Source: a virus
Lineage: Duplodnaviria > Heunggongvirae > Uroviricota > Caudoviricetes
Reading direction: 5' to 3' (one strand)
Virus record (IMG/VR): IMGVR_UViG_2695420732_000023
DNA: 39,472 bases
Part shown: piece after piece, positions 1-39,472 of the stretch
Numbering within the stretch: position 1 is the first letter of the stretch
How the letters are laid out: the number at the start of each line of letters is the position of its first letter
Notes under the pieces: generated by a model
Seen by the model: only the letters and a program-made list of their open reading frames with translations
Told to the model about the DNA's origin: nothing
Database searches by the model: none
Translations under genes and position numbers: made by a program

Positions 1-8552: not shown

Positions 8553-9483
8553 ATTAACCGGCTATGTATGGGATGGTTGCGCAGCGTCAGGCATGAAATT
8601 ATCCAGCGTGGCAATTATGGCACGCCTGGCTGATTTCAGTAATGACGAAGGTGTGTGCTGGCCATCAATTGAAACCATTGCCCGCCAGATTGGCGCGGGG
8701 ATGAGTACCGTCAGAACGGCTATCGCACGGCTGGAAGCAGAAGGCTGGTTAACGCGTAAGGCGCGTCGCCAGGGTAACCGCAATGCGTCGAATGTTTATC
8801 AGCTTAACGTTGCGAAGCTTCAGGCTGCGGCTTTTTCTCAACTGTCAGATTCTGACCCGTCAAAATCTGACGCATCAAAATCTGACCCGTCAAAATTTGA
8901 TGCGTCGAAATCTGGCAAAAAAGCGGGTTTTCACCCGTCAGAATCTGGCGGGGATCCGTCAGTAAAATCAAAACATGATCCGTCAGATAAAAAAACTTCT
9001 CGTCCGGACGCTTCGCAACCGGACACGCGGAAGGCTGAACAGGATTTTTTAACTCGCCATCCTGATGCGGTTGTATTCAGCCCTAAAAAGCGCCAGTGGG
9101 GGACGCAGGATGATTTGACCTGCGCACAGTGGCTCTGGAAAAAAATCATCGCCCTGTACGAGCATGCCGCCGAATGTGACGGCGAGGTGGTTCGTCCCAA
9201 AGAACCGAACTGGACAGCCTGGGCAAACGAAATTCGCCTAATGTGTGTGCAGGATGGTCGTACTCATAAACAAATCTGCGAGATGTACAGCCGCGTCAGC
9301 CGCGATCCGTTCTGGTGCCGTAACGTGCTCAGCCCGTCGAAGCTGCGGGAAAAATGGGATGAGCTTTCCCTGCGCTTATCGCCGTCCGTCAGCACGTACA
9401 CCGAAAAACGCGAAGACCCGTACTTCAAAGCCAGTTACGACAACGTGGACTACAGCCAGATCCCGGCAGGATTCAGGGGGTGA
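8542..9483 (+). CDS. phage replication initiation protein (HTH N-terminal domain, O-like; contains iterons)
   Basis: 313-aa ORF after the immunity region; N-terminal winged-helix-like region; internal low-complexity PSKSDASKSD segment encoded by DNA direct repeats (iterons). Confidence 0.65.
   Translation: MSTKLTGYVWDGCAASGMKLSSVAIMARLADFSNDEGVCWPSIETIARQIGAGMSTVRTAIARLEAEGWLTRKARRQGNRNASNVYQLNVAKLQAAAFSQLSDSDPSKSDASKSDPSKFDASKSGKKAGFHPSESGGDPSVKSKHDPSDKKTSRPDASQPDTRKAEQDFLTRHPDAVVFSPKKRQWGTQDDLTCAQWLWKKIIALYEHAAECDGEVVRPKEPNWTAWANEIRLMCVQDGRTHKQICEMYSRVSRDPFWCRNVLSPSKLREKWDELSLRLSPSVSTYTEKREDPYFKASYDNVDYSQIPAGFRG
8845..8995. repeat. iteron-like direct repeats (CCGTCARAATCTG, at least 5 copies) followed by A-rich tract; candidate phage ori
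   Basis: copies seen at about 8847, 8868, 8887, 8934 and 8956, with looser copies near 8980; A-run at 8989-8996. Confidence 0.5.
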
Positions 9484-9485
9484 TC

Positions 9486-9974
9486 ATGAGTCTGTTAAAT
9501 GACGTTCAGAAATTCATTGAAGCCCATCCGGGGTGTACTTCCGGAGACATTGCGGATGCTTTTACAGGTTACTCACGGCAGCGCGTTCTGCAGTCAGCAA
9601 GCAAGTTACGTCAGAGTGGGCGTGTGGCTCACCGTTGTGAAGGAGATACACGCAGACATTTCCCGCGCCTGACTGAGAGAGCGCAGGAACCGGAACCACA
9701 ACCAGTTCGTGAAACCAGACCTGTGCGCAATTTCTATGTCGGCACTAACGATCCCCGTGTGATTTTGTGCCTGACCCGCCAGGCGGAAGAACTGGAGTCC
9801 AGGGGCTTATACCGTCGTGCTGCAACCGTGTGGATGGCGGCATTCCGTGAAAGCCACTCCCAGCCAGAACGAAACAATTTTCTGGCGCGTCGTGAGCGGT
9901 GCTTACGGAAAAGCAGCAAGCGCGCTGCATCGGGTGAAGAGTGGTATCTGTCAGGGAATTACGTGGGGGCTTAA
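9486..9974 (+). CDS. PerC/Pch-family transcriptional regulator-like protein
   Basis: segment AEELESRGLYRRAATVWMAAF resembles PerC-family motif by recall; ATG with GGGGG RBS; stop overlaps next start (TAATG). Confidence 0.45.
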   Translation: MSLLNDVQKFIEAHPGCTSGDIADAFTGYSRQRVLQSASKLRQSGRVAHRCEGDTRRHFPRLTERAQEPEPQPVRETRPVRNFYVGTNDPRVILCLTRQAEELESRGLYRRAATVWMAAFRESHSQPERNNFLARRERCLRKSSKRAASGEEWYLSGNYVGA

Positions 9975-10627
9975 TGAGTAATAAATATTGCCAGGCGCTG
10001 GTGGAACTGCGGAACAAACCAGCCCATGAACTGAAGGAAGTGGGCGATCAGTGGCGCACGCCGGACAACATTTTCTGGGGAATTAACACCCTGTTTGGCC
10101 CGTTTGTTCTGGATCTGTTCACTGACGGTGATAACGCCAAATGTGCCGCGTATTACACGGCGGAAGACAACGCGCTGGCGCATGACTGGTCAGAACGTCT
10201 TGCGGAGCTTAAAGGTGCTGCCTTTGGTAATCCCCCATACAGCCGCGCCAGTCAGCATGAGGGGCAATACATCACCGGCATGCGTTACATCATGAAACAT
10301 GCCAGTGCCATGCGTGATAAGGGCGGGCGCTATGTTTTCCTGATCAAAGCTGCCACCAGCGAAGTGTGGTGGCCGGAAGATGCAGATCATATTGCTTTTA
10401 TTCGCGGGCGTATTGGTTTTGAACTGCCTGTCTGGTTTATCCCGAAAGACGAGAAGCAGGTACCGACAGGAGCTTTTTTCGCTGGTGCTATTGCTGTTTT
10501 TGACAAGACCTGGAAGGGACCGGCAATCAGCTACATCGGGCGCGATGAACTTGAGGCATGTGGTGAGGCGTTTCTGGCGCAGGTTCGCCAGCAGGCGGAA
10601 AAACTGGTCAGGGAGATGGCGGCATGA
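9974..10627 (+). CDS. phage DNA N6-adenine methyltransferase (Dam-like)
   Basis: start MSNKYCQALVELRN...DQWRTPDNIF and catalytic FGNPPYS (NPPY) motif typical of phage Dam MTases. Confidence 0.8.
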   Translation: MSNKYCQALVELRNKPAHELKEVGDQWRTPDNIFWGINTLFGPFVLDLFTDGDNAKCAAYYTAEDNALAHDWSERLAELKGAAFGNPPYSRASQHEGQYITGMRYIMKHASAMRDKGGRYVFLIKAATSEVWWPEDADHIAFIRGRIGFELPVWFIPKDEKQVPTGAFFAGAIAVFDKTWKGPAISYIGRDELEACGEAFLAQVRQQAEKLVREMAA

Positions 10628-10950
10628 CGACGTTAACTCAATGCCAGCAGCAGGTGCTGGATATGCTGATTTCTTATCAGAAAGAACGTGGTTTCCCGCC
10701 AACCAATCAGGAGGTGGCAACCATGCTGGGATACCGTTCAGTGAATGCAGCGGTGGAGCATCTTCGCGCACTGGAGAAAAAAGGTGTCATCACGATAAAG
10801 CGTGGCGTGGCCCGGGGGATAACGCTTCATACCGCGGTGAAGGACGACGACAGCGAGGCGGTCGGGATTATCCGCTCACTGCTTGCTGGTGAGGAAAACG
10901 CAAGGCTGCGTGCAACCCACTGGTTACATGAGAGAGGCCTGAAAGCATGA
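10624..10950 (+). CDS. LexA N-terminal DNA-binding-domain-like protein (no peptidase domain)
   Basis: 108-aa ORF; QQQVLDMLISYQKERGFPPTNQEVATMLGYRSVNAAVEHLRALEKKGVI resembles LexA winged-helix domain; overlapping start/stop with neighbours. Confidence 0.5.
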   Translation: MTTLTQCQQQVLDMLISYQKERGFPPTNQEVATMLGYRSVNAAVEHLRALEKKGVITIKRGVARGITLHTAVKDDDSEAVGIIRSLLAGEENARLRATHWLHERGLKA

Positions 10951-11336
10951 AGCTGATCCTGCCTTTTCCGCCCAGCGTGAACACGTACTGGCGACACCCC
11001 AACAAAGGGGCGTTTGCAGGTAAGAGCCTGATAAGCGCGGCGGGGCGAAAATTCCAGAGCGCGGCGTGCGCAGCAATAGTTGAGCAGTTACGTCGTCTGC
11101 CGAAACCAATGTCGACACCTTCTGCAGTGGAGATCGTGTTGTTTCCTCCGGATAACCGGATCCGCGATCTGGACAACTATAACAAGGCGCTGTTTGACGC
11201 CCTGACCCACGCGGGTGTGTGGGAAGACGACAGTCAGGTGAAAAGAATGCTGGTTGAGTGGGGACCGGTTATCCCGAAAGGGAAGGTCGAGATCACTATC
11301 AGTAAGTTCGAGAAAACGGCGGGTGCAGCCGCCTGA
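10947..11336 (+). CDS. rusA: RusA-family Holliday junction resolvase
   Basis: 129-aa; LPFPPSVNTYWRH ... DLDNYNKALFDALTHAGVWEDDSQV matches RusA signature by recall. Confidence 0.85.
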   Translation: MKLILPFPPSVNTYWRHPNKGAFAGKSLISAAGRKFQSAACAAIVEQLRRLPKPMSTPSAVEIVLFPPDNRIRDLDNYNKALFDALTHAGVWEDDSQVKRMLVEWGPVIPKGKVEITISKFEKTAGAAA

Positions 11337-11355
11337 TTAAGAGGAGAAACGAAGT

Positions 11356-12153
11356 ATGAATAATCTGATGGTCATTGATGGTATTGAAGTTCGTCGTGAT
11401 GCTTATGGGCGTTACAGCCTGAACGATCTGCACAGGGCTGCCGGTTCTCTGGATAAGCATAAGCCTGCATTCTGGCTCCGCAATGAGCAAACTGAACGTT
11501 TAATAAGCGAGTTGCAGATTTGCAACTCGGTCAATATAGAGCCAGTTAACGTTATTCGTGGCGGAAATAACCAGGGGACGTATGTCTGCAAAGAACTGGT
11601 GTATGCCTATGCAATGTGGATCAGCCCGTCATTCCATCTGAAGGTGATCCGTACTTTCGACATGGTAACCAGCGCACCTGAAAAATTATCCGGACAGGCT
11701 GCTGACAAGATGCAGGCTGGCGTGATTCTGCTGGACTTTATGCGCCGGGAGTTAAATCTGTCTAACTCTTCAGTGCTTGGAGCCTGTCAGAAACTTCAGG
11801 AGGCTGTTGGCTTACCGAATCTGGCACCGCGCTATGCCATTGATGCTCCTGCTGATGCACACGATGGCTCAAGTCGCCCGACACTGTCACTGAGTGCACT
11901 GCTGAAACAGTATGGTATCCGCCTGACGGCTAATCAGGCATATCACCAGATGGTGAAGCTGGGGATCGTCGAGCAGCGCGAACGATACAGCCGTACCGCG
12001 ATTAACAACATCAAAAAATTCTGGTCGCTGACAGCGAAAGGCTGCATGTTCGGCAAGAACATCACCAGTCCCGCAAATCCGCGCGAGACGCAGCCGCACT
12101 TTTTCGAATCCCGATTCCCTGAGCTGTTAAAGCTGCTCGATACCGTTCATTGA
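11356..12153 (+). CDS. KilA-N domain protein (antirepressor-like)
   Basis: N-terminus VIDGIEVRRDAYGRYSLNDLHRAAG...KPAFWLRNEQT typical of KilA-N DNA-binding domain; AGGAG RBS. Confidence 0.6.
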   Translation: MNNLMVIDGIEVRRDAYGRYSLNDLHRAAGSLDKHKPAFWLRNEQTERLISELQICNSVNIEPVNVIRGGNNQGTYVCKELVYAYAMWISPSFHLKVIRTFDMVTSAPEKLSGQAADKMQAGVILLDFMRRELNLSNSSVLGACQKLQEAVGLPNLAPRYAIDAPADAHDGSSRPTLSLSALLKQYGIRLTANQAYHQMVKLGIVEQRERYSRTAINNIKKFWSLTAKGCMFGKNITSPANPRETQPHFFESRFPELLKLLDTVH

Positions 12154-12154
12154 G

Positions 12155-13150
12155 GTGACCGTGAGAGCACTACTGACCCCTGAAATTGCCCCGCGTATGG
12201 GGATCGTATTGTTCAGACCAGGTTCAGAGCTGATGCCCCTGTTTATGCAGGGGCGTGTCCTGCTGGAGCCTGAGCCGGAACGTTATTCATCTTTTGCCAG
12301 TGGTGCCGTTCCGGCGGCATCACAACCGCTGGCGGATGATCCTGCCGTTCGGGCCGTGTTCCGCAATGAGGCAGTGATCCGTCGTGCTGGTGGAGTGGAA
12401 TGTCTTGAAAGCTGGTTACTTCGTGAAAAAGGCTGCCAATGGCCTCATTCCGACTGGCACAGCGAGAACATGACCACAATGCGACACGCGCCGGGCGCAA
12501 TCCGTCTGTGCTGGCACTGCGATAACCAGCTGCGCGATCAGTTCACGGAACGGCTGGAATCAATGGCAACGGATAACTGTGCCCGCTGGGTGTTATCTGT
12601 TGTGCGCCGTGATCTCGGTTTTGATGATAGTCACGTTGTAACAATGCCGGAACTGTGCTGGTGGCTGGTTCGTAATGACCTGGCTGATGCCTTACCGGAA
12701 AGTGCAGCCCGTAAGGCACTGAGATTACCTAAGCCTGTTGTGCCGTCTGTCACCCGGGAGAGTGACCTTGTTCCTTCGGTTCCTGCCACCAGCATTATCC
12801 AGGATAAAGCGAAAAAGGTGCTGGCGCTGAAAGTGGATCCAGAGTCGCCGGAGTCTTTTATGTTACGCCCAAAATGTCGCCGCTGGGTTAATGAAAAGTA
12901 CACGCGCTGGGTTAAGACACAGCCGTGTGCATGTTGTGGAAAGCCTGCTGATGATCCCCACCACCTGATAGGCCACGGTCAGGGTGGAATGGGTACAAAA
13001 GCGCATGACCTCTTTGTGTTGCCTTTGTGCAGAAAGCATCACGACGAGCTGCATGCGGATACCGTGGCATTTGAAGAGAAGTATGGCTCCCAGCTGGAGC
13101 TGATATTTCGTTTTATCGATCGTGCGCTGGAAATAGGCGTGCTGGCCTGA
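12155..13150 (+). CDS. DUF968-like protein with C-terminal Cys/His (HNH-like) motif
   Basis: 331-aa ORF; C-terminal CACCGKPADDPHHLIGHG...CRKHHDELH; position upstream of Q as for Qin ydfU-type genes; start codon uncertain (GTG at 12155). Confidence 0.5.
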   Translation: MTVRALLTPEIAPRMGIVLFRPGSELMPLFMQGRVLLEPEPERYSSFASGAVPAASQPLADDPAVRAVFRNEAVIRRAGGVECLESWLLREKGCQWPHSDWHSENMTTMRHAPGAIRLCWHCDNQLRDQFTERLESMATDNCARWVLSVVRRDLGFDDSHVVTMPELCWWLVRNDLADALPESAARKALRLPKPVVPSVTRESDLVPSVPATSIIQDKAKKVLALKVDPESPESFMLRPKCRRWVNEKYTRWVKTQPCACCGKPADDPHHLIGHGQGGMGTKAHDLFVLPLCRKHHDELHADTVAFEEKYGSQLELIFRFIDRALEIGVLA

Positions 13151-13167
13151 TTTTGTGGAGAAATTTG

Positions 13168-13533
13168 ATGCGTGATATTCAGATCATCCTTGAACGTTGG
13201 GGGGCATGGGCAGCTAGTGATAGCTCAGGAGTGGACTATTCGCCTATAGCTGCTGGGTTTAAGGGACTTCTTCCCTATACCAGTAAGGCACGCCAAGCTT
13301 GTTCAGATAATGATGCGCTAATTATTGAAAGTTGCTTGGAGCAACTAAAAAAAAGAAAACCTTATGAGCATTCTCTACTGGTTGCGCATTATTTGTACGG
13401 GTTTTCAAAGCGGAAGATTGCCAAAGTACAAGGAAAGGATGAGAAATTAATCCGTATAGAAATATTGTTAGCAGAGGGATTCATTGATGGTTGCCTTTCT
13501 ACTCTCGATATTCATTTAGATATGGAGTTATAA
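13168..13533 (+). CDS. late-gene antiterminator Q (QuuD-like small Q family)
   Basis: MRDIQIILERWGAWAA...IAAGFKGLL...LDIHLDMEL resembles DLP12 QuuD by recall; GGAG RBS 7 nt upstream of ATG at 13168; position before lysis genes. Confidence 0.7.
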   Translation: MRDIQIILERWGAWAASDSSGVDYSPIAAGFKGLLPYTSKARQACSDNDALIIESCLEQLKKRKPYEHSLLVAHYLYGFSKRKIAKVQGKDEKLIRIEILLAEGFIDGCLSTLDIHLDMEL

Positions 13534-13542
13534 TAAAAATAA

Positions 13543-13567
13543 CCCCGTAAACTTTATGTTTACGGGG
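13543..13567. terminator. bidirectional rho-independent terminator between convergent Q and TIR-like gene
   Basis: perfect 10-bp stem CCCCGTAAAC/GTTTACGGGG with 5-nt loop, A-run upstream and T-run downstream. Confidence 0.6.
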
Positions 13568-13572
13568 GAAGG

Positions 13573-14388
13573 TTATTTCTTTTTTTTATTACTTTCAGAT
13601 AATCGTCGGTTTAATGTGTATTTTATTTGGTTCCTAATCATTTTTTCAGGAATGTCATATTTGTCTAAGAATGATATTATTTCATCCTCGTCAAGCAATC
13701 CATTCTTTATAATTTCATCTATCTGTTTTTGTAGATACCAAACATCCTTCTGTTCTACAGGAGTTAAATTCATATGGCTATTTATGGAGTTGATAGTAGC
13801 ATCACGTTCAAGAACTCTAATCCTTTGATTTAATGAACGAGTGTTTTGTAATATTTCAGATAAAAGATCTTGTTCAGTACGTGGTTTTACTTCTTCAGTT
13901 GGAGGGTATTGATCTAAAGCTCGTTTAAAATTTTTTTCAAATTGCTCCCAGTATGTATTAAAAACTTGCTTTAGAATACGGTCATCTAAAGATTTATCGA
14001 CAAGACAATTGTTTATTGTCCTTACTAATTCCCAAACACTCTCTTTATTTGGCGTTGTGTGATTGAATTGAGCAAGTGGATCTTTTAAATCTTCTGGTTT
14101 TAAGTCAATCAAGAATGTACAAACTTTATTTGTTGAAAGTCCTTTTGCTAGTGCTCCTGTTTCAAACAAAATCCATGGTTTATTTTTATTTTCTTGTGTC
14201 AAACATACAATGCCGACAGATACATCTTTTAATTTATCATTAATTTCAGAGAACCATATAGCGCCACGATCAATATCTCTGGTTGAAATCCATGGCTGCG
14301 AAGCTTGGATAACACACTTCAGCCAGTCGCTAATAAGTTCTGCAACAGCTTGACTTCTTTGCCCAGACCAACTTATGAACACTTTCAT
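13573..14388 (-). CDS. TIR-like domain protein (N-terminal TIR-like fold, C-terminal domain of unknown function); candidate antiphage defence moron
   Basis: start MKVFISWSGQRSQAVAELISDWL (FISWSG motif typical of bacterial TIR-like domains), later WILFETGAL with candidate catalytic Glu; visibly AT-rich versus flanks; opposite strand to all neighbouring late genes; GGAG RBS. Confidence 0.65.
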   Translation of the reverse strand: MKVFISWSGQRSQAVAELISDWLKCVIQASQPWISTRDIDRGAIWFSEINDKLKDVSVGIVCLTQENKNKPWILFETGALAKGLSTNKVCTFLIDLKPEDLKDPLAQFNHTTPNKESVWELVRTINNCLVDKSLDDRILKQVFNTYWEQFEKNFKRALDQYPPTEEVKPRTEQDLLSEILQNTRSLNQRIRVLERDATINSINSHMNLTPVEQKDVWYLQKQIDEIIKNGLLDEDEIISFLDKYDIPEKMIRNQIKYTLNRRLSESNKKKK

Positions 14389-14512
14389 TATGTACTCCAT
14401 GTAATCACTCAAAAGGGACTGAAATTTACATTAAAAATTAAATAAAATCACTCACGCGGTCCGCAGAAACCATTGTAATCTGTTATGAGTGGTTACTTCG
14501 CCACACAACTTA

Positions 14513-14538
14513 AACCCGCCGTCGAGCGGGTTTTGTCG
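14513..14538 (+). terminator. tR'-like intrinsic terminator upstream of holin (candidate Q-antiterminated terminator)
   Basis: AACCCGC-cgtcga-GCGGGTT followed by TTTTG; lies between Q-proximal region and lysis cassette. Confidence 0.45.
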
Positions 14539-14685
14539 TTTCTGGGCCTAGGGATTAATTGCTTCTGCCCTATCCCGCAGTTATCCATTGGCTCGGCTTC
14601 TTTTACGTTTCCGCTTCTGATTTGCGGTTCGTGGTACACCCTCAATTTGCACCTCCTTTATCGGCGAGGTGAGAGATAACTACAA

Positions 14686-15012
14686 ATGCCTCATAACCCA
14701 AATACCTGGCTGGAGTTGTTCCAGAGCTGGTGGCGTGGAGACACACCACTGGGCGCAGTAATTATGTCGATCGTTATGGCTGGCTTGCGCATTGCCTATT
14801 TTGGCGGTGGTGGTGGCTGGAAGCGAAAAACGCTCGAGATTTTTCTCTGTGGCGCTCTGACACTGACTTTTGCATCCGCTCTTGAGTATGTCGGATGGCC
14901 TAAATCTCTTTCTGTTGCCATTGGTGGCGGCGTTGGGCTGATCGGGGTCGATGCTATTCGTGGTGCGGCAATGAGAGTAATCGGTAACAAGTTTGGTAGC
15001 TCGAAGGAGTAA
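14686..15012 (+). CDS. putative holin
   Basis: 108-aa ORF immediately upstream of endolysin; hydrophobic segments (VIMSIVMAGLRIAYFGGGGG, LCGALTLTFASALEYVGW, VAIGGGVGLIGV) and charged C-terminus. Confidence 0.6.
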   Translation: MPHNPNTWLELFQSWWRGDTPLGAVIMSIVMAGLRIAYFGGGGGWKRKTLEIFLCGALTLTFASALEYVGWPKSLSVAIGGGVGLIGVDAIRGAAMRVIGNKFGSSKE

Positions 15013-15015
15013 TTT

Positions 15016-15492
15016 ATGCAGGCACTAAATTCCCAGCGTAAAGCTTTCCTCGATATGGTGGCATGGTCAGAAGGAACGGATAACGGACGGCAAAAAACCA
15101 GAAATCATGGTTATGACGTCATTGTAGGCGGAGAGCTATTTACTGATTACTCCGATCATCCTCGCAAACTTGTCACACTAAACCCAAAACTAAAATCAAC
15201 AGCCGCCGGACGTTATCAGCTTCTTTCACGCTGGTGGGATGCTTATCGTAAGCAGCTTGCTCTGAAAGACTTCTCTCCGAAAAGCCAGGACGCTGTGGCA
15301 TTGCAGCAGATTAAGGAGCGTGGCGCTTTACCGATGATTGATCGCGGTGATATTCGTCAGGCAATTGACCGTTGCAGCAATATCTGGGCTTCACTGCCGG
15401 GCGCTGGTTATGGTCAGTTCGAGCATAAGGCTGACAGCCTGATTGCAAAATTCAAAGAAGCAGGCGGAACGGTCAGAGAGATTGAGGTATGA
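15016..15492 (+). CDS. R: endolysin, lambda R-type lytic transglycosylase
   Basis: 158-aa; [33 protein letters not shown]... matches lambda R nearly throughout by recall; AAGGAG RBS. Confidence 0.9.
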
Positions 15493-15950
15493 GCAGAGTA
15501 ACCGCGATTATCTCCGCTCTGGTTATCTGCATCATCGTCTGCTTGTCATGGGCTGTTAATCATTACCGCGATAACGCCATTACCTACAAAGCCCAGCGCG
15601 ACAAAAATGCCAGAGAACTGAAGCTGGCGAACTCGACAATTACTGACATGCAGGTGCGCCAGCGTGATGTTGCTGCGCTCGATGCAAAATACACGAAGGA
15701 GTTAGCTGATGCGAAAGCTGAAAATGATGCTCTGCGTGATGATGTTGCCGCTGGTCGTCGTCGGTTGCACATCAAAGCAGTCTGTCAGTCAGTGCGTGAA
15801 GCCACCACCGCCTCCGGCATGGATAATGCAGCCTCCCCCCGACTGGCAGACACCGCTGAACGGGATTATTTCACCCTCAGAGAGAGGCTGATCACTATGC
15901 AAAAACAACTGGAAGGAACCCAGAAGTATATTAATGAGCAGTGCAGATAG
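15489..15950 (+). CDS. Rz: i-spanin Rz
   Basis: 153-aa; N-terminal TM ([19 protein letters not shown]) and coiled-coil region; matches lambda Rz by recall; overlaps R stop. Confidence 0.88.
15709..15891 (+). CDS. Rz1: o-spanin Rz1 (lipoprotein, embedded in Rz in +1 frame)
   Basis: 60-aa; lipobox LVVVGC then proline-rich [15 protein letters not shown]; AAGGAG RBS inside Rz. Confidence 0.85.
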
Positions 15951-15981
15951 AGCTGCCCATATCGATGGGCAACTCATGCAA

Positions 15982-16275
15982 TTATTGTGAGCAATACACA
16001 CGTGCTTCCAGCGGAGTATAAATGCCTAAAGTAATAAAACCGAGCAATCCATTTACGAATGTTTGCTGGGTTTCTGTTTTAACCACATTTTCTGCGCCGC
16101 CACAAATTTTGGCTGCATCAACAGTTTTCTCCTGTCCAATTCCCGAAACGAAGAAATGATGGGTGATGGTTTCCTTTGGTGTTACTGCTGTCGGTTTGTT
16201 TCCAACAGTAAACGTCTGTTGAGCACATCCTGTAATAAGCATTGCCAGAGCGGCAGAAAACAACATTTTTTTCAT
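15982..16275 (-). CDS. bor: Bor outer-membrane lipoprotein (serum resistance)
   Basis: 97-aa from MKKMLFSAALAMLITGCAQQ (lipobox); matches lambda Bor by recall; track ORF trimmed to ATG at 16275 with AGGA RBS. Confidence 0.88.
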   Translation of the reverse strand: MKKMLFSAALAMLITGCAQQTFTVGNKPTAVTPKETITHHFFVSGIGQEKTVDAAKICGGAENVVKTETQQTFVNGLLGFITLGIYTPLEARVYCSQ

Positions 16276-16455
16276 CTTATTATCCTGCATTGTTAAAAAC
16301 GGCAGAATCCTATGTGACAACAATTAAACGATAGTTAAATGGATTGATGAAAATTAAAACTATATAGGTGTACGGTCAGACTATTGGAGGTAGTCAGGAT
16401 TTGAATGTCAGTCTGTTGTCGGCATTCTGGCAATGCAATTTGGATAAAGCGGGGA

Positions 16456-16578
16456 TTAAAAAGATAGAGGCGAGCCGGTCAGGTAGAAATGAATCAGGCT
16501 TAAAGTGAAGCGGAAAAGGTCTGTGGCACAAGCTGATGCAGCCATAATTACAGCCTGATGATTTGTGGAATGAAACAT
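16456..16578 (-). CDS. hypothetical 40-aa ORF with strong Shine-Dalgarno (below track size cutoff)
   Basis: TAAGGAGGT 6 nt upstream of ATG at 16578; translation MFHSTNHQAVIMAASACATDLFRFTLSLIHFYLTGSPLSF. Confidence 0.3.
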   Translation of the reverse strand: MFHSTNHQAVIMAASACATDLFRFTLSLIHFYLTGSPLSF

Positions 16579-16658
16579 GTTGAACCTCCTTAATTGATGT
16601 TATTCGAGTGATGAAGGCATTCTGTCCTTCTATAGTGTCCAGTAAATCAAACAGGAAA

Positions 16659-27090: not shown

Positions 27091-27239
27091 CGGCTGAATA
27101 CCTCACTGATCGCTTCTTTGACTGCGCCAGTTACTGGCGCATTAATCCCTTCGAATTGCTGAATATGCCGATCAGTGAAATTCCCTTGCTGGTCAGTCAG
27201 GCAAACAGGATAGAGCAGGAGAAACGCACACATGGCTGA
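26821..27239 (+). CDS. tail assembly chaperone, long form via programmed -1 ribosomal frameshift at TTTTTTC (27072-27078)
   Basis: -1 frame is open from the slippery site to 27239 (FFPPGLTAEY...), ending just upstream of the tape measure gene; conserved G/GT-type arrangement. Confidence 0.55.
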
Positions 27240-29067
27240 ATTTGAGCTTAAGGCGTTGATCACCGGTGTCGACAGGCTTTCTCCCGCGCTGTCGAAAATG
27301 CAAAAGAAAATCCGGGGATTTAAACGCCAGGCGGAAGAAGCGTCACAGGGTGGGCTGGCGCTTGGTGGCGGACTAGCTGCGGGTCTGACGCTTTCCCTGA
27401 AATCTTATGCCGATCAGGAAAACGCCGCCACCGGGCTGAAAGTCGCCATGATGGATGCGAACGGCGAGGTTGGAAAGAGCTTTCAGGACATCAATAAACT
27501 GGCTATTGGCCTGGGTAACCAGCTACCCGGTACAACGGCTGATTTCCAGAACATGATGCAGATGCTGGTGCGTCAGGGGATCCCGGCAGAAAACATTCTG
27601 GGCGGTGTGGGTAAAGCGACAGCTTATCTTGCGGTACAACTGAAAAAAACACCGGAAGCGGCTGCTGAGTTTGCTGCAAAGATGCAGGATGCTACCGGAA
27701 CGGCGTCAGAAGACATGATGGGGCTGTTCGACACTATCCAGAAGGCGTTTTATCTGGGCGTTGACGATACCAACATGTTGTCCTTCTTCACTAAAACCAG
27801 TTCTGTTCTGAAGATGGTGAACAAGGACGGTCTTCAGGCTGCACAGAGCCTTGCCCCTATCAGCGTCATGATGGATCAGATGGGGATGAACGGGGAGTCG
27901 GCAGGTAATGCCCTGCGAAAAGTTATCCAGTCCGGATTAAGCGTTAAGAAAATCAGGGACGTTAATAAAGTTATGGCCCGCCAGAAACTCGGAGTGCAGC
28001 TCGATTTTACTGACAGCAAAGGGAGTTTTGGCGGTCTTGATAACATGTTTAAGCAACTGGCAAAGCTGCGAAAACTGACCGACGTTAAGCGAACAGGTGT
28101 ACTTAAGGCAATATTTGGTGATGATGCCGAAACCCTTCAGGTGGTCAATGCTCTGATCGATAAAGGAAAGGATGGCTACGATCAGATCCAGCAGAAGATG
28201 AATAAACAGGCCAGCCTGAATAAACGTGTTCAGGCCCAGCTTGGTACGCTGTCCAACTTGTGGGAGGCAATGACGGGGACCGCAACTAACGGCCTTGCGG
28301 CTATTGGCGGCGCATTTTCTGGTGACGCCAAAAATATCACGCAATGGCTGGGGGAGTTGGGGGAAAAATTCACGAAGTTTGCGGATGAAAATCCCCGGGT
28401 TATTCGCGGCGTCGTCGGGCTTGCTGCCGGTCTTGCGATTCTGAAACTGGGATTGATGGGCGTGGGCAGTGCCATCAGTATTGTCAGCAGGATCATGTCG
28501 ATGACGCCGATTGGCATGATTGCGACGGCGATAGCCCTGGCTGCGGGATTAATTATCACTAACTGGGATGTTGTCGGACCTTATTTCAAGAAGCTCTGGG
28601 AAACCATTGGTCCTTATTTTGAGGCTGGCTGGGAACTCCTTAAGAAAGTTTTTGCCTGGTCGCCGCTGGGGATGGTGATCAATAACTGGGGGCCGGTTGT
28701 TAAGTGGTTTCAGGATATGTGGGACAAGCTGAAGCCAATTATTGAGTGGTTTACCGACAGTTCCGGTGACACGGTCGATGCCATTAACTCGGCGCAGTGG
28801 GGCGCGGGTGCTTATGATGCTTATGGGACGGGAATACCGGCGCGGGGATACACACCTTATCCGGCGGTGGATCCGGCTCAGTCAAACAACGCCTCCGATG
28901 CCACAGGCCCGAATCCCTTCATGATTAACAAAGCTTCTGCGCCAAAAGTTGATGGTGAGATCAAGGTCTCTTTTGTGAATTCGCCTCCGGGTATGCGGGT
29001 TATGGAAACGCGATCCAGCGGTTTTGATGTCAGCCATGATGTTGGCTATACGCGCTTTGGCAGGTAA
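27232..29067 (+). CDS. tail tape measure protein
   Basis: 611-aa; helical N-terminus, glycine/hydrophobic-rich middle (GLAAGLAILKLGLMGVGSAISIVS); canonical position. Confidence 0.85.
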   Translation: MAEFELKALITGVDRLSPALSKMQKKIRGFKRQAEEASQGGLALGGGLAAGLTLSLKSYADQENAATGLKVAMMDANGEVGKSFQDINKLAIGLGNQLPGTTADFQNMMQMLVRQGIPAENILGGVGKATAYLAVQLKKTPEAAAEFAAKMQDATGTASEDMMGLFDTIQKAFYLGVDDTNMLSFFTKTSSVLKMVNKDGLQAAQSLAPISVMMDQMGMNGESAGNALRKVIQSGLSVKKIRDVNKVMARQKLGVQLDFTDSKGSFGGLDNMFKQLAKLRKLTDVKRTGVLKAIFGDDAETLQVVNALIDKGKDGYDQIQQKMNKQASLNKRVQAQLGTLSNLWEAMTGTATNGLAAIGGAFSGDAKNITQWLGELGEKFTKFADENPRVIRGVVGLAAGLAILKLGLMGVGSAISIVSRIMSMTPIGMIATAIALAAGLIITNWDVVGPYFKKLWETIGPYFEAGWELLKKVFAWSPLGMVINNWGPVVKWFQDMWDKLKPIIEWFTDSSGDTVDAINSAQWGAGAYDAYGTGIPARGYTPYPAVDPAQSNNASDATGPNPFMINKASAPKVDGEIKVSFVNSPPGMRVMETRSSGFDVSHDVGYTRFGR

Positions 29068-29127
29068 TGAAAAATTAATCTGTTAATGAGTCCCACTCCG
29101 GTGGGATTTTTTATGTACGGAGTTTAT

Positions 29128-30456
29128 ATGACGTGGAAAGACAGACTTCAGGACGCGTCATTTCGCGGTGTGCCGTTTAAGGTTGAAGAAGAAAGTGCGG
29201 GAACCGGTCGTCGTGTGGAAACGCACGAATACCCGAACCGCGACAAACCCTATACCGAAGACCTGGGGAAAATCACTTTCCGCCCGTCCATCACGGCTTA
29301 TGTGGTGGGAGATGACTGCTTTGACCAGCGCGATCGCCTGATTGACGCGCTGAATAAACCCGGTCCCGGCACGCTTGTCCATCCGACTTACGGTGAGCTG
29401 AAAGTCTGTGTTGACGGAGAGGTTCGGGTCAGCACATCGAAGAGTGAAGGGCGTATTGTCCGCTTTGACCTGAAGTTTGTCGAAGCGGGAGAACTCTCTT
29501 ACCCCACATCAGGTGCGGCGACGGCGCAGACGCTGATGTCATCCTGTTCTGCACTGGATGACTGCATCAGTGACAGCTTCAGCGGTTTCAGTATCGATGG
29601 CGTGGCGGATTTTGTGCAGAACGACGTCGTCGGTAATGCCGGCACAATGCTTGGGTATGTTTCTGATGCGATGAAAGTGGTGGATTCTGCCGTATCGGAT
29701 GCTGCCAGGCTGTTGCAGGGGGATATCTCGGTACTTCTGCCGCCACCATCGTCAGGCAAAAATTTCGTTGAGCAGGTGCAGAAAATGTGGCGTACCGGGA
29801 AACGCCTTTATGGTAACGCCAGCGACCTGGTCACCATGATCAAAACGCTTTCCGGTGTCAGCCTCGGCAGCGATCTGCAACCGCGCGGCGTCTGGAAAAC
29901 GGACAGTAAAACCACCGCCACGGCGACGCATCAGCGTAACGAGGTTGCCAGCACCCTTCGTACGACCGCAATCAGCGAAGCGGCGTATGCCGTCACCCGA
30001 TTGCCTGCGCCAACAACTTCCGCGGTGATGCAGAATGCCGCAGTGGGGCAGGCAACAACACCTGCGCAGAGCACTGGCTGGCCTTCCGTCACGCATCCGG
30101 CACTGAACAATGCACCGGCGGTGAAAAACACGGTTGACCTGCCAACGTGGGAAGAACTGACTGACATTCGCGACACACTGAATACGGCAATTGATAAGGA
30201 GTTGTCCCGTACAACCAGTGATGCGCTGTTTCTGGCACTGCGCCGGGTGAAAGCAGATCTGAATGCGGATATCAACACGCGCCTTGAACAGTCTGCACGG
30301 ATCATTCAGCGCACACCGGATGAGGTTTTACCCGCGCTGGTGCTGGCGGCGACCTGGTTTGATAACGCGGCGCGTGATGCGGACATTATCCGGCGTAATG
30401 CCATTACGCATCCCGGCTTTGTGCCGGTGATCCCTCTGAAGGTGCCAGTGCAATGA
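29128..30456 (+). CDS. Mu N-like DNA circularization protein
   Basis: start MTWKDRLQDASFRGVPFKVEE with GGAG RBS; follows tape measure as in Mu. Confidence 0.7.
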   Translation: MTWKDRLQDASFRGVPFKVEEESAGTGRRVETHEYPNRDKPYTEDLGKITFRPSITAYVVGDDCFDQRDRLIDALNKPGPGTLVHPTYGELKVCVDGEVRVSTSKSEGRIVRFDLKFVEAGELSYPTSGAATAQTLMSSCSALDDCISDSFSGFSIDGVADFVQNDVVGNAGTMLGYVSDAMKVVDSAVSDAARLLQGDISVLLPPPSSGKNFVEQVQKMWRTGKRLYGNASDLVTMIKTLSGVSLGSDLQPRGVWKTDSKTTATATHQRNEVASTLRTTAISEAAYAVTRLPAPTTSAVMQNAAVGQATTPAQSTGWPSVTHPALNNAPAVKNTVDLPTWEELTDIRDTLNTAIDKELSRTTSDALFLALRRVKADLNADINTRLEQSARIIQRTPDEVLPALVLAATWFDNAARDADIIRRNAITHPGFVPVIPLKVPVQ

Positions 30457-31532
30457 ACGACAATGTCACGCTACGGGTAAATGGCCGGGAGTGGAATGGC
30501 TGGACATCGGTGCGCATCGGTGCCGGTGTTGAACGACTGGCGCGGGATTTCAGTGTGGAGATCACCCGCCAGTGGCCGGGTGATGAGGGTATCACCACGC
30601 TTCAGCCGCGCATTAAAAACGGTTCAAAAGTGGAGGTGCTGATTGGTGATGAGCTGGTGATCACCGGCTGGGTGGAGGCGACGCCCGTTCGTTACGATGC
30701 CCGTTCGGTCAGCACCGGTATTGCCGGACGCAGTCTGACCGCTGACCTGATTGATTGTGCAGCCGAACCGACACAGTTTAACGGACGATCACTGGTACAG
30801 ATTGCGCAGGCGCTTGCTGCGCCCTTCGGCATTGAGGTGGTGAACAGCGGTGCGCCGTCGGGTGTTATTCCTGATGTCCAGCCTGATCACGGTGAAACGG
30901 TGATCGAGGTGATTAACAAAATACTCGGTCAGCAGCAGGCGCTGGCTTATGACGACCCGCACGGCAGGCTGGTGATTGGCGGTATTGGCTCAACGCGGGC
31001 ACATACCGCGCTGGTACTCGGGGAAAACATCCTTTCCTGCGATACGGAGAAGAGTATCCGGGAGCGGTTTTCTGTTTACCAGGTGGCGGGGCAGCGTGCC
31101 GGAAACGACGATGATTTCGGTGAGGCCACCACAACTGCGCTGCGGGCCCGCACAGAGGACGCATTTATTGCCCGTTACCGTCCGATGTATATCAGGCAGA
31201 CAGGGCAGGCTACGGGGGCAGGCTGTATTGCGCGTGCTGACTTTGAAGCCCGACAACGGGCGGCGCGGACGGATGAAACCACCTATGTGGTGCAGGGCTG
31301 GCGACAGGGTAACGGTACGCTGTGGCAGCCCAACCAGCGGGTGATTGTCTTCGATCCGGTCTGTGGTTTCGACAATACCGAACTGCTTGTCTCGGAAGTC
31401 ACGTTTACTCAGGACCAGAACGGCACCCTGACGGAAATCCGTGTCGGCCCACCTGATGCTTATCTGCCTGAACCCGAAGCCCCCGGCGCGCGGAAAAAGA
31501 AAAAAGCCAGAGTACAGGAGGACCCGTTCTGA
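30453..31532 (+). CDS. Mu P-like tail / baseplate hub protein
   Basis: 359-aa ORF; order and size as Mu gene P. Confidence 0.7.
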   Translation: MNDNVTLRVNGREWNGWTSVRIGAGVERLARDFSVEITRQWPGDEGITTLQPRIKNGSKVEVLIGDELVITGWVEATPVRYDARSVSTGIAGRSLTADLIDCAAEPTQFNGRSLVQIAQALAAPFGIEVVNSGAPSGVIPDVQPDHGETVIEVINKILGQQQALAYDDPHGRLVIGGIGSTRAHTALVLGENILSCDTEKSIRERFSVYQVAGQRAGNDDDFGEATTTALRARTEDAFIARYRPMYIRQTGQATGAGCIARADFEARQRAARTDETTYVVQGWRQGNGTLWQPNQRVIVFDPVCGFDNTELLVSEVTFTQDQNGTLTEIRVGPPDAYLPEPEAPGARKKKKARVQEDPF

Positions 31533-32080
31533 TGAGGACGATTGAAGCCATGCAGCGACAACTCCTCGGCCTGATTGGGCGGGCCGTGGTGAAAAGCATC
31601 AGTGCCGCCACGAAATGTCAGACCGTGGATGTGTCCCTGATTGCCGGTGAACCCAAAGCCGGGGTTGAACATCTTGAACCCTACGGTTTTACCGCAAGGG
31701 CAAACAGCGGTGCGGAAGCGGTGGTGTTGTTTCCGGATGGCGACCGTTCTCATGCGGTGGTTGTTACGGTGTCGGACCGGCGCTACCGCCTGAAAGGGCT
31801 GCAGACGGGTGAGGTGGCTGTCTATGACGATCAGGGGCAGTCCGTGACGCTGACCCGGGAGGGGATCGTGGTGGACGGTGCAGGTAAAACGATTACGTTT
31901 CGCAATTCACCTAAAGCACGTTTTGAAATGGACCTGGAAGTGACAGGACAGGTGAAAGACCTGTGCGACTCCAGCGGCACCACCATGTCAGCGATGCGGC
32001 TTGCCTATAACGGGCATCGTCACAGAGAGAACGGTCAGGGCAGTAACACCGACAAACCTGATAAAGCGATGGAGGCATGA
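31532..32080 (+). CDS. baseplate spike/assembly protein (Mu gp45 / V-like)
   Basis: 182-aa; overlapping starts; canonical baseplate position. Confidence 0.7.
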   Translation: MRTIEAMQRQLLGLIGRAVVKSISAATKCQTVDVSLIAGEPKAGVEHLEPYGFTARANSGAEAVVLFPDGDRSHAVVVTVSDRRYRLKGLQTGEVAVYDDQGQSVTLTREGIVVDGAGKTITFRNSPKARFEMDLEVTGQVKDLCDSSGTTMSAMRLAYNGHRHRENGQGSNTDKPDKAMEA

Positions 32081-32505
32081 TGGAACTGTGGCTGACGGTG
32101 AACGGTAAACGCACCTGCGCCAGCGCACCGCTGGATCCGCTGACCCGCGCCGTGGTGATTTCCCTGTTTACCTGGCGGCGGGCGGAGCCTGATGACAACG
32201 CCGACGTCCCGATGGGATGGTGGGGGGATACCTGGCCTGCGGTACAGAATGACCGTTACGGCTCCCGGCTGTGGCTGCTTCAGCGCAGCAAACTGACCAA
32301 TCAGCTGGTGCTGACGGTAAGGGGGTATATCCGCGAATGCCTGCAATGGATGATTGATGACGGCGTGGTGTCCCGTATTGATCTGGATATCCGCCGCACC
32401 GGGATTAATGAACTGGGTAACAGTATCACTCTCTGGCGTCGTGACGGACCGGTAATGATTTCTTTTGATGATCTGTGGAGTGCGATAACGCATGGCGGAC
32501 AGTGA
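32077..32505 (+). CDS. baseplate protein (Mu gp46-like)
   Basis: 142-aa; canonical position. Confidence 0.65.
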   Translation: MMELWLTVNGKRTCASAPLDPLTRAVVISLFTWRRAEPDDNADVPMGWWGDTWPAVQNDRYGSRLWLLQRSKLTNQLVLTVRGYIRECLQWMIDDGVVSRIDLDIRRTGINELGNSITLWRRDGPVMISFDDLWSAITHGGQ

Positions 32506-33550
32506 ATTTCAGCGCCCGACGCTGGCAGAAAATATCAGTATGCTCCGTAACGATTTATTCGCCAGGCTGGACGTCAGCGACACGCTCCGGCGCATGGATG
32601 AAGACGTGCGGGCAAAGGTGTATGCGGCGGCGCTGCATACGGTTTACGGTTACATCGATTATCTGGCAATGAACATGCTTCCTGACCTGTGCGATGAGTC
32701 CTGGCTGGCGCGACATGCTGCGATGAAACGGTGTCCGCGCAAGGGGGCCACGGCTGCCAGCGGGTATATGCGCTGGGAAGGTGTCAGCGATGGCCTGAAA
32801 GTGACTGCCGGGAGTGTTATTCAGCGCGATGACCTGGTTCAGTACACGGCAACTGCCGATGCAACCAGCTCCGGTGGTGTCCTGCGCGTGCCGATCGCCT
32901 GCTCAAGTGCAGGCGCGGTCGGTAACGCTGACGACGGTACGGCATTAATCCTGGTCACGCCGGTGAATGGTCTGCCGTCTTCCGGTGTGGCTGACACTCT
33001 GACAGGCGGATTTGATACTGAAGAGCTGGAAACGTGGCGCGCCCGCGTCATTGAGCGGTATTACTGGACGCCGCAGGGCGGGGCTGACGGGGACTATGTC
33101 GTCTGGGCTAAAGAAGTGCCCGGCATTACCCGCGCATGGACATACCGCCACTGGATGGGAACGGGAACTGTCGGTGTGATGATTGCCGGCAGTGACCTGA
33201 TTAATCCCATTCCGGAAGAGTCAACGGAAACGGCAGTACGACAACACATCGAGCCACTGGCCCCGGTGGCAGGTTCTGATTTGTATGTGTTCAGGCCGGT
33301 GGCGCATACGGTGGATTTTCATATCCGCGTGACGCCGGACACACCGGAAATACGGGCTGCCATCACCGCCGAGTTGCGTTCGTTCCTGCTGCGTGATGGT
33401 TATCCGCAGGGAGAACTGAAGGTGTCACGTATCAGTGAAGCGATTTCCGGTGCGAACGGGGAATACAGCCATCAGTTGCTTGCCCCGGCGGACAATATCT
33501 CCATTGCAAAAAATGAGCTGGCAGTTCTGGGGACGATTTCATGGACGTGA
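32492..33550 (+). CDS. baseplate J-like protein (Mu gp47)
   Basis: 352-aa; canonical position and size. Confidence 0.75.
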
Positions 33551-34125
33551 CAAACGATGATTATATCCGTCTGTTGTCGGCACTGTTGCCGCCCGGTCCG
33601 GCGTGGTCAGTCAGCGATCCGGCGATTGCCGGTGCGGCACCGTCATTAACCCGCGTTCATCAGCGTGCGGATGCCCTGATGCGGGAGCTGGATCCGCGCA
33701 CCACCACTGAACTGATAAACCGCTGGGAGCGTCTGTGCGGTCTGCCGGATGAATGTATTCCCGCAGGGACACAAACCCTTCGCCAGCGTCAGCAACGGCT
33801 GGATGCGAAGGTTAATCTGGCGGGCGGCATCAATGAGGATTTTTACCTTGCACAGCTTGCTGCCCTGGGCAGACCAGACGCCACTATCACGCGATACGAT
33901 AAAAGCACGTTCACCTGCTCATCGGCCTGTACTGACGCAGTGAATGCGCCGGAATGGCGGTATTACTGGCAGGTCAACATGCCAGCCGCCACCAACACCA
34001 CCTGGATGACATGTGGCGATCCCTGTGATTCCGCACTGCGTATCTGGGGCGACACCGTTGTCGAGTGCGTGCTTAACAAACTCTGCCCTTCGCATACCTA
34101 CGTAATTTTTAAATATCTGGAGTAA
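33541..34125 (+). CDS. tail protein Mu gp48-like (DUF2313/YmfQ-like)
   Basis: 194-aa; immediately precedes tail fibre gene. Confidence 0.7.
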
Positions 34126-34128
34126 TCC

Positions 34129-34887
34129 ATGCATCGTATAGACACGAAAACCGCGCAGAAGGATAAGTTCGGCGCGGGTAAGAACGGTTTTACCCGTGGT
34201 AACCCCCAAACCGGCACACCTGCCACCGATCTGGATGATGACTACTTTGACATGTTGCAGGAAGAACTTTGTAGCGTGGTGGAGGCCTCCGGTGCCAGCC
34301 TGGAGAAAGGGCGGCATGACCAGCTGCTTACCGCACTTCGTGCGCTGCTGTTAAGCCGCAAGAATCCGTTTGGCGATATCAAATCGGATGGCACAGTGCA
34401 AACGGCTCTCGAAAACCTTGGTTTGGGAGAAGGTGCTCCAGCTATTGGCGTTCCGTTCTTCTGGCCGTCCGCTGCAATGCCAAATACTGTAATCGACAGC
34501 TGGTCCAGTATGGTGTTTCTGAAGTTCAACGGAGCCACATTCTCAGCGTCGAATTATCCAAAACTCGCTCTGGTGTTTCCTGCATTAACACTGCCTGAAG
34601 CACGCGGTGAATTTATTCGTATCTGGGATGATGGCCGTGGCGTTGACAGTGGCCGTGCATTACTTTCCGCACAATCAGACGATTTCAAAACGCACGAGCA
34701 TAAAATTTTAGGGCTAAATGGAAGTGGCAGTAATGTAGTGTTTGGCACCGTTTCGAATGCTTCTCCATTATATACCAGCGGCGTTAGTCAGCCGGCTGGA
34801 AGTGCTTTGCCCGCTTTTCAAAACCCAGGCGGTACTGAAACGCGTCCCCGTAACATCGCATTCAACTTTTTAGTAAGGGCTAAATAA
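34129..34887 (+). CDS. tail fibre protein (constant N-terminal part to ~34428 fused to currently expressed variable part Sv)
   Basis: 252-aa; hix/gix-like crossover site inside gene at 34416-34442; followed by tail fibre assembly gene. Confidence 0.8.
34416..34442. repeat. invertase crossover site (hix/gix-like) within tail fibre gene
   Basis: CTCTCGAAAACCTTGGTTTGGGAGAAG resembles hixL TTCTTGAAAACCAAGGTTTTTGATAA; inverted partner at 36385-36411. Confidence 0.55.
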
Positions 34888-35480
34888 TGAAACCTGTTTT
34901 TGATGAAAATGGACTGGCTACAGTGCCGGGTGATATGCGTTGTTTTTATTATGATGCAGTAACGTATGAATATACGGGCTGGTCTGATGAATATATTAAT
35001 ACTGGCGTAAGTATGCCCGCCTGTTCCACTGGTATTGACCCTGGCGAAAACATTCCGGGAAAAGTGGCAGTATTTACGGGTAAGGGATGGAGCCATGAAG
35101 AAGACCATCGCAATGAGACTGTTTACTCAATCGAAAATGGCGCAGCTGTTACAGTGGATTATATCGGTGCCATCAAAAACGGTTATGTCACGCTTTCACC
35201 GTTAACGCCATATGATAAATGGGATGGTGAGAAATGGGTGACAGATACTGAGGCACAACACGGTGCCGCAGTAGAAGCGGCAGAAGCACAGCGCCAGTCA
35301 CTGATTGATGCTGCAATGGCTTCCATCAGCCTGATTCAGCTGAAATTACAGGCCGGGCGGAAGCTGACGCAGGCAGAAACCACCCGGCTTAACGCCGTGC
35401 TTGATTACATTGACGCGGTGACGGCAACAGATACGAGCACCGCGCCGGATGTCATCTGGCCTGAACTGCCGGAGGCGTAG
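34887..35480 (+). CDS. tail fibre assembly chaperone (Tfa)
   Basis: 197-aa; start overlaps fibre stop; typical Tfa size and position. Confidence 0.8.
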   Translation: MKPVFDENGLATVPGDMRCFYYDAVTYEYTGWSDEYINTGVSMPACSTGIDPGENIPGKVAVFTGKGWSHEEDHRNETVYSIENGAAVTVDYIGAIKNGYVTLSPLTPYDKWDGEKWVTDTEAQHGAAVEAAEAQRQSLIDAAMASISLIQLKLQAGRKLTQAETTRLNAVLDYIDAVTATDTSTAPDVIWPELPEA

Positions 35481-35895
35481 GCCATTCAATATCTGGCGCA
35501 CCGGAAGTATCGACCAGCTCCAGTACGTCCAGATAATCCAGCCACAAATTATATTGCGCCAGTTCCTCACCTTTCAGGCGACCAATCGCTGCTTTACCAG
35601 GCCATTGCTTACTGTATATGTATTCGTTGACCTGATTAATCAATTGCTGCTTTTCCAGTTCGGCTGCGGCAATTTGTTCCTCATGAGTTGGCGGTGGAAT
35701 TTCCCCCCAGGTGGGAAGGCCATCATCACCCGCGATGCGTACTTTCCCTTGCAACGTTCTGTCTTCAATAAATTCCAGGTAAGTGTCATATGTCACTTCG
35801 ACAATATCAGCAAGTTCCCATCCGGCCTGTTCATATTTCGCCACATCATTTTTAGCGAAAAAACTATTATTTGAGGCGCTATAAACCATTTCCAT
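35452..35895 (-). CDS. alternative tail fibre assembly chaperone (Tfa') in inverted orientation
   Basis: 147-aa; C-terminal region resembles Tfa C-terminus (APDIEWPTPP versus APDVIWPELP in Tfa); convergent with Tfa. Confidence 0.75.
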   Translation of the reverse strand: MEMVYSASNNSFFAKNDVAKYEQAGWELADIVEVTYDTYLEFIEDRTLQGKVRIAGDDGLPTWGEIPPPTHEEQIAAAELEKQQLINQVNEYIYSKQWPGKAAIGRLKGEELAQYNLWLDYLDVLELVDTSGAPDIEWPTPPAVQAR

Positions 35896-35896
35896 A

Positions 35897-36399
35897 TTAA
35901 TACCCTACTGCAATATAAAAAACTGATTCACCAGCGTCCTGAGAACCTACCCCCGGAACGCCAGACCAGGCTTTGTTAATGAATGCAAAACTGGTATTAC
36001 TCAGATCAGATGCTCTGTACATCGGGCTGAACATCCAGTAGTTGGCTCCATATGTTTGTCCGAAAACAATGCCATAGCACTGATTTGTAAATGGCGTAGA
36101 AAATAATTTTCCACCAGTACCAGCGATAGTCCCGAATCGCATCTGGAACCCATTCGGGAAATTAATTCCGCCTGCCGGTGAAGACCAGTAAGACATATCA
36201 GGTATTTGCCCAGCACTATTTCCCACGTTTTTTGTTGCAACGGTTCCTAACCCAAGATTAGCTCTTGCATCAGATTTATTTGTTAACTCATAAAGATTAT
36301 TTGCCTTTTGAAGTGCTCCTGTTATGCGTAAATCATCACCAGCGGCAACGGTTCCGACTGTCGTGCCCACATCCCTTTTCGCCGCTTCTCCTAAACCAA
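35897..36399 (-). CDS. alternative tail fibre variable segment (Sv'), lacking its own start in present orientation
   Basis: minus-strand frame open from crossover site to stop at 35897; glycine-rich fibre-like sequence; would fuse to fibre constant part after inversion. Confidence 0.6.
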
Positions 36400-36411
36400 C
36401 ATTTATGAAAA
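36385..36411. repeat. invertase crossover site (inverted partner)
   Basis: reverse complement matches 34428-34442 at 14 of 15 positions (TTGGTTTAGGAGAAG versus TTGGTTTGGGAGAAG). Confidence 0.5.
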
Positions 36412-36465
36412 TGCAGAAATAACGAGCAAATGGCATCATTCCTGCTTTTGCTAGGGAGATCTACC

Positions 36466-36594
36466 ATGCTTATTGGCTATGTACGTGTGTCAACAAATGA
36501 CCAGAACACAGATCTACAACGTAATGCGCTGAACTGTGCAGGATGCGAGCTGATTTTTGAAGACAAGATAAGCGGTACAAAGTCCGAAACCTAG
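36466..36594 (+). pseudogene. pin: Pin/Gin/Hin-family serine DNA invertase, truncated after 42 codons
   Basis: MLIGYVRVSTNDQNTDLQRNALNCAGCELIFEDKISGT matches the N-terminus of Pin-family invertases by recall, then stop; a full invertase is ~190 aa. Confidence 0.8.
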
Positions 36595-36632
36595 GGCTGA
36601 CACTGCTGTTCTTGTTGCAAATTAAAGGATTT

Positions 36633-36658
36633 AATAGTGAGTAGCGGCCTTACTAATG
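36633..36658. terminator. perfect hairpin AGCGGCCTTAC-taat-GTAAGGCCGCT between pin remnant and DUF262/DUF1524 gene
   Basis: 11-bp perfect stem, 4-nt loop; lies between convergent gene ends. Confidence 0.45.
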
Positions 36659-36689
36659 TAAGGCCGCTATAATCATTTTATTAATTGCA

Positions 36690-38579
36690 TTAATCGTGTT
36701 TTGGCCATACTTTCAATGCAATTTCCCCCAACATTTTACCCCGCTCCAGGATTTCATCCTCATCCCATTTATCCTTAACTATAAGTGGAATGTTCAGTCG
36801 TAGATTGGTGTGGACGATGAGAGCATCACGTTTTTTCAGAAATACAGCATTCTGAACAGAACGGTTTACGCTAAGGTTAAGCAAAGTTAGATTTCCCAAC
36901 GTAGCTATCGCTTGTTGCCGTTTCCTTACCAGTAGCTGTTCTGGGGTAAGATCGGTTCCAGACAGAACAATTTGGTTCAATACCGTAGCATCTGAATTTG
37001 TCACCATATGACCATTTTCGAGAGGCCAACAGGAATACCAACTTTGAGGCATAAGATGATCGATATCGAGGTTAGAAAGATTTGGAACATCAGGCTTCTC
37101 TGTCTTCACTTGGCGACAAAGTTCTCTTTCAAGTTCCGTTAACATTGAGCGCATTTTCGGTGCGTCGAGCCTGCCAGGATAAAGTGGAGCATTGATGCAA
37201 GCGTTGAGAAATTCTGAGTCCCCAGGCCAACGTGAGGCTTCGCCATTTAAGCTATTGAGGATATTACGTAACTCAACACTGGAAATTTCTGTTTTAGACA
37301 AGTGCCGCAATACATTCATAAATACATTGTTGTAATTCTTTGGCGTCAGGCCACATACGGCTCTTCGTACTACGTAGGAGACAAGATCATTATACATGGC
37401 TGCTTTCTCATCATCGGCGATGTTAGCTATCGAAATGAACAAAGCAAGCGGATAAAGTGTCGTCACATCATAGGCTGCGATGCGATGTCCAAAGTGTGAG
37501 ATGGGGGTTGTGCCAAAACCACCAACCAATTCTTTATATTGTGATGCATATTGTTTGAGGCGCTTTACTTGCAGATCTGCTCGTTGTGAAGGCAAGTCCT
37601 TACTTACATAATCACGATACTCATTGTAAAGACGAGACAGATCGATTTCACGTTGCCTTTCTGATTGCAATGTTGCATGCACTAGCCACTCCATGCGTGG
37701 TTTATTAATACGACCACGACGTTGTCTTTCTGACCAGTACGTATCTTCAAAGATCTTCCACTCATTCTCATATAATTCAACAGCATTAATATTTTCATGT
37801 TCAGCGCACATAAAAATATAATTGCGAATAAGATCTGTGGCATGAAGTTCCGCACCTCTGCCATTTAATGTTTCAAAAATTATTTGAGCGTCATCTTCAG
37901 CCTCGAGAAATATGCTTACTAGTTTCAGATCCGTCAAGACAGCCTCAATTAATGCTACAGCATTTTCTCGTGGTGAGTGATTTTCTATTTTAATCCACTT
38001 TATAAAGGCTTCAGTAAAAAAACATAATGCTTCTAGTGATGGCGGGTGATTAAAATGCTTACGCAACGTACCATGCTGCGTGAAACTATCAGAGAATACA
38101 TTCCGGATATCGTCAATATTTTCAACATTAAAACTTTGAATAAAATGAGTTTGATCCCGAAAAGTTGGCCACAGTTTGAAGCGCTCTACTTCTTTATTTC
38201 GCATTGTGTCTTCGTTTGAGTTTTTCAGGCAAGACGAAATGAGAGGCTCTAAGTAGGAAAGATCTGTTGCACGTAATGCTAATCGGATGGATGCCAGAAC
38301 ATATTGAAGAGTGGTCAATCGTTGCTGACCATCAATAATATGTATGGAATCTACACCGAATAATCCTTTTTTTGGTTGAGGTTCCAGTACAACTGCACCA
38401 AGGAAATGGGGAGTTGGTTTTGTACCCGAGAGCCGGGATTGTGCTTTCTCTAGGATATCCTCCAGTAGAGCTGACCATTGGTTTCGCTGAGTCCATACAT
38501 AGGCACGTTGATAGAATGGAACACAGTATTGTCGGCGGTCTTGAAAAAGTTGTTGGACAGTTAGCGTCTCGGATTTCAT
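36690..38579 (-). CDS. fused DUF262/DUF1524 protein (GmrSD-like putative type IV modification-dependent restriction endonuclease)
   Basis: N-terminal FYQRAYVWTQRNQW and DGQQRLTTL (DUF262/ParB-like NTPase motifs), C-terminal DIDHLMPQS (DUF1524 His-Me finger-like); AT-rich; start set at ATG 38579 (MKSETLTV), alternative ATG at 38639. Confidence 0.75.
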   Translation of the reverse strand: MKSETLTVQQLFQDRRQYCVPFYQRAYVWTQRNQWSALLEDILEKAQSRLSGTKPTPHFLGAVVLEPQPKKGLFGVDSIHIIDGQQRLTTLQYVLASIRLALRATDLSYLEPLISSCLKNSNEDTMRNKEVERFKLWPTFRDQTHFIQSFNVENIDDIRNVFSDSFTQHGTLRKHFNHPPSLEALCFFTEAFIKWIKIENHSPRENAVALIEAVLTDLKLVSIFLEAEDDAQIIFETLNGRGAELHATDLIRNYIFMCAEHENINAVELYENEWKIFEDTYWSERQRRGRINKPRMEWLVHATLQSERQREIDLSRLYNEYRDYVSKDLPSQRADLQVKRLKQYASQYKELVGGFGTTPISHFGHRIAAYDVTTLYPLALFISIANIADDEKAAMYNDLVSYVVRRAVCGLTPKNYNNVFMNVLRHLSKTEISSVELRNILNSLNGEASRWPGDSEFLNACINAPLYPGRLDAPKMRSMLTELERELCRQVKTEKPDVPNLSNLDIDHLMPQSWYSCWPLENGHMVTNSDATVLNQIVLSGTDLTPEQLLVRKRQQAIATLGNLTLLNLSVNRSVQNAVFLKKRDALIVHTNLRLNIPLIVKDKWDEDEILERGKMLGEIALKVWPKHD

Positions 38580-39046
38580 GGTATACCTGTAAGCGACATT
38601 GTACAAAAGTGAGGAGTTAATCTGATTTAGAACAATCATTTTATGTTGCTATGATACAACGTATTTGTTACCGGTTAAGTAAAAAACGCGTCTGAACGCT
38701 GACGTTTTAGGGCTTTACTAGTTATTCTTTCTTATCTCTTCATCATCCCATCGGCATCCTGTCGAGGTTGTTGACTTGTTGTTATTTATTTTGTTTAGGC
38801 GCTGTTTAATTATTATTGATGGGACTGGTGGTGAGAGGTGATTGAAACCGCAGACAGGTCGTATGCAAGACGTGCTGCGGTTGGCTGATGCACTTTTGAT
38901 AGTGCAAGTATTGAATGATTGCCAGTCACAGCGGATTGTACTTAGGTAATATGACGGTTCAAGGCGTTTAAACTGAAACCATCCACATATCAGTCTCTTC
39001 AAACATTTCCTAAATCGTTCGGCTTATCTGTTCTTTCTCACGTTTG

Positions 39047-39472
39047 CTGACGTCAGTGCTGATTGCCGGCAGTGTCATCATCGGTTTTACACGATACCCT
39101 TTGCGTTGAACGAGTCGTACTACTGTAACAACGCGTCGGTGAAGCTGCTCATCCCGACACAGGACAGTCGGGATATCATTGCAGTAGCAACGGGGAGTCT
39201 GGATGCAATATGGAAAGACGGACACCGATATCAGAAAGCCGGGGTAATGCTGGGGGACTTCTTCAGTCAGAGCATGCCCTAACCTATTCGACGATAACGC
39301 GCTGGGTCCTGGGAGCGAAAAGTTAATGAGCGTGCTGGAGCACCTCAACGCAAAAGACGGGAAGGAAACACTCTGTTTCGCTGGGCAGGGCATTCAGCAG
39401 CAGTGGCAGATGAAACGCGAGATATTTTCGCACCGGTATACAACTAGATTTTCTGGCATTTTAGGTGGTTAG
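39047..39472 (+). pseudogene. 3' remnant of a umuC-like (Y-family polymerase) gene with frame disruptions
   Basis: translated pieces in two frames (…SRDIIAVATGSLDAIWKDGHRYQKAGVMLGDFFSQ / LFDDNALGPGSEKLMSVLEHLNAKDGKETLCFAGQGIQQQWQMKREIFSHRYTTR) resemble the UmuC C-terminus by recall; no N-terminal part present. Confidence 0.45.

Follow-up and report, generated by a model that had tools for sequence, protein, structure and literature searches.

The closest described system is the replication origin of bacteriophage lambda (ori-lambda), in which a dyad-symmetric iteron array lies inside the gene of the initiator, O, with an AT-rich stretch at its right. The lambda iterons are 18 bp long, stand about 20-24 bp apart and cover O residues 117-145, and the O protein itself matches the Phage_rep_O domain (PF04492, E=5.7e-36). 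A related arrangement is found at plasmid P1 oriR and at the E. coli oriC 13-mers, where initiator-binding repeats adjoin an AT-rich unwinding region made of short GATC-led repeats, and iterons in plasmids also play control roles such as autoregulation and copy control. Iteron number can vary between relatives, as in the Stx phages, where it is 4 versus 6 (PMC7466680). Less is understood about lambdoid phages that carry an O gene only: 34 of 314 lambdoid phages, for example phage LLS, have been classed as 'O-only', experimentally unstudied and with a replication that is not understood (PMC12315714, Genome Res 2025), and the searched portions of that text mention no origin, iteron or recruitment mechanism.

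The lambda-type origin design is thus already well known, and is an expected feature in the DNA described here, a 39,472-base stretch (hereafter the window). Its features are as follows.

8542-9483, plus strand: initiator gene, 313 aa, lambda-O-like, containing the presumed origin (open reading frame; phrog_391; lambda O)
8542-8835, plus strand: N-terminal winged-helix DNA-binding domain, aa 1-98, presumed iteron reader (Pfam HTH_36; AlphaFold2; Foldseek)
8845-8915, no strand assigned: five tandem iterons, 11-bp core, 15-bp period, third-codon bases kept
8845: iteron 1, TCAGATTCTGA
8860: iteron 2, TCAAAATCTGA
8875: iteron 3, TCAAAATCTGA
8890: iteron 4, TCAAAATTTGA
8905: iteron 5, TCGAAATCTGG
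8938-8948, no strand assigned: sixth iteron, TCAGAATCTGG, 33 bp apart from the other five
8953-8991, no strand assigned: two GATC-led AT-rich direct repeats as a repeat family, GATCCGTCAGTAAAA (8953-8967) and GATCCGTCAGATAAA (8977-8991)
8957-9000, no strand assigned: AT-rich stretch, presumed DNA-unwinding element (GC content, stability, alignment to the lambda AT-rich region)
9040-9375, plus strand: helical C-terminal domain, about aa 167-280 (coordinates for aa 167-278; lambda O homology; AlphaFold2)
9409-9480, plus strand: C-terminal tail module, aa 290-313, ending ...EDPYFKASYDNVDYSQIPAGFRG, like the end of host DnaT
9941-10627, plus strand: phage Dam-type N6-adenine methyltransferase gene (Pfam Dam, E=1e-45)

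The gene that hosts the repeats had been called O-like in a preliminary description made from the sequence alone, and database comparison bears this out. The initiator matches phrog_391 'replication initiation O-like' with E=2.9e-135, aligns with lambda O by BLASTP (E=3e-26, 31% identity over aa 70-277) and by tblastn (35.6% identity over aa 131-277), and is encoded by a gene about 98% identical to its counterpart in the Shigella phages SfII and SfIV. The homology to lambda O (E=3e-26) includes the C-terminal domain, which is predicted by AlphaFold2 to be helical with a pLDDT of 86-95 and gave no informative fold match in Foldseek. In contrast to lambda O, the N-terminal domain is of the HTH_36 type (aa 23-70, E=4e-11) and the initiator has no match to PF04492. 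AlphaFold2 models residues 1-102 as a winged-helix fold made up of helices plus a beta wing, and the Foldseek matches, which come mostly from this N-terminal part, are MarR/ArsR-type winged-helix proteins; a PDB sequence search with the whole initiator likewise returned MarR-type winged-helix proteins only. The protein does not match Rep_3, the iteron-plasmid Rep type of RepA, pi and RepE, and has one winged-helix domain instead of two. Other matches are to phrog_2514 'DnaD-like helicase loader' (E=1.9e-29), to DnaD_N (19.1 bits, below the 27-bit cut-off) and, weakly and below threshold, to RP-C (17 bits), and NCBIfam holds no specific family for the initiator. Between the two folded parts, residues 102-166 are predicted to be disordered (pLDDT 27-36), and this region corresponds exactly to the repeat and AT-rich segment.

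The preliminary description had counted at least five copies of CCGTCA(A/G)AATCTG in this segment. An array does exist at that place, far beyond chance expectation, but the motif is looser than was claimed: only two sites are exact (8857 and 8935), three are found when one mismatch is allowed, and six on the plus strand when two are allowed (8842, 8857, 8872, 8887, 8902 and 8935), with none of these outside 8842-8951 in the 39,472 bases. The repeat unit is an 11-bp near-palindrome, TCARAATCTGA, which occurs six times within 8845-8948, and five of these copies are spaced exactly 15 bp apart. Tandem Repeats Finder reports a period of 15 with 4.3 copies at 8851-8914, the sole tandem array scoring 50 or more in the whole window. 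For the conserved core TCARAATYTGA, nine of the ten window matches with at most one mismatch fall inside 8845-8948, shuffled sequences contain 3.4 ± 1.7 matches per whole window, and none of 100 shuffles reaches ten; elsewhere in the window no sites beyond chance were seen. The half-sites are 6 and 9 bp apart within the array, and more than one binding register is possible. The encoded peptide, SDSD-PSKSD-ASKSD-PSKFD-ASKSG...PSESGG, contains PSKSD, ASKSD and PSKFD units, as the earlier description of a PSKSD-type low-complexity segment had it. A 30-bp super-period, suggested by the alternation of Pro and Ala units in the window, is lost in homologues and was discarded as a feature.

When aligned with ori-lambda, the window array lands on the annotated lambda iterons 1-4 and its AT-rich stretch lands on the lambda AT-rich region, and in the BLASTP alignment the lambda iterons fall on window residues of about 105-140, that is, on the interdomain linker. 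Both regions have a dyad-symmetric iteron array inside the initiator gene with an AT-rich stretch at the right, and in both the copy number varies among relatives. The window differs in its 11-bp core and strict 15-bp period, in the two conserved GATC sites that flank its AT-rich stretch, and in the lack of a P gene after the initiator. The TCAAAA centre of the unit resembles the lambda iteron, a similarity that may be coincidental.

Positions 8836-9000 are probably (we would put it at about 80%) the core of a prophage replication origin, situated in the linker-coding part of the initiator gene and working by an O-some-like mechanism. The earlier proposal that the array is the origin is supported by the alignment with lambda O, by the linker position, and by the synonymous conservation and cassette exchange described below. 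By analogy with the lambda O-some, dimers of the N-terminal winged-helix domain would bind the inverted pentamers TCARA and TYTGA in the five 15-bp units and the one outlier, and the resulting nucleoprotein complex would destabilise the adjoining AT-rich stretch, 8957-9000, between the two GATC sites. The C-terminal part of the initiator, most likely its DnaT-like IPxGFRG tail, would then draw the helicase-loading machinery of the host to the opened region.

The presumed unwinding element has the lowest GC content (0.30 at 8960-8999) of any 40-nt segment within 8000-10000, and the least stable 40-mer of the initiator gene starts at 8959-8962, at the 97.6th percentile of the window. The A-rich tract earlier placed at 8989-8996 is there, but the run of seven A residues spans 8989-8995, so that its end had been set one base too far. 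Across 71 loci, the mean GC content of the AT-rich stretch stays at 0.32-0.40 (SD 0.03), between flanks of 0.60 and 0.62. Several facts speak against the origin reading, among them the hairpin potential described below. The 15-bp spacing is far tighter than that of the lambda iterons, and the half-site distances fit more than one binding register. In addition, the AT-rich stretch is short (about 45 bp) and less unstable than some other window sites, and alleles with only one or two repeat units are common, one 288-aa form being present on 128 contigs. Either few units suffice, or the prophages with short arrays are decaying. The last two facts, that the full array is perhaps dispensable and that other spots are less stable, lend some weight to the notion that the repeats are initiator-binding sites for autoregulation or copy control, acting by titration, handcuffing or a roadblock to the initiator's own transcript as iterons do in plasmids, with opening and helicase loading taking place elsewhere. 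We regard this as unlikely, since the array is followed directly by an AT-rich stretch of conserved composition with two conserved GATC sites, in an order that is that of ori-lambda and aligns with it, and since the window has no second repeat array and only chance-level core sites elsewhere.

The two GATC sites (8953-8956 and 8977-8980) bracket the AT-rich stretch, and each depends on a synonymous position that is conserved. GATCC encodes the first Asp-Pro in 71 of 71 loci and the second in 62 of 69, compared with GAC 41 times and GAT 10 times for Asp-Pro elsewhere in the same genes. The origins of P1 (oriR) and E. coli (oriC 13-mers), which have repeats beside an AT-rich region with GATC-led repeats, are similar in this respect, but differ in that the window initiator is not of the Rep_3 type and that no perfect DnaA box lies near the array; two one-mismatch matches do (8832 and 9134). 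The Dam-type methyltransferase encoded a short way downstream may act in trans on these two sites.

Whether the repeats are there for the DNA or for the protein can be judged from codon choice, for which we have compared 80 genome loci together with phage loci from many Enterobacterales genera, about 70-78 of which were usable depending on the test. The family consensus of the unit is GAC-nCn-TCA-aAA-TCT-GAc. Its first serine is encoded by TCA in 351 of 427 cases, and a proline in its place by CCA in 47 of 52; the unit lysine is AAA in 265 cases and AAG in two, and the glutamate GAA 151 times and GAG 8 times. In the N-terminal domain, serine columns that are conserved draw on as many as six different codons, and Lys4 there is AAA in 58 and AAG in 20 sequences. 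The mean third-position information is 1.38 bits in the linker block, while the N-terminal domain of these genes reaches 0.66. In divergent relatives the peptides are different, yet the period stays at 15 bp and a YCARAWWYTGR core is retained, and the sixth-iteron block, TTT SAC CCG YCA GAA TCT GG, is nearly invariant as DNA across genera. By this measure the DNA of the repeats is conserved beyond the protein's requirement.

These data bear on the idea that the segment is an ordinary coding tandem repeat, a serine-rich flexible linker grown by slippage that has no cis-acting role as DNA. The linker is indeed predicted to be disordered, and the length differences between alleles are complete 15-bp units that keep the frame, the pattern expected of slippage. 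Against this, synonymous sites are kept better than many non-synonymous ones, as the lysine codons illustrate, the serine/proline codon retains its CA ending, the third-position information is double the value in the neighbouring domain, and the core and period persist while the peptides diverge. Concerted evolution of the repeat is no explanation either, since invariance extends to the single-copy block and the GATC sites. This idea was therefore already disfavoured, and we consider it very improbable. More generally, an excess of third-codon conservation inside a disordered linker offers a route to finding origins that lie concealed within genes.

Owing to its palindromic units, the segment has a strong hairpin potential as well: as single-stranded DNA, 8836-9000 folds with −28.4 kcal/mol versus −13.7 ± 2.5 in shuffles (z=−5.9), and a structural role is for this reason inseparable from a binding-site role on sequence alone. 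The element might act as DNA structure, with unwound or extruded hairpins or cruciforms serving as a PriA entry point (like a primosome-assembly site) or as the target of some protein besides the initiator. PriA does recognise structured DNA, both hairpins and forks (PMC5778457), and the DnaT-like tail of the initiator would suit such a scheme. The conservation of the core sequence across genera, however, goes beyond mere pairing potential. In addition, a terminator-like hairpin between units, reported on the minus strand (8937-8924) by a promoter scan that found no internal promoter in the initiator gene, is not conserved in the homologues inspected, and Rfam gave no match above threshold. 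We judge a purely structural role to be quite unlikely. The sole Rfam match within 8000-10000 was a miRNA hairpin of 30.7 bits against a threshold of 97 bits, which is attributable to the palindromic units, and an RNA element was rejected.

Further support for the origin reading comes from the way in which the repeats are inherited. Phage mEp460 is 91-97% identical to the window on both flanks, but 8548-8986 has been swapped as one block comprising the N-terminal domain, the repeats and most of the AT-rich stretch. Other N-terminal domain types have repeats of their own at the same place, namely 23 bp × 5.4 in mEp460, 21 bp × 7.7 in cdtI, 24 bp × 2.8 in GF-2 and the four iterons in lambda, while the same N-terminal domain is accompanied by the same repeat core across genera. 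In these comparisons the iteron sequence co-segregates with the DNA-binding domain of the initiator.

As had been pointed out earlier, no helicase or loader gene follows the initiator. The window ORFs contain no match to DnaB, DnaC, lambda P or DnaT; a helicase or loader gene is also missing from phage SfII (98% identical), whose genome is complete, and in 49 of 49 loci with a GFR tail the downstream DNA does not encode P, DnaC or DnaB. The module thus resembles the O-only modules of LLS and others in having one O-homologue gene and neither helicase nor loader; a recombination module is likewise absent from the SfII-type phage, and the window is rich in Chi sites (12 per 39.5 kb, 10 on one strand). 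Because a loader gene is absent, it must be the C-terminal part of the initiator that recruits the host helicase-loading machinery, and the previous assignment of this role to the C-terminal domain can probably be narrowed to the DnaT-like tail.

The E. coli DnaT C-terminus, SQIPPGFRG, and the initiator end, SQIPAGFRG, match at eight of nine residues, in contrast to the lambda-type tail TDWIYGVDL. Nothing besides the tail is common to the two proteins, the initiator having neither the N-terminal domain nor the three-helix C-terminal domain of DnaT: the hhalign alignment is confined to the final 16 columns (E=7.6e-4), BLASTP and hhalign together cover the terminal 9-16 residues only, and Pfam DnaT (PF17948) has no match in the initiator. 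The whole C-terminal domain can therefore be ruled out as a DnaT relative, and the 'primosomal protein' label in RefSeq phage records is misleading. The tail forms a module of its own that can be exchanged. From 9408 onward the DNA shares 96-98% identity with otherwise unrelated initiators from phages cdtI and Stx2a_1447, and DnaT-like tails occur with three or more unrelated types of C-terminal domain. Across 105 clusters of DnaT orthologs, conservation is 0.95 for the IPxGFRG end and 0.76 for the more variable spacer before it; a DnaT variant end, PDKxIPxGFRGAK, has its own phage counterpart in initiator tails ending GPDKAIPAGFRGAK. A PDB sequence search with the tail alone gave no match, and the motif string was not found in a literature search.

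It is conceivable, and we propose it tentatively, that O-only phages need no loader because the IPxGFRG peptide of their initiator copies the conserved C-terminus of host DnaT. If so, the initiator would be a sequence-specific stand-in for DnaT that links the origin to the DnaB-DnaC delivery machinery or to PriA, and IPxGFRG would be the element by which DnaT itself recruits its partner; according to reviews, the mode by which DnaT recruits DnaB-DnaC is not known. The modular, conserved tail is thus a concrete peptide bearing on both O-only replication and DnaT recruitment. This version of the origin belongs to a very common, unstudied replicon: 1576 of 5426 complete E. coli genomes carry the initiator gene, which RefSeq labels only 'helix-turn-helix domain-containing protein', and the SfIV genome paper nowhere mentions an origin. 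Initiators that are followed by a P or DnaC gene have other tails, Trp-rich in several of the P-type cases and ending in DDDFI in one DnaC-type case.

The segment 8836-9000 is contained in the gene for the lambda-O-like initiator (8542-9483, + strand, 313 aa), and the proposal of the preliminary description that it is an origin is well supported by comparative evidence, namely lambda alignment, synonymous conservation and cassette swaps. We therefore regard it as a putative replication origin of the lambda type, with a probability of about 0.8. That a lambdoid prophage has an origin is in itself to be expected. This one is a distinct variant through its DNA-binding domain, its tight 15-bp array, its conserved GATC pair and its design with a DnaT-type tail and no helicase-loader gene; it is above all this last property that sets the variant apart and is the source of its moderate interest.

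The array had first been described as copies of CCGTCA[AG]AATCTG. It is indeed present, with six + strand sites at up to two mismatches (8842, 8857, 8872, 8887, 8902 and 8935) and no further site in all 39,472 bases, but only two matches are exact. The true repeat unit (iteron) is an 11-bp near-palindrome, TCARAATYTGA, and nine of its ten window matches with up to one mismatch fall inside the 104 bp holding the six units; shuffled sequence gives 3.4 ± 1.7 such matches per whole window. Tandem Repeats Finder reports a period of 15 bp and 4.3 copies at 8851-8914, the sole tandem array of the entire window.

Elements of the putative origin
8845, iteron, TCAGATTCTGA
8860, iteron, TCAAAATCTGA
8875, iteron, TCAAAATCTGA
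8890, iteron, TCAAAATTTGA
8905, iteron, TCGAAATCTGG
8938, iteron, TCAGAATCTGG, 33 bp beyond the previous one
8953-8967, direct repeat 1, downstream of the iterons, GATCCGTCAGTAAAA
8977-8991, direct repeat 2, downstream of the iterons, GATCCGTCAGATAAA
8953-8956 and 8977-8980, GATC sites in the AT-rich part

The 33 bp that separate iterons 5 and 6 contain a terminator-like GC-rich hairpin with a T run (8937-8924, - strand), which is not kept in the homologues inspected. Window-type alleles vary by entire 15-bp units, and their proteins range over 282-337 aa. Common alleles short of most units, in frame (282-296 aa; relatives P0015-P0017, P0029, P0031, P0063 and P0068), include one form found on 128 contigs; the final unit together with the GATC/AT-rich block is present in all of them, and they are either minimal origins or decaying prophages.

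The lambda record places iterons 1-4 at O codons ~117-145 with the AT-rich region after them, and protein alignment carries these residues onto window aa ~105-153. The suggested check against lambdoid ori regions thus shows the repeats and AT-rich stretch coinciding with the lambda iterons and AT-rich region, and both phages have an identical order of DNA-binding domain, iterons, AT-rich stretch and C-terminal domain. The region has the architectural features of the type and is predicted to work like a lambda-type origin. In contrast to ori-lambda, however, the window has a different N-terminal domain family and no partner loader gene.

The initiator matches phrog_391 ('replication initiation O-like', E=2.9e-135), and its N-terminal domain is Pfam HTH_36, differing from the Phage_rep_O of lambda. 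It is not a Rep_3-type plasmid initiator. An AlphaFold2 model built on a 40-sequence alignment contains a winged helix (aa 1-102), akin to MarR/ArsR-type winged-helix DNA binders by Foldseek, a disordered linker (aa 102-166, pLDDT 27-36), a confident helical C-terminal domain (aa 167-280) and a tail of low model confidence; the match of the C-terminal half to lambda O has E=3e-26. Since the linker is disordered, the repeats and AT-rich stretch (aa 99-153) sit where protein constraint on the gene is least.

Selection on the DNA itself was checked in 80 genome loci with the same N-terminal domain (56-100% identity, many Enterobacterales genera), to which several phage loci were added. Repeats are retained in all loci compared, mostly as 5-9 units each, with the consensus GAC-nCn-TCA-aAA-TCT-GAc. 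The first serine of the unit is TCA in 351 of 427 cases and a proline in its place is CCA in 47 of 52, while lysine is encoded by AAA 265 times and AAG twice, and glutamate by GAA 151 times and GAG eight times. In these genes, the N-terminal domain resembles ordinary coding sequence, with up to six codons in conserved serine columns and Lys4 as AAA (58) or AAG (20). Of all serine codons taken together, 51% are TCA and 35% TCT in the linker versus 12% and 8% in the N-terminal domain, and the information at codon positions 1, 2 and 3 averages 1.49, 1.43 and 1.38 in the linker block versus 1.53, 1.74 and 0.66 in the N-terminal domain. Several codons of the linker block with four- or six-fold degeneracy never vary, among them Val GTA and Ser TCA. 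Members at only 57-63% identity, the most divergent ones, have quite unlike peptides, such as EGSNIEGSNIGG and PKSGRSESEPSESGH, and retain the 15-bp period and a YCARAWWYTGR core. Concerted evolution of a plain coding tandem repeat would homogenise units within each lineage, but it fails to hold the same synonymous bases across genera, and the invariant single-copy block is beyond its reach; because it explains neither, the plain coding-repeat reading is rejected.

Downstream of the iterons, the A-rich tract previously placed at 8989-8996 is an A7 run that ends one base earlier (8989-8995). The GC content of 0.30 at 8960-8999 is the minimum 40-nt value within 8000-10000, and the least stable 40-mer of the initiator gene falls in this interval. 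Across 71 loci, GC is 0.60 just 5' of the first GATC, 0.32-0.40 (SD 0.03) over ~45 nt, and then 0.62. The first AT-rich Asp-Pro is written GATCC in 71/71 loci and the second in 62/69, whereas the Asp of Asp-Pro elsewhere in the same genes is GAC (41) or GAT (10); thus two Dam sites show conservation at a synonymous position. Related loci also have this GATC-led AT-rich unit in repeated form (L078, 24 bp × 2.5; L005, 12 bp × 2.8). The conserved pair of sites, together with a phage Dam gene 0.5 kb downstream, suggests that initiation may be methylation-sensitive.

Cassette exchange agrees with the classical lambdoid origin-specificity module. Up to the start codon, phage mEp460 shares 91% identity with the window, and from 8987 onward 97%; the segment 8548-8986, comprising the N-terminal domain, the repeats and the greater part of the AT-rich stretch, is swapped as a single block bringing its own repeats (23 bp × 5.4). 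The reverse case is phiNP, in which 8543-9020 is kept and the C-terminal domain is of another type (Pfam Phg_2220_C). Further domain types likewise have repeats of their own at this position (cdtI, 21 bp × 7.7; Stx2a_1447, × 2.7; GF-2, 24 bp × 2.8).

The putative origin lies in the early-right operon of a lambdoid prophage.

Genes around the putative origin
6598-7290, - strand, CI-type repressor
7388-7648, + strand, cro-like
7641-8201, + strand, CII/CP76-type regulator
upstream of 8542, + strand, small ORFs
8542-9483, + strand, initiator
9480-9974, + strand, PerC-like regulator
9941-10627, + strand, Dam methyltransferase
10624-10950, + strand, LexA-type DNA-binding protein
10947-11336, + strand, RusA
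11356-12153, + strand, KilA-N protein
12155-13150, + strand, DUF968 protein
13153-13533, + strand, antiterminator Q

Shigella phages SfII and SfIV and a number of isolated E. coli phages match the region at ~98% identity, and a prophage in E. coli O103 strain ML775 matches it at 100%. Of 5426 complete E. coli genomes, 1576 contain the initiator gene (query 8542-9483) at ≥80% coverage and 2725 contain parts of it; the match to the K-12 CPS-53 remnant runs over query bases 234-942 (window 8775-9483), repeat region included. In these genomes RefSeq labels the product only 'helix-turn-helix domain-containing protein'. Just 5' of the initiator, public annotations conflict over which of two overlapping + strand ORFs in different frames (8194-8532 and 8373-8552) is the real gene: SfII is annotated with a 112-aa phrog_1170 protein, whereas PGAP calls a 59-aa DUF4222 protein (Pfam E=8.6e-19) in E. 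coli. Directly after the Q gene lies a 279-aa TIR-domain protein (13573-14412, - strand; Pfam TIR_2, E=4e-7), a location typical for phage-carried defence or accessory genes. The window has 12 Chi sites (GCTGGTGG) in its 39.5 kb, ten of these on the + strand; with SfII, a close relative, having no recombination module, this fits the lambdoid class with no Rec module and many Chi sites (PMC12315714).

No match to DnaB, DnaC, lambda P or DnaT was found among the window ORFs, and no helicase, loader, primase or recombination module in the complete SfII genome, bearing out the earlier remark that no helicase or loader gene follows. A 2025 study (PMC12315714) counts 34 of 314 lambdoid phages with an O homologue alone and calls their replication 'not yet understood'. 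The initiator ends in ...DYSQIPAGFRG and E. coli DnaT in ...PDSQIPPGFRG, matching at 8 of 9 positions at the extreme ends. Since only the last 16 columns align in a profile comparison (E=7.6e-4), homology of the whole initiator to DnaT is excluded, and it is no member of that family despite the 'primosomal protein' label in RefSeq phage records.

The tail is a recombination module in its own right: DNA from 9408 on is 96-98% identical to the initiators of cdtI and Stx2a_1447, whose N- and C-terminal domains are unrelated to those of the window and which also lack a loader gene. Tails ending [IV]PxGFR[GS] occur in 49 initiators of related loci and are attached to C-terminal domains of at least three types. 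The next three ORFs encode a homologue of P, DnaC or DnaB for 0/49 of these and for 7/29 initiators with other tails; a third tail type (WKE..QR..) is found in the other 22, likewise without a loader, so the association of tail and loader absence is one-way. Among 105 DnaT ortholog clusters, conservation is 0.95 for the terminal IPxGFRG and 0.76 for the preceding 20 residues, and a variant DnaT end, PDKxIPxGFRGAK, has its counterpart in the initiators of two Enterobacter prophages, whose tails end GPDKAIPAGFRGAK. Taken together, these comparisons indicate that the tail is a functional, exchangeable module. Because the sources consulted assign no partner to the DnaT tail, and call DnaB-DnaC recruitment by DnaT unknown, we offer as a hypothesis, held somewhat less likely than not, that the initiator tail mimics the DnaT C-terminus. 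These tail comparisons concern window 9409-9480, L007 (5979-6518, - strand), L091, L092, L030 and L035.

Initiator tails also vary with the neighbouring gene, which is DnaC-like in L052 and L075 and P in L045, L077, L079, L085, L086, GF-2 and lambda. Several initiators with a P gene next end in Trp-containing tails, such as TDWIYGVDL and DWNSTGWLREEVLQ, and that of L052 ends in ...GGTDDDFI, which we take to resemble the SSB C-terminal peptide. Tails in general may be exchangeable adaptor peptides.

Follow-up and report, generated by a model that had tools for sequence, protein, structure and literature searches.

A LexA DNA-binding-domain protein without protease domain encoded next to rusA in lambdoid prophages: a possible RecA-insensitive binder of SOS-box-type operators

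The stretch of DNA analysed here in full, referred to as the window (39,472 nucleotides; IMG/VR virus record IMGVR_UViG_2695420732_000023), is a lambdoid prophage of the SfII/SfV type that encodes, in its rightward gene run, a 108-residue protein made of a LexA-type winged helix-turn-helix and a conserved helical tail, with the protease domain of LexA absent. The gene overlaps both of its neighbours, behaves as an optional cassette in related prophages, and is tightly linked to the Holliday-junction resolvase gene rusA. The reading that we prefer, to which we give a probability of about 0.4, is that the product may act as a RecA-insensitive binder of SOS-box-type operators, made during lytic growth. 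The gene itself is no novelty, since it is already catalogued and thousands of genomes carry an annotated copy; what is added here is the conserved tail, the near-invariance of the contact residues, the optional-cassette behaviour, and the linkage with rusA. The features on which the argument draws are collected in Table 1.

Table 1. Positions of the features discussed in the text, in coordinates of the window; residue numbers refer to the 108-aa protein.
Feature	Position	Strand	Basis
tRNA-Thr(CGT), adjoining the prophage	1369-1444		
Integrase gene	1459-2622		
cI-like repressor gene (XRE+S24)	6598-7290	-	
Perfect 20-bp SOS box TACTGTTTTTATATACAGTA within the cI-like gene	7062-7081		PSSM score 27
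cro-like gene (a CII-like gene is also found in the immunity region)	7388-7648		
PerC-family gene (yfdN-like), directly upstream of Dam	9480-9974	+	PF06069 E=7.8e-09
Dam (N6-adenine methyltransferase) gene	9941-10627	+	PF05869 E=1.1e-45; RefSeq homologue starts at the equivalent of 9974
LexA-like gene, 108 aa, ATG start	10624-10950	+	ORF, PF01726, PHROG 362, WP_000210169.1
Winged helix-turn-helix, residues 1-68	10624-10827	+	AlphaFold models, Foldseek to 3JSO
Residues 39-52, start of the recognition helix region, SVNAAVEHLRALEK (E. coli LexA: SPNAAEEHLKALAR)	10738-10779	+	Alignments
Two-helix hairpin tail, residues 75-103, where LexA has the S24 domain; candidate dimerisation module	10846-10932	+	AlphaFold, conservation
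rusA (Holliday-junction resolvase)	10947-11336	+	PF05866 E=5.5e-15
Q antiterminator gene	13153-13533		PF06530 E=9.6e-49

Domain Identity and Absence of the Protease Domain

A preliminary description of this DNA, made without database searches, had reported a 108-aa open reading frame resembling the LexA N-terminal winged helix and lacking an S24 peptidase domain. The reading frame is present exactly as reported, and Pfam PF01726, TIGR00498, phmmer, the structure 3JSO, and BLASTP agree on its domain content. The profile search that had been proposed as a check matched the LexA DNA-binding domain, PF01726 (LexA_DNA_bind), with residues 1-65 aligned to profile positions 1-65 of 65 at E=2.9e-19 and 69 bits, the Pfam cut-off being 23.7 bits. 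Moreover, BLASTP aligned the protein to residues 1-86 of E. coli LexA with 43% identity over 90 residues, and LexA chains of the PDB were matched by phmmer at E ~1e-15; the LexA-domain match is far beyond chance. Two AlphaFold models, one with 7 sequences (mean pLDDT 78) and the other with 47 (mean pLDDT 83), have identical topology, with helices at residues 6-22, 28-35, and 40-52 and wing strands at 56-58 and 66-68, and the first of them superposes in Foldseek on the LexA-DNA complex 3JSO with an rmsd of 1.3 Å over 68 residues at 50% identity.

With respect to the protease, no match to the S24 domain PF00717 was obtained with Pfam in the 108-aa protein, and the neighbouring cI gene matches this domain at 6e-19. 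In TIGR00498, which describes full-length LexA, only positions 1-91 of 203 are matched, with 70.8 bits, under the cut-off of 110.95, and the protein stops short of where LexA has its catalytic Ser119 and Lys156. Since there is no S24 domain, RecA-stimulated self-cleavage is impossible for the LexA-like protein, which, lacking a defining domain, falls outside the LexA repressor family proper.

DNA-Reading Residues

The DNA-binding residues of E. coli LexA include five in helix 3, Ser39, Asn41, Ala42, Glu44, and Glu45, and substitutions at positions 41, 42, 44, and 45 are found in cyanobacterial LexA proteins (PMC13416735). The protein encoded here carries S39, N41, A42, V44, and E45. Among 24 non-redundant family members, reaching down to 38% identity, S39, N41, and the wing residues R64-G65-I66 are kept in all 24, A42 in 21, and E45 in 15, with Asp in another 4. 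None of the 24 has E44, which is replaced by Ala, Val, or Phe, and the residue corresponding to LexA Arg28 is Asn, Gln, or Val across the family. Most of the LexA reading head, not all of it, is kept, in a form that fits a CTGT-type half-site with a possibly shifted preference; the DNA specificity may have shifted because Glu44 and Arg28 are replaced in the family.

Helical Tail and Origin of the Protein

In the AlphaFold models, the tail consists of helices 75-88 and 93-103, with a pLDDT of ~87, and the preceding linker (~70-75) is of low confidence. This hairpin is also present in 40-50% identical relatives from Cronobacter, Kosakonia, Enterobacter, and Citrobacter, and A97, L101, and G105 are nearly invariant in the family alignment. 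Moreover, pN is well below pS in the LexA-like gene for both the LexA domain and the tail. Because the tail is kept in relatives and pN is below pS, it is taken as a selected part of the protein and not as read-through. Other winged-helix regulators dimerise via C-terminal helices and, by analogy, the hairpin would probably take over the dimerisation role of the S24 domain in LexA. The hydrophobic moment of the two tail helices shows no significant excess over shuffles.

As for the origin of the protein, its alignment with LexA extends past the hinge in both phmmer and BLASTP, placing Ala88-Gly89 opposite the LexA cleavage site Ala84-Gly85, and this reach to the cleavage-site position suggests descent from a truncated lexA. 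Distant relatives do not keep the Ala-Gly pair, the segment that contains it is predicted to be helical, and there is no catalytic domain in the 108-aa protein.

Operon Setting and Cassette Behaviour

The rightward run of the prophage comprises a replication gene followed by the PerC-like, Dam, LexA-like, RusA, KilA-N, DUF968, and Q genes. The ATG of the LexA-like gene overlaps the Dam stop codon (ATGA at 10624-10627), its own stop codon overlaps the rusA ATG (ATGA at 10947-10950), and a Shine-Dalgarno sequence, GGGAGA, stands upstream of the start; by this arrangement, the gene is translationally coupled to both neighbours. Between 8542 and 13533 there is no intergenic space for an operator, and no promoter-like site was found upstream of the LexA-like gene on the plus strand from 8500 to 10624. 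Having no promoter of its own, the gene would, on this anatomy, be a member of the early right operon, with a product made after derepression or on infection and not in the lysogen.

Distant relatives show the corresponding order: (PerC-like), (methyltransferase), LexA-like, RusA, (KilA-N or Rha/ANT), DUF968, and Q. The LexA-like gene adjoins rusA in 73 of 80 RusA-anchored loci, and does so in distant relatives as well; among the 73 RusA-anchored loci with enough upstream sequence, it abuts rusA in 69. Carriers of a nearly identical LexA-like gene span at least four unrelated cI types. In three IMG/VR prophages (L104, L113, and L145), Dam is joined straight to rusA with the same four-base overlap and no LexA-like gene between them, and Dam is itself optional, being missing in phage Ayreon (L005, 36405-37219) and in several loci. 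Thus, Dam and the LexA-like gene are independent cassettes set between the PerC-like gene and rusA, and, as each junction is the same four-base ATGA overlap, either can be missing with the coupling left intact.

Several neighbouring genes deserve mention in their own right. Just upstream of the LexA-like gene, distant relatives carry DNA methyltransferase genes (L171, 6130-6789; L173, 5826-7004; L175, 6125-6991) that belong to non-homologous families, namely MT-A70 (PF05063), long Dam (PF05869), and D12 (PF02086). Every relative that was inspected has the PerC-family gene in the same place; in pathogenic E. coli, proteins of the PerC type are known to activate virulence genes. The accessory slot between Q and the lysis genes is occupied by a TIR-domain gene (13573-14412, minus strand), which matches PADLOC TIR-TM (PDLC03016) at E=1.4e-57 and Pfam TIR_2 at 4.1e-07 and is likely a prophage-borne anti-phage defence gene.

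At the other end of the prophage, a 417-aa aldehyde-dehydrogenase-family (proA-like) gene lies upstream of tRNA-Thr(CGT), within positions 1-1444 of the window. The prophage of STEC388, with a 100% identical LexA-like gene, sits at icd and not at tRNA-Thr(CGT), so the early region is common to prophages with different integration modules.

SOS Boxes and Candidate Targets

The window was scanned with an SOS PSSM based on 21 literature SOS boxes of E. coli. Against the score of the box inside the cI-like gene (27), the next best site in the window reaches 8.8 and the best of 50 shuffles 17.1, so that no other site in the window is a strong one of the LexA type. The box falls in the part of the gene that encodes the repressor's linker, between its HTH and S24 domains, and it is kept in all 80 of the IMG/VR loci with the same cI allele. 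In cI alleles with just 68-70% DNA identity (E. coli L172, position 3069; Cronobacter L173 and L174, position ~3190), the arms TACTGT and ACAGTA are unchanged and only the central spacer differs, whereas the linker around the box is rewritten and encoded residues change as well (Tyr to Cys, Lys to Ile). Fixed arms amid diverged flanks and residues are the mark of constraint on the DNA and not on the encoded peptide. No consensus promoter was found near the box on either strand between 6400 and 7700, nor an internal start that would explain it, the downstream in-frame Met92 not being conserved in diverged alleles. Literature searches returned no paper on a cI-internal SOS box.

The cI box was considered as a dedicated target of the LexA-like protein and rejected, since, in the RusA-anchored loci, the gene is present in 30 of the 32 with the box and in 39 of the 41 without it (Fisher p=1). 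From the side of cI, the box is kept and the LexA-like gene absent in 7 of 60 cI-anchored loci. Operators with a non-LexA spacing were also rejected in the window, where CTGT-Nk-ACAG with k=0-20 occurs at shuffle level and half-site hexamers are not enriched.

Related phages carry further boxes. Downstream of Q, a DNA methyltransferase gene of the late region has a second recurrent strong SOS box, TACTGTAAAAATAAACAGTG, across its codons 3-9; this box is found in SfV (L003, 34170-34189), in Ayreon (L005, 41489), and in 31 of 86 loci with the LexA-like gene, at a distance of +3.9 to +7.2 kb, and both this box and its methyltransferase gene are absent from the present window. Its position suggests that the late-region methyltransferase gene may be under LexA control. 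More strong SOS boxes occur upstream of dinI-like genes in related phages, and, by the boxes found, host LexA is woven into these prophages.

The preliminary description had also offered the prophage's own operators as a possible target, a proposal that fits poorly with the occurrence of the same near-identical gene beside at least four unrelated cI types and with its linkage to rusA. These operators are an unlikely target because the gene travels with rusA and not with the immunity region; in addition, the OR region of the prophage contains TTGCG-type repeats and no CTGT half-sites. Being nearly identical across immunities, the protein cannot be adjusted to each set of operators, and its target must be one that all carriers share, either host SOS boxes or something in the conserved nin-like module.

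Family and Distribution

At a threshold of at least 90% identity, the 327-bp gene is found intact in 2233 of 5426 complete E. coli genomes (41%). RefSeq names its product "LexA family transcriptional regulator" or "LexA family protein", and WP_000210169.1 is a 100% identical copy. The gene was found in 50 phage records, including mEp460, in which it is annotated as "LexA DNA binding domain protein", SfV (orf42), SfII, Ayreon, the Stx1 phage Lys8385Vzw, and fifteen Stx2c phages. Residues 1-107 of the protein match positions 1-105 of the 106 in the profile of PHROG 362 at E=1.5e-59; the members of this group have ~106 aa, and its label, "transcriptional repressor", is a predicted annotation. A search of 1.8 billion representative proteins, together with a second profile search, recovered relatives of only 38-50% identity and 106-118 aa, all of them in Enterobacterales (Cronobacter, Kosakonia, Enterobacter, Leclercia, Citrobacter, Salmonella, Pantoea, and Buttiauxella) and all with the C-terminal extension. 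In a structure search of viral proteins (BFVD), many further phage LexA-domain-only proteins of 65-152 aa were recovered. PADLOC returned only a weak, irrelevant match for the 108-aa protein. Full-text literature searches returned no experimental study of the LexA-like family regarding binding, expression, or phenotype.

Proposed Function and Alternative Explanations

In the preferred explanation, in which DNA specificity, dimerisation, repression, and a benefit to the phage are inferred, the gene would be transcribed within the early right operon, from cro to Q, so that its product would appear only after derepression or infection. The winged helix retains the LexA residues that read the CTGT half-site, and the LexA-like protein could then occupy SOS-box-type operators when host LexA is cleaved. 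Its targets would be host SOS promoters together with the prophage SOS boxes at cI and accessory genes, and an uncleavable, phage-made stand-in for LexA may damp or reshape the SOS programme during lytic growth. The isolated N-terminal domain of LexA is reported to keep some SOS-box binding and repression, for which reason cells must clear this fragment with ClpXP to complete SOS induction (PMC10584840). This activity of the free domain supports the feasibility of an SOS-box binder of the kind proposed.

The invariance or near-invariance of S39, N41, and A42, the frequent retention of E45, and the fact that host SOS boxes are common to all carriers appear to support the SOS-box reading, as do the top-scoring SOS boxes that these prophages carry. 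On the other side, the replacement of Glu44 and Arg28 would speak against it, and the tectiviral protein gp6, described below, evolved another site and the role of an activator. Moreover, the gene is dispensable, as the natural Dam-rusA junctions show, and it has no link with the cI box, which also counts against an SOS-box function.

A more far-reaching form of the same proposal is doubtful, although it deserves to be spelled out. The gene is present in some 40% of E. coli strains, among them strains with Stx2c or Stx1 phages. There, the mimic would re-occupy the SOS operators vacated by LexA and shut off or reshape the SOS response in lytic growth. Competitors would be affected too, in that their LexA-controlled genes, for instance colicin operons, SOS-induced defence genes, and the antirepressors of co-resident prophages, would be silenced, and the tail would represent a new dimerisation module for a LexA-type domain. 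SOS signalling drives the induction of Shiga-toxin phages and the release of toxin. If the protein does occupy SOS boxes, many lysogens of E. coli and Shigella, those of Shiga-toxin phages included, would have a phage-side brake on SOS, with a bearing on the competition between co-resident prophages. Natural prophages that differ by the LexA-like cassette alone already exist.

The main rival to an SOS-box binder is a retuned regulator of the gp6 type, that is, a captured LexA fold adapted to a site of the phage's own, probably in the conserved PerC-to-Q module or at an accessory gene, from which phage genes would be activated or repressed with the host SOS regulon left untouched. We regard it as rather unlikely, though it is the strongest of the alternatives. 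Its precedent is gp6 of GIL01, a truncated LexA homologue with its own site that activates late genes (PMC6182141); positions 44 and 28 depart from LexA in the whole family, and the tight linkage with rusA and the nin-like module is as expected of a regulator with a nearby target. However, S39 and N41 are invariant and A42 nearly so, in contrast to the retuned helix of gp6, and late activation is already provided by the Q antiterminator. Moreover, the gene run up to Q offers no intergenic operator space, and no CTGT/ACAG palindrome with a spacing of 0-20 is enriched in the window except the canonical box.

It is improbable that the protein is a DNA-binding accessory of recombination or replication, directing or restraining, for example, RusA or the methyltransferase. 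The position of the gene directly upstream of rusA, with translational coupling, would suit such a role, as would the usual presence upstream of a DNA adenine methyltransferase, drawn from three Pfam families (PF05869, PF05063, and PF02086). Nevertheless, no partner is obligatory, given that rusA occurs without the LexA-like gene and the LexA-like gene without the methyltransferase; in its fold and its conserved residues, the protein corresponds to a binder of specific operator sequences, and no precedent was found. Finally, a functionless, decaying remnant of a captured lexA riding along with rusA is very improbable, since, despite the dispensability of the gene, its clean absence from some prophages, the LexA alignment running through the hinge to the Ala-Gly position, as expected of a truncated lexA, and many frameshifted database copies, relatives of 38-50% identity from several genera keep the length, the tail, and the key residues, domain and tail alike have a pN well below pS, and the gene is intact in 41% of complete E. 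coli genomes.

Comparison with Known Systems

The LexA-like protein shares with E. coli LexA (3JSO, 1LEA) the residues Ser39, Asn41, Ala42, and Glu45, the wing Arg64-Gly65-Ile66, and a predicted fold that superposes at 1.3 Å. LexA itself represses SOS genes as a dimer on CTGT-N8-ACAG operators. Unlike LexA, the LexA-like protein has no S24 domain, no Ser119/Lys156, and no LexA dimer interface, and a 30-residue helical hairpin takes the place of the S24 domain; Glu44 and Arg28 are replaced, and the gene is situated in a prophage operon and not at the lexA locus. The LexA fragment 1-84 and LexA(Ind-) mutants resemble it in being LexA DNA-binding domains unresponsive to RecA. However, the LexA fragment is transient and removed by ClpXP, whereas the phage protein is the product of a dedicated gene with an added conserved tail.

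Among phage LexA-domain proteins, only gp6 of GIL01, a tectivirus of Bacillus thuringiensis, has been characterised. It is 44% identical to the LexA domain of its host, recognises GaCACAnnTGTGaC at the P3 promoter's -35 element, and switches on late genes (PMC6182141). Like the LexA-like protein, gp6 is a phage-encoded, truncated LexA homologue that consists mainly of the DNA-binding domain, is encoded in an early operon, and lacks the cleavage domain. It differs in ending soon after the wing, with no helical tail, and in having a changed recognition helix in which Lys38 is critical. In addition, gp6 recognises a non-LexA palindrome and activates a late promoter, whereas the LexA contacts are largely kept in the protein described here and late control belongs to Q. 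The two also differ in phage type and host phylum, and gp6 (Q5ILC6) is compared here by its published description. In BFVD, a "LexA DNA binding domain" protein of Tectiviridae is matched at E=7e-3 with 30% identity.

On its sequence, the LexA-like protein can be assigned to PHROG 362 and to the known kind of phage-encoded LexA-domain-only proteins. Structural matches of this kind in BFVD come from uncultured Caudovirales, Tectiviridae, and the Mycobacterium phage Wildcat. Most of the LexA-domain-only proteins in BFVD are bare domains of 65-85 aa, whereas the tail and the linkage with rusA are specific to the lambdoid family of Enterobacterales.

Follow-up and report, generated by a model that had tools for sequence, protein, structure and literature searches.

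The tailed-phage sequence analyzed here (39,472 nucleotides, referred to in full as the window), a lambdoid prophage of Escherichia coli, carries a gene for a TIR-domain protein on its minus strand, at 13573..14388. By analogy with characterized systems, the reading that we modestly favor is that its product is a one-polypeptide immune protein against phages, complete in itself and carried as prophage cargo, that would combine a sensor with a TIR NADase, as in SpbK, and would act by abortive infection. TIR-based immunity is already recognized in bacteria, and the solitary version would be a variant of it.

The TIR gene and its base composition

The open reading frame encodes 271 amino acids followed by a stop codon, starts with ATG at 14388, and has a translation that runs from MKVFISWSGQRS. 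The preliminary description had placed an 816-bp minus-strand frame at this location, and both the translation and RefSeq agree: a CDS with identical coordinates in Escherichia coli 268.2 encodes WP_024221339.1, annotated as “TIR domain-containing protein”, so the protein is not an undescribed one. A GGAG Shine-Dalgarno sequence (14395..14398, minus strand), seen by eye, lies 6 nt upstream of the ATG. The ORF listing begins the frame farther upstream, at a TTG at 14412, but this codon is unlikely to serve as the start. Of 5426 complete E. coli genomes, 25 have the gene, each with an intact reading frame at ≥99% identity. The protein matches PHROG 13899 (E = 3e-100) and gave no match in an NCBIfam search, and a full-text literature search returned nothing relevant that names WP_024221339.1 or its homologue in phage mEp390. 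The G+C content is 0.30–0.35 over 13400–14450 compared with 0.50–0.58 on either side, and 0.325 for the gene itself compared with 0.515 for the remainder of the window, which bears out the initial impression of an AT-rich gene between GC-balanced flanks.

The cargo slot and its flanks

The gene for antiterminator Q (13153..13533, plus strand; RefSeq start 13165; Pfam Phage_antitermQ, E = 9.6e-49), also annotated as such in RefSeq, converges on the TIR gene, and a G+C-rich hairpin (13543..13567) lies between the two. This hairpin, found by both the terminator scan and folding, is composed of a perfect 10-bp stem with six G-C pairs and a 5-nt loop, and has a z-score of −4.6 against shuffled sequences, on both strands. 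On the minus (TIR) strand, a U-tract directly follows the stem on its 3′ side, and the scan calls a terminator. On the plus (Q) strand, the U-tract begins 5 nt past the stem, and the scan made no call in that direction. The sequence thus identifies the hairpin as the predicted intrinsic terminator of the TIR transcript and possibly a weaker terminator for transcription out of Q. The perfect bidirectional terminator proposed at first sight therefore stands as regards its perfect stem and its minus-strand activity, but the plus-strand call fails on the offset U-tract, although the equivalent hairpin in mEp390 is annotated as a two-way terminator.

Homology to the FREC5 prophage ends at 13499 and resumes at 14420, delimiting a swappable cargo block (13500..14419) that contains the terminator, the TIR gene, and its 5′ leader. 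Between the same breakpoints FREC5 carries ~1.5 kb of unrelated minus-strand genes, and the BEN5202 prophage also has unrelated cargo in this slot. The comparison with related prophages lacking the insert, which had been suggested at the outset, thus finds the same flanks around unrelated minus-strand genes. Together with the gene's own terminator and deviant G+C content, this alternation of cargo between conserved flanks supports the earlier assignment of the interval as a moron site.

The downstream flank (14420..14545, plus strand) is the same whatever the cargo, as judged from aligning five prophages that carry three different cargos and from promoter and terminator scans. It contains a putative late promoter pR′ (CTGAAA-18-TAAAAT, 14419–14448, plus strand), found by the promoter scan and the five-prophage alignment; a conserved, qut-like block on the plus strand (GCGGWCCGC, GAGTGGTTACTTCGCCAC), evident in the same alignment; and a short-transcript terminator hairpin (14512–14533, plus strand), found by the terminator scan and hairpin folding. 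Following the lambda paradigm, this flank would correspond to pR′/qut/tR′. The first lysis-cassette gene downstream of the slot encodes a lambda-family holin S (14686..15012, plus strand; Pfam Phage_holin_3_1, E = 9.8e-25). The interval between Q and the lysis cassette had therefore been recognized correctly, and the site can be placed more exactly between Q and the late promoter/qut/terminator module. The description of the gene as running opposite to every neighboring late gene is nearly right; the exception is bor/iss (15982–16323), which is also on the minus strand and is itself a moron. The same prophage also encodes a GmrSD restriction enzyme.

A consensus scan detected no minus-strand promoter upstream of the TIR ATG, so that expression of the gene in the lysogen is an assumption. 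The aligned sequence upstream of this ATG is AT-rich and loosely conserved, with a possible extended −10 element, TGATTTTAT, that we do not regard as established. A minus-strand cargo promoter must fall in or overlap 14420..14545. With a ribosome-binding site and a terminator of its own, the gene occupies the strand opposite to the late genes, and because the putative late promoter lies on its far side from Q, late transcription that depends on Q should miss it. An Rfam search of 13400–14800 gave no match near the gathering score.

In Stx phages, stx lies downstream of pR′/tR′ and is expressed by Q-dependent read-through. Similar to lambdoid morons of the Q-to-lysis region, such as stx and, beyond the lysis genes, bor, the TIR gene is AT-rich, independently terminated cargo near the late switch that varies between similar prophages. 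The main differences from stx are that the TIR cargo is upstream of the putative pR′, is on the opposite strand, and should be insulated from late transcription.

The TIR domain and its predicted active site

Residues 1–130 (13999..14388, minus strand) constitute the TIR domain, in which β-strands are formed by residues 2–6, 31–34, 56–63, 88–93, and 109–111. The AlphaFold2 model of the protein (pLDDT 90.7) adopts the five-stranded, parallel β/α flavodoxin-like TIR fold, and Pfam PF13676 (TIR_2) matches residues 3–97 with 31.1 bits, above the gathering cutoff of 28 (E = 3.8e-7). The TIR-like domain originally suspected from the start of the protein is thus recovered by both profile and predicted structure. 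Matches elsewhere are weaker: in a sequence search of solved structures the sole TIR match was marginal, to a plant TIR, and the helical half of the protein gave only spurious coiled-coil matches; the BFVD library of viral structures gave TIR-fold matches, weak ones only.

Across 149 sequences, W72, E76, and G78 never vary. The glutamate singled out in the preliminary description as plausibly catalytic is E76, which lies in a W-x3-E motif where the helix that follows strand C begins. In the plant TIR ADP-ribosyl cyclase 7XOZ, the counterpart of E76 in the alignment is the Glu of SWCLDE, the catalytic residue of plant TIRs. As judged from sequence, W72-x3-E76 is the motif of NAD+-cleaving TIRs, with E76 as the predicted catalytic residue. 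A role in defense and the consumption of NAD+ are inferred.

The C-terminal helical region

The C-terminal half of the protein, described beforehand as helical without a recognizable motif, is indeed helical throughout; it has no counterpart in Pfam or among solved folds, and a fold comparison of this half, and of its tail, returned no structural match. It is composed of two parts that differ in conservation. The first, residues 131–195 (13804..13998, minus strand), belongs to the conserved core, with helices at residues 136–160 and 172–205. Identity to the query here is 60–77% per 15-residue block, with 46% at the 151–165 linker. The region shows heptad-like hydrophobic periodicity and is a possible oligomerization stalk.

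The second part, residues 196–271 (13576..13803, minus strand), is a hypervariable tail with helices at residues 210–228, 234–244, and 248–270. Among 150 representatives, homology mostly stops at approximately residue 195; beyond it, identity is 0.12–0.38 and column entropy 2–3.2 bits, with retention of a consensus scaffold motif, G230-x3-EDEI-x3-L-x3-D-x-P. Pairs of sequences share a median identity of 0.82 in the core and 0.21 in the tail; where the cores are 80–90% identical, 87% of the pairs have tails that are <35% identical. In the full-length model the tail has pLDDT values of 91–94; modeled alone it has a pTM of 0.34, and its packing is uncertain. On the basis of its variability, the tail is proposed to be a sensor or specificity module.

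Between the E. coli, Klebsiella, Vibrio, and Halomonas copies, pS is 0.7–0.85 (saturated), and pN is 0.06–0.08 in the TIR domain and 0.43–0.49 in the tail. These sequence comparisons indicate that residues 1–195 are under strong purifying selection. The low pN of the TIR domain despite saturated synonymous sites argues that the gene is functional.

Distribution of the family and its neighbors

The family comprises 3401 representatives at E ≤ 1e-30, counted as clusters at the 50% identity level, from 532 species. Members abound in free-living bacteria of marine, soil, and freshwater habitats, among them cyanobacteria, Planctomycetota, and Nitrosomonas. Most members reside outside phages, in integron cassettes, defense islands, and chromosomal loci. 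The Vibrio cholerae superintegron holds two copies, each a single ORF between 138-nt VCR-like repeats; the integron preprint by Darracq makes no mention of TIR. Neighboring genes elsewhere match models for MADS, PARIS, AbiL, Septu, Lamassu, Gabija, Cas1, and Thoeris, and the Halomonas copy adjoins AbiJ. Family genes have no conserved neighbor, the commonest neighboring family being present in six of 76 loci.

This distribution bears on the suggestion that the protein is a Tcp-like virulence factor, a TIR that interferes with animal Toll-like-receptor signaling and is acquired by lysogenic conversion beside bor/iss. We regard such a function as scarcely credible. MyD88 and TIRAP do rank in the fold comparison, but at 10–13% sequence identity their ranking mirrors the common fold; in addition, the family is common in free-living bacteria, its neighbors are anti-phage systems, the protein has no signal peptide or transmembrane (TM) segment, and the NADase-type Glu is invariant.

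Comparison with the AC1 2TM+1TM+TIR system

Among tested proteins, the closest relative is the TIR subunit of the 2TM+1TM+TIR system of the P2-like phage AC1 (P2_AC1), with 38% identity over residues 1–180 (BLASTP, E = 7e-43). This three-gene system protects against lambda, LF82_P8, and P2 (Rousset et al. 2022, PMC9122126), and its authors propose that the TIR protein makes a messenger that activates the two TM proteins (PMC9122126). The PADLOC model PDLC03016, “TIR-TM”, matches the present protein with E = 1.2e-57 over profile positions 1–246 of 293. On this model the protein scores 194 bits compared with 393 bits for AC1, so it represents a sister subfamily of the AC1 TIR. The model name suggests that a C-terminal TM helix might have been lost, an idea that was rejected since the AC1 TIR protein also lacks a TM segment.

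Similar to the AC1 TIR protein, the protein studied here is prophage cargo in a variable hotspot and has an N-terminal TIR domain, and the homology between the two spans this domain and the first conserved helix. The main differences are that the C-terminal ~90 residues are unrelated and that the AC1 TIR gene follows two genes for TM proteins, having been validated only as a three-gene block. Protection by the AC1 TIR subunit is known only together with its two TM proteins. In the window, the TIR gene has as its neighbors the terminator and Q, toward lower coordinates, and the late-promoter flank, toward higher coordinates. Homology to the TIR subunit is therefore found without the two adjacent TM genes of the AC1 system: the AC1 TM partners have no significant match in the window (tblastn, best E = 2.3) or in 89 other loci.

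Since PADLOC sees only one subunit of a multi-gene system whose partners are missing, the gene could be regarded as a decaying remnant of an AC1-type system that lost its TM partners and is now functionless. That outcome is disfavored and, in our estimation, very improbable: all 25 E. coli genomes keep the frame intact, the core is under very strong purifying selection even between copies with saturated synonymous sites, thousands of full-length homologues are likewise solitary, and the C-terminal part is a distinct, family-specific module instead of a truncated AC1 tail.

A function that serves the phage itself must also be weighed, such as degrading host immune nucleotide signals, adjusting NAD+ at induction (counter-defense), or excluding only close relatives. 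The slot next to the late-gene switch carries this TIR cargo at a fixed position in temperate phages of E. coli and Klebsiella and in mEp390, and the AC1 system is also active against P2 relatives (PMC9122126). Most family members, from 532 species, are nonetheless not in phages; the gene stands outside the late unit and is read from the opposite strand, an arrangement known from morons expressed in lysogens; and a hypervariable tail suits diverse foreign targets more than a fixed host signal. A phage-serving function is thus considered quite improbable.

Comparison with SpbK and other single-protein TIR systems

SpbK, encoded by ICEBs1 of Bacillus subtilis, is a single-gene TIR abortive-infection protein (PMC12847820, PMC8880864). 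It has 266 residues, comprising a small helical sensor and a TIR domain, and is an NADase that requires head-to-tail TIR assembly (PMC12847820). SpbK is activated by the dodecameric portal protein YonE, and its filament and NADase products have been demonstrated (PMC12847820; PDB 9PHB); it also yields N1-cADPR (PMC12847820). Similar to SpbK, the present protein is one polypeptide with a predicted TIR NADase and a small helical domain, has no partner gene, and resides on a mobile element. Apart from the generic TIR fold, nothing in its sequence relates it to SpbK. [quoted passage not shown]

In addition to SpbK, single-protein TIR systems are found in E. coli itself. A 2024 survey (Wang et al.) of 2289 genomes sorted every TIR protein of E. 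coli into 64 clusters and validated several single-protein ones (PMC11350192). The present protein is probably among these clusters, since the survey took in all E. coli TIR proteins. Cataloguing does not imply function, because 20 of the 32 clusters tested were inactive (PMC11350192). [quoted passage not shown] As in the present protein, the TIR is their only recognizable domain. [quoted passage not shown]

Comparison with Thoeris and other multi-gene systems

ThsB of Thoeris resembles the present protein in being a stand-alone TIR protein thought to sense infection. PADLOC ThsB models match the protein at best with E = 0.018 and 13.5 bits, compared with E = 4.5e-71 for the canonical ThsB beside ThsA in locus L059. 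In agreement with the preliminary description, which had noted no adjacent ThsA, cyclase, or sensor partner, the window contains no ThsA, cyclase, or TM partner: tblastn found no significant homologue of ThsA or of the AC1 TM partners, PADLOC likewise placed no ThsA next to the TIR gene, and scans of the window cargo ORFs found no other effector-like gene and no cyclase. Nor does the protein resemble the TIR effectors of CBASS, Pycsar, or type III CRISPR systems, as Pfam and PADLOC detect no SAVED, STING, or CARF fusion and no cyclase is present among the scanned window ORFs.

The neighborhoods of other family members make a further alternative worth setting out. The protein may be an orphan, ThsB-like signal maker: instead of depleting NAD+, its TIR domain would produce an ADPR-derived messenger, and the cell would be killed or arrested by a separate host-encoded effector, for instance a type II Thoeris ThsA or some other membrane protein. 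On this view, a resident system would gain a new sensor from the prophage or cassette. In 12 of 76 loci, a tightly linked same-strand ORF has TM-like segments, and a 2TM+Macro ThsA lies beside family members in four of 80 loci (L059, L062, L038, and, weakly, L076). The members in L059, L062, and L038 have the same full-length architecture as the protein studied here, and these loci are the source of the neighboring ThsA matches; three Pasteurellaceae loci considered as that source were rejected. The AC1 TIR, too, is encoded with two TM proteins, for which a messenger was proposed (PMC9122126), and any receptor for the N1-cADPR made by SpbK must be encoded elsewhere (PMC12847820). Type II Thoeris is TIR cluster 1 in E. 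coli (PMC11350192), and compatible effectors may therefore be common in the host species. The membrane-protein neighbors hint that related family TIRs act by signaling to an effector.

Several observations weigh against this alternative. The great majority of family loci lack ThsA, which sets them apart from Thoeris, or any conserved neighbor. A single-ORF integron cassette and one-gene moron would be hard to maintain across many phyla if useless without a particular host gene. The genomes of L059 and L062 are related and thus not independent, the ThsA of L059 is already paired with a canonical ThsB, and the adjacency in L059 may be ordinary defense-island clustering, like that of the equally frequent MADS and PARIS neighbors. 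The ThsB models, moreover, do not recognize the present protein. Taken together, an orphan signal maker appears unlikely, if still the main contender. A more specific form, in which solitary TIRs are mobile plug-in sensors with a conserved signal-making core and an exchangeable ~75-residue module that feed a host membrane or Macro effector, such as a type II ThsA, is more doubtful still.

Proposed mechanism

In the favored reading, that of a self-contained immune protein, the mechanism would follow the logic of SpbK with the domain order reversed. The protein would be made in the lysogen and be inactive at rest, because a TIR NADase site is completed only where one TIR domain stacks head to tail on another. 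The variable tail would bind a multimeric protein of an infecting phage, for example the portal or another virion protein, and this binding would cluster the TIR domains, possibly aided by the conserved helices. The assembled TIR domains would then cleave NAD+ to nicotinamide and ADP-ribose or cyclic ADPR. Loss of NAD+ would arrest or kill the cell before the invader finishes its cycle, and sister lysogens would be protected.

Implications

If the solitary protein protects alone, it would be among the smallest and most widespread bacterial TIR immune receptors. The family is probably undercounted in defense censuses, because the tools see only an incomplete AC1-type system. The ~75-residue tail would represent a compact, possibly swappable specificity module on a 195-residue predicted enzymatic core, and the protein would be a handy model for the switching of TIR NADases by target-induced clustering and a candidate scaffold for engineered sensors. 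Were solitary TIRs instead to feed resident effectors, incoming mobile elements would widen the immune repertoire of a resident system in trans. For phage biology, the analysis documents a site for exchangeable cargo that lies after Q and ahead of the late promoter, should be shielded from transcription of the late operon, and in related prophages is occupied by other, uncharacterized genes.

A TIR domain protein encoded between Q and the lysis genes

The TIR gene is a minus-strand ORF (13573–14388) whose 271-residue product starts MKVFISWSGQRS; ORF calling and translation confirm its placement between the antiterminator Q gene and the lysis genes, as given in the preliminary description. Q (Pfam Phage_antitermQ, E = 9.6e-49) and the TIR gene converge, and a lambda-type holin, a GH24 lysozyme, and Rz are all encoded downstream of the TIR locus. 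A GGAG Shine-Dalgarno sequence lies 6 nt 5′ of the minus-strand ATG, and the RefSeq entry (WP_024221339.1, "TIR domain-containing protein") starts at this ATG (14388), the one with the GGAG ribosome-binding site. The open frame itself reaches a TTG at 14412 (minus strand, 14389–14412), adding eight residues, MSDYMEYI. No promoter of the TIR gene was identified in a promoter scan or in an alignment of five prophages. Between the Q and TIR stop codons lies a perfect 10-bp hairpin (13543–13567; z = −4.6 versus shuffles) that had been described as a bidirectional terminator. Its U-tract abuts the hairpin on the TIR strand and starts 5 nt beyond it on the Q strand; the hairpin is thus a clear terminator of the TIR transcript, whereas in the Q direction it is a weaker one at best, and the earlier claim stands only in part for that direction.

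The GC content is 0.30–0.35 over the TIR gene versus 0.50–0.58 in both flanks (0.325 for the gene and 0.515 for the remainder of the window), bearing out the contrast noted earlier. In all hosts examined, the TIR gene has a lower GC content than the DNA around it, which suggests either that its composition has stayed foreign or that low GC is selected for. Homologues at four loci in other genomes (L001, L004, L005, and L006) have values of 0.36–0.41 in surroundings of 0.42–0.56.

The window protein contains a genuine TIR domain and belongs to the TIR superfamily. The profile search and the fold comparison that had been proposed as checks agree on this assignment: Pfam TIR_2 matches with 31.1 bits (gathering cutoff, 28), and the AlphaFold2 model, computed from an alignment of 149 family sequences (mean pLDDT 90.7), adopts a TIR fold for which the top-ranking Foldseek matches in the PDB are NAD+-cleaving TIR domains: SPARTA TIR-APAZ (E = 5e-7), the SpbK filament (9PHB), RUN1, RPPT, SARM1, and AbTir. 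The 149-sequence alignment shows no variation at W72, E76, or G78. In a weak sequence match, PWILFE of the window protein pairs with SWCLDE of a plant TIR ADP-ribosyl cyclase (7XOZ), a motif that we take to contain the catalytic glutamate of plant TIRs. E76, the glutamate singled out earlier within WILFETGAL, is therefore a well-supported candidate catalytic residue.

A conserved core and a hypervariable tail

In the model, the TIR core (about residues 1–130) is followed by two long helices (136–160 and 172–205) and three shorter ones (210–228, 234–244, and 248–270). As had been anticipated for a helical C-terminal part with no recognizable motif, structure-library searches including the PDB returned no match beyond about residue 145, and the Pfam scan returned no family over the helical C-terminal half. 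Among 116 full-length relatives, residues 1–195 are mostly 60–99% identical to the query, falling to 46% in the 151–165 linker, and residues 196–271, the tail, are 12–38% identical, with a column entropy of 2–3.2 bits. Pairwise identity has a median of 0.82 in the core (residues 1–195) and 0.21 in the tail, and 87% of the pairs with 80–90% identical cores have tails of <35% identity. Comparison of the genes from E. coli, Klebsiella, Vibrio, and Halomonas shows saturation at synonymous sites (pS 0.7–0.85), with pN of only 0.06–0.08 in the TIR domain and up to 0.43–0.49 in the tail. Judged from these substitution levels, the similarity of the cores is due to long-term purifying selection on the enzyme half rather than to recent transfer; that the gene is a decayed remnant is unlikely. 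The tail keeps a scaffold motif, G230-x3-EDEI-x3-L-x3-D-x-P, and evolves about as fast as this motif allows.

Among 5426 complete E. coli genomes, 25 carry the exact gene, in every case on the chromosome and with at least 99% identity. Phage mEp390 carries a 59% identical gene in the same position and orientation, with a hairpin of like kind. In Klebsiella prophages the homologue, 72% identical, is flanked by a Q of this type on one side and by a different lysis cassette on the other. A search with the window protein gave 2083 matches in a 90%-clustered database and, at the 50% level, 3401 representatives at E ≤ 1e-30. Homologues are 250–300 residues long, and the homologous span is residues 1 to about 195 of the query in nearly all of them. 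A pattern search limited to a single genome per species located 532 loci, distributed over Proteobacteria, Bacteroidota, Planctomycetota, Cyanobacteria, Bacillota, Verrucomicrobiota, Acidobacteriota, and other phyla.

Neighbors and relation to known systems

Of the relatives that have been tested experimentally, the TIR protein of the P2-like phage AC1 is the nearest (38% identity over residues 1–180, E = 7e-43). The three-gene AC1 block, composed of two TM proteins and the TIR protein, protects against lambda, LF82_P8, and P2, and the TIR protein has been proposed to produce a messenger for the TM proteins (Rousset et al., PMC9122126). The PADLOC model of this subunit (PDLC03016, "TIR-TM") scores 393 bits with AC1 and 194 bits with the window protein; no TM helix was found in the AC1 TIR protein or its relatives examined, including the window protein. 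By sequence comparison, the window protein belongs to a sister subfamily of the AC1-type TIR subunit. The AC1 system is defined by its TM partners, whereas the window TIR gene is without them: tblastn detected neither AC1 TM protein nor a ThsA homologue in the window, and Pfam and PADLOC scans of its other cargo-like ORFs revealed no SIR2, SLOG, Macro, cyclase, or TM effector. The earlier statement that no ThsA or cyclase partner is adjacent thus holds. The prophage carries a second defense cargo near its right end, a full-length 649-residue GmrSD-type type IV methyl-directed restriction enzyme (36690–38639, minus; PADLOC mREase_IV, 1434 bits; Pfam GmrSD_N and GmrSD_C). The early region encodes a phage Dam-type N6-adenine methyltransferase (9941–10627, plus; Pfam Dam, E = 1.1e-45; PADLOC MTase_II), by which the phage may be shielded from restriction.

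Clustering of all ORFs within 2.5 kb of the TIR gene at 76 loci gave a commonest neighbor family present at only six. On V. cholerae chromosome 2 (CP053803.1, L004:5832-9187), the superintegron holds two identical TIR copies at a spacing of 2.1 kb. Each copy is a single ORF between 138-nt VCR-like repeats and hence an individual integron cassette; a 300-nt stretch is 100% identical between the two. The Halomonas TIR gene is likewise solitary and adjoins an AbiJ gene. Among 134 flanking genes from 67 loci, PADLOC matches include MADS, PARIS AriA, AbiL, Septu PtuA, Lamassu LmuA, Gabija GajA, Cas1, and Thoeris; given these many unrelated systems, the family is habitually located in defense islands. 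A role as a virulence factor or in serving the phage itself is unlikely. In a Bermanella MAG (L013:3865-4863), two unrelated TIR genes stand in tandem, the one immediately upstream of the family member matching PADLOC PDC-S66, RT-TIR, and ThsB-like models.

The main rival to a self-sufficient defense protein is a ThsB-like signal generator dependent on an effector encoded elsewhere, as the AC1 association and the association with ThsA would suggest. A 2TM+Macro ThsA lies beside family members at four of 80 loci (L059, L062, L038, and, weakly, L076), and at 12 of the 76 loci an ORF with TM-like segments is tightly linked on the same strand, these ORFs not forming a single family. In Chryseobacterium binzhouense (L059:3533-5789), the family TIR gene directly follows a canonical ThsB (187 residues, E = 4.5e-71) and a 280-residue 2TM+Macro ThsA (E = 6.6e-111), and may encode a second ThsB or be a mere neighbor. 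The adjacency is weak evidence of partnership, because L059 already has a canonical ThsB and L059 and L062 are related genomes. ThsB models, moreover, do not recognize the window protein, and ThsA is absent from the window. With a distribution that is overwhelmingly solitary and highly mobile, dependence on a separate effector seems rather improbable.

The best-supported model, which we favor with modest confidence, is an autonomous sensor-effector. The variable tail would bind a phage component, and a multimeric target would gather the TIR domains, possibly aided by the conserved helices; the assembled TIRs would then cleave NAD+, and infection would be aborted. One precedent, SpbK, is composed of a 94-residue helical sensor and a TIR domain; it is an NADase that requires head-to-tail TIR assembly and is activated through clustering on the dodecameric YonE portal (PMC12847820). 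It is the closest system in proposed mode of action but has no homology to the window protein outside the fold. A second precedent is given by TIR-V, VI, and IX, each a single-protein system of E. coli: portal or tail-fiber proteins trigger them, and they depend on an intact TIR active site (PMC11350192). As described, TIR-V and TIR-IX have their domains in the opposite order to the window protein. Wang et al. surveyed 64 E. coli TIR clusters and tested 32 (PMC11350192), and the window protein is probably among the 64. The RefSeq annotation of the gene and the concept of single-protein TIR defense are already established; we found no published description of the solitary architecture with a hypervariable tail, the vast distribution, or the position upstream of the putative late promoter. 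The preliminary observation is confirmed, and its interpretation as a single-gene TIR defense module is essentially right.

An exchangeable slot upstream of a putative late promoter

Parts of window 12900–15100 are matched in 3829 of 5426 E. coli genomes, and the middle in only 25. Within the same Q and holin flanks, E. coli strain FREC5 carries two unrelated minus-strand hypothetical genes (L090:1170-2582), encoding a 149-residue protein with a weak DUF4064 match and a 313-residue protein without a family, and BEN5202 carries one (L091:2219-2665), with a 148-residue product without a family. These prophages, which lack the TIR insert, support the view of the Q-to-holin interval as a cargo site. 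Their slot genes have no PADLOC match and are candidates for defense or lysogenic-conversion genes. The FREC5 homology breakpoints, 13499 and 14420, delimit an exchangeable block of about 13500–14419. Another minus-strand moron, a bor/iss serum-resistance lipoprotein gene (15982–16323; Pfam Lambda_Bor, E = 9.9e-31; annotated iss), lies just past Rz.

The adjoining flank (14420–14545, plus) is kept in five prophages irrespective of cargo. Within it lie a promoter-like CTGAAA-18-TAAAAT, a near-palindrome, GCGGWCCGC, a block invariant in the five-prophage alignment, GAGTGGTTACTTCGCCAC, and a hairpin with a U-tract (14512–14533). In lambda, pR′, qut, the 6S RNA, and tR′ are arranged in this manner, and by this likeness the flank probably serves this Q type as late promoter, qut site, and terminator of the short transcript. 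Morons of the stx type lie downstream of pR′, whereas the window cargo lies upstream of the putative late promoter. If this reading of the flank is true, the cargo sits between Q and Q's own promoter and would be insulated from late transcription.

Follow-up and report, generated by a model that had tools for sequence, protein, structure and literature searches.

In the canonical drawing of a lambdoid late region the gene of the antiterminator Q adjoins the PR' unit (Yin et al. 2019; 10.1101/651190). In phage lambda, sigma-70 rebinds to a -10-like hexamer and the polymerase pauses at +16/17 (PMC5001585). For phage 21 the mapped elements were taken from a curated GenBank record; in the coordinates of that record they comprise a -35 box TTGACA, the Q-binding element (QBE) ATTGAGCA/AATGAGCA, a -10 box, the start at 1542, the sigma-dependent pause element (SDPE) TAAGCTG at 1543-1549 and a terminator ending at 1591. 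To load, Q proteins of the Q21 family need a nascent RNA that is still short, its 5' end being threaded through the ring formed by Q (10.1101/651190). A layout in which a reverse-oriented gene separates Q from the lysis genes is found in the DLP12 prophage of E. coli K-12 (the classical qsr' segment), where the order is quuD - reverse nmpC - essD/rrrD/rzpD, and also in phage 434B. The DLP12 lysis operon was reported to be under Q control (PMC7918800), and phage 434B, an isolate whose Q, late promoter and lysis segment are those of DLP12, forms plaques (PMC9119081). Because DLP12 has the same layout as the locus described here, the split arrangement was already known and works.

The window (the whole stretch of DNA that was analysed, 39,472 nucleotides) is a lambdoid prophage, and the tested stretch is 100% identical to E. 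coli strain 268.2. The following features surround the locus.

11356-12153: KilA-N gene, preceding the DUF968 gene and Q
12155-13150, plus strand: DUF968/HNH gene, preceding Q
13168-13533, plus strand: Q antiterminator gene, 121 aa (PF06530, Pfam E 8.2e-49)
13543-13567, minus strand: strong hairpin directly after the Q stop codon
13573-14388, minus strand: TIR-domain cargo gene, 271 aa from the ATG at 14388 (Pfam TIR_2, E 3.8e-7)
14539-14685, plus strand: lysis-operon leader, common to the Shigella phages SfII and SfIV (88-89% identity)
14686-15012, plus strand: holin of the lambda S family (Pfam Phage_holin_3_1, E 1e-24)
15016-15492, plus strand: endolysin-sized ORF (ORF list; RefSeq/phage annotations of homologues)
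15489-15950, plus strand: Rz-like ORF (ORF list; RefSeq/phage annotations of homologues)

A non-coding stretch of 297 bp separates the TIR gene from the holin gene. The GC content of the TIR segment (13534-14439) is about 30%, against about 50% in both flanks. Past the lysis cassette lie a Bor lipoprotein gene (15982-16323, minus strand, Pfam E 1e-30) and an HNH endonuclease gene (16702-17151, plus strand), as in lambda and SfIV. A 105-aa ORF (6024-6341, minus strand) occupies the position of the lambda gene N, left of the repressor gene (6598-7290); a Pfam search with this ORF gave no match. The region 13000-15200 was also scanned against Rfam with permissive E-values, which gave chance-level matches near the Q/TIR hairpin and none on the cassette described below. 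A stem-loop that spans the ribosome-binding site of the holin gene (14650-14672, sdi-like) folded no better than shuffled sequence (z = -0.55).

Within the non-coding stretch lies a conserved cassette of about 100 bp (14440-14538), with a hairpin at its end. It begins 906 bp past the Q stop codon, and the antisense TIR gene lies in between, so that the displacement from Q by about 0.9 kb through an inserted gene, which the earlier note had described, was confirmed. The elements of the cassette are listed below.

14440-14456, plus strand: left edge of the cassette, with an A-tract (UP-element-like) and a weak -35 candidate; homology to the relatives starts here
14456-14464, no strand: palindrome GCGGTCCGC, probable QBE, between -35 and -10 at the position of the phage 21 QBE
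14471-76 and 14474-79, plus strand: candidate -10 hexamers CATTGT (phage 21 register) and TGTAAT, respectively; implied start ~14483-14487
14481-14501, plus strand: putative sigma-dependent pause element TG-T-TATGAG (TAAGAG in relatives), then TGGTTACTTCGC
14512-14538, plus strand: tR'-like intrinsic terminator, stem 14512-19/14526-33, loop CGTCGA, then UGUCGUUUCU

The weak -35 candidate can be either ATCACT (14447-52) or CTCACG (14451-56). The palindrome at 14456-64 is the sole exact copy in the window. The pause element TGTTATGAGT (14481-90) is -10-like, and its hexamer, TATGAG or TAAGAG, does not have the usual T at the last position. The pause-region sequence is unique in the window (0 copies expected) and nearly invariant across the 67 cassette variants listed.

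When the cassette was aligned with the late region of phage 21 (Guo et al. 1991; Yin et al. 2019), anchored on the TAAG-type hexamer, the order and spacing of the elements agreed within 1 nt. The phage 21 SDPE TAAGCTG is at the same place as TGTTATGAGT, and the phage 21 terminator ends 50 nt past the start, as would a leader of about 50 nt in the window. Late genes follow on the same strand in both, the lysis genes coming directly after the cassette here and after two tRNA genes in phage 21. The two loci differ in that the phage 21 cassette lies 7 nt past the Q stop codon, against 906 bp in the window, and in that phage 21 has a direct-repeat QBE and a consensus -35 TTGACA, whereas the window has a 9-bp palindrome and a weak -35. 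The window Q and Q21 are of the same PF06530 family, although distant (E 1e-4 against the PDB chains). Since the QBE of Q21 is a direct repeat and not a palindrome, the binding mode would differ from that of the only solved family member.

The comparison could be extended to lambda, whose positions +1 to +21 (AACGATGGGTTAATTCGCTCG) are identical at 13 of 21 sites, in an ungapped alignment, to the window pause region, with TTCGC at the same distance from the hexamer; TGTTATGAGT lines up with the AACGAT..TTCGC of lambda. By the lambda register, the pause would be at C14499/G14500. The logic of the lambda PR'-qut-6S RNA-tR' unit (constitutive promoter, Q site between -35 and -10, early pause element, TTCG pause, terminator) is shared by the predicted cassette; lambda differs in having a Q of an unrelated family, a leader of 194 nt, PR' 78 nt past Q and no cargo. 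Judged by these sequence comparisons, 14440-14538 is very likely a self-contained Q-utilisation cassette of the Q21/QuuD type. A small hairpin, GUGGUUACUUCGCCAC (14489-14504), lies within the invariant core and overlaps the predicted pause site; in DLP12 a single C-to-U difference in it retains pairing as G-U. A 64-aa ORF (14485-14679, plus strand) was considered as a gene and rejected: it reads through the terminator, and the relatives do not have its ATG. As this ATG arises only from the TAAGAG-to-TATGAG change of the window, the ORF is almost certainly no gene.

The sigma-70 hexamers upstream of the pause element are weak, with 3/6 + 3/6 or 3/6 + 5/6 matches to consensus. The -10 candidates match sigma-70 poorly themselves, and their register was carried over from the annotated PR' of phage 21. 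CTGAAA-18-TAAAAT (14419-14448), with a start at ~14455, scored at least equally in the consensus scan, and this start also falls within the interval 14413-14512 in which one alternative of the earlier note had placed the late promoter. Its geometry would be like that of phage 82: the -35 CTGAAA (14419-24) would be in cargo-side DNA and the -10 TAAAAT at 14443-48, the palindrome would be transcribed (+2 to +10), the polymerase would pause once about 45 nt of RNA had been made, and termination would yield an RNA of about 80 nt. This is the top plus-strand sigma-70 match within 14389-14520 (9/12), and the phage 82 Q system is known to use a pause at +25 (PMC5001585). Consensus scoring of the window and of 56 variants did not discriminate between the two start-site registers, the mean scores being 6.9 of 12 for the 14455 register and 6.6 of 12 for that of phage 21. 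The phage-82-like geometry is opposed by its -35, which is outside the conserved cassette in DNA that changes with every cargo, and by the window Q, which matches PF06530 only and belongs to the Q21 family, not to the Q82 family (presumably PF06323); moreover, the discriminator is TGG, against GCC in phage 82. Q21 threads an 11-nt RNA 5' end through a closed torus, and a 45-nt RNA would fit poorly with this; the pause element of phage 21, too, is at +2. Because Q21-type loading needs a very short RNA, the evidence favours a start shortly before the pause element, and the phage-82-like geometry is considered unlikely.

The hairpin at 14512-14533 reads AAACCCGC-CGTCGA-GCGGGTTT. Its stem is 8 bp long with a GC core of 5 bp, and the U-rich GUCGUUUCU follows. 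The folding energy of the leader 14483-14545 was -19.4 kcal/mol (z = -2.1). The intrinsic terminator (hairpin plus U-run, 14512-38) sits between the predicted pause site and the late genes, and the holin ATG (14686) is 152 nt downstream of the hairpin. A terminator about 150 bp upstream of the holin, beyond the TIR gene as seen from Q, had been noticed before; both its reality and its placement were upheld, the hairpin being conserved and the TIR_2 gene (13573-14388, minus strand) intervening. The details needed correction: the hairpin stood, but the T-run consists of 4 T's (14531-14534) and not 6, the next bases being GTCG (GTCGTTTCT after the T's), so that the end at 14538 overshoots. Terminator-like patterns were not above chance in 5 kb (8 observed, 5.0 +/- 2.6 expected); because the pattern alone is no commoner than in shuffled sequence, the site rests on conservation. 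Among 41 variants the stem hardly varies, most of the changes being in the loop. In a Klebsiella phage the head of the cassette is the same, but it is followed by a non-homologous hairpin plus T6, about 8 nt further downstream.

BLAST against phage genomes matched 14427-14760 to the Shigella phages SfII and SfIV and 14443-14535 to many other lambdoid phages, with flanks differing on both sides. The 21-nt core GAGTGGTTACTTCGCCACACA occurs once in the window (0 expected), and a scan of viral contigs with this core yielded at least 120 loci, with 67 distinct block variants among the matches listed. All 67 listed variants contain TGTTAAGAGTGGTTACTTCGCCACACA and then the hairpin. Upstream of TGTTAAGAGTGGTTACTTCGCCACACA there are, in order, a variable stretch of 10-12 nt, an A/T run, the short palindrome, (C/T)A(C/T)TAAC-like bases and the A-tract. 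Homology stops upstream of the A-tract and downstream of the T-run, and the upstream sequence differs among cargo classes. As homology starts at the A-tract and stops at the T-run, the cassette behaves as a portable unit. It is present in 903 of 5426 complete E. coli genomes, i.e. about one in six. A scan of contigs with one genome per species gave 5 matches (Shigella, Citrobacter, and two MAG contigs that are probably mis-binned), a result with little bearing on host range. Exact copies of the phage core were seen on short MAG contigs of Chitinophagaceae and Erysipelotrichaceae; mis-binning or contamination is the likely explanation.

A cognate PF06530 Q is encoded upstream of the cassette on the same strand of the same phage. 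Q21 and QuuD also belong to PF06530. The window Q is 45% identical to K-12 QuuD and 67% to the Q of PhiR49_2, and the Q21 structures 6P18/6JNX match it at E 1e-4. Every listed contig that extended far enough upstream had a PF06530 Q gene on the same strand, 29-3782 nt before the cassette. These Q proteins fall into four classes, which differ most in the C-terminal helix-turn-helix region (ISKRKIAK..EKLIRIE in the window Q, specificity group A), and each class goes with its own palindrome.

Q class A (..EKLIRIE..; includes the window): palindrome CGGTCCGC, 44 loci
Q class B (..CSDGTIRK..): palindrome GCGTACGC, 37 loci
Q class C (..SDCWVGR..; includes K-12 QuuD): palindrome TTTACnnnCGTAAA, 16 loci
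Q class D: palindrome TGTTATAACA, 12 loci

No exception to this pairing was found among the 109 loci listed, whatever the cargo between Q and cassette. Classes A and B are represented by at least 15 distinct haplotypes each, and two more divergent phages of class B, one a Stx1a phage and the other a Klebsiella phage, obey the rule. The A and B palindrome types are each combined with three different junction types 60 bp downstream. Linkage to the downstream neighbour is therefore broken while linkage to Q is kept over up to 3.8 kb, as predicted by selection on a protein and its DNA site; part of the pairing could nevertheless reflect shared descent rather than selection. Because the class pairing holds whatever separates Q and cassette, the palindrome GCGGTCCGC is the likely Q-binding element.

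This pairing bears on another reading of the conserved block, in which it is just a terminator plus a recombination junction, the late genes being transcribed by read-through from the early PR or from a promoter for a host sigma factor (RpoE-type), with Q acting elsewhere or idle. Apart from the weakness of the cassette's sigma-70 hexamers, the argument for it comes from DLP12, where the published promoter essDp, located by means of the primer Pdlp12Fw (labelled -121) of PMC7918800, is about 350 nt upstream of the DLP12 cassette, beside the nmpC start codon (3843-3875 for essDp and 4185-4277 for the cassette in the NC_000913.3 extract). The reporter fragments used in the literature contain both essDp and the cassette. 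The supplementary Term-seq tables of PMC7815308 had no essD/nmpC entries for DLP12 transcript ends, and prophage late promoters are not mentioned in the NET-seq paper PMC7876045. The essDp DNA is missing from the other members of the cassette family. In work of 2015 attributed to Rueggeberg, essDp is said to have been described as RpoE-dependent. The window lacks the DLP12 upstream region, with only 52 nt between the cassette and the TIR start codon. Furthermore, a terminator or junction would explain neither the invariant -10-like element with its lambda-like pause sequence nor the perfect pairing of Q class and palindrome. We regard this reading as very improbable.

The TIR gene is antisense to Q and to the late genes and has a GGAG 6 nt upstream of its ATG at 14388. 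Its protein matches the PADLOC model TIR-TM PDLC03016 (E 1.2e-57). This match covers only profile positions 1-246 of 293 and the C-terminus is not hydrophobic; the protein may be a variant without the membrane segment. It contains a W-x-x-E motif (IWFSEI), which is typical of NADase TIR domains. A candidate TIR promoter emerged from the consensus scan:

14423-14451, minus strand: GTGATT-17-TAAATT, 7/12 matches, predicted

This candidate would be back-to-back with the late-promoter cassette and overlaps its upstream edge. At the other end of the gene, the post-Q hairpin (13543-13567) had a folding energy of -21.2 kcal/mol (z = -4.6). An adjacent U-run is present on the minus strand only, the plus-strand T-run being about 12 nt past the stem, and the terminator scan detected the hairpin on the minus strand only. 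For this reason the bidirectional function that had been assumed is doubtful, and the hairpin looks like one that ends TIR transcription: it is a good terminator for the minus strand only. It is probably the TIR gene terminator, and it may not stop rightward transcription from Q. A comparable hairpin is at the same spot in about 25 of the 32 cargo classes listed.

The alternative formulated in the earlier note, with PR' beside Q and late transcription reading through the antisense TIR gene, was not supported: only 39 bp, with just a hairpin in them, separate Q from the TIR stop codon. In such a layout the promoter would lie at or inside the 3' end of Q, e.g. TCGATA-18-TATAAT (13505-13534), a promoter-like match of 10/12, and transcripts would have to read through 13543-67, the antisense TIR gene and 14512-38; late transcription would silence TIR by collision or antisense RNA. 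The textbook layout, in which Q adjoins PR', agrees with such a position (10.1101/651190). A start at ~13541 would nevertheless be at the foot of the hairpin and leave no space for a pause element, and neither a second copy of the core nor a second exact copy of the palindrome exists in the window, near Q or elsewhere. In addition, the sequence that follows Q is unrelated in relatives carrying other cargo, and the element specific for the Q class is in the downstream cassette in 109 of 109 loci listed. A promoter at Q, together with the silencing of TIR that it implies, is therefore judged hardly credible.

The other alternative of that note, a late promoter within 14413-14512 and a TIR gene inserted between Q and PR', was supported by the abutting cassette of PhiR49_2, by the co-variation of Q and palindrome and by the phage 21 geometry. 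The explanation that accounts best for the locus, and that in our estimation is quite probably correct, is a cassette with a start near 14484 at which Q acts through the palindrome, the TIR gene being insulated cargo. We infer the binding, the pausing, the start site and the Q-dependent read-through from sequence, and the following scheme is meant accordingly. Transcription would start near 14484 from a weak promoter with an upstream A-tract. The polymerase would pause about 16 nt downstream at TTCG, with sigma-70 on the -10-like element TGTTATGAGT. Without Q only a short leader would be made, the terminated RNA being about 50 nt long, and the holin, endolysin and other late genes would stay silent. 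After induction Q would come from the early rightward operon 0.9 kb upstream, diffuse to the palindrome GCGGTCCGC, load onto the paused polymerase and carry it through the terminator into the lysis genes. An insertion between the Q gene and the cassette is tolerable because Q acts in trans via a DNA site. Because the TIR gene is upstream of PR' and faces away from it, late transcription would never cross it; an inverse coupling of TIR expression to late transcription, suggested previously, is thus not supported, and the gene would be an insulated moron.

The premise that Q genes normally abut PR' fails for this Q subfamily, in which separation by reverse-strand cargo is the rule. Among the matches listed, most relatives have gaps like the 906-bp gap of the window, 527-3782 nt long, and the cassette touches Q in the PhiR49_2 type only; adjacency of Q and PR' is consequently not essential in the PF06530 subfamily. 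In PhiR49_2 the Q stop codon is within the A-tract, 40 nt before the hexamer, and the palindrome is that of the window. As its Q is 67% identical to that of the window and of the same class, PhiR49_2 can serve as an "empty site" reference.

Among at least 120 contigs, the gap cargo formed 32 unrelated clusters with 43 protein families, and all genes are on the reverse strand in 30 of the 32 cargo classes listed. Conserved flanks with many unrelated cargo sets at one position, by which a hotspot is recognised, were found here. Five of 10 representative cargo proteins matched PADLOC models:

window TIR protein: TIR-TM, E 1e-57
SfII_50-like protein: PDC-M53A
KAP NTPase: PDC-S20/PifA-like
two ATPases: HEC-04/AriA/GajA-like

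The other 5 were without a PADLOC match, and other cargo includes the porin nmpC and lipoprotein-like sequences. By these profile matches, several cargo classes appear to belong to known or candidate defence families. A slot at this place would be tolerated for two reasons, the action of Q in trans and the position of the cargo upstream of PR', out of reach of late transcription. Two connected proposals, for which we would put the chances at slightly less than even, can be made. In lambdoid prophages with QuuD-type (PF06530) antiterminators, the gap may be a dedicated cargo slot of fixed orientation for dozens of interchangeable and mostly defence-like sets, each with a terminator of its own abutting Q. 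The Q proteins of this subfamily may, moreover, recognise short palindromes in at least four classes, and their binding would then be symmetric, in contrast to that of Q21 with its direct repeat. In the searchable literature no paper describing a hotspot between Q and PR' or palindromic Q sites was found, which is not proof of novelty.

For the window, these results most likely locate the origin of late transcription and make the TIR gene an insulated moron uncoupled from it. Knowledge of the Q-specific element makes it easier to predict the Q allele by which a given late or toxin operon is driven. The gap between Q and cassette is a practical search site for new defence genes of prophages, about half of the tested cargo proteins having matched no known defence family. 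The four Q/palindrome pairs are suited to a specificity swap; in the PF06530 family only Q21 has been studied structurally. A reverse-oriented cargo slot with class-specific palindromic Q sites may merit a study of its own.

Of the systems compared, DLP12 shows the same split layout, and the element of the window therefore belongs to a known class. The core of the DLP12 cassette is identical at 20 of 21 positions and lies about 170 nt before the holin; the differences are the IS5-interrupted porin cargo, a class C Q with the palindrome TTTACGTACGTAAA, a gap of 2.9 kb and a holin of another family. The hotspots of P2-like phages and P4-like satellites (Rousset et al. 2022, PMC9122126) likewise have conserved flanks and interchangeable, mostly low-GC cargo that partly matches defence families. 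Unlike in those hotspots, which are in another phage type and at another position, the flanks here consist of the gene of a regulator and the DNA site on which that regulator acts, and the cargo is almost always antisense. In some Stx1a phages the same cassette, with a B-type palindrome, precedes stx1AB, and three reverse genes are between Q and the cassette. The Stx1a-converting phage LC567819 (1-4270) contains a class B Q, three reverse-strand genes, the cassette with GCGTACGC, stx1A and stx1B. From this order, the cassette in phages of the LC567819 type would be the late promoter that precedes the genes of Shiga toxin 1. The stx cargo is downstream of PR' and co-transcribed with the late genes, whereas cargo of the TIR type is upstream and insulated.

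Follow-up and report, generated by a model that had tools for sequence, protein, structure and literature searches.

The invertible segments of Mu (G/Gin), P1 (C/Cin) and Salmonella (H/Hin) each possess two 26-bp recombination sites with a 2-bp core, and an invertase gene abuts one of the sites. The locus described here has the same layout, and its two alternative fibre ends with their chaperones resemble those of Mu and P1. However, the Mu, P1 and Salmonella systems encode an active invertase of their own and this locus does not. Based on the current evidence, it is probable that the segment is a P-segment-type host-range switch in an orphan state that depends on an invertase supplied in trans.

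The prophage and its invertible segment

The window, that is, the whole 39,472-nucleotide stretch that was analyzed, derives from Escherichia coli O103 ML775 and contains an SfV/e14-like prophage at thrW. The tRNA-Thr gene lies at 1369-1444, and an att repeat of 48 bp is found about 2.7 kb past the end of the window. According to the RefSeq annotation, a tyrosine integrase at the tRNA site, lambdoid early and lysis genes and Mu gp44-48-type baseplate genes 5' of the fibre gene are all present, as in an SfV/e14-like lambdoid prophage with a Mu-like tail. A Pfam match to Phage_Mu_Gp48 and the match to SfV also support this class. While e14 is a remnant, the ML775 prophage is nearly complete.

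The fibre gene (34129-34887, plus strand, 252 amino acids) consists of a constant N-terminal part (34129-34418) and the expressed variable C-terminal part, Sv (34419-34887). The constant part shares 95.5% identity with e14 ymfQ-stfP, a homology that stops at 34436. SfV and its relatives SfI, SfII and SfIV also have a Mu-like tail, and their baseplate genes and constant fibre part are about 96% identical to the window up to 34432, where the alignment ends at the left recombination site. Three SfV-like prophages for which the full gene order was read (L006, L007 and L021) possess one fixed fibre tip and one Tfa without an adjacent invertase, and a fourth on a shorter contig (L020) has the same fibre-Tfa start.

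Downstream of Sv is the gene for its partner, the tail-fibre assembly chaperone Tfa (34887-35480, plus strand, 197 amino acids; Pfam Caudo_TAP, E = 1.8e-27). A second chaperone of 147 amino acids, Tfa' (35452-35895, minus strand; Caudo_TAP, E = 2e-29), is the partner of the alternative fibre segment Sv' (35897-36398, minus strand). The two chaperone genes are convergent and overlap by 29 bp, so that the pair of convergent Tfa genes proposed in the initial annotation is confirmed. Both Sv' and Tfa' are intact open reading frames. When the segment was inverted in silico at the central dinucleotides of the two sites, Sv' became fused in frame to the constant part, as had been proposed, yielding a predicted fibre of 263 amino acids. 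This fusion is 99% identical over its full length to a natural E. coli protein of 263 amino acids. The description of Sv' as lacking a start is debatable, since its reading frame extends past the right site (35897-36439, minus strand) and contains in-frame ATGs at 36439 and 36436, as does e14 stfE. Three natural proteins that join the constant part to Sv' (P0001, P0003 and P0004) were considered as evidence for inversion and rejected because the SfV-like prophages encoding them have no invertible segment; they do validate the predicted reading frame of the fusion. In total, the segment of about 1.98 kb between the sites holds two fibre-tip and chaperone cassettes, Sv with Tfa and Sv' with Tfa', and each alternative C-terminus with its cognate chaperone can be read in frame with the constant N-terminus. 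A promoter scan of the region gave matches at chance level.

The left, pixL-like site occupies 34406-34431 and reads CTCTCGAAAACC TT GGTTTGGGAGAA, with its TT core at 34418-34419. A hix/gix-like site in the fibre gene is therefore real, but the interval originally assigned to it, 34416-34442, sits about 10 bp too far to the right. The right, pixR-like site (36386-36411) is inverted relative to the left one and reads TTCTCCTAAACC AA CATTTATGAAAA on the plus strand, with its AA core at 36398-36399. These are two imperfect palindromes of about 26 bp in inverted orientation with matching 2-bp cores, as is typical of din-family sites, and their inner arms agree at 14 of 15 positions, the match that had been reported for the inverted partner. 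It had been suggested that this similarity be compared with shuffled sequence, and none of 300 shuffled windows matched the reverse-complemented arm with at most one mismatch. In addition, the published 16-nt arm of e14 matches the window at these two sites only, and a degenerate hix-like 26-bp pattern matches it twice, at the same two sites, against 0.09 matches expected. A looser 12-nt pattern (AAACCNNGGTTT, at most two mismatches) performed no better than chance in the window, and the longer patterns were therefore used.

The closest known counterpart is the P segment of e14 in K-12. Its left site and that of the window agree at all 26 positions, the right sites agree at 24 of 26, and the distance of 67 bp from the right site to the ATG of pin is the same in both. 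In contrast, only 19-20 of 26 positions are shared with Hin hixL. The gene order of e14, ymfQ-stfP-tfaP-tfaE-stfE-pinE-mcrA, is also that of the window, and in both a type IV restriction gene lies 3' of pin. The two differ in that the variable cassettes are different alleles, that pinE is intact in e14 while pin in the window ends after 41 Pin residues, and that the downstream defence gene is mcrA in e14 and a GmrSD gene on the opposite strand in the window. Together, the sites, the cassettes and the in-frame fusion bear out the reading of the initial annotation, an invertible host-range segment of the Gin/Pin type. The switch is of a known kind, probably in an orphan, trans-dependent state. 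The right inner arm of the window carries a C-to-T substitution at 36392 relative to e14 and to the copies in UTI89-like strains, in which the arms are perfect 15-mers. A T at this position is also found in the natural outer half-site.

The truncated invertase and its GmrSD neighbour

The remnant of the PinE-type serine invertase, pin' (36466-36594, plus strand), comprises 42 codons and a stop, of which 41 encode Pin residues, and the homology to intact pinE ends at 36589. It covers only positions 2-48 of the 145 in the Pfam Resolvase profile and has no DNA-binding domain, and its RefSeq annotation is that of a partial recombinase pseudogene. Both the alignment to intact pinE and the profile match agree with the earlier observation of a Pin-family frame that ends after 42 codons. 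Because only residues 1-41 are kept and most of the catalytic domain, the oligomerization helix and the DNA-binding domain are gone, the adjacent invertase cannot work, and the window contains no functional serine invertase next to the segment.

The 124 bp that remain at the 5' end of pin share about 94% identity with e14. They include a stretch (36487-36550), located 88-152 bp from the crossover point and ending 39 bp before the break, that is a putative homologue of the Fis-dependent recombinational enhancer of the Hin family. In this family the enhancer lies within the invertase gene, towards its 5' end (Kahmann et al., 1985; Johnson and Simon, 1985; cited in PMC3798978). In hin it is 65 bp long and lies about 100 bp from hixL, and the motifs ATTTA and TAATG are located between the Fis sites (PMC3798978); the corresponding sequence of the window is ATCTA...TAATG. 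Judging from its position and homology, the stub may keep a working enhancer.

Beyond the break in the alignment lies incoming junction DNA (36590-36689) that contains a hairpin with a 13-bp stem (36641-36670) and separates pin' from a gene for a predicted GmrSD-family type IV, or modification-dependent, restriction enzyme (36690-38579, minus strand; 629 amino acids by the RefSeq start, with the longest reading frame extending to 38639). The protein matches the PADLOC profile mREase_IV with 1434.7 bits over positions 1-629 of 629. Its profile matches predict the two-domain arrangement of GmrSD in one polypeptide, an N-terminal DUF262 (GmrSD_N, PF03235, E = 7e-34) and a C-terminal DUF1524 (GmrSD_C, PF07510, E = 5.9e-20). 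The gene occupies the slot of mcrA, which follows pinE in e14. The junction between the pin stub and the GmrSD gene was found in 286 of 5426 complete E. coli genomes (about 5%), well-known ExPEC strains among them, and in none of the sequenced phage records. Since the module with this junction is present at two attachment sites, thrW and ssrA, it has moved.

Inversions in sister copies

The initial annotation regarded the switch as frozen in one orientation unless a paralogous invertase acts in trans. Comparison of copies with the same dead invertase favours the trans alternative, and the frozen reading is probably wrong. Among UTI89-like strains with the pin'/GmrSD junction, 79 genomes have one orientation of the segment and 25 the opposite one. 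Over 12.5 kb, only two differences separate ATCC 11775 from EC9682: one SNP, and a stretch of 1929 bp that is inverted exactly from the left core TT to the right core AA. Six genomes compared over 38.9 kb fall into three pairs defined by SNPs. Both orientations occur in each pair, while the sequence of the segment does not differ at all among the six (100% identity), which implies at least three independent inversion events. The flanks, about 37 kb including host genes past ssrA, differ by 0-3 SNPs per pair, and these SNPs group genomes across orientations. The truncation junction is identical in all of them.

A second lineage, located at the thrW/paoD locus as in the window, is also present in both orientations. 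The inverted junction predicted from the BE2-5 allele was found in FG92-1 with 100% identity over 1100 nt. Between these two genomes, the segment took its polymorphic inner half-sites along and the outer half-sites stayed, which places the crossover at the core or within 10 bp of it. Because identical crippled copies have flipped repeatedly, another enzyme presumably acts. The ML775 cassette pair had no second carrier, in either orientation, among the complete genomes searched, and flipping of this particular copy is unobserved because the pair occurs in one genome only.

A pseudogenized invertase beside an invertible segment does not, then, imply a dead switch. This common natural allele lost the enzyme, kept the cis elements and flipped repeatedly, and therefore recombinases encoded at other loci can control prophage host-range switches and any host functions that depend on them. 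Such segments would escape annotation pipelines and inverton surveys that demand a nearby recombinase.

Helper invertases and alternative explanations

Under the trans-dependent model, a serine invertase would cut at the 2-bp cores and rotate the ends by 180 degrees, joining either tip in frame to the constant N-terminus of the fibre. The prophage invertase gene lost everything past codon 41 when the DNA downstream was replaced by the GmrSD gene, but the cis-acting parts survived, namely the two sites and the initial 124 bp of pin, which span the putative enhancer stretch. The segment can no longer flip itself but would stay a substrate for any compatible Din-family invertase, whether an enzyme similar to PinE, PinQ or PinR from another prophage in the same cell or one brought in by an infecting phage. 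Din-family invertases such as Gin, Cin and Hin complement one another. A search for pin/gin paralogues, as had been advised, found one pinE-3'-like place and one pinQ-like place elsewhere on the ML775 chromosome; these are counts of places, and with regard to intactness they are candidate helpers only. The ML775 copy itself may well still flip. A precedent exists in K-12, where inversion of the P segment of e14 by PinQ and PinR acting in trans has been reported (Kirigo et al., 2025, PMC12529663). PinQ, although only 38% identical to PinE, acts at the arms of this segment, TTGGTTTGGGAGAAGG (PMC12529663). In that system the invertase of another prophage flips a segment with the same arms, which is the mechanism proposed here for the orphan copies. 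The experimental and the natural cases differ in that the local invertase was still present in K-12, where its deletion is reported to leave the segment locked (PMC12529663), whereas the natural allele of the window type keeps a 5' stub and its sister copies have flipped.

The helper is less evident in other strains. Neither pinE-3'-like nor pinQ-like DNA was detected by blastn on the chromosomes of the flipped strains GN02100, GN06489, ATCC 11775 and PMV-1, and this counts against the trans model in these strains. No invertase was found in the first 50 kb of one GN06489 plasmid, a negative that is not decisive. A PinE scan of species-representative genomes returned none from ATCC 11775 among the 80 loci listed, but the scan needed exact peptide words and says little. 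Likewise, pinE-like DNA was present in 7 of 10 genomes with the minority orientation versus 11 of 29 others, which is not a significant excess (Fisher p = 0.14) in a sample of non-independent genomes.

Were the switch frozen in ML775, it would be locked in the Sv orientation, with Sv' and Tfa' as decaying passengers. The truncated invertase, the single orientation of the assembly, the cassette pair found in no other genome and the substitution in the right inner arm are all consistent with this, as is the finding that a pinE deletion locks the P segment of K-12 despite the presence of pinQ and pinR (PMC12529663). The latter indicates that native PinQ alone is not always enough, although the deletion may also remove the enhancer. 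A frozen switch is nevertheless doubtful, because in one lineage at least three flips occurred among sister copies that share exactly this truncation, and a second lineage, at the locus of the window, has flipped too. Moreover, Sv' and Tfa' remain intact, Sv' shares 99% identity with a fibre tip in use elsewhere, and ML775 has pinE-like and pinQ-like sequences.

The sister copies might not have flipped in place at all if each lineage took up the prophage, or a recombinant tail module, on its own from a pool of phages whose orientation is set by relatives with an intact invertase. The presence of the module at both thrW and ssrA and the many flipped-strain chromosomes without a detectable helper would suit this explanation, but it is very unlikely given flanks that differ by so few SNPs, SNPs shared across orientations, and an identical truncation junction that no sequenced phage record contains. 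If general or replication-associated recombination acted on the 15-bp inverted repeats, no site-specific invertase would be needed at all, in keeping with the perfect arms of the UTI89-like copies and with the genomes in which no helper was detected. RecA-mediated exchange usually needs more than 15 bp, however, and at least three events among near-identical genomes, together with a BE2-5/FG92-1 crossover that maps to the core-proximal 10 bp, make this explanation hardly credible. The sites are also those at which PinE and PinQ act experimentally (PMC12529663).

An extension of the trans-dependent model, speculative and rather improbable, is that the stub persists for the sake of its enhancer, making the segment a "public" switch for any resident or invading Din-family invertase. 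A recombinase so far not recognized as an invertase of these sites, or transiently infecting phages, would then account for the flips in strains without a detectable pinE-like or pinQ-like gene, and the host may have co-opted the switch. If so, the orphan switch might serve the host, for example through StfE2-like receptor-blocking proteins made beside a GmrSD defence gene.

Truncation of the invertase gene and the retained putative enhancer stretch

The invertase gene of the window, pin' (36466-36594), consists of 42 codons and a stop, as the initial annotation had read it, and aligns with only positions 2-48 of the 145 in the Pfam resolvase domain profile. In an alignment with intact pinE, the homology runs to 36589, ending in AAAGTCCGAAA, and from 36590 onward the DNA is unrelated to pinE. 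This DNA contains a strong hairpin (36641-36670), followed on the minus strand by the gene for a 629-aa type IV restriction enzyme of the GmrSD family (36690-38579), which matches the whole PADLOC profile mREase_IV (1434.7 bits) as well as the Pfam domains GmrSD_N and GmrSD_C. In the e14 prophage, mcrA, likewise a type IV enzyme gene, comes after pinE, while in the window the GmrSD gene takes the place of mcrA immediately behind the pin stub. This end of the prophage seems to serve as a slot in which defence genes can be exchanged, and on the simplest interpretation, a swap of such cargo took away the 3' three quarters of pin. The GmrSD gene is itself broken by IS3 in strain MS20654 and by IS1 in KTa005.

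The wild-type Hin invertase has no activity unless a 65-bp enhancer bound by Fis is present; this enhancer lies about 100 bp from hixL and contains the AT-rich motifs ATTTA and TAATG between two Fis sites (PMC3798978). Its location inside the invertase gene is a classical feature (Kahmann et al., 1985; Johnson & Simon, 1985; both cited in PMC3798978). The retained pin stub is about 94% identical to e14, and its homologous stretch (36487-36550) is 88-152 bp away from the crossover, carries a G-N13-C 15-mer at each end with ATCTA...TAATG in between, and stops 39 bp short of the break. The stub probably retains enhancer function, which is consistent with the flips in sister copies of the module, that is, the pin'/GmrSD junction and adjoining invertible segment in other E. 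coli genomes. In a K-12 strain with pinE deleted, the e14 P segment was reported to be locked (PMC12529663), whereas the natural truncation in the window kept the enhancer stretch. The locking in K-12 could reflect the removal of an enhancer within pinE and not of the PinE protein; that report makes no mention of an enhancer.

Recombination sites and fibre cassettes

The left 26-bp site lies at 34406-34431 (CTCTCGAAAACC TT GGTTTGGGAGAA) and the right site at 36386-36411 (plus strand, TTCTCCTAAACC AA CATTTATGAAAA). Both inverted sites of the initial annotation are present, and their inner arms match at 14 of 15 positions, but the left one had been placed about 10 bp too far to the right. As an anonymous inverted repeat, the pair is unremarkable, ranking fourth among the pairs in 3 kb. 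Judged as a match to known sites, however, it is specific. The 16-nt arm published for e14 matches the window only at the two sites, which are also the only matches there to a 26-bp degenerate pattern (0.09 expected), and in 300 shuffles of the window, the reverse-complemented arm was never matched with one mismatch or fewer.

The segment is homologous to the e14 P segment in its sites, order and sequence. The left site of e14 in K-12 is identical to that of the window, the right site differs at two positions, and in both elements the site centre is 67 bp from the pin ATG. A C-to-T change in the right inner arm of the window is expected to be tolerated because the natural outer half-site also has a T at this place. 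In contrast to the e14 family, the window lacks a functional adjacent invertase, which is a defining family feature. Earlier work has described, in general terms, invertible regions that have no recombinase close by (PMC9881135), and the e14 segment is already known to be inverted in trans (PMC12529663). No description was found of a widespread natural allele that has lost pin but retains a stub with the putative enhancer, and for which comparisons across the population point to repeated flipping.

Both Tfa chaperone genes of the segment are supported by Pfam. Inversion of 34419-36398 in silico, cut at the central dinucleotides, joins the alternative tip (Sv') in frame to the constant part of the fibre (Sc), as had been proposed, yielding a 263-aa protein that is 99% identical over its full length to an E. 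coli protein of 263 aa. The alternative segment is not strictly start-less, since its reading frame has in-frame ATGs at 36439 and 36436. Natural Sc+Sv' fusion proteins are encoded in SfV-like prophages whose fibre tip is single and fixed and which lack an invertible segment, and similarity to SfV-type phages stops exactly at the left recombination site (34432), indicating that the GLGE joint also separates modules in phages that have no such segment. Four fixed-fibre relatives (L006, L007, L020 and L021) carry the fusion with a single Tfa gene, and in L006 and L007 an acyltransferase gene comes next.

Inversion despite the dead invertase

The dead allele was searched for with a 502-nt query that starts at the core of the right site, spans pin' and the junction, and ends within the GmrSD gene. 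Among 5426 complete E. coli genomes, 286 contain it at a coverage of at least 80%. The module is found at thrW beside paoD in ML775, BE2-5, FG92-1, BS74R-D and IAL7255 and at ssrA in ATCC 11775, EC9682, UTI89, IHE3034, NU14, S88 and APEC O1, and several of these ssrA strains belong to the ST95 complex. The junction was not found in any phage record; phage matches extend only as far as the break, and their annotation is that of intact invertases. In BS74R-D, IAL7255 and FG92-1, large deletions or IS66 insertions have removed most late prophage genes, while the pin stub, GmrSD and all or part of the invertible segment are retained.

Based on comparisons among these genomes, the module is not frozen in general, as the initial annotation had proposed for the absence of a paralogous invertase acting in trans. 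Junction queries placed 79 genomes in the orientation of ATCC 11775 and 25 in the opposite one, all with the truncated pin and GmrSD. ATCC 11775 and EC9682 are identical across 12.5 kb save for one SNP and an exact inversion, and the largest exactly inverted interval (1929 bp) has the left-site TT core at its start and the right-site AA core at its end. Over 38.9 kb (17.5 kb upstream, the segment and 19.5 kb downstream), six genomes had eight variable sites, none of them in the segment itself (100% identity throughout). By their informative SNPs, the genomes fall into three groups, N58 with N63, NU14 with IHE3034, and GN02100 with GN06489, each holding both orientations, one genome apiece; therefore, at least three independent inversions are required. 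When the allele of BE2-5, at the same thrW/paoD locus as in the window, was inverted in silico, the predicted right junction matched FG92-1 at 1100 of 1100 nt (100% identity). The inner half-sites in this pair differ at one base, and because this base travelled with the segment and the outer half-sites kept their places, the exchange took place at the core or within 10 bp of it. The pair of current and alternative tips (Sv/Sv') in ML775 has no second holder among complete genomes. Because the pair is unique to ML775 and the Sc+Sv' fusions come from non-invertible prophages, inversion of its own copy is only predicted.

A route in trans has candidates. Kirigo et al. (2025; PMC12529663) showed that PinQ, a Qin-prophage invertase sharing 38% identity with PinE, acts on the e14 P segment and inverts it at the arms TTGGTTTGGGAGAAGG and CCTTCTCCCAAACCAA. 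Helpers were searched for with chimeric queries, in which a piece of an invertase gene was joined to a 1.5-kb stretch of the GmrSD gene so that the genome of interest topped the listing. The ML775 chromosome has one additional place resembling the 3' part of pinE and one resembling pinQ, both counted only as candidate sequences. At blastn sensitivity, such DNA is absent from many ssrA-type chromosomes, including those of ATCC 11775, PMV-1, GN02100 and GN06489, and the last two differ in segment orientation. No invertase was found in the first 50 kb of one GN06489 plasmid. In such strains, the helper may reside on an unscanned replicon, may have been lost, may come from a phage present only transiently, or may be a recombinase whose divergence hides it from a DNA search.

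The prophage and its surroundings

Positions 34000-37000 of the window match the E. coli O103 ML775 chromosome (NZ_CP193495.1) with 100% identity. According to RefSeq annotation and open reading frames, the gene order begins with proA, tRNA-Thr (thrW, 1369-1444) and a tyrosine integrase and continues through lambdoid early and lysis genes, head genes, a Mu-like contractile tail and baseplate, the fibre region and the partial recombinase to the DUF262 gene. The nearest sequenced phages are SfV, SfI, SfII and SfIV, whose similarity of about 96% ends at 34432. The 48 bp at the 3' end of thrW (1399-1446) are repeated about 2.7 kb past the window end (L001:16160), forming the far attachment site, so the integrated element reaches beyond the window. 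Between GmrSD and this repeat are fragments of DinI, a umuC-like gene and a SRAP peptidase, two hypothetical genes and parA, a content indicating that the att-bounded element is composite or includes a second remnant.

RefSeq annotates a gene for a TIR-domain protein (about 13561-14388, minus strand) on the opposite strand, flanked by the Q antiterminator and holin genes; it probably represents another defence gene carried as cargo by the prophage, in addition to GmrSD. According to RefSeq, ymfL (about 7642-8198, plus strand) is frameshifted in ML775, so the prophage, although it otherwise looks complete, may lack full function. The increased serum survival gene iss, encoding a bor-like lipoprotein (about 15982-16275, minus strand), separates the lysis genes from the HNH/terminase genes.

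Follow-up and report, generated by a model that had tools for sequence, protein, structure and literature searches.

Two questions are raised by the gene lying close to the right end of the prophage contained in the window (i.e., the whole stretch of 39,472 nucleotides analysed here, IMG/VR record IMGVR_UViG_2695420732_000023): what kind of enzyme does it encode, and how did it come to occupy the place of an invertase gene? The answer that we consider very probable is that the gene is an allele of gmrSD, belonging to the lineage of the CT596, Eco94 and UTI89 enzymes, that is carried, as a putative moron, by an SfII-like prophage at thrW and that arrived in a single cassette replacing part of pin before spreading further. 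The core of this finding is already known. Indeed, publications (PMC4437046, PMC4619093) already cover the enzyme, the SfII-like prophage, the position after the tail-fibre genes and the neighbouring invertase: He et al. 2015 (PMC4437046) described gmrSD just past the tail-fibre genes of a 41.5-kb SfII-like prophage, and Machnicka 2015 credits Bair & Black 2007 with having noted the invertase. What is added here is comparative, namely the junction of the pin replacement, its spread and the contents of the slot in which it lies.

The window represents an SfII-like prophage inserted at thrW in E. coli, and its positions 36400-39472 match E. coli O103 ML775 at 100%. The attL site corresponds to the 3' half of thrW (1399-1446 of the window) and the matching attR is found ~2.7 kb past the window end (position 17760 of the comparison locus L001), the distance from thrW to the att repeat being ~40.8 kb. 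The location of the gene at the "prophage end", as proposed by the initial annotation, is thus roughly right, gmrSD lying ~3.6 kb inside the right end. The possibility of a tandem-prophage boundary was considered and rejected, no second thrW att copy of at least 12 bp being present between gmrSD and the right-arm block. The features on either side of the gene and its surroundings are:

34418-36399, no strand assigned: invertible tail-fibre segment (P/G-type), bounded by the inverted crossover sites TTGGTTTGGGAGAAG
39010-39096, minus strand: dinI remnant (RefSeq annotation of the identical locus)
39091-39472, plus strand: umuC-like DUF4113 remnant (RefSeq annotation of the identical locus)

The first of these comprises two opposed sets of tail-fibre C-terminal and assembly genes with Caudo_TAP domains on both strands, and the equivalent segment is cleanly inverted between two of the compared loci (L007 and L010). 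The two remnants open a right-arm block that runs beyond the window to attR and that recurs with 99% identity in strain 3150, next to a lambdoid prophage.

The gene itself was defined on the basis of its open reading frame, Pfam domains, PADLOC and identity to characterised GmrSD:

36690-38579, minus strand: gmrSD CDS, 629 aa

The longest reading frame extends from 36690 to 38639 (minus strand, 649 aa) and the true start is almost certainly M21 (38579), since the RefSeq/PGAP start, the match to the PADLOC model PDLC03655, which begins at M21, and the expressed length of Eco94GmrSD all agree; the resulting protein has the size (~630 aa) originally attributed to it. The profile search suggested for the postulated DUF262/DUF1524 fusion finds both domains over about their full length, GmrSD_N (PF03235, formerly DUF262) with an E-value of 7e-34 over 199 of 199 profile positions and GmrSD_C (PF07510, formerly DUF1524) with 5.9e-20 over 137 of 138, and the best PADLOC model is that of the stand-alone mREase_IV (PDLC03655, 1434.7 bits, 629/629 positions). 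All three motifs noticed beforehand are located in the protein, QRAYVW at residue 24, DGQQR at 83-87 and DIDHLMPQS at 505-513; DGQQR is the same in 18 of 18 alleles compared and the His-Me finger is intact (D507-H508-L-M-P511, then N522). The protein has no match in NCBIfam, and a tblastn search of 50,697 phage records yielded no close relative (top match 24% identity), so that gmrSD is seen in prophages only and not in isolated phages.

Membership in the GmrSD family, as initially proposed, is settled by the 94–96% identity to characterised enzymes. Compared with the reference sequences of Suppl. Fig. S1 of PMC4437046, the window allele is identical at 591/629 positions (94.0%) to Eco94GmrSD (ECSTEC94C_1402, WP_000834395) and to the single-chain CT596 GmrSD, and at 605/629 (96.2%) to UTI89 GmrSD (UTI89_C2960), all of these proteins having the same length and aligning without gaps. 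Judged from its sequence, the window protein is no new enzyme but a naturally occurring allele of the GmrSD prototype.

The functional background is provided by the Eco94/CT596 enzymes. Eco94GmrSD acts alone, its cleavage of glc-5hmC and 5hmC DNA is stimulated by ATP and unmodified DNA is not cut, while T4 lacking ip1 is restricted >10^6-fold by GmrSD; the D507A, H508A and N522A mutants are inactive and an E278A/K280A double mutant is strongly impaired (PMC4437046). GmrSD of CT596 is specifically blocked by Ip1 (PMC12373910). Every residue whose mutation abolished cleavage (D507, H508, N522) is present in the window allele, in which N528, N535, E271, E273 and E278 are likewise kept; DGQQR and D507/H508/N522/N528/N535 are identical between Eco94/CT596 and the window, and so is the prophage setting (SfII-like, ~41 kb, gmrSD immediately following the tail-fibre genes). 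From the homology with Eco94GmrSD, one would expect the N-terminal DUF262 (ParB/Srx-like, DGQQR) to be responsible for NTP-dependent activation and the C-terminal DUF1524 His-Me finger (D507-H508...N522) to cut DNA containing 5-hydroxymethylcytosine or its glucosylated form; a lysogen would then exclude T-even phages unless these inject a matching inhibitor, such as IPI* of T4. On the other side of the comparison, the window allele differs from the active Eco94/CT596 enzymes by 38 substitutions, 27 of which fall within the first 204 residues (8-204). K280 of the ExEx4ExK stretch is replaced by T, a change that is probably tolerated because T280 is found in a second allele group too and the gene-wide dN/dS is low.

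The closest characterised sequence is that of UTI89 GmrSD; E. coli ATCC 11775 has this same allele, from which the window allele differs by 24 substitutions. The UTI89 type has in common with the window the pin'-gmrSD junction and the kind of prophage, whereas its prophage is at ssrA instead of thrW and its right flank is different, consisting of a dinI-like pseudogene followed by PD-T4-3. UTI89 GmrSD showed no activity in vitro on DNA of T4, T2 or T6, and both T4 and IPI-deficient T4 escape restriction by the UTI89 strain, although it restricts some other T-even phages and is reportedly immune to IPI* (supplement of PMC4437046). The window allele carries the UTI89 residue at 27 of the 38 sites at which it differs from Eco94, and evolution is faster in the N-terminal 210 codons than in the remainder (dN/dS 0.31 vs 0.11). 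These data would fit an intact allele encoding something other than a T4-type glc-5hmC enzyme: as with UTI89 GmrSD, its substrate range or its sensitivity to inhibitors might be shifted, or it might lack activity when alone. We consider this reading rather unlikely: the catalytic and DGQQR residues are all there, 13 variable sites, H524 next to the active site among them, have the CT596/Eco94 residue and not that of UTI89, and the dN/dS of the whole gene (0.15, at a dS of 0.107, relative to the UTI89-type allele) indicates purifying selection and suggests that the function of gmrSD has been maintained. Overall, the window allele combines a UTI89-like N-terminal domain with CT596-like sequence elsewhere, plus K280T.

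The gene for a GmrSD of the prototype kind would be a self-contained accessory gene (moron), situated in the right arm of the SfII-like myovirus prophage at thrW. It is highly improbable that the protein represents instead the nuclease part of a larger system, like BrxU in BREX or SspE in the sensing of phosphorothioates by Ssp/Dnd. Secondary PADLOC matches to the SspE (1.3e-15, confined to the N-terminal ~100 residues, 23-131), Orf5 and HEC-06 models do point in this direction, as does the match (8.5e-08) to the DUF262 protein 9jfl, the only chain reaching E 0.01 in a sequence search of the PDB. BrxU of the pEFER BREX island is described (PMC8565348, PMC12409352) as having the same DUF262 + DUF1524 architecture and a general mechanism like that of GmrSD. 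However, BrxU sits in a BREX operon, whereas no BREX, Ssp or Dnd genes were found in the prophage or its flanks (48-kb annotated region), the neighbours being tail-fibre genes and pseudogene remnants; moreover, the Eco94 enzyme, to which the protein is 94% identical, functions by itself and the best model is a full-length stand-alone one.

The second question, i.e., how the gene reached its position, can be approached by comparison with intact pinE loci, which defines the following features:

36466-36594, plus strand: pin 5' remnant, with its ATG at 36466, 41 pin codons, one foreign codon (T) and a stop (36592-36594)
36590-38829, no strand assigned: foreign cassette replacing the pin interior, 2.24 kb, 40.7% GC, breakpoints set against intact pinE loci
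38830-38925, plus strand: pin 3' remnant (last ~20 nt) and structured element following the stop, right flank of the replacement

Besides gmrSD and the hairpin on its 3' side, the cassette comprises a conserved non-coding stretch of ~250 bp on the 5' side of the gene. The AT-richness of the gene, perceived in its first reading, is borne out by the GC content of the CDS, 41.4% as against 55.5% for the prophage structural genes. The pin 5' remnant, labelled in RefSeq as a recombinase without C-terminus, is recognized by the Pfam Resolvase profile (6.5e-09) and has 94–97% nucleotide identity to pinE. Since the similarity to intact pinE ends at 36589 and restarts at ~38830 in the same orientation, the cassette must have taken the place of the pin interior, of which ~415 bp were lost while 124 bp of the 5' end and ~20 nt of the 3' end were left; both ends abut the cassette directly, with no extra DNA in between. 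The right flank matches positions 6643-6702 of the pinE locus L004, spanning the pinE stop at 6658, and positions 4001-4080 of L006, directly after a pin pseudogene; the element after the stop folds with a z-score of -4.6, and the gmrSD-bearing loci part from each other at 38920-38925.

These junctions lend support to the earlier suggestion that the insertion truncated the invertase, and the AT-rich cassette would have replaced the pin interior in one event. Only the end state is visible, nevertheless, and the carriers have the same two junctions, with no intermediate that could separate one step from two. Thus, pin might have been broken beforehand, or a deletion might have followed an initial insertion of the cassette within pin or next to it. 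A Mom-like ORF that has independently replaced the pin interior elsewhere (break at pin nt 107 vs 124, i.e., 17 nt apart) shows that the region is repeatedly rearranged. Still, with both pin ends in the same orientation and abutting the cassette, replacement in one step is the simplest explanation, and a stepwise history seems to us rather unlikely. As to the donor, a scan of one genome per species gave a single close relative outside E. coli, in Enterobacteriaceae bacterium B14 (79% identity), where the similarity is confined to the CDS plus 34 nt and pin is absent nearby, so that it offers no clue to the origin of the whole cassette.

Two elements flank the coding sequence within the cassette:

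36641-36670, no strand assigned: hairpin 20 nt downstream of the gmrSD stop, 12 perfect pairs (13 with G-T), 4-nt loop
38651-38678, minus strand: candidate sigma-70-like promoter of gmrSD, TTAACC, 16-nt spacer, TATCAT (prediction, 9/12 consensus match)

The hairpin seen between the gene and the pin remnant is real, its perfect stem having 12 pairs and not 11. Its arms, TAGCGGCCTTAC (36642-36653) and GTAAGGCCGCTA (36658-36669), enclose the loop TAAT; the fold has a z-score of -6.2 to -6.6 and none of 200 shuffled sequences is equally stable. On the plus strand it resembles a terminator with a T-rich tail, an A-rich tract being present on the opposite side. A search of Rfam with 36000-39472 (E<=1) gave only two implausible sub-threshold matches (an archaeal snoRNA and a miRNA), so that neither the hairpin nor the post-pin element belongs to a known RNA family. 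The putative promoter is conserved in all aligned alleles, in a region where the consensus scan returned 10 promoter-like sites against 7.1 expected. A terminator candidate upstream of the gene (38685-38712, minus strand) was dropped because its fold is no more stable than that of shuffled sequence (z -0.09). The ~250 bp upstream of gmrSD are almost invariant between allele groups and contain no supported small ORF, so that nothing points to an antitoxin or immunity gene next to gmrSD; the entire stretch 38580-39009 is, as originally described, without a credible ORF. IS elements are found just upstream of gmrSD in some strains; in strain GN05064 an IS5 lies between the candidate promoter and the start codon.

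The cassette is widespread. gmrSD occurs in 306 of 5426 complete E. coli genomes (~5.6%), and the left junction (201-bp query, 36500-36700 of the window, at least 80% covered) is present in ~304 of these 306. The carrier prophages occupy at least four sites (thrW, ssrA, the tRNA-Pro beside yejM and the Qin-like flxA site), and the window-type allele is found at ≥99% identity in 69 complete genomes; related prophages without gmrSD exist as well. Sequence resembling pin is present in ~1460 genomes. The pin'-gmrSD unit would thus have spread through related prophages at several attachment sites, diverging into allele groups under purifying selection.

Finally, the position past pin was held to be a defence hotspot in which one modification-dependent nuclease had been swapped for another, McrA being the counterpart in e14. 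The comparison of the locus in related prophages upholds the hotspot qualitatively and in a small sample: the tail-fibre/pin modules carry McrA, a McrBC-like pair, PD-T4-3, a DUF4365 protein, the Mom-like fusion, an unknown ORF or nothing. McrA and GmrSD are both type IV modification-dependent nucleases; McrA targets 5mC/5hmC and GmrSD targets glc-5hmC/5hmC. In e14 the homologous module has the order ymfQ, tail fibre, tfa, tfa', tail fibre', pin, nuclease, attR, with McrA in the equivalent place. However, McrA, an HNH-type enzyme, is unrelated in sequence to GmrSD (PADLOC PDLC03656 vs PDLC03655), and the swap is not like-for-like: in e14 an intact pinE precedes mcrA on the same strand and the 38838-38925 flank found in the window is missing, whereas gmrSD is inside pin on the opposite strand. 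The exchange is positional and not allelic.

The pin interior has been replaced independently at least twice, with breakpoints no more than 17 nt apart, and the stretch in or just after pin of e14/SfII-like prophages may be a recurrent specific landing site for nucleases directed against the modified DNA of T-even phages, namely McrA, the McrBC-like pair, GmrSD and PD-T4-3. In addition, the window-type allele may be a functionally distinct arms-race variant against T-even internal proteins, being, for instance, immune to IPI* yet active on T4-type DNA. That either or both of these ideas hold is possible, though less likely than not.

The GmrSD of the CT596/Eco94/UTI89 lineage being the founding member of the family, nothing is added here at the level of the enzyme. 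The pin::gmrSD junction, on the other hand, cleanly marks one acquisition event, which ~5.6% of complete E. coli genomes now share; the allele groups of gmrSD could aid the mapping of the determinants of IPI* sensitivity, and the slot next to pin looks small and easily scanned for further anti-T-even genes.

The features on which the analysis centres are located in the window as follows:

36466-36594, plus strand: 5' remnant of the invertase gene pin
36590-38829: cassette of 2.24 kb holding gmrSD, its 3' hairpin and ~250 bp of 5' non-coding DNA
36642-36653 and 36658-36669: arms of the hairpin between gmrSD and the pin remnant (12 perfect base pairs; fold z-score ~ -6.4)
36690-38639, minus strand: longest ORF (649 aa)
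38579, minus strand: ATG within this ORF (629 aa)

The ATG at 38579 is almost certainly the functional start of gmrSD, since it is the start placed by RefSeq in an identical genome, since the PADLOC model PDLC03655 aligns to ORF residues 21-649 with all its 629 positions covered, and since Eco94GmrSD as expressed likewise counts 629 aa (PMC4437046). The initial annotation, which had described an AT-rich, minus-strand ORF of ~630 aa with DUF262 and DUF1524 motifs, is borne out in these respects: QRAYVW, DGQQR and DIDHLMPQS are found at residues 24, 83 and 505; the Pfam domains GmrSD_N (PF03235, formerly DUF262; 7e-34) at the N-terminus and GmrSD_C (PF07510, formerly DUF1524; 5.9e-20) at the C-terminus are both matched full-length; and the GC content of the gene is 41.4%, as opposed to 55.5% in the prophage structural genes. 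The hairpin also exists, its stem having 12 rather than the 11 base pairs originally counted.

The assignment to the GmrSD family is equally firm. In ungapped comparison with the three enzymes of Supplementary Fig. S1 of He et al. 2015 (PMC4437046), the window protein is identical at 591 of 629 residues (94.0%) to both Eco94GmrSD and single-chain CT596 GmrSD, and at 605 of 629 (96.2%) to UTI89 GmrSD, whose residue it carries at most sites separating UTI89 from CT596/Eco94. It keeps D507, H508 and N522, alanine substitution of any of which abolishes cleavage (PMC4437046), as well as N528, N535, E271, E273 and E278. The one notable change, K280T, represents a natural polymorphism, T280 being present also in a second allele group. 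All 1185 members of the 90% cluster of the protein are named only "DUF262 domain-containing protein", which probably explains why gmrSD looks uncharacterised in annotation.

E. coli O103 strain ML775 matches window 36400-39472 at 100% identity. In its annotation proA, thrW and an integrase are followed by a complete-looking prophage whose early genes are e14/CPS-53-like and whose contractile tail has a baseplate; the tail genes close, in order, with ymfQ and a tail-fibre gene, a pair of opposed tail-fibre assembly genes, another tail-fibre fragment and the truncated recombinase. A second copy of the thrW 3' half (window 1399-1446) lies ~2.7 kb past the window end, so that the integrated element measures ~40.8 kb and gmrSD lies inside it, ~3.6 kb from attR. 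The right arm, from window 38875-39472 on to attR (14476-17800 of the ML775 locus), contains remnants of dinI, a umuC-like gene and an SOS-response peptidase gene, two unknown ORFs and a ParA-family ATPase; strain 3150 has this block, at 99% identity, in a lambdoid prophage that is unrelated but occupies the same chromosomal locus (L005 5001-8000), and the block may be either a remnant resident there or a module that thrW prophages have exchanged. The prophage carries a second defence-like accessory gene, encoding a 279-aa TIR-TM protein (window 13573-14412, minus strand; PDLC03016, 1.4e-57), in an island of 33-37% GC with the Q antiterminator on one side and lysis genes on the other.

That the insertion had truncated the invertase, as initially proposed, is supported by both breakpoints. 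Aligned with the intact pinE genes of e14 and of a further prophage (L004), the window shows similarity from the crossover site 5' of pin as far as 36589, which is pin nucleotide 124, where the similarity ends; it starts again at ~38830, window 38830-38889 matching L004 6643-6702 across the pinE stop codon at 6658 and window 38845-38924 matching the DNA immediately 3' of the pin pseudogene of a Rac-like remnant (L006), both in the orientation of the pin 5' remnant. Read from these alignments, the cassette truncated pin in the sense of a replacement, 2240 bp of 40.7% GC standing in place of ~415 bp of pin.

A structured element of ~90 nt (window 38838-38925; two hairpins, z -4.6), without a match in Rfam, in other prophages comes directly after the stop codon of pin and recurs between chromosomal ykgJ and ecpE (24777-24844 of the ML775 locus and 10165-10233 of that of strain 3150); divergence among gmrSD-bearing loci starts exactly at its right end. 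The tail-fibre segment (window 34418-36399) is flanked by inverted crossover sites TTGGTTTGGGAGAAG. Strains ATCC 11775 and GN05064 agree in prophage, gmrSD allele and pin truncation, yet differ by a clean inversion of a 1.94-kb tail-fibre segment (L007 1907-3845 vs L010 782-2720; 20-bp overlap at each junction); the inversion thus postdates the destruction of pin and was presumably carried out in trans by another pin-family invertase.

Related modules having the invertase as the last phage gene (about a dozen loci, without a control set) carry varied neighbours of pin.

Neighbours of pin
McrA: e14
651-aa AAA_5 ATPase and McrC pair (McrBC-like): L006 4352-7425, directly 3' of the pin pseudogene, after IS1
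PD-T4-3, a validated anti-T4 GIY-YIG protein: three O157-type or related loci
DUF4365 protein: same thrW locus, pin intact
Mom-like ORF fused in frame to the pin N-terminus: breakpoint 17 nt from that of gmrSD
215-aa unknown ORF
Nothing at all

PD-T4-3 is also found beyond gmrSD at ssrA. In the fusion (PK8568, L011 4104-5839) pin runs for 107 nt and then passes into the Mom-like ORF (PF25680, annotated "XF1762 family"), an unknown 344-aa ORF coming next; here the interior of pin has been replaced a second time, independently, in an arrangement reminiscent of gin-mom in phage Mu. These dozen or so loci support the view of a slot with variable cargo, in which nucleases directed at modified-DNA phages are frequent. 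The invertase of P2-like prophages lies internally with no cargo adjoining it; the idea of tail-fibre/invertase regions as mixed-purpose hotspots has already been published for P2-like phages (bioRxiv 10.1101/2024.10.15.618418). The proposal of a defence hotspot in which one nuclease was swapped for another stands as regards the varied cargo. McrA is indeed found just past pin in e14; however, pinE is intact there and mcrA lies beyond it in the same orientation, whereas gmrSD lies within pin, and e14 lacks the right-hand flank of the gmrSD locus, so that the relation between the two is positional only.

The DUF262 half has been assigned a ParB/Srx-like NTPase fold, and the DUF1524 half the HNH/His-Me nuclease (Machnicka et al., PMC4619093). 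Eco94GmrSD, which requires Mg2+ or Mn2+ and is stimulated by ATP and other NTPs but not by gamma-S-ATP, cuts T4 (glc-5hmC) and T4gt (5hmC) DNA and barely cuts lambda DNA; it restricts T4 lacking ip1 >10^6-fold and wild-type T4 only weakly, owing to inhibition by the IPI* protein that the phage injects, and its over-expression is toxic in recA-deficient cells (PMC4437046). T4 Ip1, Ip2 and Ip3 each inhibit a different GmrSD variant, Ip1 being specific to the CT596 type (PMC12373910). By analogy, the window enzyme would carry out NTP-stimulated cutting of glc-5hmC/5hmC DNA. With respect to the UTI89-type allele, dN/dS is 0.15 (dS 0.107), indicating that gmrSD is under purifying selection; constraint is weaker over the N-terminal 210 codons (0.31 vs 0.11), a pattern consistent with a functional enzyme that has its more variable face in the N-terminal half. 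Purified UTI89 GmrSD showed no activity on DNA of T4, T2 or T6, and the restriction pattern of the UTI89 strain differs (supplement of PMC4437046); this inactivity and the UTI89-like residues leave a real uncertainty as to the activity of the window allele. Directly upstream of gmrSD (window-equivalent 38627-38746) three IS elements are found in different strains, namely IS2 (L009 6199-7427), IS5 (L010 5000-5968), which falls between the predicted promoter and the start codon, and IS1 (match H9); they may silence a toxic gene.

gmrSD occurs in 306 of 5426 complete E. coli genomes, and a 201-bp query over the left junction (window 36500-36700) reaches a coverage of at least 80% in 304 of the 5426. 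Carrier prophages occupy thrW, ssrA, tRNA-Pro beside yejM and a Qin-like flxA site. The simplest account is a single ancestral event, after which the unit spread by recombination among related prophages. gmrSD was found neither on plasmids of the complete E. coli genomes nor in 50,697 phage records. One genome (NZ_CP166435.1 3649376-3649512) retains the pin remnant along with the initial ~48 bp of the cassette, the match stopping at window 36637, which suggests secondary loss of gmrSD.

The enzyme, its mechanism, its toxicity and a phage-encoded inhibitor are already in print, as are an SfII-like carrier prophage and the position of gmrSD just after the tail-fibre genes (PMC4437046); CT596 gmrS/gmrD are described as adjoined by tail-fibre-assembly-like and invertase-like ORFs (Bair & Black 2007, via PMC4619093). 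The exact pin replacement junctions, their near-universality among gmrSD carriers, the allele-group structure and the list of alternative slot occupants were not found in the literature searched, and represent incremental additions to an already known enzyme.

Follow-up and report, generated by a model that had tools for sequence, protein, structure and literature searches.

A decayed umuC fragment in the attP-proximal cargo of an SfI-like prophage at thrW, beside a right boundary that appears intact

Introduction

Does a prophage that ends in broken genes, with no second attachment site in view, represent a relic fixed in the chromosome, or a phage whose accessory cargo has decayed behind a working boundary? 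The question is raised by the right end of IMG/VR record IMGVR_UViG_2695420732_000023, a 39,472-nucleotide stretch of DNA analysed here as a whole and referred to as the window. The initial annotation found no repeat of the tRNA 3' end and a frame-disrupted umuC-like fragment in the last few hundred base pairs, and read these, together with a truncated invertase, as the eroded right boundary of a cryptic, non-excisable prophage, remodelled by deletion or by recombination with a umuDC-bearing element. From the comparisons described below, the umuC fragment is very probably a decayed part of an attP-proximal cargo slot in a phage of the SfI/SfIV/SfV family integrated at thrW, with its boundary intact and ordinary gene decay accounting for the broken genes.

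The prophage and its insertion site

The window opens in host DNA, in which two features define the insertion site:

1-1254, proA, at the start of the window
1369-1444, tRNA-Thr(CGT), the thrW gene

The DNA past the right edge of the window was read from E. coli O103 strain ML775 (NZ_CP193495.1), a near-identical genome that serves as a proxy and is not the window's own source. Identity to ML775 is 100% over the last 2 kb of the window, and over the whole 39.5 kb the two sequences differ by one homopolymer length (T8/T7, 13578-13586) and one single-nucleotide polymorphism; this near-identity makes ML775 usable for reading beyond the right edge. Measured through ML775, the prophage extends ~40.8 kb from attL to attR, near the lengths of SfI (38.4 kb) and SfIV (39.8 kb), and is apparently a near-complete, SfI-like E. 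coli prophage integrated in thrW. The PGAP annotation of ML775 contains full sets of regulatory, replication, lysis, head, tail and baseplate genes. Outside the right-end cargo, PGAP marks only two backbone genes as pseudogenes, both frameshifted: a ymfL homologue (window 7641-8201) and a small hypothetical gene (~5.4-5.7 kb). The phage may therefore be defective through these two genes, for causes unrelated to its boundary, and inducibility could suffer.

Two further genes of the backbone region are recorded here. A gene for a TIR-domain protein (13573-14412, minus strand) lies between the Q antiterminator and holin genes and is likely defence or moron cargo; the T8 of the window, against T7 in ML775, alters the C-terminal end of its open reading frame. 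An iss/bor-type 'increased serum survival' lipoprotein gene (~15981-16274, minus strand; PGAP, ML775) lies between the lysis and the HNH/terminase genes.

Attachment sites and the right boundary

The left end of the prophage carries the following features:

1399-1446, plus strand, attL core: 48 bp, the 3' part of thrW plus TT, with an exact repeat at attR past the window
1459-2622, minus strand, integrase: 387 aa, 384 of 387 residues identical to SfI Int (~99%)
2499-2849, minus strand, excisionase: 116 aa, 109 of 116 residues identical to SfI Xis (94%)

The observation from which the idea of an eroded boundary began is correct as far as it goes: the 22-mer at the thrW 3' end, TCGACTCCTATTATCGGCACCA, has a single copy in the window (1423-1444), and no second one appears there even with 3 mismatches allowed. 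It seemed to lack an attR because the window ends short of it. In ML775, an exact second copy of the tRNA 22-mer is present at L001 16684-16705, 2.7 kb past the window end, as part of a 48-bp direct repeat, ATTCGTAATGCGAAGGTCGTAGGTTCGACTCCTATTATCGGCACCATT, found at both prophage ends. Left of the attR core, ~125 bp match the annotated attP region of SfIV and SfI at 98-99% identity. Conversely, a BLAST search with SfI attP recovered its integrase-side arm at attL (99.2%; core plus arm match 1399-1644) and its cargo-side arm at attR (96.3%). To the right of attR, ML775 continues into a yagP pseudogene and then paoDCBA, the usual E. coli backbone. The prophage thus carries the thrW integration module of the SfI/SfIV/SfV type, with the core at both ends and the attP arms accompanied by their cognate Int and Xis.

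As read from these alignments, the right boundary is not eroded, and the window's cut-off point accounts for the apparent absence of attR. Extension beyond the window, proposed in the initial annotation as the way to look for the attR core, brought that core to light together with the intact flank that would contradict erosion. Since att sites, int and xis are all intact by sequence, none of the losses expected of a cryptic prophage at these elements is found, and the inference of a cryptic, non-excisable state lacks support, the more so given the near-complete set of phage genes annotated by PGAP. An eroded boundary with a lost attR could still draw on the lack of a second thrW 3' end inside the window, on the truncation of the invertase, dinI and umuC genes, and on the occurrence in other strains of a truly deleted derivative without morphogenesis genes. 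Set against the exact core, SfI-type arm and yagP-paoD flank in ML775, the ~99% and 94% identity of Int and Xis to those of SfI, a functional and inducible phage, the structural, lysis and regulatory genes annotated as intact, and an attP-type junction in a related contig, this reading is highly unlikely.

The deleted derivative and the attP-type junction deserve separate description. In IMGVR_UViG_2660238190_000005, proA-thrW-attL-int and the following sequence (to ~9.6 kb) are joined directly to pin'-GmrSD-dinI'-umuC'-ParA. By its gene content this locus is a truly cryptic deletion derivative, in which int-xis and the right-end cargo are kept and the interval corresponding to ~9.6-36.4 kb, with all virion genes, is missing. 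A second record (IMGVR_UViG_2617270968_000003, 16.7 kb) holds an attP-type junction, in which the cargo-side arm, the core and the integrase-side arm are contiguous, as well as an attR with host flank. This combination suggests tandem copies or excised circles of the deletion derivative, in an assembly that is ambiguous. A clean circular element was considered for the same record and rejected: its ends are contiguous, yet host flank lies inside it, and a tandem array, a mixture of circle and integrated copies, and an assembly artefact are indistinguishable. Subject to the same ambiguity of assembly, the junction speaks indirectly for recent activity of the Int/att system linked to this cargo.

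The umuC remnant

The last features of the window are these:

39091-39472, plus strand, umuC': the C-terminal ~126 codons of umuC, comprising the end of the little-finger domain and DUF4113, without catalytic domain, umuD or promoter
~39272-39283, plus strand, a net 5-nt loss in umuC' between FFSQ and NLFDD, relative to five of five comparators

That a frame-disrupted, UmuC-like 3' fragment lies here was borne out. After repair of the frame, the translation matches Pfam DUF4113 (E 6.8e-17, profile 1-48/51) and the tail of IMS_C only (E 6e-6, profile 58-99/109), and the DNA matches chromosomal umuC of 5,371 E. coli genomes, essentially all of them, at ~71% identity (E 1e-40). Both lines of homology point to descent from UmuC. 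The fragment was aligned to three intact umuC genes (E. coli, a Klebsiella phage, a Klebsiella chromosome) and to two further relatives. Homology begins at ...T(S/I)PFALNE, near codon 297, so the last 30% of umuC is kept. The ~430 bp first described as umuC-like are umuC-derived at a somewhat shorter length of 382 bp (39091-39472). Likewise, the 2-nt loss first placed between FFSQ and LFDD holds modulo 3, while the actual net loss against the five comparators is 5 nt. It yields a premature TAA at 39280-39282; past the break, the sequence continues in the +1 frame to a TAG at 39470-39472, the last codon of the window. With no N-terminal catalytic IMS domain, an interrupted frame and no umuD, the fragment does not qualify as a functional UmuC or Y-family polymerase.

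The nearest intact UmuC proteins found in scans of plasmid, viral and GTDB sequences are 80-83% identical in amino acids over the fragment and belong to prophage-linked copies of Citrobacter or Enterobacter. An undeleted parent of this exact umuC allele was not found, and no E. coli complete genome carries a longer version at >=85% identity.

The dinI remnant and the deletion junction

To the left of the umuC fragment, 38968-39093 is a minus-strand remnant of dinI and not umuC:

38968-39093, minus strand, dinI': the C-terminal 42 codons of a DinI-family gene (phrog_189 DinI, E 1e-5; phrog_36550, E 2e-17)
39091-39096, dinI'/umuC' deletion junction, with ACG at 39091-39093 common to both parents

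The dinI' stub reads RVKPMMTLPAISTDVSKREKEQISRTI and, after an in-frame stop, EMFEETDMWMVSV. The stop, a TAG at 39010-39012 where intact relatives have CAG, removes the last 13 of the 42 codons, and the product falls short of a complete DinI of ~77-81 aa with an acidic C-terminal helix. Both dinI' and umuC' are already known as pseudogenes, since PGAP labels them as such (dinI' as "DinI family protein, missing N-terminus").

The nearest view of the state before the deletion comes from a related locus (L172) that has an intact dinI 90% identical to the window stub (exact-word scan) and a umuC only 79% identical. There, the two positions that meet at the window's junction are 1,500 nt from each other, and ACG stands on both sides of the breakpoint. 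The ACG shared at the junction suggests microhomology, a reading that, like the length of the deletion, derives from related rather than parental alleles. The dinI'-umuC' junction is present in ~50 E. coli complete genomes at >=99% identity, and all of those inspected have it at the thrW locus.

In some E. coli copies the spacer at 38.8-38.9 kb is interrupted by IS1, IS2 or IS21. In WP2-S18-ESBL-08, an IS21-family element and IS2 are inserted at 38812-38818 and 38899-38903, in the spacer between GmrSD and dinI', and in VG1046-3E9 an IS1 lies inside the last 2 kb of the window.

Are the stubs expressed?

A scan for promoters and terminators over 38400-39472 gave counts not above shuffled controls. 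An Rfam scan of 36000-39472 at a permissive threshold gave two chance-level matches only, to snoRNA and miRNA models, far under their gathering scores. The spacer at 38640-38967 contains nothing notable, with no credible Rfam match and no excess of motifs. Given no promoter and no catalytic or fold-complete domain, we infer that the dinI' and umuC' stubs are inert pseudogenes.

Could the umuC fragment nonetheless act, as a small DUF4113-only protein or through an antisense product, to modulate host Pol V, RecA or UmuD'? Its DUF4113 part is free of stops over 39284-39472 and contains a 48-aa open reading frame with ATG at 39327 and a GGAG 10 nt upstream. These features stand against the loss of the umuDC promoter region with the 1.5-kb segment, a promoter scan at the level of shuffled controls in which neither minus-strand match lies downstream of the stub, leaving an antisense product without a driver, and nearest upstream genes of which one is the truncated pin and the other runs on the opposite strand. 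The E. coli copies, all >=99% identical, give no evidence of purifying selection, and an independent umuC stub in a related locus (L180) carries its own internal stop. We assign this functional reading an almost negligible probability. A variant of it, in which a DUF4113 stub expressed by read-through (for example the same 48-aa frame) is a decoy for partners of the host UmuC C-terminus, is exceedingly unlikely; were it true, the prophage would dampen host SOS mutagenesis via a gene fragment.

A 127-aa open reading frame runs antisense through umuC' in frame into dinI' (39010-39393, minus strand) and has the TAG at 39010-39012 as its stop. PGAP does not call this frame, which most likely arose by chance through the deletion.

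The invertase and the restriction cassette

The decayed stubs are not the only sign of change in this region, which further left contains the remains of an invertase and an intact restriction gene:

36466-36588, plus strand, pin': the first 41 codons of a Pin/Hin-type DNA invertase (Pfam Resolvase N-terminal, E 3e-9)
36690-38579, minus strand, a GmrSD-family type IV methyl-directed restriction endonuclease: intact, 629 aa
38845-38924, plus strand, pin 3' flank: the sequence that in other prophages comes straight after the stop of pin-type invertase genes, with the palindrome CCGCAG...CTGCGG

PGAP describes pin' as a pseudogene without its C-terminus. The restriction protein has both domains of its family, GmrSD_N (DUF262, E 7e-34) and the GmrSD_C nuclease (DUF1524, E 6e-20; both Pfam), and matches the PADLOC profile mREase_IV over its full length (1434.7 bits, profile 1-629/629). 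A cassette at 36589-38844 (2.26 kb) stands in place of the invertase body, from pin codon 42 to the end. As the pin body has been replaced, the adjacent invertible tail-fibre segment (34887-36439) would be frozen. The block of pin', GmrSD and pin flank recurs at 96% identity in an ssrA-integrated prophage, where homology stops at 38923, and is also found in several hundred E. coli genomes.

In this respect the initial annotation was right: remodelling has affected the stretch from the tail-fibre genes to the right end, apparently by a 1.5-kb deletion that fused dinI' to umuC' and by a restriction gene that replaced the invertase body. Its suggestion of a umuDC-bearing source also stands, in that the fragment appears to descend from a umuDC-bearing cargo module.

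Cargo beyond the window and the origin of the slot

Past the window, ML775 has two phage-family hypothetical genes and a ParA-family ATPase gene, all on the minus strand, and further right a 46-codon stub (SRAP') of a gene for an SOS-response-associated peptidase (SRAP), followed by attR. The three genes (ParA-family ATPase, phrog_6264, phrog_7540) form an operon at L001 14011-15912, 37 bp-2.0 kb past the window end. G+C content is 51% in umuC' and 52% in SRAP', with 27-35% in the ParA operon between them. PADLOC gave no convincing match for the three operon proteins; all three match phage protein families. The operon might serve in partition or represent a defence module of an uncharacterised kind.

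The layout from dinI' to SRAP' raises the possibility that this block is a second thrW-integrating element (an island, a satellite or a plasmid-like element with ParA), fused in tandem with the prophage after loss of an internal att site. The uneven G+C is in its favour, the ParA operon lying far from the 51-52% of the prophage, as are the ParA-type ATPase, typical of plasmids, and a related locus (L171) in which the block dinI'-umuC'-ParA-SRAP'-attR is joined to a different left-hand sequence. Against it, a search that allowed up to 3 mismatches, over the window and the next 12 kb, found no degenerate internal att copy. In a circular 41.7-kb Klebsiella phage genome, an intact dinI (leftward) and umuD-umuC (rightward) lie between the tail genes and int, which places the module inside a phage. 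The attL-attR length close to those of SfI and SfIV, the phage families of the three operon proteins, and the attP-type junction, with its cargo-side arm contiguous with the core and the integrase-side arm, also speak against a second element, to which we give only a small probability.

The reading as phage cargo agrees with the intact modules. In 20 of the 80 closest IMG/VR loci, dinI and umuD-umuC are followed by a convergent SRAP gene, a complete layout more frequent than any other in this set; enterobacterial prophages commonly carry the module beside an att site. In one intact example (L013), SRAP directly adjoins umuC. At L180, dinI and SRAP are both intact and accompany an S24 peptidase gene, the ParA operon and a umuC stub that is distinct from that of the window and shorter; this stub, the one with an internal stop, retains the 5 nt lost in the window. 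Because the ParA operon is found there beside intact dinI and SRAP genes, its insertion would be older than three changes seen in the window: the deletion of 1.5 kb, the loss of 5 nt from umuC' and the truncation of SRAP.

A proposed history of the slot

The comparisons are consistent with the following sequence of events. The ancestral slot, between the tail-fibre/invertase genes and attP, would have held an SOS module with dinI (leftward), umuD-umuC (rightward) and a convergent SRAP. The AT-rich three-gene ParA operon would then have been inserted between umuC and SRAP, earlier than the deletions. A single ~1.5-kb deletion, probably by illegitimate recombination at the ACG microhomology, would have removed the 5' half of dinI, the shared promoter region, umuD and umuC codons 1 to ~296. 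Later decay would have added the nonsense mutation in dinI' and the net 5-nt loss in umuC'. SRAP was presumably truncated after the ParA insertion, and in the same slot the GmrSD restriction cassette would have replaced the pin body.

Relation to known phages and prophages

The phages SfI, SfIV and SfV share a 46-bp attP and integrate in thrW, and their serotype-conversion genes adjoin int-attP (SfIV paper, PMC3851460). These thrW-integrating phages of Shigella flexneri, with a Mu-like tail and a lambdoid early region, are alike to the present prophage in Int, Xis, attP core and both arms, and have the same gene order of tail fibre, cargo slot, attP, int and xis. They differ in host, E. coli here and Shigella for the Sf phages, and in the content of the slot: pin', GmrSD, dinI', umuC', the ParA operon and SRAP' here, gtrA-gtrB-gtr(type) in the Sf phages.

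Compared with the umuDC (DNA polymerase V) operon and its plasmid and phage homologues, often found with dinI and SRAP, the window has the same neighbours, dinI and SRAP. In contrast to an intact umuDC, it has lost umuD and the promoter, and its umuC is frameshifted and reduced to the last 30%, without the catalytic domain.

The right end of e14 in E. coli K-12, integrated at icd, consists of a tail-fibre invertible segment, pin, mcrA and attR. There too, a Pin-type invertase lies beside an invertible tail-fibre segment and a type IV, modification-dependent restriction gene follows near the attachment site; the two differ in that mcrA follows pin in e14, whereas here, at thrW, a gene of the GmrSD family replaces most of pin. 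In a related locus (L002), McrBC-like genes come after a pin remnant. CP4-6/ptwF, at thrW in K-12, shares the site and the right flank (a partial tRNA-Thr copy, yagP and paoD, with one database match). CP4-6 is a heavily decayed cryptic prophage, and its content is unrelated to that of the present near-complete prophage.

Implications

Taken by itself, the umuC' stub is nothing surprising or mechanistically new, and it matters little. The result corrects an artefact of the window edge: with its proper attL/attR pair, the prophage should be regarded as an SfI-like E. coli phage with the potential for induction rather than as a relic fixed in place. For the family, the slot that carries O-antigen-modifying gtr genes in the Shigella phages would hold defence (GmrSD) and SOS-related (dinI, umuDC, SRAP) cargo in their E. 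coli relatives, and the cargo of this attP-proximal slot appears to turn over fast, through deletion and insertion.
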